Positions 1 to 64,000 of a DNA stretch of 64,000 nucleotides are shown here, one piece after another (positions within the stretch are counted from its first letter, which is position 1; each line of letters opens with the position of its first letter). The notes beneath the pieces were generated by a model. That model did no database searches. It had not been told where the DNA came from and was given only the letters and a program-made list of their open reading frames with translations. Both the position numbers and the translations under genes were made by a program. Source of the DNA: Protoeuglena noctilucae (Eukaryota). The stretch covers positions 1,240,001 through 1,304,000 of the forward strand of contig OY253671.1 of NCBI GenBank assembly GCA_958009085.1, in the 5' to 3' direction.

Positions 1-773
1 GCAATCTGCACCTCGGCGGCCGGCCCGCCGTCCTGTGGGCCCGCGCTCTGCGTGGACCCCATCGTCGGCGCTCACGTGAAAGAGCAGCGAGTGGAGGTCG
101 TGCCCCTCGACAAACACGTCCATGTTGGTGAACTTCGGGTCCACGTCCACCGTGCTGAGGGGGATCATGTAGTTGAACATTCCCAGGGCTGCGCCCTCGA
201 AAGCTTCCTCGAGGTTCTCGCCCCATGAGTGAATCTGCACGTCGGCCGTGTGGTCCAGATACTCGAACTTGTAGCCGGGCACCTGCGTGTCGAGACGAGG
301 GGGCGTGCGTGACGCGTGTGCGCTTTCCGTCGTGCAGGAGGGCTGCTTGCCTTTATTGGATGCGCAGCTAGCACCGCGCGGAGACGTCCCTCACGCGAAG
401 CCCACGAGTCTGGGGCACGCCGTTGACCTGTCGTCACCTGGGCCGAGCGGTAGAGCGGCAGCTCTTCCGGGCCGTCTTCCTCTTTATGATCGGTAGTATT
501 GATTCGCGTGGATGCGGCATCGCGGCCATCGGGCTGGCCCTGGGACGCAGCTGGTGCTTCAGCCACCGCTGCGTCCACATCCTCCCCACCGGCGCCGCTC
601 GCCTCGGGTCGGTCTCTCTTCCTGGACCGTCGCTTGCGCTGCAGTGAGAAGTGGCGGTGCGGGCCCTGAGCGCTCGCCGGGGCAGCACAACGGCGCACCG
701 GCGAAGGCAAGGTGCGAGCCTCGGGACTCGCTCGGCATCCACGCGCCTGTGGTAGGGGCTCTGTGTCATCCAT
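1..773 (-). CDS. ZBTB8OS: Archease (tRNA-splicing ligase RtcB cofactor); 3' end runs off the window
   Basis: Minus-strand exon ~76-283 reads YKFEYLDHTADVQIHSWGENLEEAFEGAALGMFNYM...EGHDLHSLLFH, the archease DHTAD signature. It is flanked by a CAG acceptor and a GTGAG donor. The upstream low-complexity exon(s) from ATG 773 are less certain. Confidence 0.88.
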
Positions 774-1076
774 GTTCTCCACGCCAGGTGGTGGCGCTGG
801 GACCCAGCAAAGGTTGAGCAGCAGCCGTGAGCTTTGAGGCACGGCACCCTGCAAGTGCTCGACAGACCCGCAACTCGCTGGTCCGTGAGCCAAACGATTC
901 AAGTGCTTGTACGCGAGACCGTGACAGCGCCTTCTGTGCGTGCTGGTGGCTTTTCTGGCGGTGCACCCCTCTTCCTGCGCCGTACGAGGTGCTGGTTGGG
1001 CCTGCCTGCGCACAAAGCTGCAGCAGTCGCGAGCCATTCAATCTGATTTGCGGAACAGTGCTTCCATCGCTCGCTG

Positions 1077-2176
1077 ATGGCCTGCTCGCTTGCCCTTCTG
1101 CCGTGGCAGGCCCGACCACGATCCAATGTTGGCTCGTGTGCCCGGGCGCTCCATAGGCGATGGGGACCGAAAAATGCTCCGCGCAGCCTCCCCGATGACG
1201 ACAGCAGTCGTGGCAATCGGGGCAGCGAAGCATCCACATCATCTGCGGGCCCCAGCTTGTCCGAGGGGGTCAATGTGTACTGCACTTGGGCCCTGGGGCT
1301 CCTTTTCCTCACCGACCTCACACCCCTGGGGTCCGCCATGGCGTCTTCACCCAGCCCCCTGCTCGCCCTGACCGCCGCTCAGGTCTGCCACAGGCCGCGT
1401 TGAGCCACCTCCCCCGCCACAGCATTGCGTCAGAGCTCCAATCTTCGCCCCTTGCCCGCTGCAGTGGGGCCTCTTCGTGGTACCGACAATGTGGAACAGT
1501 TTCCAGCAGAAGGAGGACCTCAGGGCCGTCTATCGCCTCAAGGGATGCGGGGCTGGGGAGATCACGCGTTCCGCCGCCATTGGCGTAGCTCTCTGGGGAG
1601 CTCTCCAGGTCGCAGAGACGGCCAGACAAGGCGAGTCTGCAAGGGCAGAGCGAGCCAGTGGCCTAAAGTGGCACGTGAAATGTCCGGACTTGTGCCGCGT
1701 CCCTCCCGCAGGCTTCGCGGGTGGCGGGCAGTCCCTCGTCGCCATCCCGACGGACGCAGCAGGGGCCGTCCTGACCGGATCAAGTCTGCCATCTCTGCTC
1801 CTGTGTGCGGGACTCCTGGGACCGCTCGCAGAGGAGCTGCTCTTCCGTGGTTACCTACTCACGGCACTCCAGGTGCGGCCTATTTTATTGGCGCATGTAT
1901 CACCGCCCCACATGCGCCCCACGCCATGCAGGCTTCACGTGCCCTTGCCAGTACGTGCTGTTTTCGCAGACCCGGCTGGGCAAATGGGACGGGGCGGTCG
2001 TGAGCGGTTTCACCTTTGCGCTGCTACACCTCGACCCCGCCAGTTTCCTGCGCTTTACCCTGCTGGGTACGGCGGGGGCCCTTGCTGCGTGGGAGACCGG
2101 GAGCGTCCTGCCTGCGCTCGCCGTGCACGCGGGCCACAACCTCGCCGCCATCGCCTCCCTCGCCGCTGTTCAATGA
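1077..2176 (+). CDS. CPBP/Abi (CAAX protease type II-like) intramembrane metalloprotease, probably organelle-targeted
   Basis: Spliced exons give PLAEELLFRGYL (EExxFR), FALLH and AVHAGHN (HxxxN) motifs plus hydrophobic helices. The N-terminus is Ser/Arg-rich. Stop TGA at 2174-2176. Confidence 0.85.
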
Positions 2177-2336
2177 CTCACTTGATGGCAATTTCAATCA
2201 GGATCCACTCATTGACGAGCAGAGATACATCGGCAGCGGCGGCCATCCCTTTTGCATGAGGGGCGTGTCAGCATGCTGCATGCAGAGGGCGTGTCGACCA
2301 TAACACCGATGCCACCCCACGCCACCCCTGGTCATC

Positions 2337-5300
2337 TCACGAGCCCTGGGACGTCCCCGCCGCTCCCCGCCGCGCCATGGCGACCGAGGGGACGACCGTG
2401 AAGTACTCCTCCATCGCCGCACGGAAGCGCCGCATGTACTGCCCCGGGGACACCACCGTGGGCTCCCGGGCGCTGGCGGCGGCCCCGATGCTGGCGGCCG
2501 TCTTGGCCCAGGTCTCTAGCTGCTTTTCCCAGGTGTACTGGCGCAGGTAGTCAATGATGCCCACCACCAGCTCCCCGCTGTCCTCGTCCACCCCGGCCAG
2601 GAGAGAATAGTCCATGACACCCAGGCTCTCCAGAAAGGCCGTGTCGCGCCACAGCGCGGCCCGCAGCTCGTGCCAGGCGTGGTGCCAGATGTACAGCGGC
2701 TCGGACGCCACTTGCCCCAACAGATTCTCATCCCACAGGACCTGCGTGAGACGGAAACACACATTGTGTTGTCTCTAACACGACCAGCCCAACCGGCAGG
2801 CCCTGCCAGTGGCAGACCCTGCCAACATCCGTGCATCTCTGCACAGTCTCTGCGCTGTGCGGATGAGATAAACCCCCTCGCACCCTCACCTCGATGCCTG
2901 GGCCGTGGCCAAGGGTCGAGGGGTCGCGGTATCGACTCCTCAGGGAGCCCTTGAGGTCGTAGAGGCGAGAGACGTTTCGGTTGTGCAGCACGTTCTCCAT
3001 CACCAGCACGTCGGAGGTGAAGCTCATGCCCTGCACGCGCACCGTGACCTGGAAGAGGCCCAGAATGCGGGCCAGGAACGAGGAACCTGCGGGCGGGGTG
3101 GGTGCGCGGTGGGAAGCTGTGTGCGAGCTTTGACACGCCCACACCCAGCTAGCCCTGGCAGAATGGAGCCTGGCAGGTGTGCAGCCATGAGGTAGTCCGA
3201 CTAGCAAGCCCTGTATGACCGACAACGGAGGCAAACAGGCCACTAACCGCCATCCGCGCTTCGCTCGCCTTGCTTAGGGTCCGCGGCGCCCTGGGCGACG
3301 TACTCGAAGTAGCTGGGCGCGAACTGCAAGAGGCCGTGCTTCTCGACGCGGCTCAGCTCCTTGAGCACCAGTCGCTCGTCCCAGGATCTCGAGAAACCCG
3401 CCCCCGACTTGCCACCCCCGGACGACCACGCGTGGGAGCGACAGAGGGACTCGACGAACGCCGCCTGGGGCCACTGACCCGGACAGGCCAGCTCCCGAAG
3501 CGCCTCGAATTGAAGCGCAAAGTAGGCCTCCACCTGTGGGGGTGGAGAGGCGAGCAGCGTTTGTGGCAACTGCCGAGCAGCGGTCGTGCCAGCAGCAGAG
3601 GGGAGGCACATGCTTGGTACAGGTCTCGCGAGTTTTGCTTCGTCCCATCCTCACGCCCCTCTCGCCTGGAAGGCCCGGCCCACGACCGTGGCAGGGGCGT
3701 CTGCCCCAGTCGCGACGTCTGGCGTCACGATCCCAGTCCCCGCCTCGTCAAAGACATACCGGATGTGCACTGCGACAGAGTAGACGCTAGCACAGTTTGC
3801 TGGGCCTGCCAAGATGCCCTCGCAAGGGACAGGTGCAGGGCTCCACACATCATCATGCGCAGGCCCGTCAGCTTCCCAACATTAAGACCGCCACATGGCC
3901 AGCTCCGCGCCACCCTCACCGGGCGGCGTCTCGACCAGGCACCGCAGCGCTGCCTCGGTGCCCATGCGACCGCCCAGCGGCAGAGCCTGCGGCCGTCCGT
4001 CGGTGTCCGACGCCCCCGCTGCCCCACGGCTCCTCTCCTTCTCCGGTGACGCCGCCTCTGACCGCGTCTCGCACGCGCTCCCCCCATCCTGCCCGCGCCT
4101 CTGCGCCGCGTCGCCCTGACCCGCAAGCGACGGCCACGGCAGCGTCGACAGTCGCTCCTCTTGCACGTCCCACGCACCCTGTCTCCTACGCTGCCGCGAC
4201 CAGTCCTCGGACGCACCACTCACTCCGCTCACCGCGCTCAGCCGGACGCTGCCGGAAGGAGACGGCTCGCCGGGCGCCACCCCCCGTGGGGCGGACAGCG
4301 CGTCGCCCGGCCACCGCTCCACCGAGTGTCCCCGCCGGCCGCGCATGGACCCCGCAGACACGCTCGCGCTCGCCAGCGTCCCCGGCGCGGCCGGGCCCGA
4401 GTTGCGGCCCGTCGGCACTGCGCCCGCGTCCATGGACTGCCCCGCCAGCGACCCAGGGGCAACCCCGGACGGCCCCGCGCGGCCTCCGTTCGACCGCTGC
4501 GCGGCTATGCCCAGGAGGAAGCGGTAGCTGGGGGAGGCGAGCGCGTGGGCCACGACTGCGGTGCAAGACGAGACACACGTTGTTTTCTCATTCGCTGACA
4601 CTATCTTGCACTGAAAACGTTTTGCAAACTCCTCCGCCCTCGCAGCGGCCCTCACCTGAACCGAGGTCTGCCGGGTAAATGGGCACCAGCACGGGGGCGT
4701 TGGGCAACGTGCGCGGCAGCACCCCCGGCAGGTCAACCGTGACCCCATTGGGCAGCTCGATGCGGGTGTGTGAGGCCTCTGCGCTGCCCTGGACTGACGT
4801 GTCACGCTTCAGGCCCATGCCCTTCGCCTCCAGAGTGCCAGGCCGGTTGCTGATGAACGTGTGCGCACCCGGCCTGGCCGCCTTGCCGGGCGCCACCGCC
4901 GCATCCGCCTCACCCAAGCCCCTCTCCGCCCCACGCTCGCTGGCCCTCTCGGACCCCAATGCCACCGCGCTGCCCGCCACCGACCCGTTGCGCGAATGGT
5001 TCGGCCTCGCAGACGACCCTCCTTCGGCAGAGGCCTCCGCCAAGGCAGGCACCCGCTCCCCACGCCGCCCCGCGCCATGACCCTCGCTCACCCGCCCCGC
5101 CTCAGCCACACCCACACTCGAACCCTGGGGCGCAGCCGGGGCGCGCCGTTCCTCCGCCCTCTCCCATCCCAGCTTGTGCTGCATACCAGTCGCGGCGCCC
5201 TCAGCTCTCTTAGCCGTCCCCGCGCCCCCGGTGCCCCACGCATCACCCCTCTCAGCCCGCAACGTCAGACCCCAGCCCCGCCCCCCGCCACCCCGGCCCT

Positions 5301-8300
5301 CGGTCACCTGAGAAACAGCGAGCGGGTGCTGCCACGGCGCCGTCGCCAGCGCAGCCAGCGGTTTGTGCAGTGCATTTGCATCAACCCCCACCGACACGTC
5401 CTGTTGCATGTGACCTGGCGCGCCAGCCACCCCGGCAGCCACGCCCCGGCCGTGCTCGGGAGCGGGGTCGTTGTTGAGCAGCTCTCGCACGCCGCCCTCG
5501 ATGACCGAGACCCCGATCGACTGCTCCATTCGCTGTTCCATCTGCCGCTCCATCTGAGCCCGGTCTTGCTCCCCACCTGCGCCCGCCTCAGCGACTGGCA
5601 CCCACATCCGCCGCAGCTCCGCGGCCAGCGAGGACCGCCGCGGGCCCAGCCGCGGGGTGGCGGCGGGGTGGTGGGCGCTCGCGAGCGCGATGGATGGGGT
5701 GGCGACCGACAGCGACCGGCTGGGCTTGGGCAGCGGCGTCGTGGCGGCTGAGCCCAGCGGGCGCTTGACGTGAAGCTCCGGCGTTAAGGGATCCTCGGTG
5801 GGCGGTGCAGCGGCGTGGGACACATCCGTGTCCGCCTCTGACGCCAACACTGGCAGCGCACTCGACAAGCCGGCGGGCGGTGACTCGGCCAAGCTCATGG
5901 GGAGAGACTTGGCAGCGAGCCGCGACAGGCGCTGGGGCGTCCCTGGGCCGGCTAGCGACGGCGCCGTGGATGACTCTGCTGCCGCTGAAGGTGTGTCGTC
6001 TGCCCGCAGCGACGGGCCCTGCAACGGCATCCCCTCGCTGCTCGCCCGCTGCCCGTCGCTCAGCGGCGTCGCAGGCGGCTCCCGCGCCGTCGCTGCCCCC
6101 CCGCCCTCGTCTGCACCCGTGCCCTCCCCAGCATCGCCACCCTCACTATGCCCCTGCCCACCCCCCGCTTCTCCCAAAAGGCCCCTCCGCTCCACCCTCC
6201 CTCCCTCCACCTCCTGGATCCCATCAACCACCCCTGCCTCCACAGACGCGCCCTCCTCCTCTCCCTCAAGCTCATCCACCCAAGCCCGCACAATGTCCCC
6301 CAGCCAGTACCTCAGGTACCCCACCGCCAGCAACCCCACCCCCCGCGCCGCGTCCCGCAGCTCCCGGCCCTCTCTCTCCGCACCCACCCCACCTCGCCCC
6401 GCCCACAGCGTCGACGCCGTGATGGCGCCGATTGCCTGGTGAAAGGCGTGCTGCTGCTGCTCCAATCTCTCCAAGCGGTCCCGTGCCGTCGTCCCCACGT
6501 AGTCCTCTCCCGGCATGCCGTCCACGCAGGACCGCAGCGCCTCAAATGCCTCAGAGCACGCCCGCAGGAGATCCGTCGCTTCCCCATGCAGCGCGTCCTC
6601 TGCTTTCTTGTCCAGCGGCGTCCCCGCCCCCACCGCCCCCGCCTCCGCCCCTGCCCCGGATAAAGTGCTGCCGTGTCCCAGCACCGCGTGACCCTCCGCG
6701 CGACCTCCGCCCTCGCCAGCGCCCCCGGCACTCAGCTCCCCCGCGCAGGTTCCTGTCGCAGGCACCTCTCCATCGCTGCCACGGTCCCCGACCTCCCGGC
6801 CACTGCCCGCGCTTTCCCTGCTGACTCCGCTCGTCTCCGACGCTGAAGCCGTCGCGCTGCGCTCCTTGGCGCTCCGCTGGTGGCGCCGGTGGTGGCTGCC
6901 CTGCTGCCGCTGACGCCGCTCGTGCCGGCTACCCCCGCCCTCATGGCAGGAGCCACCCTCTCGCCCCGCCCCGTCGCTCGCCGCCTGCCCCACTGCCGCA
7001 GCGCCGCCCGCGCTGTCCCGGGCGGCCAGCCCCAGGCCCGGCAGCCTGACCATCAGTGGTCGTATCCTCGACACATGCAAGCGAAGCACCGTGTCCCCCA
7101 GCCCCAGGTAATGCACGAAACCCCACGCCAGCGGCACGCCGGCCACCTGGACCCCCGTGACGCGCAGCATGGTGTGCAGGAACAGCGCTGTGCTCATCGC
7201 CAGGGTCTGGGGTGACAGGCGGGCCCGGCGGATGGACCTCGCCACCTCCGCCCTGGCGCCCTCGGGCAGGTCGAGGCCATCGGAGGGGCGTACCCACATC
7301 CACACGGCGCGCTCGTCTGCGGCCGGGAGCGCGCGGCCCGGCGGCATGCGCGCCACCGTGATGCTCAGCCGTGCGCACCCGTGCACAAACACCCGCGTGT
7401 GCAGGGCCTGCCCGTCCCCGCACCGCGGGCAGACCGCCGCGGCGTGGTGAGCGCTCGGAAGCAACTGGTCGATGAACTGCGCGGGCGGAGCGACGGGTCA
7501 CAAATCAGCTCGCTGCATCCAATGCACATCACAGCCGCAGGCACTACGCAAGGTAGCAGCCTTGGGGGGCCTGACCAGAGACACCGCCGTAGCAATTGGA
7601 GTTGCGAATTGCATAAACATCTGCGTGAATCGCAAGAGGCTCGCCTGCGACAGTGGCACGTCCTGCCCGGGCGCCCATGGCACGAGCGCCTGGAGGTGGG
7701 GCCGCACGCACACGGTCCCTCGTGAGGGGTTGACCTGCCCAATGGACACCAGGACGGGGTCCACTCGCGGGGCTGCGTCCGCTCCGCCATTCAGGCTCGA
7801 CGCGAGGGGTGCGGGCGCAGGCGCCCACGTCGTGCCAGCACCAGAGCTCGACCCATCGACTGCCGCATCGCCCATCGCCCCAGGGACATCCTCCACCCGA
7901 CACAGCGGCGACCACTCGAGCACGGTGGGTTTGCCTGCGCCCGTCGCCCCGTCCACCAGCAGCTCCAACAAAGGTGTTGCTGGTGCATCAAATGGCTTGC
8001 CCCGCCCTGGGTCGGCCCCCGCAGCAATCGGCCCGTCCGCTGCGCCGTCGCCCGCCCGCGGCTGGCCGTCTGGCTCGGCAGATTCGAGGATTGGGTCCTC
8101 GTCCCACACACGACGCATGCGTGATCCTTGACTGAGACCCTGGGGCGGCCGTGCCGTCTCTGGCGGTGTGATGCGCTCCACGTTGTGCCTGCGAGGGTGC
8201 CAAGCGTTAAGTCGCACCTCGCAAAGACCAGCGCCGACCAGTGCCTATTAATATAACAGCTGTTCTGCTCGCCCCGCAGCCCTGAAGCGCACTCGCCCTT

Positions 8301-11002
8301 TGGGTGTCACCAGGGCCGCCTCAACCGCGTCTGTGGGTCCATACCAAGCGGCGAACCCCGGGAACCCCGCCAGCACGTCATCGACTGTGATGTCGTCTCC
8401 CTCAAAAGCAGGAGGGTCGGCTTCATTCTGTGCCAGGTGCAGCATTGGCACTGCACTGGCGCTGGGGCGGCTGCCTGCAGCAGAGGGCCGCGGGGCGCCC
8501 GGGTGCGCCAGAGGGCCGGAGGAGGTCTCCGGTGTCGAAAGCGGGTCCGGCGACGGGGCCCTTGAGTGGTCCCCGAGGACGGGCGGCTGGCAGTGGGGAC
8601 CGTGGTTGTGGTTGTTGCTGGCGATCGAGGTCGCCGACATGCTGCTGCACACGCGGCTGTGCGCGCGGCGGGCGTCCGTGGCCGGCGACGGAGCGCGGGC
8701 GTCCGTGGACCTCGCGAGGGAGTTGGGCCGGGACGGGCGACTGGGCATGGCTGGGGCGGGGCTCGCGGGGCACGGCGGGGGCGACGCCGAGGGCCTGCAC
8801 GGACAGAGTGGACGCGTGCGTTAGGGCTGGCAGACGCGGGAACAGTACTCCAAAACAGGACCAGAACATATTGACCCTCACCGGGACGTGACTGCCGCGA
8901 GGGTTTGCGCGACGGGCAGAGCTACGGCGATGCGGTCGGCGAGCAGGGACATCTGCTGCCGCGCGCACGAGGCAAGGACGGCCCCCTGCGCGCCGCACGC
9001 CCGCAACCGCTCCTGGCGCCCCATGTCACCCTCTCCGCACAGGACCACGGTGCACCCGCGGCCCTCAATGCAGCCGTCGAACACCATCAGCGGAGGCTCG
9101 TGCCGCTGCCGCGAGTCGGGCCCCTGCCCGCCATGCTGGCTGCCCTCGGTTTGCGACCCCCGGTGCCCCAGCCCCGGCTGTGCGAGCAGGTGGAACCTCG
9201 CGCACCGCCCCACGCACCGCGGGTGCACCGCGTCCACGGATGCCGCCACGGCGCCCCCCGTGAGCCACGCGACGCGCTCGAGCTGCCGCTGCGACAGCCC
9301 CAGTGCCACCGCCACCCCGTGCTCCCTCAGCAGGTCCTGGGCGGCACGAGCCACGGATTTCTCCACTAGGAGGACATGCGGGTCGCACCCCAGCACCTTG
9401 GCCACCATGAGGCTCAGGTACTGCGACTCTTGCTCAATCAGCGTGTCGATCGAGGACAGGCGCGCCTCCGTGCGGTGGTACTCGATGCCGCCCATCAAGC
9501 AGAGGACCCTGGGGGCACAGCGAGCCGCGTGTTTCGCACCTGCGCACCAAAGGCACTGGCATGGCATGCGCATGCTGGGGCCACCCGTGCGCTGTGGTCT
9601 GCCCTCACCTCGGCGCTACAATGCTGCGAGCCATGCGGCGGTGCGTGAGGTCCTTCTCGAGTATCGCGGCCGGCAGGACCTGGGAGTCTGCCATGCCCTG
9701 GCGAGACAGAAGCGGGCCGGCGTCAGTCGCTGCCAAAGGCGGCACGACCCGCACGTCAATGTACTCGGTGGGGTGCTGGGGCCTTCCAGGAGGGACCAGG
9801 CTCGGCTCGAAAGACCCCGCGGCCTCCCACACCAGCCTGTGGGGCAGGGCACACGACGTGTCCACGTTACGGCGAGCAGCCCCGCCTGCGGCCTATGGTG
9901 CATCTGCCCGGCCACCGCACGGGTACATCGGCGGCAGGTATTGTCATGCGGGTCTCGTCACCTCGTCACCACCGGGCTCCAGAGGTCCGCCGTGGCGTCG
10001 TCGAGGCGGGCGGAGGCAAACACGTGGCGCATGACGCTCTGCAGGTGCTCCAGGTGCACCGACTCGAGCGACTCGCGGGCCATGGACAGCGTGGGATCCA
10101 AGCCCGCCGCGGCGGCCTGCAGATAGGAGGGGAGGTCGCTGTGTTCGTCAAAAGCCCCGAGGTTGACGTGCATGGCCACTTTGCAGGCCCTCTGTTCCAG
10201 CGCGGCACCCCAAGCCGGCACAACATGGTTTTAGGAGTAACAAGGCATGCATTCGAGTACTGGAGTCGCTGCAGAGACCCACCCGCGTCGGAAGCTGCGG
10301 CGTCACGTCCTCACGTCCCGCGAGGCCGCCGGGGGATGCCGGTGCGAGCTGCGGGAGGCTGCGGGCCGCTGCAGCAGGAACACCGCTGCTCTTTGCGGAC
10401 GCCCACGCGGGCTTCGCGCGGCCGGCTGTGCCGGGACTGCGCAGGGAGCGAGCCGGGGAGGCCAGGCCGCGCTGCCAGGGCGCGCTGGGGAGGCCAGGGT
10501 CCCGCGCGGGGCTGGCGTGCACGCTCGCTCGTGGCGTGGCTTGCGGCGAAGACGTCGTCGTGCTGTCCGGGCCGACCATCGGCGGTGCAGGGGGCTGCTG
10601 CAGGACGGAGCAGAAGTTGCACACGCGGGTGGGGTTCGCCGCGCCGGGAAGGGAGATGAAGCGCGTGCATCGAGCACAGAAGATGCGTCCGCAGATCCTG
10701 CGGGCTCGTGGCGGTGCTGGTTCGCGCGTCGCGCTCAGAGGAGTGCGGGCAGGGTTCGGATCCCTCCCCACCGAAAAAGCTCCCACGAAGCGCCTGTGAA
10801 ACCAAGCGACATCCTCTCGAAGGCACGAGGACCGAGGGTAACGCTCGCACGGCCCTCACCGGCAGTGGTGGCGCCGGACGACCAGGGAGAAGGGCGTGTC
10901 GCACTCATAGCACACTCTTGCGGCGCTGTCGCTGACCCAGAAGGATTTCTCTTGATTCCCCCGCGACCCTCCCGACACAAACGCGACGATGCGCTCAAAC
11001 AT
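2337..11002 (-). CDS. FAB1: 1-phosphatidylinositol-3-phosphate 5-kinase FAB1/PIKfyve
   Basis: N-terminal FYVE finger (WVSDSAARVCYECDTPFSLVVRRHHCR|ICGRIFCARC, ~10600-10950). Cpn60/TCP-1-like domain (KDLTHRRM, RLSSIDTLIEQE, LLVEKSVARAAQDLL, GCTVVLCG). C-terminal PIP-kinase domain (GGKSG, VMENVL, YDLKGSLRSR, DTAFLESLGVMDYSLLAG, GIIDYLRQYTWEKQLETWAK). Includes a large low-complexity central exon. Confidence 0.96.
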
Positions 11003-11387
11003 GGTGGCCGCTTAGCATTCTCGCCATGGTCGCACGACGGGCCCACACACTCTCAGCGCGGGACCGCGAAGGGGGCGACAGGGATTCCGGCAAAGACCTA
11101 GCCCGGATCCCTGCAGCTGTTTAGACGGCAGGGCGCGCCAAGAACCCGGTCAAGCTGTCCCTCGCTGGCGCACACAAGCGCAAGACAGCCTGGCGCTCTC
11201 GCGTTGGCGAGAGGGGATGTGCGCAGCATCGTACCGCCACGAAACCATTTTGCAACCCAGGCAGCTGCGGCATCTTCCTTCGGGCCGCTTGGCCCTTGGT
11301 CCGAGTCTCGGACACGTCCCGTCCCTGTGGCGCATCGCGCCGTCGATTGGTGCCAAGGGGCACTGAGTCATCGCTTTGAGAGCAAAC

Positions 11388-14300
11388 ATGGACGCGATCT
11401 ATCCCGAGGCGCCCGTCGGGGACCTCGAAGTTTCCATGGTGCGCGGTCCAGACATGCGGGCGGGCATTCTTGCCCCCTGCGCGCGCAAGCGGCTTGGTGA
11501 TGACTTCCAGGGCTGGTCATCTGCTTGACGTTATATGATACGACGCTGCAGCGCTTGGAACGCTGATTTGCGCGTGGCACCGCGCGCCCCGCCGCAGGTC
11601 CAGGTGGTGGCAGCCGTGGACGTGACGAAGCTGAACGGGGCGATGAAATGAATGATGGACCGAATTAAGGAGCTTCAGGTGATGGTTGCTGCCCAGATCA
11701 CTGGACTGCTGGCCTGCCACGGCCCCAGACGGCGAAAGGGCACTGGGGGCCGCGAGCGAAGCATCCCGTTGAGCGAGACCAGTCGCTGGCCCTTCGCCGA
11801 CACTCTTGGCGCTTCCCCCGACTGCAGAATCGCCAGCAGCCTCCGCCGGACCTCGAAGCGACGCTCGCGAAGCACGCGTCGCAGCTTGAGGCCCTGGAGG
11901 CGGCCAAAGGCGAGTTGACAGACGCGAACAAGGCCCTGCAGGACCGCGTCGCGCAACTGGAAGGCGCGAACGGGGATCTTTCGAAGCGCATGGACGAACT
12001 GGAAGCCCGGCTGCGGGATGCGGAAACGCGCGCTCACGAGGAGCCAGCGCCTGTACCGCCTGCTCTGCCAGTGGCGGGAGAGGCTCAGCCGGAGCCCGCA
12101 GCCCCGCCGGCCCCCGCTCCGGTGGCTTCCTCGGCCGGAAGGCCCGACGCGGCCGCTCTGAAGCGACTGGAGGACCGGGTGGCCGCCCTGGAGGCCGGGG
12201 CTCGGAGCGCTCCCCGTGTCACCGCAAAGGCACCCACGCCGGCCCCTGCACCCACGCCGGCCCCGGCGGCCGCGACCGAGGAGGCGCCGCCACCCCAGGT
12301 CGCCGCGCCGCCTGCCGCCGTCGTTGTGGAGGACCCGCAGCCCCTGACCCAGGCCGCTCCGCCTGCCCTGCCGGTGGACGACGGTCGCGTCGACGAGCTG
12401 GCGGAGGCTCTGCGGGCGCTGGAGCGTCGGATGGAGGCTCTGGACGGCGCGCAGGCGCGGGCGCAGGAGCAGCTCGCTGCCTTGGACGGGGTGCCTGAGA
12501 AGGTAGCTGGGCTGCGGAAGGAGGCGGAGCGTACGGCGCTGCGTGTGAACGCCGTGGAGGTGGACGCAAAGGAGGCAGCAGGGACGGCGGCGGAGGCGAT
12601 GGTGGCGGCGGAGGCGGCGGGCGCGGCGGCCCAGGCGGTGGCCGACCGCGCTCGGGCCCTGGAGCAGCAGGCAGAGGCCCTCCGGTGAGCGCGGGCGAGG
12701 CGTGTCTGAGCAACAAGACGTGCATGCTTACAAACTCGATCAATGCGTTTCCCAAACTCCCGTGGTTCATCTAAACAGCTCTGTGCCCGATCCAATGACC
12801 TGCAGGAAGGCGATTGAGGCGCTGCAGCAGGGCAAGGAGCCAGTGGAGCTGCCTAAGGCGATTGAGGTGGTGCCCGAGGCTCGCGTGGACCCGGACGCCT
12901 TCGCGCGGCTGCAGAAGAAGGTCGAGGGGCTGGGCAAGGACCTGAAGGAGCAAGGGGTGGCTGTGGGGAACCTGGATGACCGCTTGCGTAGGGTCCTGGC
13001 AGACACGGCATCCATCCCGGACCAGGTGACACGCGCACACACGCTTAGTAGAACACAGCCACCGGTCCATATGGCTCCTTTCATGAAAAACACATGGGAC
13101 GGCATCAGCGCGTACGAGCACCAGCGCGTGATGCGGCGCGTGCATGTCCGCTTCATGCACACGTGTGACTGACGCGTCGGTCGCCTGCCTTTCAGGTGCG
13201 AAACCTGAGTGCAGCGCTGGATGCCAGCGGCGGCGACTTGCGGTGGCTGCTGACGACCGTCACGGAAGTGCAGGCCCGCATCCGGGCCCTGGAGCAGAGT
13301 CTCGCCCTCATCAAGCCAAGGGGTCCCTCCCAGCTCGCCCTCCCGGTGGCGCCTGCCGCGGCGGAGCCCGCCCCTGCCGCCCTCGATGCAAACGGGGGCC
13401 TTAGCGGCGAAGAACTGGCGGCGCTGCTGGACGGGCTTCAGGAAATGCAGGACCGCATCCGCGGCCTGGAAGAGGCCCTGGCGAGGGCCGAGTCGGGCAA
13501 CGCAGGCGCGCCAGCCCCCGAGGCAGCGCCGCCGAGCGATGCGGCCGGGCTGGACCGTGCGGCTTTGGACAAGCTGGCGGCGTGGGTGCGGAGCGCCGTG
13601 GCGGGGCTGACGGACCGACTGGACCACATGCAGCACGGTGTGGATGACGCGGCTGCGGGGGCGCGGCAGGCGTCGTCTGCGGCAGCGCAGGCCTCGTCGC
13701 GGTGCGACGCCGCAGACGCGCAGATCGCCGCGCTGCGGGCGGCCCTGGACGGGAAGGCCGATCGCAGCGCTCTGGACGCTGTTCTGCAGGGCCTGCTCGC
13801 CCCTGAGCCGGTGAGGAGAGGGTGTTCAGTGACTGCTACAGTGCCAGCCACCGCATGCGCATCTGACTGTGGACATAGACGCTAAAACCCATTACTTTTA
13901 TCTCGCGGTTTGCCTCCACGCAGGGCCCTGAGGCAGTGGCCGAGGCGGAGGGGTCCGGGGCCGTGGCAGAGGCATCGCCTGACGTGGCACGCATGCTCGT
14001 GGAGCACGGGCGGCGCCTGCGGGCGCTGGAGGCAATGATCGCGGCTTTGAAGGACCAGGTGGCTTTGGCCGCGACCCCTGCCGCGCTGGCGGACCTGGCG
14101 GCGCGCGTCGAGGCGGCGGCGAGGGAGGCGGCGGCGGCGAAGGAGGCCGCCGCGCCGGTGCGTGAGCTGTCGGTCAAGGTGGCGGGCCTGGCGCGTGGCG
14201 TGGACGGCCTGCAGAAGGGCAAGGCGGACCGCTCCGAGCTGCACGCCCTCGAGGGTCTGCCGGACGCCGTGTCCAAGCTGGCTGCGGAGGCGGCGCGGCT

Positions 14301-16035
14301 GTCGGGGGGCCTCACGAGGGTGGCGGCCGACGCGACGCGCATCGGCGCGGACGTTGGAAGACTCGCCTCCGTGAAGGCCGACCGGTCGGAGCTGCGGGGC
14401 CTCAGCCGGACGAGCGCCCCTGCGGCAGCCGCAGCAGCTCCCGCACCGTCTGGGGCACCTGCTGGCCCTGACGACCTCGCCCGCCTTCGCGAGGACCTGG
14501 AGCGCCTGCGGGCGGACCTGTCCGCGGAGATCGAGGCCCTCAAGAGCGGCGCCCTGCACACGGCATACGCGGTGCTCCTGCTGACGGCGGGGCAGCGGGT
14601 CGACCGGCACACGTCGCGCCCCGCGTCGCGCCCCACGACCTCCTCAGCGGCGCGTGAGGGGCCGGGGATCATGGGCGGCGCTGGGGCGGGAGCGGGGGAC
14701 AGCCCCCCGGGCGGGCAGGTGTACCGAGGGTCCGCAGTGCCGGCCGGGCCACGCAACCCCAGTCCTTTGGGCAGCGTGCGGAGGGGCGACGTCTCGGGGA
14801 ATGGGATGGGCGGCATCCCGGAGCACGACGGGCACGGGGAGGAGGAGGGGGAGGACCAGAACGGGGACTTCAACGGTGTTGGGGACTTTACGTTTGGTGG
14901 GCCAGCTGCTGGGGTGGCGGCGGGCCTGGACCCGATGGAGCTGCTGCTGCAGATGCTAGACCGGGGGTTGGTTAGGGAGAAGGGCGATAGGACGGCGCTG
15001 AAGAAGCTGGCGGAGTGGGTGGACGACAACGTGGGAAGGGAGGCGGGGGAGGGGCGCGACGGTGCGGAAGGGGAGCGGGGCGATGCGGGGGAGGTGGGGG
15101 AGCGAGGGGACACGGGGGACCAGGGAATGAGGGGGGAGAAGGGCGACGGGGGGCATCGGGTGGACGAGACGGGCGGGGGAGGGAGCGGGGTGGACTGGTC
15201 GGAACAGGTGGGGGCTTATGGCAGCGCCTGCAGGGCATTGTGGGGAGGGTATGTTGGGGAGTGTTGTGGTGTCTGTGACCAGGGCAGTGATGACGTTGCG
15301 TTCGGTGTCGATCGTTCGCAGATAAAGAAGCTCCAGGACGACATCGCCAGGCTCCGGCGGCAGGTCCGCGGCCTGACTCAGAACGCGGCGCGCGTCACGG
15401 CCCCCTCCCCGTCCCCGTTCAAATTCGGAGAGGGCGACAACGCCATCCTGAGCTCCAAGCCCATCATGGGTCTGCGCTGCATGAGCTGCGACAGGTCAGA
15501 CGCTCGCAGTGCCCGACTGCAATGCAGGAGCAGCGACGGGCGGGTGCTCGTCGTAGCACGTTCTGCAACTGTCGCCGACTGCAACGTTCCATGGCTGTCC
15601 CGCAGGCCCCTGGACGAGGTGCAGGACCAGCCGGGGGCGTACCTCCCGAACGCCGCCTTCCCCGCCCGCACCCCGGACTTGACACAAAGATCCAAGGGGA
15701 CGGCCGTGCGTGACCCAGAGGACTCGTCAGCCAGCCTGGGAGCCAAGCGGCCCAGCACGGTCAACGCGGGCCGCAAGGGCGCGCGGTCCCCCGTGCAGAC
15801 CTCCCCGGAGCGGCGCCCTCCTGCAGAGAAGACGCCCGCTAACATGGTCGGCCCCATCTTGCCGCCCGGGGGCTGGCGCGGGAACAACGACTACGTCGAG
15901 ACGAGCACGGACAGCCTGCCCGCCGTGGGCCGGGGCGCGTCGCGCGCGCAGCTGGCGGCGGGCGCGTCGCGGAGCGTCGTGGCTACGGGGGCCTCGCGGC
16001 AGGTGCTGACGAGCCAGCCCAAGGGCGGCAAGTGA
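11388..16035 (+). CDS. Long Ala-rich coiled-coil protein with a C-terminal CMSCDRP motif (QRICH2/DUF4795-like, possibly flagellar); in-frame TGA at 11649-11651
   Basis: Exons show heptad-like repeats and repeated KADRSEL/KADRSAL motifs. The C-terminal NAILSSKPIMGLRCMSCDR|PLDE resembles the CxSCDRP motif of QRICH2-like proteins. The start is either ATG 11388 (spliced leader) or ATG 11652. Confidence 0.6.
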
Positions 16036-16396
16036 CACTGGGGCGTGAAAAGTGACTGGGTGCTACGCAGTCACCGATCCATGCTGGGTCCATCATGCTG
16101 CCTAAGATGAGACGTGTCCTCGTCCTTGTCGTGACCTCTTTGTCGTATGATCCTTGTCCACATAGTGTTGCACTGCGTGTGGCAGTTGCCTAGTGGGGTC
16201 GCTAGAAATGGCCCAAACTGAGACAGGCACGCACTGGCAGTGTCCAGGCCTAGCGAGCACAGCAGCCGCAATTCGAACATCTCCGCTGTTCAAGCGATCA
16301 GCTAGTTGAGATTTGAGAGAATCAGGCACTGAGCCATCAGATTTGCATCATTAACGACCGGTTGGTTGGTTTATGAACTGCTGAGCGTAGTGTCGG

Positions 16397-19300
16397 TCAC
16401 AGCTTGGATGCTGGCTGCATGGGTGCCACCAAGCGCGCCCCGACAGTCGGCAGTGTCTGCGCCATCTGCACGACCACCTTGCCTGCAACAAGCGGAGAGT
16501 AGTAGTAGTGGGTAGTGAGCGGAGGCAATGAATCTCAGCAGAAGCAACAGCTGTGCTCATGGGGTGGCTCCTCCCTATAAAAATGGAAGTGCTCTCTGCG
16601 CTTATCGCTACAGGCCCAACATGTTGCATGGCACGAAAGGGCGACCGGCGCTTGGTATCCTCACCGACGCTCTTGCCGCTCTGGAGATGCTCCACGGCAT
16701 CCACGACGGCGTCCGCACCCACGAACGACCTCGGATCCACCGACACGCGGAGCTGGCCCGAGTGAAGCAGGGCGCACAGCTGAGCAAAGTGCGCTCTTAT
16801 CTCCTTCGTGTATTGCAAGAGGAAGAACCCTCGCACGGACGCAGACTTGGGGAGGAGCTTCTCAGGCAGGCCCTTAGATATCGTCGCGGGCCACCCCGTG
16901 CCATACGCGCTCATCATCCCGATCACTGCGCACGCGGCATGGGTACGGCTATGGTCACACATGAGCACAGCAAAAGTCAGTGTATTGAACCAATGGCGTG
17001 TAGGAGAGACATCACACTCACCAATGCACCTCCCTTTCACGGCAAGGCTGTCAACGGCGGTCGCAAACATGTCCCCGCCCTGCACGAGACGGGAGCGGCG
17101 ATGGGCAAGTCTGTGGTGTGGCACAGCTGCCACAAGCGAGCCCCTGAACAGCGCGCTCTACGCATTGCATGCAACAAGTCATCCCGTTGCACTGGCACGC
17201 ACCACAGACTCAAACACGATGTCCACCCCCGAGGGGCACTCCTTCCGGAGGACGTCGCCCAGAGACTCCGTGGTGAAGTTGACCACCCTGCATCGCATCA
17301 TCACCCAAGGATGGGTGTCGCAGGTGTCTCGCGGCAGCCTTGGTCCTGCGCAAGCACCTGGGCAGCGCGTGGCAACCGCCCATGCAGGTGCAACGGCACA
17401 AGCCACCTACCAGGTTGCCGCTAGCATAGATTAGCATCGTCTCACCGATCGGCACCCAGGTCTTTGAGCAACTGCTCCTTGGCACCCCCGCTGCACGTGG
17501 CGATCACCCGGCACCCCTTCAGCTTGGCCAGCTGCACCGCGAACTGCCCCGTGCCCCCCGCAGCCGCCGTCACCAGCACTGTCTCCCCGGCCTTCACCTC
17601 CCCGACGGACTCGAGGGCTGCGATGGAAGGGCCCAGGATCCAGTGGTCAACAGCAGGGGTCACCTTCACACCTCTGTGTAAAGCGCGACACAGGTGCTGA
17701 TGACGGCACAGCAGCATGAGTGCGGGTGCACTGCCGTTGCAGTAACACCAGTAAGCAGGTGGCTCACCGATGCTGGCAGTGAGTCCGCTGGTGAGGAGGG
17801 CCAGGTACTCGGGCGCAGGGGCGGGAACGGGGAGGCACGCGCGCTCGGGGACGAGGGCGTGTGTCGCGAAACCCCTGCGGTGTCAGTGGGTGTCCATTGA
17901 CCGGGTGCAAAGAAGCGAGGGATGCCCGTTGCCATGAACAGGAAACACATTCCGTTGCCCTCCACCCATGTGCTAAGTGAGCACTCACCCGTACGTCATG
18001 TTGGCCACAGGATCCCCGACCTTCACTGCAAGCGGACAAGAGACGAACACAGTTGCATAGCAGCGGTCGCAAGGGTGCCACGGTGTGTAGCACGCACTCG
18101 TCCCTGAGACAGAGACCCCCTGCACCTGACGTCACACCATCGCCCACAGCCCCGATGACCCCGACTGACTCGAACCCAGCGTCGAATGGCAGCGATGCGC
18201 CCGCCTCCGCGACGCTGCGGTGGTAGCGCCCCGCGCTGCGGTTCACGTCACTCGCGTTCACTGCGGCAGGCAGAGACACTGACGTTGGGCCCTTGGGGTG
18301 AGCGGGGAGCTGCTGCCACTGCGGGTGATGATGGTGTGCAAGGCGTGCCATGGACACAACTCGCGTTGTGTCCTTCCGCCTCACCTCCCGCGAACGTGCG
18401 CACCACCAGCACCTGCCCCGGCGCGCACAAGGGCACAGGCGCGTCCTCGACCCGCGTCGCCCTGCGGAAGTCCTCTGACAGCGTGTGTACCATCACGCGA
18501 CGGGCGCGGTGTCCCGCCCCCAACTGCCCCGCCGTCCATTGCGCGTACGCGACCCGCTGCTCCGCGCTGGGGCCTGGCACGGCGCCCTGAGCGCGTTCGG
18601 ACGGCACCGCGGGCCCCGGCGCGGCGATGAAGCCCCGTGCGTCGATGCGCGAGAGCTCCTGGGGCACGACTGCCTGCTGGATCCTCCCCTGCCGGTCCCT
18701 GGCGATGTAGAGACCGACGCCCGACAGCGAAGAGTCGGCCAGGAGTCGCTGCAGGGCGTCGACTGCAAAGATGGATGAGGGGACGCTAGTTTGCAATGTA
18801 CCAGCAATACAGGGAACATTTCTGCACCACGAAAGCGGGAGCTGCTTTTGCTTGCAGCGGCAGGCGTCACCAATGATGGTGGTCGGCATGATGGGCGCCA
18901 TCTGAAGCGTCTGCTCGACGCGCTTCCTGGCGCGCTCGCCCATGACCTCCAGCCCCCGCGCCACGAGCCGCGTGTCCGCGTACGCGGGGCAGATGGCGAC
19001 GGTGCGGATGCCCATCGAGCGGCTGAGGTGGCCGAGGCTGCGCATCAGCTGATAAACGCCCGCCTTCGTTGCAGCATAGACCGGCGCCTGCGGCATGGGG
19101 AAGAGAGCGCCAGCCGACGCCGTGCTGCGGGCGAAGAGGGCGGAACAGCACCATTGTTTCATTGCTGCAACTGCCGGCGCAGCATCACACACCGCCACGG
19201 GCGTTCCCTCACCATGCGAGGAGCCGCGGGCTCGGTAGGGCTGTGCGCCGCATGTCCTGGATGGCCAGGTGAGTCCCCGTCGCGACGGCTTTCAGGTTGA

Positions 19301-19643
19301 TGTCCAGGACCGAGTGCCAATGCTCAGGAACGGTGTCGGGCGAAGCAAAGTCCCCCTCGCCGCCGATGCCGGCGTTCAGCAGCGCAATGTCGAGCCTCCC
19401 GAAGGCCTCCCAATGCGCACGGAACGCGCGCGTCTGCTCCTCGTCGCTCCGCACATCGACGCGTACGAAAATCGCCTTCCCGTTGGCCTGTTGGATGGCG
19501 CGGGCCACCTCCTCGCCCCTCTCATCGAAGTCGACGATCGTCACGCCGCAACCTTGGGACGCGAGCCACTCAGCGGCCACTCGACCCAGCCCATGCGCCG
19601 CACCTGTGACCAGCGCGGCGCAGCCATGGATTTGGGGCGGCAT
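16397..19643 (-). CDS. Bifunctional SDR + zinc-free MDR (quinone/alkenal reductase, PTGR3-like) fusion of the plant NQR/ARP type, with peroxisomal PTS1 (-SKL)
   Basis: N-terminal SDR motifs VTGAAHGLG, LNAGIG and YAATK. C-terminal MDR motifs FAG|VNASDVN, GFESVG, VLVTAAAGGTGQFAVQLAK and GVDIVFESV. The last exon reads KVVVQMAQTLPTVGARLVAPMQPASKL then TGA (16399-16397). Confidence 0.92.
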
Positions 19644-19793
19644 TAGCGCACTCGCTCGCTGCTGCGCGCTGCAGCGCTCGCTGATGACCGCGGAGGCTCT
19701 GTCGGCTCCGGATTGGCTCAAGACGATACTAAATTTTGCTTGCTTGTTTCACGATTGGGTGCTGCCCTCTCTGACACCCATTTTCTTAGCCGC

Positions 19794-21090
19794 TCAGGGC
19801 CCGCTGACGGTCCCCGTCTCCAAGGCCCACTCCGGCGCGTTGAAGACCTTGGCCGCCGTGTCGCTCGCGATCCACCGACGCTCCTCCTCGGACAAGATGG
19901 GCTTCCCCGACTCGTCCTGCCCCGTCAGCAGGGACCAGGCCTTTGCGTAATCGCACTCCTGCGGGAGGGAAGTGAATGCGCATGGTCATCGCATGTGCAC
20001 CTCGCAGGAGCGCGACGCTGGGTCTCCATCTGCCTCCATCTGTGGGCTGGTCTTCGCACCTCCGTGACCCAGGGCCAGTCGGTGCCCCACATGAGCCGCT
20101 GCGCCCCGAACGCGTCCACCAGCTGCCGGATCTTGGCGGGGGCCGCGGGGTACGGGTGCTTCGCGGACGTGACGCGGAAGAAGGCCGAGAGCTTGATGTA
20201 GACGTTCGGGTGCCTGGCGAGGGCCACGAGGCGGTCCCATGCCGCATGGTCTGGCTCATCCATGGGGCAGAAAGCGAAATGGTCCAAAACGACCGTCGTC
20301 TCCGGGGAGAAGGCGATGAGCTCCTCGATCTCGTCGATGTGCTGGAGCAGGCCCTTCATCACCATGTGGCCCACTGCGGGCACCGACGCGACGACCAGTC
20401 GGTGGGGTCGGTGGCGAGCCAGGATACGGGCGCACAGGTGCACGGACGGGTGCAGACACTCACCTGGCACGCCCAGCTCTCCCGCCTTCTTGTACAGCGC
20501 CTTGCCCACCGCATTGGTCATTCGCTCCCCTGCGGGCCAGATGTACGGATGGAACCGCACGCCACAGTACCCCTCGTTCCGTACCAGCTCCTCCATCTGC
20601 TCCACACCTCGGCCACCGTCGCTGGGATCCCTGCAACACCCAGAGGACGGGCCACGCTGAAAGGCGAAGACGCCTGCAAACCGCCTGAAGCGGGCAGCAT
20701 GGGCACGCAAGCGCAAGCGTGTGACGTGGCTTGCCCCGAAGTCCCACCTCGGGTCCGCAAGCAGCATCCCCTTGAATCGCGAAGGGTGTCGGCGGATGAC
20801 GCTGGTCATGTACGAGTGGTCGAAGCCGTGGTTCTTGGGCTGGACAATCAGCGCAGCCTTGACCCCTGCGCGGTCCATGTCCTCCAAGAGCCGCTCACTG
20901 GGCGGGAAAGGATGGTCGCATGGGCATCAGCGCCGTACAGTGCTGCGAGCATTGCCAATTAGGCCAGGCCCTACCCTCACCAGTGCCCATCGATGGGCGG
21001 GACGAGCCCCTCCCCGAACGGGAACTCGGTCTCCCCCTCCCTTGGTGCCCAGACGTGGACGTGGCTGTCAACAAGGCCGCCGGTCGACAT
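19794..21090 (-). CDS. Amidohydrolase-2 family metallo-hydrolase (COG3618 lactonase-like)
   Basis: MSTGGLVDSHVHVW (HxH), AALIVQP, GVRFHPY, VVLDHFAF, KLSAFFRV and RLMWGTDWPW. Additional upstream exons are possible. Confidence 0.9.
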
Positions 21091-21706
21091 CTTCGCAACG
21101 AGGGTGTCGACGGGTCGCTCTGACTCACGCTCAGCCTAGACGCTCGCCCTGCGTGTGCGGTCAGCAATCCCATTGTCCCGACGTCATCAGGGGGTCAGCG
21201 GAGCGATTGCCCTGGTCGATGGGTTTCTTGCACATAGATATAGAGCTTGTGCACCAGGATATACGCAGCCAAGTACGGATGGTTCCTGGAAGGGGCTTGC
21301 GTGCATGGATGAGCAGCGGGGACACGTGGAGGTGCGATCAATGGAGCCCACCGAGTCCTACATCGCATCCTTGTGATCCAGGACACCTGAGGATCGAGGC
21401 GATGTGGCCTGGGGCTCACCTCGACTTAGTTGTTTTCCAGAGCTACTGCCACCCAAAGTTCTCCGCGTCGGTCACCCTAGATTTCAATACCAGGCGCTCT
21501 GGCAGCGGCGGGGAGGCGGAAGACGCGTCGCGGCCCCGTCTGACGCGTCTGACCCGACTGACGGGCGAGCTCGAACCCCCGGCACGGCCGCGCTGCCCCC
21601 GCAGAGCTGGCGCCTGGCGACTTGGGGCCCCCCGATACCACGTTTCCGCGTTCCAGAGCGCCGTGTCAGAGGACTCGCAAGTGGGAGTGCCAGTGGTGCC
21701 CGTCCT

Positions 21707-24700
21707 ATGGCGAGCCCGGCGCCGACGGGGGCCCCGGGGGGGCAGGAGGAGGCGATGAGGGCCGTTCCCCCCGCCATGGGCATCATGCCGGACCCAGCGG
21801 CGGGCCAGGGCCACGTCCCGGGCGGCATCTCTGGCGCAAACGGGCTGGCGACGCCAAACGATGGGGGGCACGGCGGCGTGCCCCCGGCCCCGGACGCGGG
21901 GGCCCAGCAGGCGGAGGGGGTCCCTGGCGAGGCAGGGCAGGGGGCTAACGGCCGCTTCGCGCTGGGGGCGCTGGCCGACGCCGCTGCTGTGGTTTCCGAC
22001 AAGCCTGGGGCCCCGCCAGACCAGCAGAAGAAGCGCCCGAGGGAGGAGGAGGCGATCCCGGGTGAGGATCACGCGGGGAGCGACCTTCTCCGTCTCCTCG
22101 CGGCTCCGCGAGGCGGAGGGTGCGCCCGCGCCGCGCCCCGGCGCCCGCGTTCGTTGCACCGACGCTGCAACGGGGCTCTGGCTGTTTACGGCGCTCGCCC
22201 CGCCTCGGATCGAGCCCGCCTGGCGCGAATCTTCGTACTCGCGACAAAGACGCCGTCGCCGCGGCCGCGGGAGGGCTCGGGCCCGCCGGGCCCCTGACAC
22301 GCGCCATGTGGCCAGTCCTTTTCGCGACCGCGGCCCCCTGCCGGCCCTCGCCGCAGTCCCTCCGTTCCCAGAGGCCCTGCCGTTCCCCATCATGGACTTC
22401 GGGGGCTTCGGCGGCGGCGTGGGAATCTCGGAGAACCGGCAGGTGGTGGATCAGGCCAAATTCGACACCATGCTCGAGCTGCTCAAGGAGTACGTGGCGG
22501 AGTATCGGGACCTGCCCCTGCAGCGCACGACCTACAAGGGGAAGGTGATCGCCGCGGCCATTCGTGCTGCGGCCATTCTTCTGGAGCACGAAGCAGCGCC
22601 CGAGTTACATGGCAGCAACCTCTGCCCGCAGAACCTCGGCGTATGGGTGATGCACCGCAAGCAGAACTACTGGAAGGGCCGGCTGTCTCAGTCGGACATC
22701 AAGCGCTTGGAGGAGGTGCCTGGGTGGGAGTGGGAGCACTCGTACGACTTCGACCACATGATGAAGCTCCTCCGGGAGTACCAGGAGACGAACCACCGAC
22801 TCCCGGAGTACCAGTCCGTCACGTACAGGTGAGGAGGTCACGCGGGCTGGTGGGGGCCATTCATTGTCACAGTGCTGCCCCCAGAGGAGCACATGAGGAC
22901 TGGAGTCAGCCCAGTGCGAGTGGAAGGCCACATGTGCTTCGGCCATGATCGTTGTAATAGAATCTCCTTCTCATCTGCCGCTGTGCCCGTGTCATCGCAG
23001 GGGGTCGAGCCTGGGCACGTGGTGCAAGCACCGCCGTCAGGACTACATGCTCGGCCGGCTGACCCCGGACCAGATCCGCCAGCTGGAGGAGCTCCCGGGC
23101 TGGACCTGGGGCCAGGAGGAGACGCGGCAGGTCCGGCCCAAGTCCCGGGCTGACTTCAGTGAGTGGCTGGCTCAGGAAGGGCGACACCTGGCTTGACGGA
23201 GTGTCCATGCGGGATGCAGAAGCCCGGCCGCGCGCCGTGCCTTGCGCATCGTTGGGTCGCCTCTGCTTTCGCAACGACGCCGCGCCGCTCACAAGCAAAT
23301 TGGGTTGCTCCTTCGTCCTCAGACTTCATGCTCAACCTGCTGAAGGAGTACGTGAACGAGTACGGCAAGCTCCCCACGCACCGCACCGTGTACAAGGAGC
23401 AGAACATCGGCATCTGGTGCACGGACCGGTGAGGCTATCCTGACACCGCAGTTCGCGCCGCAGTGTGTGTTGGGGCACGACGCGTGCCCGGGGCTCGGCC
23501 AGGCGATCGTACGACCTGATGACGGGGTGTGGCATCGCATGAAGCGTGGGTGGACGCTGCGATCCCCTGCCAGCCTAACCCGGTTGCCCCTCGGGGGTCT
23601 CTTGCGCAGGAGGCAGGAGTTCAAGAAGCAGAAGCTATCGGACGCGCGCATCCACGCCCTCGAGACGGTCCCCGGCTGGGCGTGGGAGCGGCGCGGGAAG
23701 CGCTCAGGCGGCACGCCCATCATGCGCCTGGGCGGCATGGGGGGCATGGGCGGCATGGGCGGCATGTTCGGGGGCCTCGGCGGCCTCTCGCTGCCCCTGG
23801 GAGCCGGCGGGCTGAACCTCGGGCATTTGGGGATGATGAACCCCATGATGATGGTGAGAGCCGCGGCAAAGGCGTGCCTGCGCGATGCGTGTGCCGCTTC
23901 TCATGCTGCTACTCACCCTAAACCCCCCGTCTTGTTTTGCCTCCGCAGCCCCAGCTCCCGCAGCTCGCGCTGCCTGGCATGAACCCGCTGGGCATGAAGC
24001 CCCCGGGGTCCAAGGAGGACGGCCAGGGCATGGCGACGGGCATGATGCCGCCCTTCTCGCTCATGGGCCTCCCCGGGCTCCAGATGGGGGGGATCCCCGC
24101 GATCCAGATGGGAGGGATCCCAGGACAGGACGGCGCGGCGGGCGCGGCGGGCGGAGAGGATGGCGCCGGGGCTGCGTCGGCGGCGGGGGCGGCCAACGCC
24201 GTGTCGCAGGGCCTGAACATGATGGCGAGCCAGGCGTTCCAGGCCCTGTCCCTGCCCTTCTCCAGCCTCGGCATGCAGGCCTCGGCCGGCCTCACCAGCC
24301 TCCAGGGGATGCCGTTCGGGTTCGACCCGTCCCAGGCCGTGTCGGGCGGGCAGCCCATGATGAACTTCCCGGGGCTCTTCGGAGGCATGCCCGGCGCGGG
24401 GCTGGTCACTAGCATGCCCGCGGCGGTGGTGCCGGACGGGTCGGCGCCTGCCGCCGGCGCACAGGAGGGCGGCGCCCCGGCGGGCGAGGGCCAGCCGGGC
24501 GGCGCGGGCGGGGAGGGCGCGGCGCCCTTCTCGGTCATGCAGATGGCCAGCGGGGGCATGATGCCCGGCCTCGCGCCCCTGGGCCTCGGTATGCCCCAGA
24601 TGGACCCCAACGCGATGATGCAGTTCACGCTGACGAGCATGCCAATGTCCTTCGCGGCCGCGGCGCCGCCCGCGGAGGGCGCCGGCGCAGCGCAGGCCGC

Positions 24701-24770
24701 GGAGGGGGCAGGGCAGACGGGGGAGCAGACGGGAGAGGTTGCCCCGGGGGAGGGCAAGAGCGAGGCGTGA
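21707..24770 (+). CDS. Protein with three helicase-associated (HA, PF03457-like) repeats and low-complexity Met/Gly/Pro-rich tails; putative nucleic-acid-binding regulator
   Basis: Three spliced repeats of F..M..LL.EY......LP....Y....LG.W...RRQ.Y....L....I..LE..PGW.W (~22460-23690). An N-terminal KKRPR resembles an NLS. The C-terminal exon 23950-24770 is low complexity. Confidence 0.8.
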
Positions 24771-25001
24771 GGTGGGCGGGAGAGGGGCGAGTAACCCCCC
24801 TGGGCGGAGGAGGCTGCGTGGAATGGGAGGAGCTAAGCTGCGTTTCCCTTTGTCTTCTGGCGTCTTTTTCAGCCTACCACCCATGGCACGACACCGTTTG
24901 TCTTGCGCTGCTGCAGCAGTTGAAGTCGCTGCCGTTTGGTTGCTGGGCTGCACCAGATATACAGTGATCGTTCCGCGGCATTCGGGAAAGGAACGACGCC
25001 C

Positions 25002-28000
25002 ATGCTAGCCTCCCAAACGGCGTTCGCGCGATGCGCGGACCGGCCGTGCTCGTCCTCGTCGTCCAGCAGGGATGCCTTCCCTCATCGCCCAGCTAGATGG
25101 ATGCCCAGCCGTCCAGCGAGTGCGGCGCCGGCGCTGCGGGCGCCTCGCCGGGGGCACGGGATGCGCGACACCAAAACGAGCGCAGCGGGGATCGCCAGCG
25201 ATCTCAGGTGCTTGCTGACGGTCTTCACGGCATGACATTTATCTTCTTCAGCTGTGGAACTTGTTGCGGCCGTCGGAGCACGGGCACAGGATTGGATCCG
25301 AGAACATCAAGGATCCTTGCGTCGGCCTCGCCTTGCGCGGCTGTCCCGTCCCTGCCTCGGGCTTATTGCCCGCGCATCAGGCAGCTCTGTGCAAGTCGTA
25401 ATTGCTTGAGCCTGGTCCTTGAACATCTGCGTGCTGTCGAGCCAAGACATTGCTCACTGCCACACGCACCCCGTCGCGTCCGCAGCAAGTGGTGGGAGGC
25501 GCAGACGGAGCTGTGGGTCACGGTGCATACGGAGGAGGATTTCTGGCGCGAGGTGTCCACGCTTGAGAACGGCCAGGAGATCGTGCTCGTCGATTGGTAC
25601 GCGACGTGGTGCAAGTCATGCCGGGCTGTGTATCCGCTCGTGTGCGTCCGGGCCGCCGACAAGCAGCTTAGGAAGCGGGTCAAGTTCGTCAAGGTGCGTT
25701 ATGGCGGCTTCGGACCCTGTGCCTCACTACTTGGCTCTGCAGCCCAGGCCGTACTTTGGACGCAGCTGTGTGTTTCTGTTCGTGCGCCCAGGCCAACGTG
25801 GACGAGCTAAAGAAGCTATCCAAGGCCGAACAGGTCACTGCCCTCCCGTGGATCGCCGTGTACAAGTGAGGGGCCGGTCAGCATGCGTTCCGTCATGTTG
25901 CTGCGCGCATGGAGGTGGAGGTCGTGGCTCCTTTCACGCCCCTGCAGGCCCGAGGATGGCCAGATCGCAGCGTGGCACAGCCCCCAGAGCAAGATGCGCT
26001 ATCTGAACAGCTCCATCCAGACCATCCTCGACAACCCGGATGCCGCGTTCGCTGTCGACCCGAACGGCTTTGTCATCATCACCGGCAAGGTATGCGCACC
26101 TGGCCCTCCTGCACCTGCGCCTGCTTGGTGAAAGCACGAGAGGCGTGTGATGAGTCAGCATGCCAGTCTCGTTCGTGGCGACCCTTGCGAGCTCTAACCG
26201 CGAGTGAGCTGCCCTTGTTGCCCGCAGCGTGCCCCCAGGGCAGAGGTGCTGCAGAGGCAGGCACAGAAGGCGGCAGAGGTGGATGCGATGCGAAAGGGCG
26301 CCGAGGGACTCTTCGAGCATCTCATGGCGGTCTCTGACAGGCAGGGGGGCGTGGGCGAGGCCACGCCAGCGACGAACGCCACGGCTGGCACGGCTGCAAG
26401 CCCAGCGGCGCCCGTGGCTGGGAAGTCGCCGAGCGCGGCCGACATTGGCGGTAGCGGCGGTGGCGGGGGCAGCCTCTTTGACCGTCTGATGAAGATCGGG
26501 ACGTCCTCCGACCCGACGCCAGCCCCGGCCGCGGCCGCCCCCGCTCAGGGTGCCAACGGGGGTGCCAAGGTACAGGGGCGGCCGGAGAAGGCGGCGTTCT
26601 TGAAAACGACCGCGGGGATGTACGGGTACTCCGGTGAGCGTGCGCCTCAGCTAGGACGGTCTCGGTATGGGGCTAGGGTGGGTTCAAGGAAGAGGGCACC
26701 CGTATGTCTGGCGGTCGCAGGGATGCTGGACAAGGTGTTTGACTTGGAGGTCGGGGCGCGGCTGGCTGGCGACCACTACATGGACTACATGGGGGCGGGC
26801 GTGTACACGCACATGCAGGTGGAGGGGGCGTTCGAGGAGCTCAAGGGCACGCTTTACGGGTGAGGACAATGCACCGAGAGTTCAGTTCATGGGCTGAGGG
26901 GCCCTCAGGTCACGTCACGTCTTAGGAGGGACGGCGTGCTGCCTTGGAGCTGATCTCATGCGCGTCCCTGTCACGCTCGTTGCTTCCCGCAGCAACCCGC
27001 ACTCGGTCAACCCCTCGTCGATGCGCTCGTCGGATGCAATCGACGACGCCCGCGCCCGCGTGCTCCGCTTCTTTAACGCCTCGCCGGTGGACTACCACGT
27101 GGTTTTCACCAAGTCCGCCACGGGGGCCCTGAAGCTCGTGGGAGAGGGGTTTCCCTGGCAGGAGGGGTCGCAGGCGAGGGCAGAGTGCTGGTCACGAGTG
27201 GTTGCTCTGATATGCCATGGGCGCAGCTGTGAGGTGGGAAGGTCGCGTGTACGGTTTTGGTCCCCGTGCATGTCTGTGAGCTGTGACGCGTCCCCTCGGT
27301 GCTTGCAGTTCCGTTACCTGCATCAGAACCACAACAGCGTCCTCGGCATCCGGGAGTTTACCACGAGGCATGGAGGGACTTTCCAGGCAATGGACGAGGT
27401 GACACACGTGGATGGCAGATTGGGCGACGCTCGCAATTCAAACTCGACTACTGACAGTGCATGCCCACCAGGCCCCACGTATGTGCTCACTGACCATGCT
27501 TGCTCGCGCAGTGCGAGGTGGAGGCGTGGCTGTCGGGGACCGGGGAGGATGGCGAACCGGGGGCGACGTCGCTCTTCGCTTTCCCGGCTGAGGAGAACTT
27601 CTCTGGGGCCAAGTTCCCTCTCTCGTGGATCGATCGCGTGAGGTCCAAGGGAACGGAGTCGACCCAATGGTGAGGAGTGGATCGAAGGCTGCTGATGGCA
27701 TCAATGGGGCAGACAGTCAAGGCTTACAATGGGGCGGGCCGATAGTGGTTACTTGATAGAGGGGCACTGCATGCGTTACACAAAGCCTCCCGCTCGTCCA
27801 CCGTGACCCGCCAACATCGACACCGACCATCGTTGACGTGGGCCCGCAGGAGGGTGCTGGTGGACGCGGCGGCATTCGTGCCCACCAACCCCCTGGACCT
27901 CTCTCGCCACCAGCCGGACTTCGTCGTCGTGTCTTTCTACAAGATGTTCGGGTGCCCCACGGGGCTCGGGTGCCTGCTCGTGCGCGCCGACGCAATCGAC

Positions 28001-29248
28001 GTGCTGCAGGACTCATACTGGGGCGGCGGGCAGGTGGCGCTGGCCACGGCGGGGTCCGACTTCCGCGTCATGCACTGCCAGCCCAGCGAGCGGCTGGAGG
28101 ACGGCACGCAGGCCTTCCTGGACATCGCAAGCATCAAGCACGGGTTCGCCGCCATCGAGGCGAGTTGCTGCGGTTGCTGTGTAGATCTCATCTGATGCCG
28201 GCGATGAGACCTCGTGGTCGTCTCTGTTAGAGTGCACGGCACTGTTAACAGGGCAAGACAGCGCTGCATCCGGTCTTGGTTTCTCGCAGCGGCTCGGGGG
28301 CGTGAAGCGCGTGCAGGACCACGTGATGTCTCTGGCCGAGTGGCTGCACCAGGGGCTCAAGGCGCTGCGGCACTCGAACGGGCAGCCCCTCGTCCGCTGC
28401 TTCGGCAAGTGGGGCGCCGAGGACCTCAGGTGCGGCAAAGGAGCGCGTGGGCCCGCGTCCGTTGCGCTTTGATCGATGCTGCGCGTTCCCCATCGCAAGT
28501 CACGCCTCGCTCCGCACCCACCAGGGCCAGCCAGGGCGCCGTCCTCAATTTCGTGGTGATGGACAGCCGGGGCCGCGCGGTGCCCCACAAGGACTTCGAG
28601 AAGCTGGCGGCCAAGGAGGGCTTCCATCTGCGCACGGGCGCCGAGTGCAACCCGGGGGCGTGCTACGCCGCGCTCGGGCTCAGGTGCGGCGGCCCTGGAG
28701 CATTAGCTCTTTTTCTCGCGCAGCTCTGTGTGTCTTGTCATTCGGGGGGGCTTGCTGGCTTCACGAAGCAGGCCGCGCCTGACCCCGTGCCATTGTGCCA
28801 TACTAATGAACCTGGCTGGCCAGTCCGGTGCGTGCAGGGACGAGGAGGTGATGGAGCTCGAGGGGCTGATGGAGGGGTGCAAGGATGAGGGAGTCCAGTT
28901 CATCACCGTGAAGCGGCCAGCAGCAGCGATCCGGTCGGGGAGCGTGGTGGTGGGCGCGGACGTCGCACCGCAGAGCACGATTCGGGTGTCGGAGGCGCTC
29001 TACAACGGCGCGACGGGGCTCGATTGGGTCAACGGTGAGGGCCTCAGGTCTCAGGCTGTCGCAGGCTGAGCGCGCTGTCGTCGCCCGTCCTTGTTGGCAA
29101 AATGCGTTGCAAGGACTCCCTGCAACGGATGTGCTGCCCTTGGCCCGCAGTGCCGCTGGGAACGGTCAGGGTGAGCCTGGGGGCGTGGAGCCGGTGGGAG
29201 GACTGCGATGCACTGTTGGCGTTCCTGCGGGGGCACTACCGACAATAA
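25002..29248 (+). CDS. Fusion of transit peptide, atypical thioredoxin (ACHT/Trx-Lilium-like, WCKSC), linker and MoCo-sulfurase-type PLP cysteine-desulfurase domain (no MOSC)
   Basis: Trx part: KWWE...IVLVDWYATWCKSCRAVYP...KFVK|ANVDE...ALPWIAVYK. PLP part: YMDYMGAG, G|NPHS, VVFTKSATGALKLVGEGFPW, NHNSVLGIRE, LFAFPAEENFSG, VLVDAA, SFYKMFGCPTGLGCLLVR, EDGT, LRTGAECNPGAC and GTVRVSLG. Stop TAA at 29246-29248. The halves are joined in frame by intron 26090-26227. Confidence 0.85.
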
Positions 29249-29586
29249 CACGGTCAGACCAAGTCAGGCCTCCAGTCTAGTGGGCGACGGACGCGGCGAT
29301 AGTATTGAATGCCGGACATACGCGGAACACAAGCCAGGCACACGCGAGAAGGGAAGCTAGACAGCTGCATACGCTGGGCACCTCGCTGGGTGAGCTCTTG
29401 TCGCCCTGCCCGACGACGTCCGGTCCAAATCCTGGCGTTTGTTATCTCACTTAGCATGCCGAGCGCTCTCCACAGGCGTTTTGTGGATTCCCCGCACTGT
29501 AACTCGGACTCCAAGACCTCGACGGTGCTGCATCGCGGTGCATACGATTTAAAGGGCTTCCCAGGCGCGAGGAGATTGGACGGGCA

Positions 29587-29968
29587 ATGGATCCGCGCAC
29601 GGTGTCCGTCAGGAAGCTCTATCGGGACTGTCTCCGCCTCGCGGACTACGTCGGGACGCTGCAGGGTGCGGAAGGGCAGGCTGAGCGCCGTGTTGCTGCA
29701 TCCAGTGCATGCCAACGACGTAAGACAAGCTCCTGTCATTGCAGGCAATAGGGAAGCCGTCCTCGGCATGGTCCGCGCGGCTTTTCGGCGGAACCAGCAC
29801 GAGACCGACCCCGAGAAGATTGTGGAGCGCAAGATGGACGCCGTGCGGGGCCTGGGCAACTACGCCTTGATGGAGGCAGCGAGACTGCAGAAGGAGCGAG
29901 CGGGGCCCGCGATGCAGCGTGCGCGGGAGGAGGCGGCCCGCACCAACTTCGACGCCCGAGAGTCCTAA
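29587..29968 (+). CDS. LYR-motif (Complex1_LYR) family small mitochondrial protein
   Basis: MDPRTVSVRKLYRDCLRLADYVGTLQ|GNREAVLGMVRAAFRRNQHETDPEKIVERK: LYR motif plus the conserved downstream Phe. One GT-AG intron. Confidence 0.88.
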
Positions 29969-30003
29969 TATAGTGCGCTTTTCAACACGCTCGTCTCGAC
30001 ACA

Positions 30004-31921
30004 TCACAGCAGATTGCTCAGCCTGGCTGCTAACGACGGGTCGTGCCGGCTCAGCACGCTGGCTGCCACCTCCAGCACGTCATCACTAGTCCCGTCCTCG
30101 CCCCCGCTGCGACCCTCTGCAGCAGCTCTCTCCGCCGGCACTGCGGTCACAGAGCCGTCACCAGATGAGCGCGATGCAGGTGAAAACTTGTGAACGTGAC
30201 TCAGCAACCATCCAGCTCCCGCCCCGTCAGCCCACCCACCTGCCCCGCCCGCCCCGACCACTCGCACTTGGCTGCGACCCCGCGCCACGGAGCTCATCGC
30301 CCCAAACAGCGGGAACGTCAGCGCCGGCATCGACGCCAGCGTCGCCTGCCCGTCCGTTTCCGTGCCGCTCGACCCCCGCCCCGGCGTCGCGAGGCTTGGG
30401 GGCCCCCGCCCCGCTTCTCTCCCCGAATGCACCGTCCCTGTGCCCGGCCTGCCCGTCGGCGGGCGCCCCAGCTCGCTGTAAGACGAGTGCATGGCCAGCA
30501 TCTGCGGTCTCGCACAGCAAACGTGCTGCTGGCCACCCCGCCACGCGCGATGCAACAGGCCACCAACGTGACAGGCCATGACATTGCTGCGGAAGCTCCC
30601 CGCAGCCCCCGCGCTCACCTGCGCCTGCGTGGTGGGCCGGGAGCGCCCCAGTGCCGAGTCAGGCCGCCCACGCCAGCTCGACCCTTGCCGTGTCAATTCC
30701 GGGGTGGTACCCCTGGACGCCGTGGCGCCACGACCCGACGACCCCGGTCCCGAGGAGCTCGGCGCGGCGTCGATGTCGTCGTCCGTCACCGGCCGCACCG
30801 GGGCCATCCTGGCCTCCATCGCCGCCGCCGCGTTGGGTGGCAAGAGGTCCGACTCGAGATGCGGCCCCCGGAAGGCGAGCGGCGGGCCGTGTCCGGTGTC
30901 CTGGTCCACCCCTGCGCCGACCCCGTCCTCAATCGGGACCACCTCGTCCCCGCACGCGTCCCCGACTGATGGCACGTCCCTGCCCAGGACCAGCACCTCC
31001 GCCTTGCCGCGCCTGCCCGGCTCCTGGTCCAAGTGACGCGGGCCGTACTTGGCCCTGAACCACGCGGCCGCCGCGGCTGGGTCGGACAGCGCGGCTGCCG
31101 CGGCGAGTGGCATTCGACCCAGCGGATTGCCCTCGGTGTCGAGCAGGCGCAGGGCAGGCAAGTGGCCCAGGGAGGGCGGCAGCACCTGCAGGCCATTGCA
31201 GCCCACGGAGAGCGTCTGCGAGGCACGAGGGCGAGGTTTTGGGACAAGCCATTTGCCTTGCGCAGCGTCCGTGCGCACGCTATGCTGCGGCGACGCACCT
31301 CTAGAGATATCAGCCGGGACACGTTCTCCGGCAGCTCTTCCAGCCTGTTGTTGGCGGCATTGAGCGAGGTCAGCGACGTGAGGCGCAGCAGGCCCACCGG
31401 CAGGGAGCGCAGCGCATTGTACGACACGTCCAGCGACTGCAGCGATGTCAGGAGCCCCACTGCAGCGGGAAACCAGGGGCCGGTGGGATGCGCGGATCAG
31501 CGGCGAGCACGTGAATGGCCGCAGGTAGGCGGAAGTCGGCCAATCGCGTCCCGGCACAGCGGCCCCAGCACTCACGTGCATCGGGCAGGTCCTTGAGCCG
31601 GTTTCGCGAGAGGTCCAGGTACGCCAGCCATCTTAGCCCCCCAATAGAAGGTGACACTTCCCGGAGCGCGTTGTCCGAAAGGTCCAGCCGGATGAGGCTC
31701 GTCAGGGCAAGCACCTCGTCCGGCACAACGCGCAGGCCGCGCGAGGAGAGCCGCAGCGACCCAGAGGGAGCCTCCCGTTGCACAGCAGCTCTCAGCAGCT
31801 CCTGCTCCACCTCGCTATCGGATGTGGAGGGATATCCCTCGTCAGGAGCCGAGTTCTCGGTGGACCAGTCGCAGTCTAGGCTCAACAAGTCGAACTCGTC
31901 ATCCGAGCCGAAGTCCGACAT
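30004..31921 (-). CDS. Leucine-rich repeat protein with a disordered C-terminal half
   Basis: Repeats include LRLSSRGLRVVP, LIRLDLSDNALREVS, LAYLDLSRNRLKDLP, LQSLDVSYNALRSLP, LTSLNAANNRLEELP and LRLLDTEGNPL. Confidence 0.88.
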
Positions 31922-32300
31922 GGAAACTCCCTCAGCTTCCCCCGGCGCCCACGGCATAGCATAATCAGCTGCCCGACGCCATCATCACCCCCCTCGTTGC
32001 TACGCACGCAGGCTACTCAACAAATGGACGAGGCTCGCTGCAATGTGCCACCAATGCAGGGTCCAGGAATGAGTTATGCGGCTGTAGGTGAGGGCAGGTC
32101 AGCGAATGAGAGCGTGAGAGAAGCCCTGACCGACCTGCCAGAAGGGTCAGGGAGGGAAACGCACCCAGACGAGCTAGGCTGGGTCACTCGACACGCTCTG
32201 CCAGTAGACATTATTACAAGGGTGAATCGATGGCTGCGTGCGGTAACATCGCTCCTCGGCGTGGGAAGCAGGCGCCGGCCTGAGCGGCGCGCTCGCTTGG

Positions 32301-34547
32301 ATGGGCCTGAGGCGGCGCCCGCGTCTTATCTGGACTCTCGGCGCGAGACTTTGCTCGTTGCAGCGGAGGCATGGGGGGTCGTCAGCGCAAATCGTCGTCT
32401 TCGGCGATGGCAGCCAGGGCGCGCTAGGCCTGCGCTCCACGGCCGACGCTCACAGCCCGACGCGCGTCCCGGGGCTCGAGGGCCTTGAAAAGCCGCTCAT
32501 AGCATGCGGCCACTACCACACGCTCGTCGCGTCCCAGGCGAGGGCGACGCTGCAGCTGCCGGTTTGAGCTGCGGCGTGATGTGGCCATCAACGCCATGCC
32601 CCGCCGTCCGCAGGGCCGCGTGTGGGGATGGGGACGTAGTTGGGAGGGCCAGGTGCCTGCGGTGGACGCAGGAGGGCTGCAGATGGAGCCTGTGGAGGTC
32701 AAGGGCCTGGAGACTGCAAAGATACGGTGATCGGCACATCGAGGTGCTTCTAGGGCGCAGCCGTGGTCGATTCGGCAGAGCGAGGCAGTGAAAGTGACGT
32801 ACCAGTCCCCGCGCAGAGCCCTGGCTGCGTCGGGGGTGGTCAGCTTCGCGGTGACGGAGGGCGGCGATGTCTTAAGCTGGGGCTCCAGCCAGCATGGGCA
32901 GCTGGGGCTGGGCCCCACGGTGCGCAAGAGTGTCTCTCCGAGAGCGGTGCCCATTCCCAAGAACCGCAGGTGCGAGTCCTGAATCCCGGCTGGCGGGGAC
33001 ATTGTGGCGACTCCCACTGCTGCGCCATGCCAACATGTATGGCAGGTACATGAGTGAAGCAGTCACGCCTCTCGGGCACGCGCAGGGTGGCTGGGTTGGC
33101 CGCGGGGTGGGGTCATTGTCTGGCGTGGAGTACCAGTTCGCTGTCGCTCGCCGGGAGGGAGTGGGAGCAAAACTTGTATGGGTGGGGCTTGGGGGACGCC
33201 CAGCGCCTGGGTGAGGCGTGCGCTTGGGGCTTGGCAAGCTTTGGGCACGGGCATGGGCATGGTGGGGCTGGGTACTGCGGTACCAGGACGAAACCGTTGG
33301 CGCTGGTTGTCATGCAGGGCTCACCGCCGATGAGGTTTCCACGATTGTGTGTGGAGGGCACAGAGGCGCAAGTGCGGCGGAGGAGGTGAGGCCGACGGTC
33401 ATGCTTCTGTTTAAACGTATGCTATGCCAGGGCTGCTAGTAAATGTCATGGATGCCATGGTTATCAGCAATGTCGCCTTGGCATGCAGAGTTCCCTCGAC
33501 GAGAGCGCGGGGCCGGCTCACATCTTCTGGCACCCCACCAAGGTCGGGTGGGCACGAGGCAGTCTAATGTCGGGGCAGACCGCCACGCACGGCGCGTGGG
33601 CGCAGGCGGTCTGTGGGATGGACTTTACCCTCGTTTTGACCAGAGAGGGAAACGTGCTGTCATTCGGGGACAACAAGTGAGGCAGCCGACCGCTGGCGCG
33701 TTGTGCGTGAATCATGACATGTCATTGCTGCTTTAATGGACTTAGTCTAACCACGTAGCCCGTCGAGTGTTGCGAAGCTCCTGGTTGTTGCCTTCTCTGA
33801 CGCAGGCTGGGGCAGCTGGGGCGCCCCACGCCATCGGACGGGACGACGAGCTTAGCGGGGGTCTTTCTACACGTCAGCCAAGTGGACGGCCTGCCCCGAG
33901 TGAGCCACATCGGGTGCGGCCTAGGCCACTCACTCGCTGTGGCCGAGGGCGGCCGGGACGTCTACTCGTGGGGGTGGGGCGCGGCGGGGCAACTGGGCCG
34001 CCAGGGCGATCCCCGCGTTCCTAGTGAGGCCGGGCTTGCTAGGGACAGGGGTGGATTGGATGGCGATGGGTTGGCAGTGGCGGGGTCCCGCGTCAGGAGC
34101 TGTGACGTGCATGCCGCCTGCCTCAGTCGTTGGCATCGGCGTCGCAGTGCGATATGTAGTACTACAACGTGCCCGTGCCTCGCAGGGCGCGTGGACTTGC
34201 CCCCGCTGGGCGGCGGAACGCACGTGGTGAAGGTCTCCGCCGGGCGCGTTCACTCAGTCGCCCTGCTCAGTGACGGCACGCTTCTCTGCTGGGTGAGTGG
34301 GGTGGCATGCGGTGTGATGAAAACTGCAGCCTCGCAGTATGCGATCTCATGAGAACTGGCTGAGCTGCCTCACTAAGCCTGCGCCGCGACGCCTCTGCCT
34401 TTGCAGGGGTCTGGGCGGCGCGGGCGCCTGGGCACGGGGACTCAGGAGGACAGCCCCCGCCCGCGCCGGGTGGCGATGCCGGGGTCGCGCCGCGTCACGG
34501 ACGTCGCGTGCGGGCACGACCATGTGGTGTGCGTGGTGGAGGACTAG
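32301..34547 (+). CDS. RCC1-repeat (UVR8/HERC-like beta-propeller) protein
   Basis: Repeats include FGDGSQGALG, IACGHYHTL, WGSSQHGQLG, AAGWGHCL, CGMDFTL, GCGLGHSL, WGWGAAGQLG, SAGRVHSV and ACGHDHVV. Stop TAG at 34545-34547. The start is uncertain. Confidence 0.88.
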
Positions 34548-34605
34548 CGATGGCCACAGAACAGATACCGCACTGCGGAGTTGAAAACGCGTGCGTCGCG
34601 TGTCC

Positions 34606-35794
34606 TTATTGCACGCCGCCGTCCGCGTGTGGCTGCCCCTGCGTCGCGATGAACCGTGCCAGGAAGGCCCCATGCGCCGTCGCCAGGCACGCCGCCCGCA
34701 CTCCTGGCTCCGTCTTCGCCCGGCCTTTCAGCGCCTCTTGCCTTGGCTCCACCGCCTCCAGCCTGTCCCCGTCCTCCCCCATCGCATCCCTCAGGGTTTC
34801 GGTGACCCGCACAACATCCCTATCTGCAGAGCACCACACGTGCTTGGTGAGCCAATCGGGTGGTGAGTCGCACATAGGCTCGTCAAAGGGAGTCATAAGG
34901 ATACATACATGGTTGCACTGATGGGAGGTCCCCGTGGCAGGTGACAGAAGCCAGGGCACCCAGCCACTGCCCAGGCGCACCTGTGGCTGCGTCCACCGTG
35001 ACCACCACTCCCACCAGCTGCTGGTCACCCTTGGCATGCAAATACGACCCGGCCACGCGGACCAGCACCGGCCCCAGCCTGCATGGGCCATCGTCACACG
35101 GTTGACATGCATGCGACGCCGCTCGCATGCGCATGCCGGCACGTGCACGACGCATGAGCCTCACCTGGACACCCGCCCTTTCATCGTGAAGTACTGAGCT
35201 TCTCGGTATGCCCGCAGGCTCTCGACCATAGTCTGCAGCGATGCAGATCCACCCAGCGCGGACCCATCTGGGGGCAGCGACAATCGGCCATCAAAGTCAA
35301 CGACCCTTAAGCATCTACTACAGAGCTATGCAAGTCGCATGGTTGAACCGTGACAGACACTGCCATGCCATTCAAGCAATGCAGCCCGCCAGGCCCTCAC
35401 CGACGGAGTCTAGCACCACCCACTTCTCGGCAGACGCCCACGACTCCCCAGATGTGGATGCAGAGTTGCCAAGGGGTCCAAGCACCCACAGGCTCTTTGC
35501 CACCCTCTGCGTCCGCGCAATGAACCCATGGTTTGAGCACGCAGCCTTCGCCAACCGTGAGGCGCCTCGACCGAAGAGGCTGGCGAAGGGCGGCGCGGCG
35601 TGACGCACCGCAGATGCTTCAGGATCATACACTTGGTCCGTATTCAGCACGTGAGGCACGTACGCCTGCAGCTCGACGGCCCAGTCGCCCACACGGGAAG
35701 CGCCCAGGTCATCCAGCGCATCGTCGAGCACTTCCAGCGCCCCATGGGTCCGTGCGGCCGTCTGCCCAGAGTATCTCAGCACGCAGCCGCTCAT
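34606..35794 (-). CDS. MED20: Probable Mediator subunit MED20
   Basis: The spliced product of about 200 aa has GASRVGDWAVELQAY and LRAYREAQYFTMKGRVSR|LGPVLVRVAGSYL...LVGVVVTVD. This resembles the MED20 pattern (G.W.V...Y; G..Y.LGDF.VRVG; GI..EVEY) but is divergent. Confidence 0.6.
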
Positions 35795-36073
35795 CGCTGG
35801 GCGCAAGCGGATGCGAGCTCTGCTGGGATGTTGGGAAGTTGGGTTTTCCCACGAGAGAGAGCTGCGATCTCAGTACTGCGCACACACAGCTGTCGCGGGA
35901 AGGAATACATGCATCTTGGCAAGTTCACAGCGCAGTAAACTCCCTTGGATAGCGTGCAGGAACGGTGTGACACACGCTGGCAGCCTGCGGCAGCGGTTCT
36001 CAGGTTAAGAGCCCGTTTCCTCGGTCTCTTGTGGCGCTTTGCGAGCCGATCGTTCGTCCTGGCGACGGAAAGC

Positions 36074-38922
36074 ATGAAGGGGCTCGTCGCTTGGGCAGGG
36101 CACCTCGCAGCCGCCACGCGCGTGGCGGACGGCAGGGGCTGCCCGCTCGCTGCGGCTCACATCGCATATTTCCGACCCAGGCCGTCTTTGCGGACTCTTC
36201 GGTTCGCTGGGTGAGCGCTGGAGAGGAGATGCCATGCCATCGCGCCCCCGGGGCCGTAAATGCACGGCTGCGTGTTCAGGACGGCCGCCCTCTTCTCCGG
36301 GCGCCGGATGGCCGGAGACCGCTGGTCGCCGATTGCGATGACGATGCGCGCGCAGCTTGCTGTGAAGGCTGCACGTCCGGCCGAGAGGCCGGCGGCGCGG
36401 GGGCCCAGCGCTGGCAGACGGCTGGCCGTCCATTGCTTCCCTCAGGGCACCACAACGGCGCGAGAAGTGCGTCGGCTGGAGCAAGAATATGTCAGTGATG
36501 GCATCGGCATCGAAAGGGCGGGCCCTGATCTCCGTGTCGGACAAGACGGGCCTCACGGACCTGGCCAAGGTCGGCGGCTGCTGTTTTCCGATGCTGCAGC
36601 CGCGCGGCGCGGCCTGCCGCGGCCTGCGTTACCTTACTCGTCGCTCCCTCATTCGCAGGGCCTAGTGGAGTTGGGACATGAGGTGGTTTCTACTGGAGGC
36701 TCGGCCAAGGCCATCCAGGAGGCAGGGGTCCCGGTGACCCCGGTGGACAGCGTCACGGGTTTCCCGGAAATGTTGGACGGTCGCGTGAAGACGCTCCATC
36801 CGGCCGTCCACGGCGGAATCCTCGCCATTCGGGGCAACGAGGAGCACATGCAGGCGAGGCAACTGTTATGACTCACGCCAACAGCTGCATTGCTGCGGGC
36901 GCCCGTGACGACAATTGGACATGCCGGTCTCACAGCCGGCGCTGAAGCCCCGCCGCACCGCGGTGTGGGCCCGTGTGGGCCGATCGATAGGCCTGAGGCG
37001 CCGCCCTGCCATGTTTAGCGTCACACGTGGTGGCGTCAACGACATGTTTCGCACGGCCGTCGTGCTTTGATTGCCCGCAGGCGATCCAGGCGCACAACAT
37101 CCGCCCGATCGACGTGGTGGTGGTCAACCTGTACCCCTTTCGTGCGACGGTCACGGCGGCTCAGGCGCCCACGTTCGACGTGGCCGTGGAGAACATCGAT
37201 ATCGGGGGCCCTGCCATGCTCAGGTGAGGGCGGCTGGCGCAGAGAGCATCGCGACTGGCTCAGCGCGCGCGGGTCGCTCGTGCACGTGGGATGCTGTCAG
37301 CAACGCCATGAGCCATGATCGCGACACCGCACTGCGTCACGTGGCTGCAGAGCGGCGGCCAAGAACCACGCAGACGTGTCGGTGGTGGTGGACCCGGCGG
37401 ACTATGGGGAGTTGCTGGAGCATCTGCGGGGTGGGGAGGGGGCGTTGGAGTTCCGGAGGCGGCTGGCGTGGAAGGCGTTCCAACACACGGCATCGTACGA
37501 CGCCCAAGTGTCCGAGTGGATGTGGGGCCAGGTCGGGGCCGGGGCGCCTCCGCCCGAGATGTGCGTGCCCATGCGGCTGAGTCAGGGGCTGAGGTACGGG
37601 GAGAACCCTCACCAGTCGGCGGCCTTCTACCAGGACCTCTCCCTTTGCGAGGCGGGCAAGGGAGGCGTGGCCTCGTCTGTCCAGGTGCGGGTGCTGGCCC
37701 TGGCGTGATGGCATGTGGTGCGCACGCCTGGTGCTTGCCCAGGGCCCCGTGGGCGTTTGCTATGTTTACGGGGGAGGATGACAAACCCTTGAGAACATTC
37801 ACGACGGTCTGCTGACTCTCGATGATGACATTCTCATGTGCCTCGGCACTGTCTGACCCGCGGCTGATGTGCGTCCGCATGCTCTCGTGACCCATCCATG
37901 TTTGCGGCATTGTGCCGGCTGCCGTCTTCCCCAACCTCGCCTCTCGCCCGTCGCGTCCCGCAGCAGCACGGCAAGGAGATGTCGTACAACAACTATCTGG
38001 ACGCGGACGCAGCCTACTCCTGCTGCTGCGACTACCAGGAGCCCACCTGCGTGATCGTCAAGCACACCAACCCCTGCGGCATCGCCACGCGCGGGGACCT
38101 CCTCGAGGCTTACCGCCTCGCCGTGGTGAGACCCGGCCGCGTTTGCACCGCTCGCTGGTCTCACCGCGCGTCTCGCTCCCCGCCTCCGGCCCCATGGACG
38201 AACGTCGCCCTCAATGTCGCCCTCGCCCCTCGCAGTGCGCGGACCCCATTTCGGCGTTCGGGGGCATCGTGGCGTTCAACCGGACGGTGGACGCGGACCT
38301 CGCGCGCGAGATCCGGGAGTTCCGCTCGCCGACGGACGGGGAGACGCGGATGTTCTACGAGATCGTCATTGCGCCGGGGTACACCCCCGAGGGCCTGGAG
38401 GTGCTCCGCGGCAAATCCAAGCAGCTGCGCATCCTGGAGGCCAAGGCCCGACCGACGTCGGGGCGGTCGCTGCGGCAGGTGGCGGGGGGCTGGCTGCTGC
38501 AGGAGCACGATTCGCGCCTGCCGGAGGACATCGAGTTCACGGTCGTATCCGAGGCCAAGCCCACCGAGGCGCAGCTGGAGGACCTGCGCTTCGCGTGGCG
38601 CGCCGTAAAGCACGTCAAGTCGAACGCCATCACGGTGGCCAAGGGGCAGAGGCTCCTGGGGATGGGCAGCGGGCAGCCCAACCGCGTCAACTCGGTGCGC
38701 ATCGCCCTCGAGAAGGCGGCGGAGGAGGTGGAGGGGTCCGTCATGGCCTCCGACGCCTTCTTCCCCTTCTCGTGGAACGACTCGGTGGAGATCGCGTGCA
38801 AGGCGGGGGTCAAGGCCATCGCACACCCGGGCGGCTCCCTGCGCGACCAGGACGCCGTCGATTGCTGCAACAAGTACGGCGTCGTCCTCGTCACCACCGG
38901 GGTGCGCCACTTTAAGCATTAG
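36074..38922 (+). CDS. purH: Bifunctional AICAR transformylase / IMP cyclohydrolase with an organellar transit peptide
   Basis: [108 protein letters not shown] and GVRHFKH-stop. The 5' leader exons are approximate; the conserved part starts at ~36498. Confidence 0.97.
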
Positions 38923-38956
38923 CTCCCTCTGATCTCTTGCCTTGGCGGCAATCGGG

Positions 38957-38972
38957 TAGGGTTTTAGGGTTT
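38957..38972. promoter_or_regulatory. Tandem telo-box / telomere-type motif TAGGGTTTTAGGGTTT, 100 bp upstream of the S1 gene
   Basis: Two exact TAGGGTTT units (AAACCCTA on the minus strand) lie in the 149-bp gap between the purH stop and the S1 ATG. The regulatory role is inferred from plant telo-boxes. Confidence 0.4.
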
Positions 38973-39071
38973 CCACCCTTTTCTCACCGATGGCGTCGAG
39001 AGAAGCCGTTCGAATCACAACTCGCGGATCTCGAGCAAAGATCAAAGCTGGCTGGAGAGAAGCTGGCGAGG

Positions 39072-40913
39072 ATGGCCAGCCGCGTCGCCGACGGCGCCCT
39101 GTGCGCCTCGGGCCGCTGCGTCCCTGGGGCCAGACGTGTGTGTGCGGCGCCTGCTTTAAGTCGCGCAACGTGGGTGTCGACGCGGTGGGGCGGGAGGGCG
39201 ACCCGAGCGCAGGAGCGGGGTAGGGTGCGCGCAGGAGAGGGCGAGGGGGCTGCGGACGCCGCCTCCACTCCCGTCGTGAAGAAGACGTACGAGCCTGTGC
39301 TGGGGGATAAGGCAAGGCCCGCTGCGCGACGGAGGGTGGCCGTGGATGTGCGGCAGACGCCGCAATGGCTGTTATGCGGCCTGGCAGCGTTCCTCTGCGC
39401 CTGCGGCGGGATGAGAGTGCGCACTTAGTCTGTCTTTGCGTTCGCCTCGCCAACGTGTGTCGATACGGTCTCGATGGGGGCCCAGGGAAGCGTCGCTGCC
39501 GTCGCAGGTTGTCGCCCGCGTCGTGCGCACCGGCTACAGGGGCTGCACCGTGGAGATCGTGACGGCGGAGGAGGGTACATTGCATGGCACCGGGGTGATG
39601 GGCTTCGTCCCCCGGGCCATGTATCCCCGGGACATTGGGCACCAGTTTGACCAGCTGACGGACTACGCCCGCGCGGACCACGAGCGGGCGCAGAAGATTC
39701 GGGAGGAGGTGCGTTCTTCGCAAAAGGACGGGGCCGAGGGCGAGGAAGAGGCCGAGGCAGAGGCCGAGGCGTGGGCGGAGCGTAAGCCGTCGCGCCGGGA
39801 TGGGCCTGGGACGCAGCGAGACGGCAAGAGGGGCTCTGGGAGTCCCGGCCAGCGCCCATTCGAGGCCCTGGAGCGCGCGCGGTGAGCTGCGCCGCTCGCG
39901 CTCTCCGCCCCTTTCATGGCGCCGTCCCGGCCTAGTCGCCCTCGCAACTGCACGCGAGTGCCCTGACGCAGGGCCGACGACGTGGCCCCCCTGGGCCTGG
40001 TGCGGGAGTTTGTGGTCCGGAGCCTGGCGGATCCGGAGCGCCACAAGGTCTCTTGCGTCCTCTCCGGGCGGCAGGTGGACCGCGACCTGATGTTCCGTCG
40101 GGCCGACCAGATTGCGGCGGTGTGCAAGAGCGACAAGGAGCTCCTGCGGGGCACGGTGATCTCGACGAACGAGAACGGCTACGTCGTGCGCACCGCGGGC
40201 TTCCTGGTCTTCGTGCCACGGAAGCTCGCGGACCTCCCGCCTGATGCGGACCTGGAAGAGGTGCACCCGAGGGACTCCTCCGTGGAGCTCTCCGTCATCC
40301 GCGTCGACCTGCAGCGGAGCCGCATCGTCGGGTCCTTCTCCGACGTACCCATCCACAAGAGCTACCAGAAGGTCAAGGTGAGGGGCGGGGGTATGACGGG
40401 ACCCAGCGCCCGGCCCGCCCCACCGCCCACGCCCGCACAGCGCACTGTGCAACTCACCCGCCCACCGCATCCGCTACCGCCCGCACCCCGCAGGTGGGCT
40501 CCCTCGTGAGCGGCAAGGTGCGCCAGGTGCTGAGCTATGGGGTGTTTGTGTCGATCGACGGCACGCGCATCTCGGGCCTCCTTCACATCTCGAACGTGTC
40601 CAACAAGTTCGTGCCCTCGATCGACTCCATCTTCAAGGAGGGCGACCGCGTCAAGGCCATCGTGGTCGGGGTGGAGCCGGGGTTCCGTGACGTGGCCCTC
40701 TCCACGGCAGAATTGGAGGCCTTCCCAGGCCAGATGCTCGAGGACAAGGACGGCGTCATGGAGGGGGCCAAGGAGCAGGCCAAGGAGTTCCAACAGTTCC
40801 TGGACTCGTACGTGCAAGAGGGCGATGATGATGCGGGGGATGACAATCATGGGGACGGGGGGCGGGGCAGGCGGGAGGGGGCGGAGGGGGGGCGCGACGC
40901 GGCCTTGATCTGA
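39072..40913 (+). CDS. S1 RNA-binding domain protein, plastid ribosomal protein bS1-like, with transit peptide
   Basis: Three S1-like units: GDK|VVARVVRTGYRGCTVEI...GFVP; GTVISTNENGYVVRTAGFLVFVP; VGSLVSGKVRQVLSYGVFVSIDGTRISGLLHISNVS...FKEGDRVKAIV. Confidence 0.85.
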
Positions 40914-41028
40914 GCGCCTTGCGAGCTAAAAGCGCTTTCAAGCGTGCTCGAGCTCATGCAAGCCGGCGCAGCGGCAGCGCGGCAGCATGCCTAGGTGCAG
41001 CCATGCTTGAGGGATGCCTCAAGACCCT

Positions 41029-42301
41029 TCACCAGGGGATGATGTCGCCCGTGGTGGCCTCCCAGAGCTTGCCTGCGGACGTGGCCCCCCCAGCAGCGGG
41101 GTTGCGAGAGGTGGTGTTGGCTCAACCGCTGCAACAAGCTGAGTCCACGCCGCGGGTTTCTTACCGGTGTTGGAGACGTTGATGTCATTCTCAATGCGGT
41201 CCAGCAGGCAGCTGACGGCTTTGTCCGCGGGCGTCGAGGCCTTGGAGACGTTGACCTCCATGCCCTGTCGCAGACAAAGGGCGGGTGTGCTGAGGGCATG
41301 CGTGTGACATTGAAGCATTCGTGGACGCGGGCGCTCGCAGCCTGCTGACCTTGAAGCACTCCTGGCACACGTCCGTGTCGACCGTGCCTGCGCAGATGGC
41401 AGTGGGTGCGCGCCATTGCAGATGGGTGCCAGCTGCGGCACACGGGGAGGCGCCCACGCAGCCATGGCGCAAGCACGGCTCTCGTCACTCACCGGGGTTC
41501 ACCATGCCGACCGCCACGTTCTTGTCCTTCATGCACTTCGCGATGTGCAGTCCCAGCATGTTGGCCGCCGCCTTCGACATCGTGTAGCCCACCGTGCCCG
41601 GCTGGTAAATCTCCTCCTTCGCGATGAGCGTGTGCGATCCCGTCGCTGACGTGATCTGTGGCGGCGATTACCGAGGCGCTCGCATTGTTCTCCACGCAAA
41701 CGGCGCTCCACGCAAACGGCGCACCTGCACGCCATGCTGCGACACCATGCCGCGATGTGTCGCATGCGTGGCCAGTCACGCTCTCACCATGATGAACTTG
41801 CCGCCCTCGGGGATGTTCTTCTCCAGGGCGTGCAGCACGCGGATGTGGCCCAGCGTGTTGACCTCGAACTGGTAGCGCATGTCGCCCAGGTGGCCGAACA
41901 TGCTGTCCACGGACGTCTTGCCCTCGTGCTTCGCCGTGCCCGCGTTGCTGATGACGACCTCGATGTTCCGGTCGCCCACGGCGTCGCAGAGCCGCTTGCT
42001 CCCCTCCTCCGTGCTCACGTCCACGTCCGTGACCCACTCAACCTCCTCCATGCCCTTCAAGTCCTCCGGCGCCGTCTTGAGGCAGGCCGCGATGACATGG
42101 AAGCCCCGCGACGGGAGCTGCTTCACGAGCTGCACAGGCGGTTGTCACAGGCTCGACCGCGAGGCCCGGCACCGGCGCTTCTCGGCCTTGTCACCGCCTC
42201 GCCACCTTCATGACTGCATAACGAGACGGTGGGCAGCTCACCTTATGGCCGATCCCCTTATCGGCCCCCGTGACGAGGCACGTAGGCTTTCCGCCTCCCA
42301 T
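41029..42301 (-). CDS. Short-chain dehydrogenase/reductase (CsgA/C-factor-like)
   Basis: CLVTGADKGIG, ISNAG, FEVNTLG, ITSATGS, YTMSK (YxxxK) and VNP|GTVDTD. It ends ...GDIIPW-TGA. Confidence 0.9.
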
Positions 42302-42631
42302 GGTGTCTCGGACGCGATCGCTTTCCCCTGGCTTGAATCTTGAGACGATAATTGAGGAAGCGATATGCTCGTCGACCGGCCCTCGGGCTCCTGCATCGCG
42401 GCGCAGGCTACGCTACCGAGTCCCTGCGTCTGACCCTGACTGGGGCAGCCAGCTGCCTTCCCAAGCTACCAGAGTCCCCGCCCTTGTACTCACGCGACTC
42501 GTAAATGAAGACACGTGAGAGGGAGCGCGGGAAGGGCGGCCATCGCTTTCCGCCGGGTGGATGGCGTGGCTCACGCCTGGTGCGTCCACAGCGAGCCAAG
42601 CCGCAAAGCCAATCCGCTCCCGTGTCAGTGC

Positions 42632-43657
42632 ATGACACGCCGTCGTTTGTCGGACATCGCAGGGTGGGCTCTCACGCTTTGCCTCCTTATCGACGCGGCG
42701 TACGTGGGCTCGCTGTACCTGGCCCGGCGCGGAGCGCGCGACTCGCCGGATGTGATCCGCAGCCGCATCGCCAGCACGATCTGCTGCGCACTTGTCAGCT
42801 GGTCGCCGCTCGCCGTCGTGATACTAGCCGGGGACGGGCAGGCGGGGTGAGGAATGCCGTGCGTTCCATCTGTCGTCCCATCCCGGCCCGCGCCGCGCTG
42901 CTATGGCCGATCTGACCTTGCTGCGCAGAAACGTGCTTGTGAAAGAGGTGCTTGGGGCCCTCGGCCTTGCGCCCGCACGTCCGCTGCGGTCCCTGGCCCT
43001 CCCGGCTGCCCATGTCGCTGTGCTCTACGCCGGGCCGCTCCTTCACGAGGCCACGCGCCAGGACCCCGTCGTCGAACGCATCGATGGTTACCGTGCGCAC
43101 GTCATGGCCCTGCAGCGGCTGCGCTCGCTGGTCGTGTCACCGTTTGTGGAGGAATTCGTGTTCCGCGCGTGTATGCTGCCGCTCCTGCTGCGGGGAGGGT
43201 GGAGCCCCGGCTCCGCGGCCCTCCTAGCGCCCGTCATATTCGGCGTCGCCCACCTGCACCACCTGCACGACCTCGTCGTGCACCAGGGACGAGAGGTTGG
43301 CGACGCTGTGGCGGCTGTCGCGTTCCAGTTTGGCTACACCTCCCTGTTCGGCGCCTACGCCTCCCTCCTCTTCCTCCGCACCCGCTCTCTCGGTGAGCTG
43401 CATGTCTATGGCTACCTAGCCAGCCTTTCTCGGAGCCCTGGGGGGCCGTTCCGCCTCTCACGACACCCACTCCGTTTGCCCACACAGGCGCACCGCTCGT
43501 GGCGCACGTGTTCTGCAACTGGATGGGCCTCCCTAGCATCGATGACATGGCGCAAAGCAAGCGCGCAGTTCTCGTTTTCCTCGCCACCTTAGCCGGCGTC
43601 GTAGCTTTCTTCACCGCCATGCCGTACGTGATGGACGTGCGTGTCTATGCCCCGTGA
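42632..43657 (+). CDS. RCE1: CAAX prenyl protease 2 (RCE1/FACE-2)
   Basis: YVGSLYL...RDSPDVIRSR, VVSPFVEEFVFRACMLPLL, FGVAHLHH, FQFGYTSLFGAYASLLFLRT and HVFCNWMGLP. The start is approximate. Confidence 0.93.
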
Positions 43658-43766
43658 CAAGCGTGCGGCCACTCAATTCCTGTAAGTAAATGCTGCCCTT
43701 ACGATAATAATCATAGACATGTCATAGGCCTCCCTTCTCGCATGTTCAACGCATGTCCCGAGGAAG

Positions 43767-46700
43767 CTATGCCCCGCCCACCCCACCCACGAGGAGTGTG
43801 GCAAGGTCCTGCCTGCCCCACGCCCTGCCGTCTTCCAGGCTCAGGTTGTGCTCGTTGCAGAGGTGCAGGAGGCAGATGAAGCAGAGGTGCACCGACAGGT
43901 CCGCCACGTGGCCCGCAGCGGACATGGGCGGCAGGGAGCGCAGGGCCTCGTGAAAGTTGACCCCTGCGCCAGGCGAAGGCCCTTTGTCAGAAGAGCAGTT
44001 TCGGCGCACGGCGGCGACACCTAGGCGACCCCGCGGGCCCCTTCTGGGCCCCTCCCAGTGCAGGGCTACCAGTCGGAACCCCTCACCTGCAGCCCCATCC
44101 TGGGCTCCTGCGCCCTGCTGCAGGCTCTCCCACAAGAGGGACTTGAGCGCGCGCACGTCGACCTGCTTGCTGACGCGGTCGTAGGCGATCTCGACCTTGG
44201 CCACCTTGCGCGGCACGATCGCCGTCCCGTCGCCCTCACCCTCCACGCCTGCGCCCTCCGCCCCGCCCTGCTCTGCCAGCGCCCCAAAGTCCACGTTACC
44301 CCAGTCTGCGCCAGTCAGGAGCCGGTCGCGCGTCAGCCACCCGAGCGTAGCACGTTGCCCTTGACGCGGCGGTGGGGTCGTGGAATGGGCAAGCATCACC
44401 CCTGGCAACTCTCACCTGTCTCGTGGCCGTAGTCATCGTCGTCGTCGTCGTACGCGCCGCCGTCCATCGCGTGCCCCGCGGCCGAGGAGCCGGGGCCACC
44501 TGGAGTGCCCCACTGTGCCAGAGCCCTGCCAGGCGTCGCGGGTGCGCCTGCTGCTGCCACGGCGCGGATGGCCACGTGCGGCTTAGTCAGCAGCCGCGTC
44601 AGGCTAGCCGGATCGAAGGCGTAGTCGTGCTCGGGAAGCAGGGACGAGGATGCCTGTGGGCAGGGGGAATGGCATGGGCATGGTCAGGGTCACACAACAC
44701 AGGCGACTACCAGCGTGGCACAGCAGCTGCACGTGCAGGGGCTCGCCTTGGAAACCGTCTGCCTGGCAAGCACAATGTCCTTGGCCTTGGCCTTGGCAAA
44801 CCGCGTCATGTCCAGCTCCGGGAGGTTCTCAAAGTCAAACACGGCACGCTCGCGGCGGGGGCGGGGTCCGGCCGGCGGGGGGCGGGACCCCGGAGGACGG
44901 AAGCGCCAGTGCAGCGCGCCGGCCCAGCCCTTCGCGGGGACGGACAGCTGCCCGTGGGAGGCGAGGATGCGCTCCAAAACGGACCCCTCGGTCGTCTGGG
45001 CCGCCTCGCCCGTCAGAGCCACCAGGTGCCTGCGGGAAGCGAGACGGGTCTTGGTTCGTTTTGCAAACGGTCCTGCACCGGCTCCTCCGTCTCGCCCACG
45101 CCACCAGAGCCAGCTGCGCCGTCACCTGTCGCCACTGCCAGCCTCGCCCTCGCCCTCGCTGCCCTCGTGCCCCCAGTCCCCAGCGTCTCCGTACCCATCC
45201 TCGGCACCGTACACGTCGTCGTCCTCACGAAGGGCCTCCAGGCCCATACCCTGCGGAACCAGGCAAGGGTGGGGTAGGAGCTCACAGGCGCCATGAAGCC
45301 ATCGCCGGGAGGTATGCACCATGGGAGGCACGTGCGTTCCAAGTACTCGGCTCCAAGTACTCGGCACCCACCTCCGTCGTCTGCATCGGCCCATCCCCAA
45401 ACCCATCCAGGCGCTCCCCCGCAGCGCCCTCCAGGATCGCCTCCACCTCCGCCGTCACCTCCGCCCGCTCCTCGCTTTCCTCTGCCGCCGGAGACTCGGA
45501 GCGGTCGGCCGCGTCGCCATCAGTCCGGTCGCGGAGCTGCGACGGACGACGAGTGAGTTCGCGTGGGTCCGCACGGCACGCGGGCTGAGCATGGCTGCGT
45601 GCGGGAGCGCCACACAAGCTGGCTCACCAGGCTCGTGATGGCCGAGAGGGTCGGGGTCAGGCAGGGCCGCTCCAGCAGCACCCGGGGGATGTGCTTGGCC
45701 AGGGCGGTCATGTCGAACACCGCGTCCCCCGCGTGCTGGACCGCGGCCATCTCCTGGGCGGGCACGGCGTTGGAGTCGAACACCACGTTGCAGCCACCCC
45801 ACACGGAGAGGTTCAGCAGGAGGAGACCCTTGGCCCCGCCCTCGTCGAACTGCGCCGACGTCCGCGTGAACTGCAAGCCACGACGTCGGGCAGGCACAGG
45901 ACGGTTTGCGGGGTTTCCAAACCCTCCCCCAGGGTCCAACCCTCGCAACTCCGGGCACCTCTCCTGTGCAGAACCAGCCAGTCCAGCCCAGTGCAGCCCA
46001 GCAGGCCACCCCGAGGGACCCCACGTAACGCTCACCAGAGGGTCCACAGCGAAGGACGACTCAACCTTGTGCATCTTGATGGCCTCCTCGGACTCCAGCG
46101 TGGACGTGGGATCCGTGTCCACCGCCTGGGAGCGCGAGCACGTGACGCAGCATCGCCCCCGCCAGCGCTTGAGCGCCAAACAGGTCGACCTGACTACAGC
46201 AGTACCTTGCGAGTGCCCGTTTTCTTCTTGCCCCCCTCTCCATCCTGTCCCTGCGTGCCCTCCTCATCGTCCTCGTCGGCGTTGTCCTCCTCCGGCAGCT
46301 CCCCTGGGACAGCGGCCCTGCAAGACCGACAGGGGCAGGTGTCGATGGGGCGCCCATCGGGACTGCTACCCCAGCGCCGTCGACATGCGCTGCGGGTGCC
46401 ATGTGCGCTCTGCCACACCACTCCTCGTCAGCCCGGCCTCGCCTGGTCAGCCCGGTGAGCATCTTGAACGTCTCGTTGTGAACCGAGTCCACGCGGTAGG
46501 AGTAGATCTTCACGCCCGCGTCCAGCGTCACCGAGGCCTTCTGGAAGTTGGTCTCCGTGTCGCGATCCGCCTTCACGAGGTCAGCCATGTGGTCAATCAG
46601 GTTCAGGGACCAGGTGTTCTGTGCAGGCGGCGGGAGCGAGGCGTCACGCCGGGGCCACGCGACGCGAGCAGAGGGTCCCGCACAGCGACGCCGACTGACC

Positions 46701-47115
46701 TTGACGGAGATCTTGTTCTCGGACGCGAGCTTGAGGCAGTTGCTCACGAGGTCGTCCAGCTGCCGGCCGGAGAGGTGCTGGGCTTGCGGGGGGGCCTGCA
46801 GGTCGAAGTCGGCCCCTAGCGACTTGCGCGACTCTGCAATCCTCCTCTTCACGCGCACGTGCTCCCGTTCCCGCGCGTCATCGTTCGGAGTGAGCACCCC
46901 CTGCGCACACGGGACGACCAGCGATGGGCCCGGGCGTGTGATGTGGAGCGAGCGGACGCGGGGTCTGGGTCACGCGCGCGCGCAGCTTCAGCGAGTCATT
47001 TGCAACGACATCGCGAAGAAGCGCCTCTCGCAGCGGCGGGACGGCTCACCGAGGTGGGGGATTTGAGCGGCGTGATGGACTTGCGCTTGCCATTCTTGAG
47101 CTCCTTGAGCACCAT
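43767..47115 (-). CDS. NCAPH: Condensin I kleisin subunit CAP-H (Barren/Brn1)
   Basis: NDDARER, CLKLASENKISVK|NTWSLNLIDHM, NFQKASVTLDAGVKIYSYRVDSVH, FAVDPL|FTRTSAQFDEGGAKGLLLLNL, KQVDVRALKSLLW and SVHLCFICLLHLCNEHNL. Confidence 0.96.
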
Positions 47116-47504
47116 CACGGCTCCGCGCCCGGGCCACCGGGCAGCCTCAGCGCCGAAAGACGCGACTCTGGCCCTTCGTGGGGCGGAGGAGCGCCGGACC
47201 CACCAAAGAGTCCGAAGGGGACGTCGTCAAGGCCTCGGGGCGGACGTCGCACAGGTGGGTCGCTCGTTTGATGAACAAACAGCAAATGACGATGCGCACA
47301 ACAACCGCCGCCCGGCCCTCGAGCGGGCAGCGCCGGAGGTAACAACGGGTGTCTGGCAAAACCTGACTCGGGTCGGCCGCGCGGACATAGAGGGCTGCAA
47401 CGTGCCGCGATCGGTGCAAAAGCTTCTCAGATCCCGCGGGGCTCCGCGGCGTCGACAGTTTCGGAGTAGAGGCGCGTCCCCAGGCCTCCTACAGGCGGCG
47501 GGTC

Positions 47505-49815
47505 ATGATGGCAATTCTGAGCCCCGCGATCGGCGGCACGCAGGGCGGACGTTGCTGCCACGAGCAGCGCCTCAGCAGCCAGGTCAGCGGCTGCCAGCGG
47601 GCCCATCGACGAAGATGGCGCGGCGCTGGTGCTACGACCCCGACACACTAGCCACGGCCGCGCGAGGCGTGCCCTGGCCCGCCCTCGTCGATACAACCGC
47701 CCTGTGGGATCCCCTTTCCCGCAGCGGCGGAACGTGGTGGTGCGGGCCGTGTCGATGCCCGCCGTGAACGCGGAGCAGGTACCTAACCGCAGTGGCGCAA
47801 TCGCTCGGCGCCCTGCGCCGCGACGGCGCGCTGGCGCTCGATCGCTGGCACGTCCAACATGCTATTGCTGTAACGCTGCCAGGGATCCTCTCGATGCAGG
47901 TCATCGCCGACGAGAAGAAGTACATCCTGCAGACGTATGCCCGGCCTGATGTGAGGCACTGCTCCTGGGCGCGCGGACGCGTCAAGGCCCGCGCCCTTGT
48001 CTTTGCTCGCTAAGCTGGCAACGATGGGAGCTTTTGCGTCCGAAGGGACGCCTTGACGAGCTCTCACTCGGATTGCGTGCAGGTCGTCTTTGTGGCGGGC
48101 GAGGACGCTTACCTCATCGATGCGAACGGCAAGCGCTACCTGGACATGGCCGGCGGCATCGCAGTGAACGTGCTGGGCCACAGGTACCGTGTGCGCCTCG
48201 CAGCCGCCGCCGAGCCGCCTCACCGCCCCAGTGCCGTGCTTCACTGCCCGCCGTGCCTCACCACCTGCCTCGCTTCCCTGCAGCCATCCGGTGTGGGTCC
48301 AGGCCGTCAAGGAGCAGGCCGAGATCCTCTGTCACACGTCCAACCTCTACCACACGGTGCCTCAGACACAGCTGGCCAAGAAGCTCGTGGAGAGCTCCTT
48401 CGCGGACCGCGCCTTCTTCTGCAACTCGGGCACTGAGGTGCGTCTCGTTTCGCAGCGGACCAAGCAGGGGCAAGATAGGGCCAGACGCAGCTACCCGCAC
48501 CCCTGCACGCACCCCAACCAAGAGACGTGGTTCTCGCCGGGTACCCTCCGCAGGCGAACGAGGCGGCCATCAAGTTCTGTCGCAAGTTCGCGAAGGTGCA
48601 GGCCGGCCTGGACCCTTACAACAAGGAGACGGCGAGCCAGGCCCCGGCGCAGTTCGTCAACTTCAGCAAGTGCTTCCACGGCCGCACGATGGGCGCTCTG
48701 TCCATCACGTACAAGAGCCAGTACCGCACGCCCTTTGAGCCCGTGATGGGTCCCGCTCCCATCGAGGTGCCCTTCCTGGACCTCGAGGCGGCCGCCCGCG
48801 CCATCCAGAAGGGCAAGACGTGCGGGGTGTTCGTGGAGCCAATCCAGGGGGAGGGCGGGATCCACGCGTCCACGCGCGAGTTCCTGCAAGGCCTCCGGTG
48901 AGATGGGAGCGCGCGAATGTTTGAGCTGGGGCGCGGAGGCGCAGTGGGTGCGGCCGGGCGGGTGGGTGATGACCGCTTATCGCCTGCGCAGGAAGCTGTG
49001 CGACGAGGCGGGGGCGCTGCTCGTGTTCGACGAGGTGCAGTGCGGCCTGGGACGGAGCGGTGAGCATGGCAGCGCGGGGGACGACGCCGGTGGCCATCGC
49101 GAGCAGCCTCCCCACAACACGCTCCGCCGCCTTCTGCACCGCAGGGAAGCTGTGGGGCCACGAGCACTTCGACGTGCATCCGGACATCATGACGCTCGCC
49201 AAGCCCTTGGCCGGAGGCATGCCCATCGGGGCCGTGCTTATGAAGCAGCGTGTTGCGGACGTGATGCAGCCGGGCGACCACGGGTCCACGTTCGCCGGCG
49301 GGCCCCTCGTCACCGGTACGTGAAGCATCTATCGTTGCGCGGCCCCGGAGCGGAGCGCGGGCGGGTGACGGTCAAACCTAACCCAGCTGCTCTTCAATCC
49401 CCTTTGCAGCGGTGGCCAACAAAGTCTTTGACGTGGTGGCGGATCCCAAGTTCCCCGCGGAGGTGACAAGGGGGCTCGGTGCACGTCGCGTAGGCGCAGC
49501 GTGGCTGGACAGGGCCGTGATTTTCCGCAATCCCTGCCCCAGGTCACCCGCAAGGGCGAGCGACTGCGGGAGGGACTCCGCAAGGCGCTGGAGGGCAGTG
49601 CGCACTTCAAGGAGGTCCGCGGCATCGGCTTACTGGTCGGCGTGCAGCTGGATGTGCCGGCGGGGCCCGTGGTCACCAAGTGCCGTGAGATGGGCGTCCT
49701 GGTCATCACCGCGGGCAGCGGGGACGTGGTGCGCCTCGTACCGCCTCTGACGTTGACCGACGCCGACATCGACAAGTGCGTGGAGGTTCTGAGCGCGGCC
49801 ATCCGCGCGCTCTAG
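47505..49815 (+). CDS. argD: Acetylornithine aminotransferase (class III PLP) with transit peptide
   Basis: [97 protein letters not shown] and VVRLVPPL. Stop TAG at 49813-49815. The start is approximate. Confidence 0.96.
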
Positions 49816-50331
49816 TGCAGCACATGCGAGGCGTTGACTTGGAGTCTGCACGAATTTTTTCGCGCCGCCTTTGCGTGCCCGCCCATCCTCTTTGCACCAT
49901 CAACAGCTTTGCACCATAAACAGCGTCCCATGCCCCGCGGCTGTACCAGATCCTCCCATCGGGGCGTCAGACTCGTCGTGTTTCGACGCGATGATTGAAA
50001 AGGCCTCTCGAATTCGCCGTGAAACTTGACATTAGCGCGCCACGCCCCCCCCCACGAGGCGTGACGCGCGCAAACGTCGTGCGAGGGGTCACCGACACCC
50101 TTCCCTTTTGCCGGCGGACCCGCATCTCTGGATCTCCGAGGCTCGAATCGACGCCTTTCGCGATACGCGTCCGCGCACAAGCGGCAGATCAGCAGTTCCT
50201 CGCAGGCAAGGGGGAGTGGGGGTGCGTCTGAGGTATGCGCCTCCGCGGGCTCCTCGCGCGAGACCGGACCGCCTCCTGGCCCAGGCCAGCGCCCACGACC
50301 TCCTTGCCTCATACGTAGGGTCCATGGCACC

Positions 50332-56937
<6,606 letters not shown>

Positions 56938-57381
56938 CGTCAGGCGTGGTCATGGCTAACGCAGAGCCCCAAGCTTTGCGGGCCACTCCATCCATCTTGC
57001 CATGTTACCAGGCAATCCGCCGACCCGCAGTTGTTGTGTTTGCCTAGCCGAGGCCATTGTCTCGGCTTGTACGCATCGTCGCAGGGCAGTGCTGCCCTGT
57101 CACGCCCCGTTAGCTTTAGCACTTACGCGGACGCCGCCCTGCCCAGTTCTGTGCAAGGGCCTGACTGCGTCGGCCTCAGCACCGACGCCGTCCTCTAGTA
57201 CCGCGCGTGGTGTGTGCTGTGCCAAGGTGTCAAGCGTGAAACACGCTCGAGTTGAACAAGCGCAATGGCAGTCATGGGGTCATGGTCGCACGAATGGGAT
57301 TGCTGGTGGACAGAGAGCAGGCTAGGGAGGGACTAGTACTTGGAAAGCGTGGCTAAGCAAAAGCTATGCTATCGGCTCGCA

Positions 57382-60300
57382 TCAGTCGCTGTCCGAGTTG
57401 TCTTGAGGGAACACGATCGTGCCCATGTCGAACTCGGTCGGGCTGATGCTGTACCAGCGGTGCAGGCCCTGCCGGTTCTTGTCAATCCGCGTGCGCCCGC
57501 AAACGTCGATGCGGCCTCGGTGCGTGGCGCGGAAGCCGAAGCAGTGGTTGCCCGCCACGTCGCCGTCGCGAACGGTGACCCGGGACCCGTCGCCAGAGCA
57601 CTGCACGCCGCAGGTCCCGTTGTTGCTGCGGCACAGGAACAGAGCTGCACCTTGTAGGCGACAAGAGCCGGCTTGGGATCCAGTCCCAGCCCAGCGGACG
57701 GGGCTATTCAACGACGAGCGGCAGCCGGGCACCCGTGAGGGTGCAAGACATGCACCCGCTGTCAGGCCCCCACCTGACTGAGGTGCGCTCGACTTGTGCC
57801 CGGGATCCGCCCGCCACGTAGATCCCTCCCCCGTAGTTCATCGTCAGCGACGACTCTTCCACGTCCACCTCCGCCCCCGCCACGGCCATGACGCCCCAGT
57901 GCCCGCAGTCGCTGACCCGGCACTCGGAGAGACCCGCGCGGGCGCCCGACGCCTCGACCCGCACGCCGCAGTGCCCGGCCGTGACGTTGCAGCCCCTGAG
58001 GCGCACGCCGGCCCCGGCCTCGACCACGACCGCCGACCCGAACAGGCACCCCGTGACCCGGAGGCCCTCGATGTAGTTGCCCTTGGAGCACACGCGGAAG
58101 CCGTCGTAGCGACCGCGGCCGCGCAGGTCCCCCGCGCCGGGGCTCTTGAAGTGCACCCAGCCGTTCACGATCGACACGTGTGGGCGGCGCACGAGCAGGG
58201 GCCCGCCCGAGGTGTCGAACTCGAACTTCTGGTGGCGGAGGTCGATGCACTCGAGGCCCCGGGAGTCGAGGAGCGACTGGAAGTGCTCCTTGCTACACGT
58301 GGCAGGGACCGAGACGCGGCTGCACAGGGGCAGGCCCTCCCGGTGGCAGTGCAGGAACACGTAGGCCAGCAGGCTCCTGCAGGTGTGGAGAGAAGACGGC
58401 AAATGTTAGCAGCAGCGATGACAAGTGATGGCTTCGGTTGATGTTACCAGCCATGAGCAACCAATGGCTTCATGCCCCGCCACCCCACGCCCTCACGTCG
58501 CCACTAGCCTGTCCTCCACCACCTTGGCCAGCGCCACGAGGGTGTCGCGCTCGTCCTGGCACCTCTCAGCCGCGGCGTTCTCCTCCGCCTGCCGCTCCCG
58601 CACGAACCGCATAATGCCCATGCGCACGTCCGCCAGCTTGACCATGTGCTCCGCCACCGCCACCGCCCCCGCCGCCGACCGCCGGGACGCCACGGCCGAG
58701 GGCGCGTGGGCGTAGAGCCCCTCGGCGTCCGCGCTCTGCTGCAGCATCTCCCGGCTGCGGAACGACGTGGGCAGCCCAGCGCCGGAGGTCTTCAGCGCCG
58801 ACAGGGCCTGGAGCGCCCTCGTGCTGGTCCAAGATTGGGGGCCGCCCATGCCCCGCTCCGAGACGACCTTGCGGGCGGGGACGGCCGCGGCGCCGGGGGA
58901 CGTGGGTGTAGCGTCCATGACTCGCTGGGACAGTGCCCGGATGCGCATCGCCTGCCGCACGTTCTCCGCCGTGGCCGTGGAGGGTGCGGCTGCGGTGGTC
59001 GGGGGCGCTGTGGTGGGCATGGTGAAGTCCTCAACGGAGCTCCGGTTGCGGGTGTGCAGGATGGCGCGGCGCGAGGCGGGCGGCAGGTGCCCGCCGGACT
59101 CGGTCACTGCGATGGGCGCAGGGTGGGACATTGGCAGGGGCATTAATGTAACGACTGAGTCGGTGTGAGCAAATCAGCCACAGGGTCTGGGAGGTGCAAC
59201 GAGCCCTCACCAGCCCTGCGAGGCGTTCTCTCGTAGAGGTCTCCACGGCCTGTGGCATCAGCCAAAGGCACCCCGGACTCGACGGTGGCCAGCGCACGGC
59301 GACCCTGCACGCCGTCCGTGGCCCGCATCGCCGGCAGCGTGGACACGAGCAGCCCACGCCCTCCCTCCATGTCGCGGGCTCCCGTGGAAGCGGCCTCCAG
59401 GTGCCCGTGGCTGACGGCGCGTCGGTGGGTGGGGCGCGGGAGACGGCACTGCGTGGAGAATGGCAGCGAGGGGAGGTTCCAGAGACAAGGACCGGTAGGA
59501 CTCCCCGCCATCGCCATGTCATCGTGTGTGCAGATGAGAAACACAGCCACAGCTGGCACCTGAGCAGTCCCAGTGGCCTGGTCGTTGTCGATGGTGCGGA
59601 GAGACGACAGCAGGGCGCTCTGGACGGCGATGGAGTTGGCCGATGCGCCCGTGGCCTTCCCCAGGTGACTGCCGCTAGCGGCGGCAAGAGCAGCGGCATC
59701 GGCCCCTTCCGCCCCGTCCGTCTCCTGACTCAGCGACCGGACAAGCTCTCCCGCAGACCGGCTCCAGTTCCGGCTCAGCTTCCGCGCCCAGCTGGGCTCC
59801 GCCATCCGCGCCCTGCGAGCCGGGCACGGTGCATTGTTGGGGGCCTGATACCAGGTGCATGCTCACGGCGGGTGCAGGGACAGTCAGGCTGCGGTGGGGC
59901 TTCACAGCAGGTGCCTCGCCTGCGGATGTCCTCAAGCCACTTCGCCCGGACCCCCTCGGCGCCGCGAGTGGACTCCGCTACAGCATCGTCCCACGCCTGC
60001 GCCACGTCTGCTTCCCGGGTGCCCGCGGCCCGGGGCCTCGAGGCGTCTCCCTGGCGAGGCCCTTTGCCCGCGAGAACAGCGTGCACTGCCCTGGCGTCGC
60101 TGGTGACCCACTGCGACCCCGCCAGCTCCGGCATGCTGGTCATGGTCACGCCCATGCCCTCGCCTCTGTGGTCGGTGGCGCGGTCGAGGGACGCGTGCGA
60201 CTGGAGGGAGCGGCCTGAGGTGGCGGGAGTGGTGTTGGCCGAACGGGAGGCCGAGGAGTGGGTCTTGGGCCTGCGGGACAGGGGGCGGGGGTGCACGCGT

Positions 60301-60910
60301 AATCCAGCTTGACACGTCCCCTGTCACGGTGGTGATACGTCACGGCACCCAGTGTCTCACCTCTGCACCACCAGGGCCAGGTCCTGCGCTTCCGTCGCCT
60401 CCTTGGTATTTGCCTGAGCCTCTTTGATCGCCTCGCGGTGGCGCATCGCCGTGCGGCGCTGGAACGCGTGCGACGTCATGGCCACCAGCACCGCCTGCGG
60501 GTAACACGGACCGTCCTGCGTTTGCGTAGCTGCGGGTGTCGGTGCACTGGCCATGCACGCTTGGCCAGGCCTCTGCATGGCCCTGTCACCTCTGAGGGGT
60601 TCAGACAGAGCCCGTGCTGGAGCCCGAAGTCATCGTCGCCGCAGGGGGATGACACGCGACTGGTCTCGGCGGACCCACGCCGTCCGCTCTCCGCGCTCGT
60701 CCTGCTCCTGCGGGCCGGGGGCCGTGCAGAGCTCAGCGGGCTCGCCCCAGGTCCAGTGAAATCTTCCGCATGCCGAAGCGTCGCGCTCACCCGCGGCTGC
60801 GTGAGACGGCGCTCTTGGCTCGGTCGTCGGCGGCCGAAGGGACAGGCAGCGTGCCCCAGCGCGGGAAGAAATCCTCGTCATCCTGACCTCCGTCGGACGG
60901 CGACGGACTG
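57382..60910 (-). CDS. Protein with a long disordered/coiled N-terminal part and a C-terminal right-handed parallel beta-helix (pectin-lyase-like)
   Basis: Repeats VRLRGCNVTAGHCGVRV, LSECRVSDCGHWGVMA, VEESSLTMNYGGGIYV and VRDGDVAGNHCFGF (57382-58377). The upstream exons splice in phase (e.g. GCGAC|GTGAG...CAG|GAGCC). The 5' end is not resolved. Confidence 0.6.
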
Positions 60911-62056
60911 CGAGTTGAAGAGCGGGTGCATGGTGTGAGTTTGCCGCGGCTGGCGGGGCGCGGAGAAGCGGAGTGGGAGTCGCCACTTCGCGTGTTACGA
61001 GCGCCACGTTGAGCGCTCCCAAGAGCCGACTGTGGGATCGGCAAGGATGCCTAGAATGTGAAATTATGACATACAAAAGAGCTGCGTTGGAGTTCGTTGG
61101 CGCTGAGCCTGTCTATGGGATGCGCGAATGGGATGGGTGTGGCATGTCTGGGGCGCGCATGTTGCGTATCGGGCCACAGGAAGCAAGTCAGTGTCCGGTG
61201 AACGCACGTATCGATGGATGTTTGAGAGGCAAATGCGGTATGAGCTGCGCATCCTTCTCCCCCAGCGCACGAAAGGGCCGGCGAGCTGGCAGCGCGGGTC
61301 GGTCAATTCGGACCGCGGGGAGCGTCCATGGGGCAAGTATCCCCGCGCCAACAACAAAGAACACAGTCACCACAGATGACGGCATTCACCATCTGGATTC
61401 CCGGCGCGTGTCGGCGCCCGGGTCGCATCCCACGCCCCAAATGTCCCACGCCGAGGGGGGGACGCTGTATAAGCGGTCGATTAGGTCCATGGCTATCTCG
61501 CATCCACAACGAAGAATGGTGTGAACTGGCTGGTCTGTGGTGTCTGCTGGCTCACCCGTGATTCATATTCGCCTCCAGATGCGTGAGATGGCGCCACCTG
61601 GCTCGCGTCGATTCTCAACGAGATGCGATTCGATTGCCTCAGCACAGGCTACTTGGAATGCCTTCTTTCTGCCACAGGAGAGCGGCGTGGTTATTTGTCC
61701 ACGATTGGCGCAGCCACTGAGGCCAGCTCGTCGTGAGCTGCCAGGCCCGCGTCCCCCGCGGCCCGTCTGCGCTTGACCCAGGTCTTGCGATATACCATCA
61801 AAAATGTCTATTAAAAGCCCTTCAGCCTCCTGGGAAGCTGGAAATGGTGGCTTTCCGCAATTCTGACAGATGTGCTGCACAAAGCCGGATCGACCGTGAT
61901 CACTTCTTGCGGCGGCATGCTGTCATCGCGCTTTCACTTTGCTGGTTAACGCCAGGCGCAGGGCGCCGACGAGAGTGAGTGAAGCGTCGCATCCCTCGAC
62001 ATGTGTCGCCCGTGAGTGGCGGGTACGCCGTCCCCCTGGCGGCGGAAGGTTCGAAG

Positions 62057-64000
62057 ATGGCCGACTTCACGGCGTGGGAGGTGCAGGAAGGGGTGCGCTT
62101 CGTCTGGAATGCGTGGCCTGCATCCCGGTGAGCGACGCACTGATCCCCGGCTCGAGAGGCTGCGATTGGGCCCGCGCACGGATCGCGCGTCCGGTGCATG
62201 ACCTACTCGCCGTTTCGCTGTCCCGCGCAGGGCGGCAGCCCAGCAGCTGGCGGTCCCCCTGGGCGTCTTCGTGAGCCCGCTACGCTGCCCGGATGACATC
62301 CAGCAGGGTGCGGCGCGCTCCGCCGGCCATGCTACCGCGCTCTTCATGCGTATGCGGATCTCGCTTGCCATTGCAGACCCGGCTCTCTGCTTGCGCGGGC
62401 CCGGCAGGCCCAATGACCCGGTCTGCGTCCCCCGCAGTGGCGTACGAGCCCGTGCGCTGCCGACAATGCGGCGGGTGCCTCAACCCGTACTGTCTGGACA
62501 AGATAGACTTCAAGGCCAAGGTCTGGGTGTGCGTCTTCTGCGAGAGCCGGAATGTCTTCCCCGGGTGCGTGCACACTCGCGAGGCACTGTGGCATTCCCA
62601 CATCGCCGGGCTCGCGAGCGGCACCCTGCGCCGACACTCGCGCCCGCAGGACCTACCAGCAGATCTCCCCCGAGACGCTGCCGCCGGAGCTCTTCTCCAA
62701 CAACACCCTGATGGACTACGCGCTGGGGTCGGTCCCCTCCGGGCCCGCCGCGTACGTCTTCGTGCTGGACGGGTGCCTCTCTCGAGCCGAGATGGCGGCC
62801 ATGGTTCGAGGGGTCCAGCACGCGCTGTCCATGGTCCCCGACGGCGCGCTCATCAGCCTCCTCACCTTCAGCAGCCATGTCGTGGTGCACGAGCTCGGCC
62901 CCGGTCTGCGCCCGCGCTCCTGGTGCCTCCGGGGGGAGCCCGCGTTGGAGGCGCACGACCTTCTGGCGCTTCTGGGCCTCCGGGGCGGCTCGCGGGCATC
63001 CGCGAACGGCACCCTGACGGCCGCGGGGACGTCCGGTGAGCGCTGTTGGTGGGACCCCGGTTGCATCTCATGGCTGGCACGGCGCGTGGCTTTGCAAGGC
63101 TGTCATCGCACCGCCCGCAGCTGTGGGGAGGTTCCTGGTACCTGCGACCGAGTGCGCCAGCGCCGTCCAGGACATCCTCGGTGAGATGCGTCGCGTGGGT
63201 TGCACCCGCGAGGGGTATGCCTGGCCGATCGTGGCCGCCGTGCCGAGCCTGACATATTGCGCCTATGATCGACACCACCTCTGCAGATAGCCTTGGGGAG
63301 CTCCCGGCGCCGCCAAAGACGAAGCGTCACGAGCGCTGCACAGGGAACGCGTTAGCCACCGCTTTGGCTCTCTTGGAGGTCTCCGTGCCCCGCTCCGGTG
63401 AGCCCTTGAGTGTGCAGCGCCCCTAAGTGTCGTTGTATGTCCCCGCACAGCCGTCTCGCACAGCCCTCGCTGTGACCTGTGGCTGAGCTCTGCGGTCGTG
63501 CACCACACATGCAGGCGCCCGCATCATGCTCTTCACGGGGGGCCCGTGCACGTCCGGGCCCGGCAAGGTGGTAGGCCTGGACCTGGAAGAGACGATGCGG
63601 TCGCATATGGATTTGGAGAAGAGGAACCCCAACACGGTCCACCACCGCCTGGCCCTGACGTTCTATGAGGGGCTGGGCGCGCGGATGGTCGAGCACGGCT
63701 ACTGCCTGGACCTGTTCGCGTGCTCCCTCGACCAAGTCGGCCTCTGGTGCGTGCGCCGGGGTGACGCGTGCCGCAGGGCCCCGTTCGCGCCCTGCCCTCT
63801 GCCCCGGACGCCATGCCGCGCCCGCCCCGCCCCCGCAGCGAGATGAAGAGCTTGGTGGGGCCGACGGGCGGGCGAGTCGTGCTAGCGGATGAGTTCCAAA
63901 GCGACGCGTTTCGGGAGTCCCTGGCGCGCCTCATGGAGCTGGGGCTGCCGGTGGTGCTCGAGTCTGACGAGGGCATACCCGAGGAGGTGCCGGGGGTCGT
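62057..64000 (+). CDS. SEC23: COPII coat protein Sec23 (5' part; continues past the window)
   Basis: EGVRFVWNAWP, YEPVRCRQCGGCLNPYC...WVCVFCESRNVFP (zinc finger), LPPELF, YVFVLDGC, RCTG..LA.ALALLE, GARIMLFTGGPCTSGPGKVVG and DLFACSLDQVGL. Confidence 0.95.

Follow-up and report, generated by a model that had tools for sequence, protein, structure and literature searches.

A spliced green-algal gene joins an ACHT-type thioredoxin to a MOSC-less cysteine-desulfurase-like domain: a possible thioredoxin-coupled desulfurase

The stretch of DNA analysed here, 64 kb in length and called the window below, contains a gene on the forward strand at positions 25002-29248, which consists of 14 exons and 835 codons in a script-built model (Table 1). 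The gene is nuclear, and its host is a marine, GC-rich green alga. Eleven of the 13 introns have GT-AG borders, while introns 7 and 10 are of the GC-AG type. The transcript evidence consists of contigs from three RNA runs (X1, X2 and X3) of one marine metatranscriptome study, which show no differing letters relative to the window; these are assembled contigs rather than raw reads, and minor isoforms are possible. All 13 introns are spliced out, at the modelled coordinates, within one contig of X1 (3111 nt) and again within one of X2 (4794 nt). The contigs of X3 contain 12 of the 13 joints, the missing one being that of intron 4, and zero joints are seen in the DNA run X6. The RNA contigs start at positions 24984-24997, shortly upstream of the ATG. 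A putative gene of the LYR family lies downstream (Pfam Complex1_LYR at 23.9 bits, slightly below the cut-off of 24.8; no PDB match), and it does not adjoin the fusion gene in the relative L002.

The splice that connects the thioredoxin to the linker/PLP half (26087 to 26226, GT..AG, 138 nucleotides skipped) is present in the contigs of both X1 and X2, and if intron 4 were retained, the frame would stop at about 26129. The thioredoxin-desulfurase gene yields a single spliced mRNA that spans both halves, as the first-pass annotation had proposed. It is vanishingly improbable that adjacent thioredoxin and desulfurase genes have been wrongly joined by reading through. A prokaryote-style ORF (P0121, 192 aa) spans only part of the thioredoxin, and assembled contigs are able to bridge neighbouring genes, but contigs of two RNA runs show a GT-AG intron spliced out at the joint with the frame preserved. 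Moreover, L002, which is intron-poor, has both domains in one uninterrupted frame of 891 codons, and complete fused ORFs are found in independent transcriptomes of Neomeris, Acetabularia, Tetraselmis and Pyramimonas. The splice joint of intron 4 and the uninterrupted frame of L002 refute a two-gene artefact.

Table 1. Coordinates of the fusion gene and its features in the window
Feature	Position	Strand	Remarks
Start ATG	25002	+	
Stop codon	29246-29248	+	
Coding region, exons 1-7	25002-25207, 25486-25693, 25792-25865, 25948-26089, 26228-26633, 26721-26859, 26993-27173	+	
Coding region, exons 8-14	27309-27398, 27512-27669, 27850-28159, 28290-28429, 28525-28683, 28838-29034, 29151-29248	+	
Intron 4	26090-26227	+	138 nt, GT-AG; between thioredoxin and linker/PLP half; skipped in X1 and X2 contigs
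Intron 7	27174-27308	+	GC-AG, GCGAGG donor; 135-nt skip in contigs of X1, X2 and X3
Intron 10	28160-28289	+	GC-AG, GCGAGT donor; 130-nt skip in contigs of X1, X2 and X3
Presequence	25002-25207	+	Exon 1, ~68 residues; candidate organelle transit peptide
ACHT-type thioredoxin domain	25486-26089	+	Exons 2-4, residues about 69-210; KWWE to DPNGFVIITGK
WCKSC active-site codons	25607-25621	+	W110 C111 K112 S113 C114; from the sequence
Linker	26228-26584	+	Residues 211-329, Ala/Gly/Pro/Ser-rich; low-complexity, flexible
Linker motif, first copy	26306-26326	+	GLFEHLM
Linker motif, second copy	26471-26491	+	SLFDRLM
PLP domain (class V, NifS-like)	26585-29245	+	Exons 5-14, residues about 330-835; MOCOS-like, MOSC-less
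PLP lysine K566	27941-27943	+	SFYK; K in 225 of 226 aligned family rows
Cys611	28076-28078	+	Aligned with residue 282 of CpNifS (4q75) and T268 of E. coli SufS
A724-E725-C726	28640-28648	+	TGAECNPGAC; codon of catalytic-position Cys726 at 28646-28648; Ala replaces the first Cys of GCxC

The Ser/Arg/Ala-rich leader described earlier corresponds to the presequence encoded by exon 1, whose first 60 residues include 11 Ala, 10 Arg, 10 Ser, 7 Pro and 3 Asp residues but no Glu. A presequence of 65-100 residues that is likewise rich in A, R, S and P and poor in acidic residues is present in most full-length relatives. In the thioredoxin domain, exon 2 alone matches Pfam Thioredoxin (PF00085, E 3.4e-8), and the tryptophan and both cysteines of the WCKSC site are invariant in all 17 aligned fused proteins. 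Its closest solved structures are 6lyw and 6lyx (E 1.2e-8), followed at a worse score by PDI A4 (1.7e-6) and a classical thioredoxin (2.7e-5), and the relative P0018 gives the same ranking. The structure 6lyw, with which the domain shares KWWE and TWCxSCRA..P..C, is the Arabidopsis “Thioredoxin-like 2-1, chloroplastic”; we take this protein to be ACHT1, and its own site is WCGSC, unlike the WCRKC of TRX L2. The canonical thioredoxin site is WCG/PPC and that of TRX L2 is WCRKC (PMC12596114), and WCKSC is thus a non-canonical CxxC site. Among the solved structures, the domain resembles ACHT more closely than it does the other types of thioredoxin, which agrees with its initial description as ACHT/Lilium-like. 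It has in common with the Arabidopsis ACHT proteins the KWWE lead-in, the non-canonical WCxSC and a Cys after the site, but these proteins stand alone, with a length of about 200-300 residues, whereas the algal domain forms the N-terminal part of an enzyme. In a word-based search, the thioredoxin exon retrieved only the unspliced ORF P0121 from the window itself and no named ACHT or TrxL2, and the thioredoxin part of P0018 matched two fragments among shorter proteins, neither of them so named. In the ESM Atlas, the thioredoxin part matched generic “thioredoxin domain-containing” clusters only, and the whole protein scored 0.82, which is under the lead level of the Atlas itself. The short motif that occurs twice in the linker is matched, as a regular expression, in 13 of 27 family members (11 distinct proteins).

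The PLP domain matches Pfam Aminotran_5 (PF00266, cut-off 21.5) in exon 7 (E 7.2e-5, 22.4 bits) and exon 10 (E 5.9e-11, 42.4 bits), and ten fused relatives score 78-122 bits against the same profile. The position of Cys726 is a cysteine in 225 of 226 family rows, and D540 and R721 are kept in every one of them. All core catalytic residues (K566, D540, R721 and C726) are present and the cysteine-desulfurase-like domain is complete, as had been read from the motifs at the outset, together with the loss of the first cysteine of GCxC. The best PDB matches are desulfurases of the SufS/CsdB/NFS2 type (6a6e, 4q75 and 1c0n, E about 1e-13), and by sequence the domain resembles group-II (SufS/CsdA/NFS2-like) desulfurases. 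The SufS-SufE/SufU, CsdA-CsdE and plastid NFS2-SUFE systems are two-component systems in which an acceptor cysteine takes the persulfide (PMC8931425, PMC8003979). The similarity to them is distant, and the presumed acceptor in the algal protein is not SufE or SufU but the fused CxxC thioredoxin with an extra desulfurase cysteine.

The domain also shares the motifs GNPHS, SFYK, RTGxxCNPGA and VPLGxVRxSLG with the NifS-like class-V PLP domain of ABA3/MOCOS, to which it is about 55-60% identical over exon 10, and which forms a persulfide on a conserved cysteine (PMC6321594). The algal fusion differs from ABA3/MOCOS in that it has a presequence and an N-terminal thioredoxin but neither MOSC_N/MOSC nor the first cysteine of GCxC. 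The protein ends with the NifS-like domain (…LRGHYRQ), as do its relatives (…YKDR..). Pfam identified no MOSC domain (PF03476, PF03473) in 11 relatives, and a tblastn search with four MOSC-bearing MOCOS proteins found NifS exons and no MOSC exon in the whole window, in line with the absence of MOSC noted previously.

To place the fused proteins, we compared two phylogenies. In the FastTree phylogeny, the MOSC-bearing rows fell within a clade of 88 rows (support 100) and all fused rows in a separate clade of 35 rows (support 96). In the quick IQ-TREE phylogeny, 21 MOSC-bearing rows formed one group (SH-aLRT 91) and the fused rows were placed in a MOSC-less group with moderate support (88-90). 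A single fused clade is compatible with the data (p-AU 0.673, not rejected). The fused PLP domain appears to belong to a widespread MOSC-less sister group of the MOSC-bearing proteins. The first-pass annotation had suggested that the thioredoxin replaced the MOSC acceptor domain; since the fused rows are inside the MOSC-less group in both trees, it is more likely that their ancestor was MOSC-less already, which argues against an ABA3 protein in which MOSC was swapped out. Membership of ABA3/MOCOS was rejected on the lack of MOSC, the position outside the MOSC-bearing group in two trees and the absence of the first GCxC cysteine.

It is very improbable that the protein nevertheless performs the task of ABA3 with a Moco-binding partner (MOSC- or XdhC-like) encoded elsewhere. 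The identity to MOCOS over exon 10 would fit such a Moco sulfurase, fused and MOSC-less members alike carry the automatic source name “molybdenum cofactor sulfurtransferase”, and the gene of one bacterial relative, L076, adjoins an XdhC gene. However, MOSC is missing from the protein, its relatives and the window, the MOSC-bearing proteins are a separate group in both trees, and the first cysteine of GCxC is kept in most of them and in none of the fused proteins. The organelle-type presequence is also at odds with a Moco sulfuration that is cytosolic (PMC8931425). We argue that the automatic name is wrong for the fused proteins because they lack MOSC, form a separate clade and are missing the GCxC cysteine.

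At least 21 fused sequences were found in Chlorophyceae, Ulvophyceae, Tetraselmis, Pyramimonas and the streptophyte alga Mesostigma, the named sources being Edaphochlamys, Neomeris, Caulerpa, Acetabularia, two Tetraselmis, Pyramimonas and Mesostigma. The combination of Thioredoxin and Aminotran_5 without MOSC recurs in algae, with both PF00085 and PF00266 in 10 of the 11 closest long matches tested. Among 1.84 billion representatives, ~11 clusters (50% identity) match thioredoxin and NifS contiguously. The thioredoxin-desulfurase family is, judging from this distribution, old and conserved across Chlorophyta and Mesostigma.

The alignment further shows a cysteine swap, new here, that is confined to the fused clade, with the first cysteine of GCxC lost and Cys611 gained. 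Position 724, Ala in the window, is a cysteine in 67 of 75 MOSC-bearing rows, 106 of 130 plain rows and none of the 21 thioredoxin-bearing rows. Conversely, the position of Cys611, which aligns to the hairpin preceding the RLEDGT motif, is a cysteine in 21 of 21 thioredoxin-bearing rows, 0 of 75 MOSC-bearing rows and 3 of 130 other rows; these three are N-truncated ORFs, all of which group with the fused sequences. The CxxC, the PLP lysine, the Cys611 equivalent and the catalytic cysteine are invariant in the 17 aligned fused proteins. For the thioredoxin, Cys611 and Cys724 there are only 1 to 3 pairs of independent contrasts, too few to reach significance. Phylogenetically the pattern is one event, and so may simply mark the clade, with no mechanistic connection.

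We tentatively favour, at slightly less than an even chance, the reading that the protein couples its desulfurase to the thioredoxin, with Cys611 and the CxxC resolving the persulfide on Cys726. The PLP domain would convert L-cysteine to alanine and leave a persulfide on Cys726. The acceptor would be built in, as a tethered CxxC thioredoxin and the gained Cys611, the usual GCxC neighbour having been lost. Resolution of the persulfide by Cys611 and the thioredoxin dithiol would release sulfide, or hand on the sulfane sulfur, and leave a disulfide on the thioredoxin, which an organellar reductant would re-reduce, so that turnover would depend on redox conditions in the compartment, which is probably the plastid. 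Thioredoxin reportedly acts on such persulfides, judging from the title of Zheng et al. 2019. Counted in favour of this reading are the spliced fusion, the conservation in the family, the clade-restricted cysteine swap, the likeness to group II and the neighbours of the bacterial relatives described below. Group-II desulfurases require specific acceptors, and in a natural desulfurase-rhodanese fusion, the CD-Rhd of Pseudorhodoferax, the fused cysteine speeds turnover and relays the persulfide (PMC8931425). Both proteins join a desulfurase to a cysteine-bearing, sulfur-handling domain, but the rhodanese is C-terminal with a single cysteine that acts as a carrier, whereas the thioredoxin is N-terminal with a dithiol that should reduce the persulfide rather than carry it. 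Release of H2S from sulfurtransferases driven by TRX has also been described (PMC11763069). No characterised thioredoxin-desulfurase fusion was found in the literature searched. The earlier statement that no protein of this architecture has been characterised stands to that extent, and is weakened by an editorial which mentions this review (Caubriere et al. 2023, J Exp Bot 74:3345) as exploring the “coupling with ... thioredoxins” of desulfurases (PMC10243964); the review may already mention the thioredoxin link.

The main rival, which we consider unlikely, is a redox switch, in which the ACHT-type domain is a regulator and not a catalytic partner. Thioredoxin that has been oxidised, for example in darkness or under stress by way of H2O2 and 2-Cys peroxiredoxin, would form a disulfide, such as Cys611-Cys726, that turns the enzyme off, and reduction in the light would turn it on. 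The thioredoxin is nearest to the ACHT-type 6lyw, and the clade-specific second cysteine is what a regulatory disulfide would need. On the other hand, plant APS reductase, NTRC and Trx-MsrA/B are thiol-based enzymes with a fused redoxin that regenerates the active-site cysteine, and their thioredoxin modules are catalytic electron donors rather than switches; their catalytic domains are unrelated to the desulfurase. The simultaneous loss of the GCxC partner cysteine also points to altered catalytic chemistry, beyond added control. In Arabidopsis, ACHT and TrxL2 are described not as general reductants but as oxidation factors whose electrons go to 2-Cys peroxiredoxin, and which oxidise and deactivate chloroplast enzymes at light-to-dark transitions (PMC11910432). 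This speaks against a coupled desulfurase, since a regulatory role agrees with it no less well.

A role as a selenocysteine lyase in selenium recycling seems decidedly unlikely. The PLP domain would then prefer selenocysteine, the thioredoxin would free selenide for selenophosphate synthesis, and the enzyme would have been kept in selenoprotein-rich algae and lost along with selenoproteins in land plants. In its favour, family members are found in green algae and in Mesostigma, and the PDB lists class-V relatives such as CsdB and SufS as selenocysteine lyases. The desulfurases described for Arabidopsis are limited to NFS1, NFS2 and ABA3 (PMC8931425), and algae have large selenoproteomes that land plants have lost (PMC2375036). 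These arguments are correlative, with no residue-level sign of selenium specificity, and MOSC-less relatives are spread over many protists and bacteria whether or not these use selenium.

All thio-cofactor and Fe-S pathways begin with a cysteine desulfurase, and the fate of the persulfide decides the destination of the sulfur. A desulfurase with a built-in thioredoxin would be a natural experiment that could show thioredoxin to be a physiological persulfide acceptor or reductant for desulfurases. If the coupled reading is true, the protein is a possible enzymatic source of H2S (or selenide) in algal plastids. Since conservation of the fusion extends from prasinophytes to Mesostigma, the green lineage would have had a fourth desulfurase type, beyond NFS1, NFS2 and ABA3, that is left out of Arabidopsis-centred schemes. 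In a bolder form, which we regard as rather unlikely, the protein would be a synthase of sulfide (or selenide) in the green plastid, self-contained and driven by thioredoxin. By giving up the CxC partner cysteine of the family and acquiring Cys611 and a tethered ACHT-type CxxC, it would have gained a three-cysteine relay that converts cysteine or selenocysteine to H2S or H2Se only with photosynthetic reducing power, and it would predate the chlorophyte-streptophyte split and have been lost in land plants.

Among the bacterial MOSC-less relatives, a gene for a rhodanese-domain or thioredoxin-fold protein lies within about 2.6 kb in 9 of 77 loci, with no background rate for comparison. Most neighbours are unrelated genes, and some of the thioredoxin-fold neighbours look like exported TlpA-type proteins. 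In one bacterial locus (L056), genes for Prx, a Lactamase_B-rhodanese protein and the NifS-like protein lie on one strand.

The gene encoding the fused protein was modelled by script from the sequence of positions 24800-29500 and its stop-to-stop frames. The model comprises 14 exons on the forward strand, with an ATG at 25002, a stop codon at 29246-29248, and 835 codons, and it contains the start, the end, and all of the motifs reported in the first-pass annotation. Eleven introns are of the GT-AG type and two (introns 7 and 10) are of the GC-AG type. The short GT-AG introns in the window are typical of a green alga, and the G+C content is approximately 65-72% across the whole window. Exon 2 by itself was identified as Thioredoxin in Pfam (E 3.4e-8), and Aminotran_5 was identified on exon 7 (7.2e-5) and exon 10 (5.9e-11). 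A tblastn search with four MOSC-bearing MOCOS proteins matched the NifS exons and revealed no MOSC exon in the 64-kb window. A protein of 192 residues in the public protein collection (P0121) represents an unspliced ORF at 25233-25810 (+) that runs from intron 1 across exon 2 into intron 2; it results from prokaryote-style gene calling applied to the DNA of a eukaryote.

The reading of both halves as a single transcript was confirmed by the RNA data. RNA runs from one marine metatranscriptome study contained 42-48% of the sampled words, which approximates the exon share, and DNA runs of “organism A” contained 100% of the sampled words of the stretch. Three RNA runs (X1, X2, and X3) were compared with positions 24900-29400 as assembled contigs from this one study, so that rare isoforms fall outside the scope of the comparison. 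One X1 contig of 3111 nt and one X2 contig of 4794 nt, both matching the sequence with 0 differences, each skip all 13 introns as modelled, including both GC-AG introns and intron 4 (26087->26226, skipping 138 nt, GT..AG). X3 contained 12 of the 13 joints, the intron-4 joint being missing, and the DNA run X6 contained 0 joints. The splice between the thioredoxin and PLP halves preserves the frame, which is direct evidence that they are located on one mRNA. Consistently, the intron-poor relative on a metagenome contig, L002, contains a single uninterrupted frame of 891 codons with a presequence, a thioredoxin (SKWWEE...WCAGC), a linker, and a NifS-like domain. The RNA contigs start at 24984-24997, shortly before the ATG. 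At the other end, the contigs extend approximately 440 nt (X1) and 2.1 kb (X2) past 29390 (+), and may bridge into the LYR-family gene and beyond via overlapping UTRs, read-through, or assembly.

Features of the window and of loci (L-numbers) encoding bacteria-like MOSC-less relatives
Feature	Position	Strand	Basis or remark
Ala/Arg/Ser-rich leader	exon 1	+	sequence
KWWE...WCKSC	exon 2; WCKSC 25607-25621	+	sequence
Low-complexity linker, ~120 residues	exon 5	+	sequence
Introns 7 and 10, GC-AG, GCGAG donors	27174-27308; 28160-28289	+	joints seen in RNA contigs
SFYK, K566	27941-27943	+	sequence
TGAECNPGAC, C726	28646-28648	+	sequence
Small two-exon LYR-family gene	29500-29968	+	~300 nt downstream of the stop of the fused gene
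LRR protein	30.8-32 kb	-	Pfam on open frame
Other window genes	16354-20926	-	Pfam on open frames
Other window genes	33801-34349; 36260-38919; 40245-40910	+	Pfam on open frames
L056	2550-6051	one strand	1-Cys Prx + Lactamase_B-rhodanese + NifS-like
L004, L054	L004:1064-4400; L054:3791-6936		Sulf_transp + Sulf_transp-rhodanese + NifS-like; Sulf_transp-rhodanese just upstream
L021/L022	L021:13-2602		NifS-like + rhodanese + TlpA-like redoxin
L076	14-2381		XdhC adjoins NifS-like gene
L067			Cys/Met PLP enzyme neighbour
L048			PAPS reductase neighbour

Among longer proteins, the top matches to exon 10 showed 55-70% identity and many contained both PF00085 and PF00266; Pfam confirmed both domains in 10 of 11 relatives, the eleventh (P0008) being N-terminally cut. 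In a profile search with nine fused proteins against 1.84 billion representatives, approximately 11 clusters (50% identity) matched contiguously from the thioredoxin through the NifS-like domain. By source name, the fused members belong to the Chlorophyceae (Edaphochlamys), the Ulvophyceae (Neomeris, Caulerpa, and Acetabularia), Tetraselmis (Tetraselmis sp. GSL018 and T. striata), Pyramimonas parkeae, and the early streptophyte Mesostigma viride, along with several unnamed marine metagenome clusters. For several members, the ORF is complete and derives from an independently assembled transcriptome. The closest relative of the window protein, P0299, is 59% identical over the PLP domain and also contains WCKSC. 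The thioredoxin W-C..C, the PLP lysine, the catalytic cysteine, and two further cysteines are invariant in 17 aligned fused proteins. A short amphipathic motif occurs twice in the linker of the window protein, as GLFEHLM at 26306-26326 and as SLFDRLM at 26471-26491 (+), and could serve in docking. A regular expression for this motif matched 13 of the 27 family members, representing 11 distinct proteins, with two copies in four, including the window protein.

The nearest solved relatives of the PLP domain are the group-II desulfurases (SufS/CsdB and plastid NFS2; E ~1e-13), with the group-I enzymes NFS1/IscS at lower rank and with partial coverage. To place the domain relative to ABA3/MOCOS, the molybdenum cofactor (Moco) sulfurases, 219 NifS-like domains from the exon 10 and profile searches were sorted by the presence of thioredoxin or MOSC. 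In the FastTree phylogeny, 50 MOSC-less proteins of approximately 480 residues were set apart (support 100); these were taken to be bacterial because three have bacterial MAG names, the remainder being unnamed metagenome records. The 75 MOSC-bearing proteins were contained within one 88-row clade (support 100), and all 14 fused rows were found in a separate 35-row clade (support 96) with proteins that have neither MOSC nor thioredoxin. In a quick IQ-TREE phylogeny (LG+C20 PMSF) of 76 chosen rows, the 21 MOSC rows clustered together (SH-aLRT 91), and the 16 fused rows were placed inside a MOSC-less group (88-90), these supports being moderate. The idea that an ABA3-like MOSC acceptor was replaced by the thioredoxin is thus not supported by either tree: in both, the fused rows belong to a MOSC-less group and the MOSC rows cluster apart. 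The nearest thioredoxin-less relatives include the green algae Tetradesmus, Monoraphidium, Helicosporidium, Prototheca, and Cymbomonas, and the ancestor thus most likely lacked MOSC already. MOSC-less MOCOS-like enzymes are widespread, occurring in Nannochloropsis, Blastocystis, Vitrella, Pelomyxa, metamonads, and many bacteria. A tree with the fused rows constrained to one clade was not rejected (p-AU 0.673) and scored better by 7.15 log-likelihood units, so that the fusion likely arose once. Five fused or MOSC-less proteins (P0006, P0008, P0127, P0279, and P0280) carry the pipeline name “molybdenum cofactor sulfurtransferase”, which is probably an over-annotation, since the MOSC domain is absent and the clade is separate. 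Moco sulfuration by the fused enzyme would involve a separate partner, and we consider it very improbable.

Residues were counted in 226 aligned NifS-like domains (75 MOSC, 130 plain, and 21 fused rows, the latter representing approximately 18 distinct clusters, as they include two identical-domain pairs and one cluster-mate pair). K566 is retained in 225 of the 226 rows, as is C726, and D540 and R721 are invariant. Position 724, the first cysteine of GCxC, is a cysteine in 67/75 MOSC and 106/130 plain rows and in 0/21 fused rows, and Glu replaces Phe as the following residue in 15 of the 21 fused rows. Position 611 shows the opposite pattern, being a cysteine in 21/21 fused, 0/75 MOSC, and 3/130 other rows. 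In the three exceptions (P0001, P0005, and P0133), the ORF begins within the PLP domain, and all three group next to fused proteins; P0001 forms one 90% cluster with the fused P0299. Some non-fused rows contain a cysteine a few columns away from position 611. The PDB alignments pair Cys611 with residue 282 of CpNifS (4q75) and with T268 of E. coli SufS, in a hairpin directly before the RFEAGT motif. In group-II enzymes, the hairpin of one subunit overlies the active site of the other. The changes at positions 611 and 724 represent one to three events on the tree, and the pattern may therefore be a single clade signature. As far as could be seen, the clade-wide cysteine swap is a new observation.

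For exon 2 of the window and for the fused relative P0018, the top match among solved structures was the Arabidopsis “Thioredoxin-like 2-1, chloroplastic” (6lyw/6lyx; E 1.2e-8 and 7.9e-13, respectively), which ranked above PDI and classical thioredoxins and which we take to be ACHT1. The alignments share KWWE and TWCxSCRA..P..C. The active site of 6lyw is WCGSC rather than WCRKC, the defining site of TRX L2 (PMC12596114), and this, together with the best match, supports the initial designation of the domain as ACHT/Lilium-like. Most full-length members have a presequence of 65-100 residues N-terminal to the domain, which is rich in A/R/S/P and poor in D/E and is consistent with an organelle location. 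Since the ACHT-type domain accompanies such a presequence, a plastid location is our best guess.

In the fused protein, the desulfurase catalytic set and the CxxC are both intact, the tether between them is long and flexible, and the cysteine swap is present. In desulfurases, the persulfide forms on the catalytic cysteine. Persulfide intermediates of thio-cofactor synthesis are reportedly reduced by the thioredoxin system (Zheng et al. 2019). According to PMC8931425, group-II desulfurases require a dedicated acceptor, and the fused cysteine works as a relay in a natural desulfurase-rhodanese fusion; thioredoxins release H2S from persulfidated sulfurtransferases, as described in PMC11763069. 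We tentatively propose, at slightly less than even chances, that the persulfide on Cys726 would be resolved by Cys611 and the tethered thioredoxin dithiol, with sulfide being released or the sulfur handed on, and that an organellar system would return the oxidised thioredoxin to its reduced state. In the main rival reading, which we consider rather unlikely, the ACHT-type module would act as a switch on the desulfurase; the Arabidopsis ACHT and TrxL2 proteins are described as oxidising and deactivating chloroplast enzymes (PMC11910432). That the catalytic set instead serves a selenocysteine lyase is improbable.

No characterised thioredoxin-desulfurase fusion was found in the literature searched, in agreement with the first-pass annotation, though the fusion may already have been noted in print. 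An editorial (PMC10243964) states that the review by Caubriere et al. 2023 covers the coupling of desulfurases with thioredoxins, and a citing review (PMC11763069) mentions the CD-TusA and CD-Rhd fusions of Caubriere et al. We rate the fusion as belonging to a known type, in which a desulfurase is joined to a partner that handles sulfur. Databases already contain the architecture, but under names that are generic or misleading, such as “Thioredoxin domain-containing protein” and “molybdenum cofactor sulfurtransferase”.

The other genes in the window, identified by Pfam on open frames, encode zinc-ADH-like, short-chain dehydrogenase (SDR), Amidohydro_2, LRR, RCC1-repeat, PurH (MGS + AICARFT/IMPCHase), and S1-domain proteins. 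None of these is sulfur-related. The neighbouring genes are thus unrelated housekeeping genes, apart from the LYR-family gene directly downstream of the fused gene. The latter reads ...VRKLYRDCLRLADYV..., then ...NREAVLGMVRAAFRRNQHETDPEKIV..., and scores against Pfam Complex1_LYR with an E-value of 3.9e-5 and 23.9 bits, just below the cut-off of 24.8. Its location beside a desulfurase-like gene is curious because mitochondrial NFS1 has a LYR protein, ISD11, as its partner. The adjacency is absent in L002, where the downstream gene is P450-like.

For the MOSC-less relatives, 288 ORFs adjoining 77 bacteria-like loci were scanned. A rhodanese-domain gene was close by in 6/77 loci, a thioredoxin-fold gene (AhpC/TSA, Redoxin, Thioredoxin, or DsbA) in 6/77, and either of the two in 9/77, all being raw counts without a background control; most neighbours were unrelated. 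That the bacterial relatives are sometimes located in apparent operons with sulfur-trafficking genes is a lead only. In a bacterial arrangement that recurs in seven loci (L016, L020, L029, L034, L035, L043, and L077), the NifS-like gene follows an FAA_hydrolase (Rv2993c-like) gene on the same strand, and genes of the HPPK and DUF1706/DinB families are located upstream in six of these seven.
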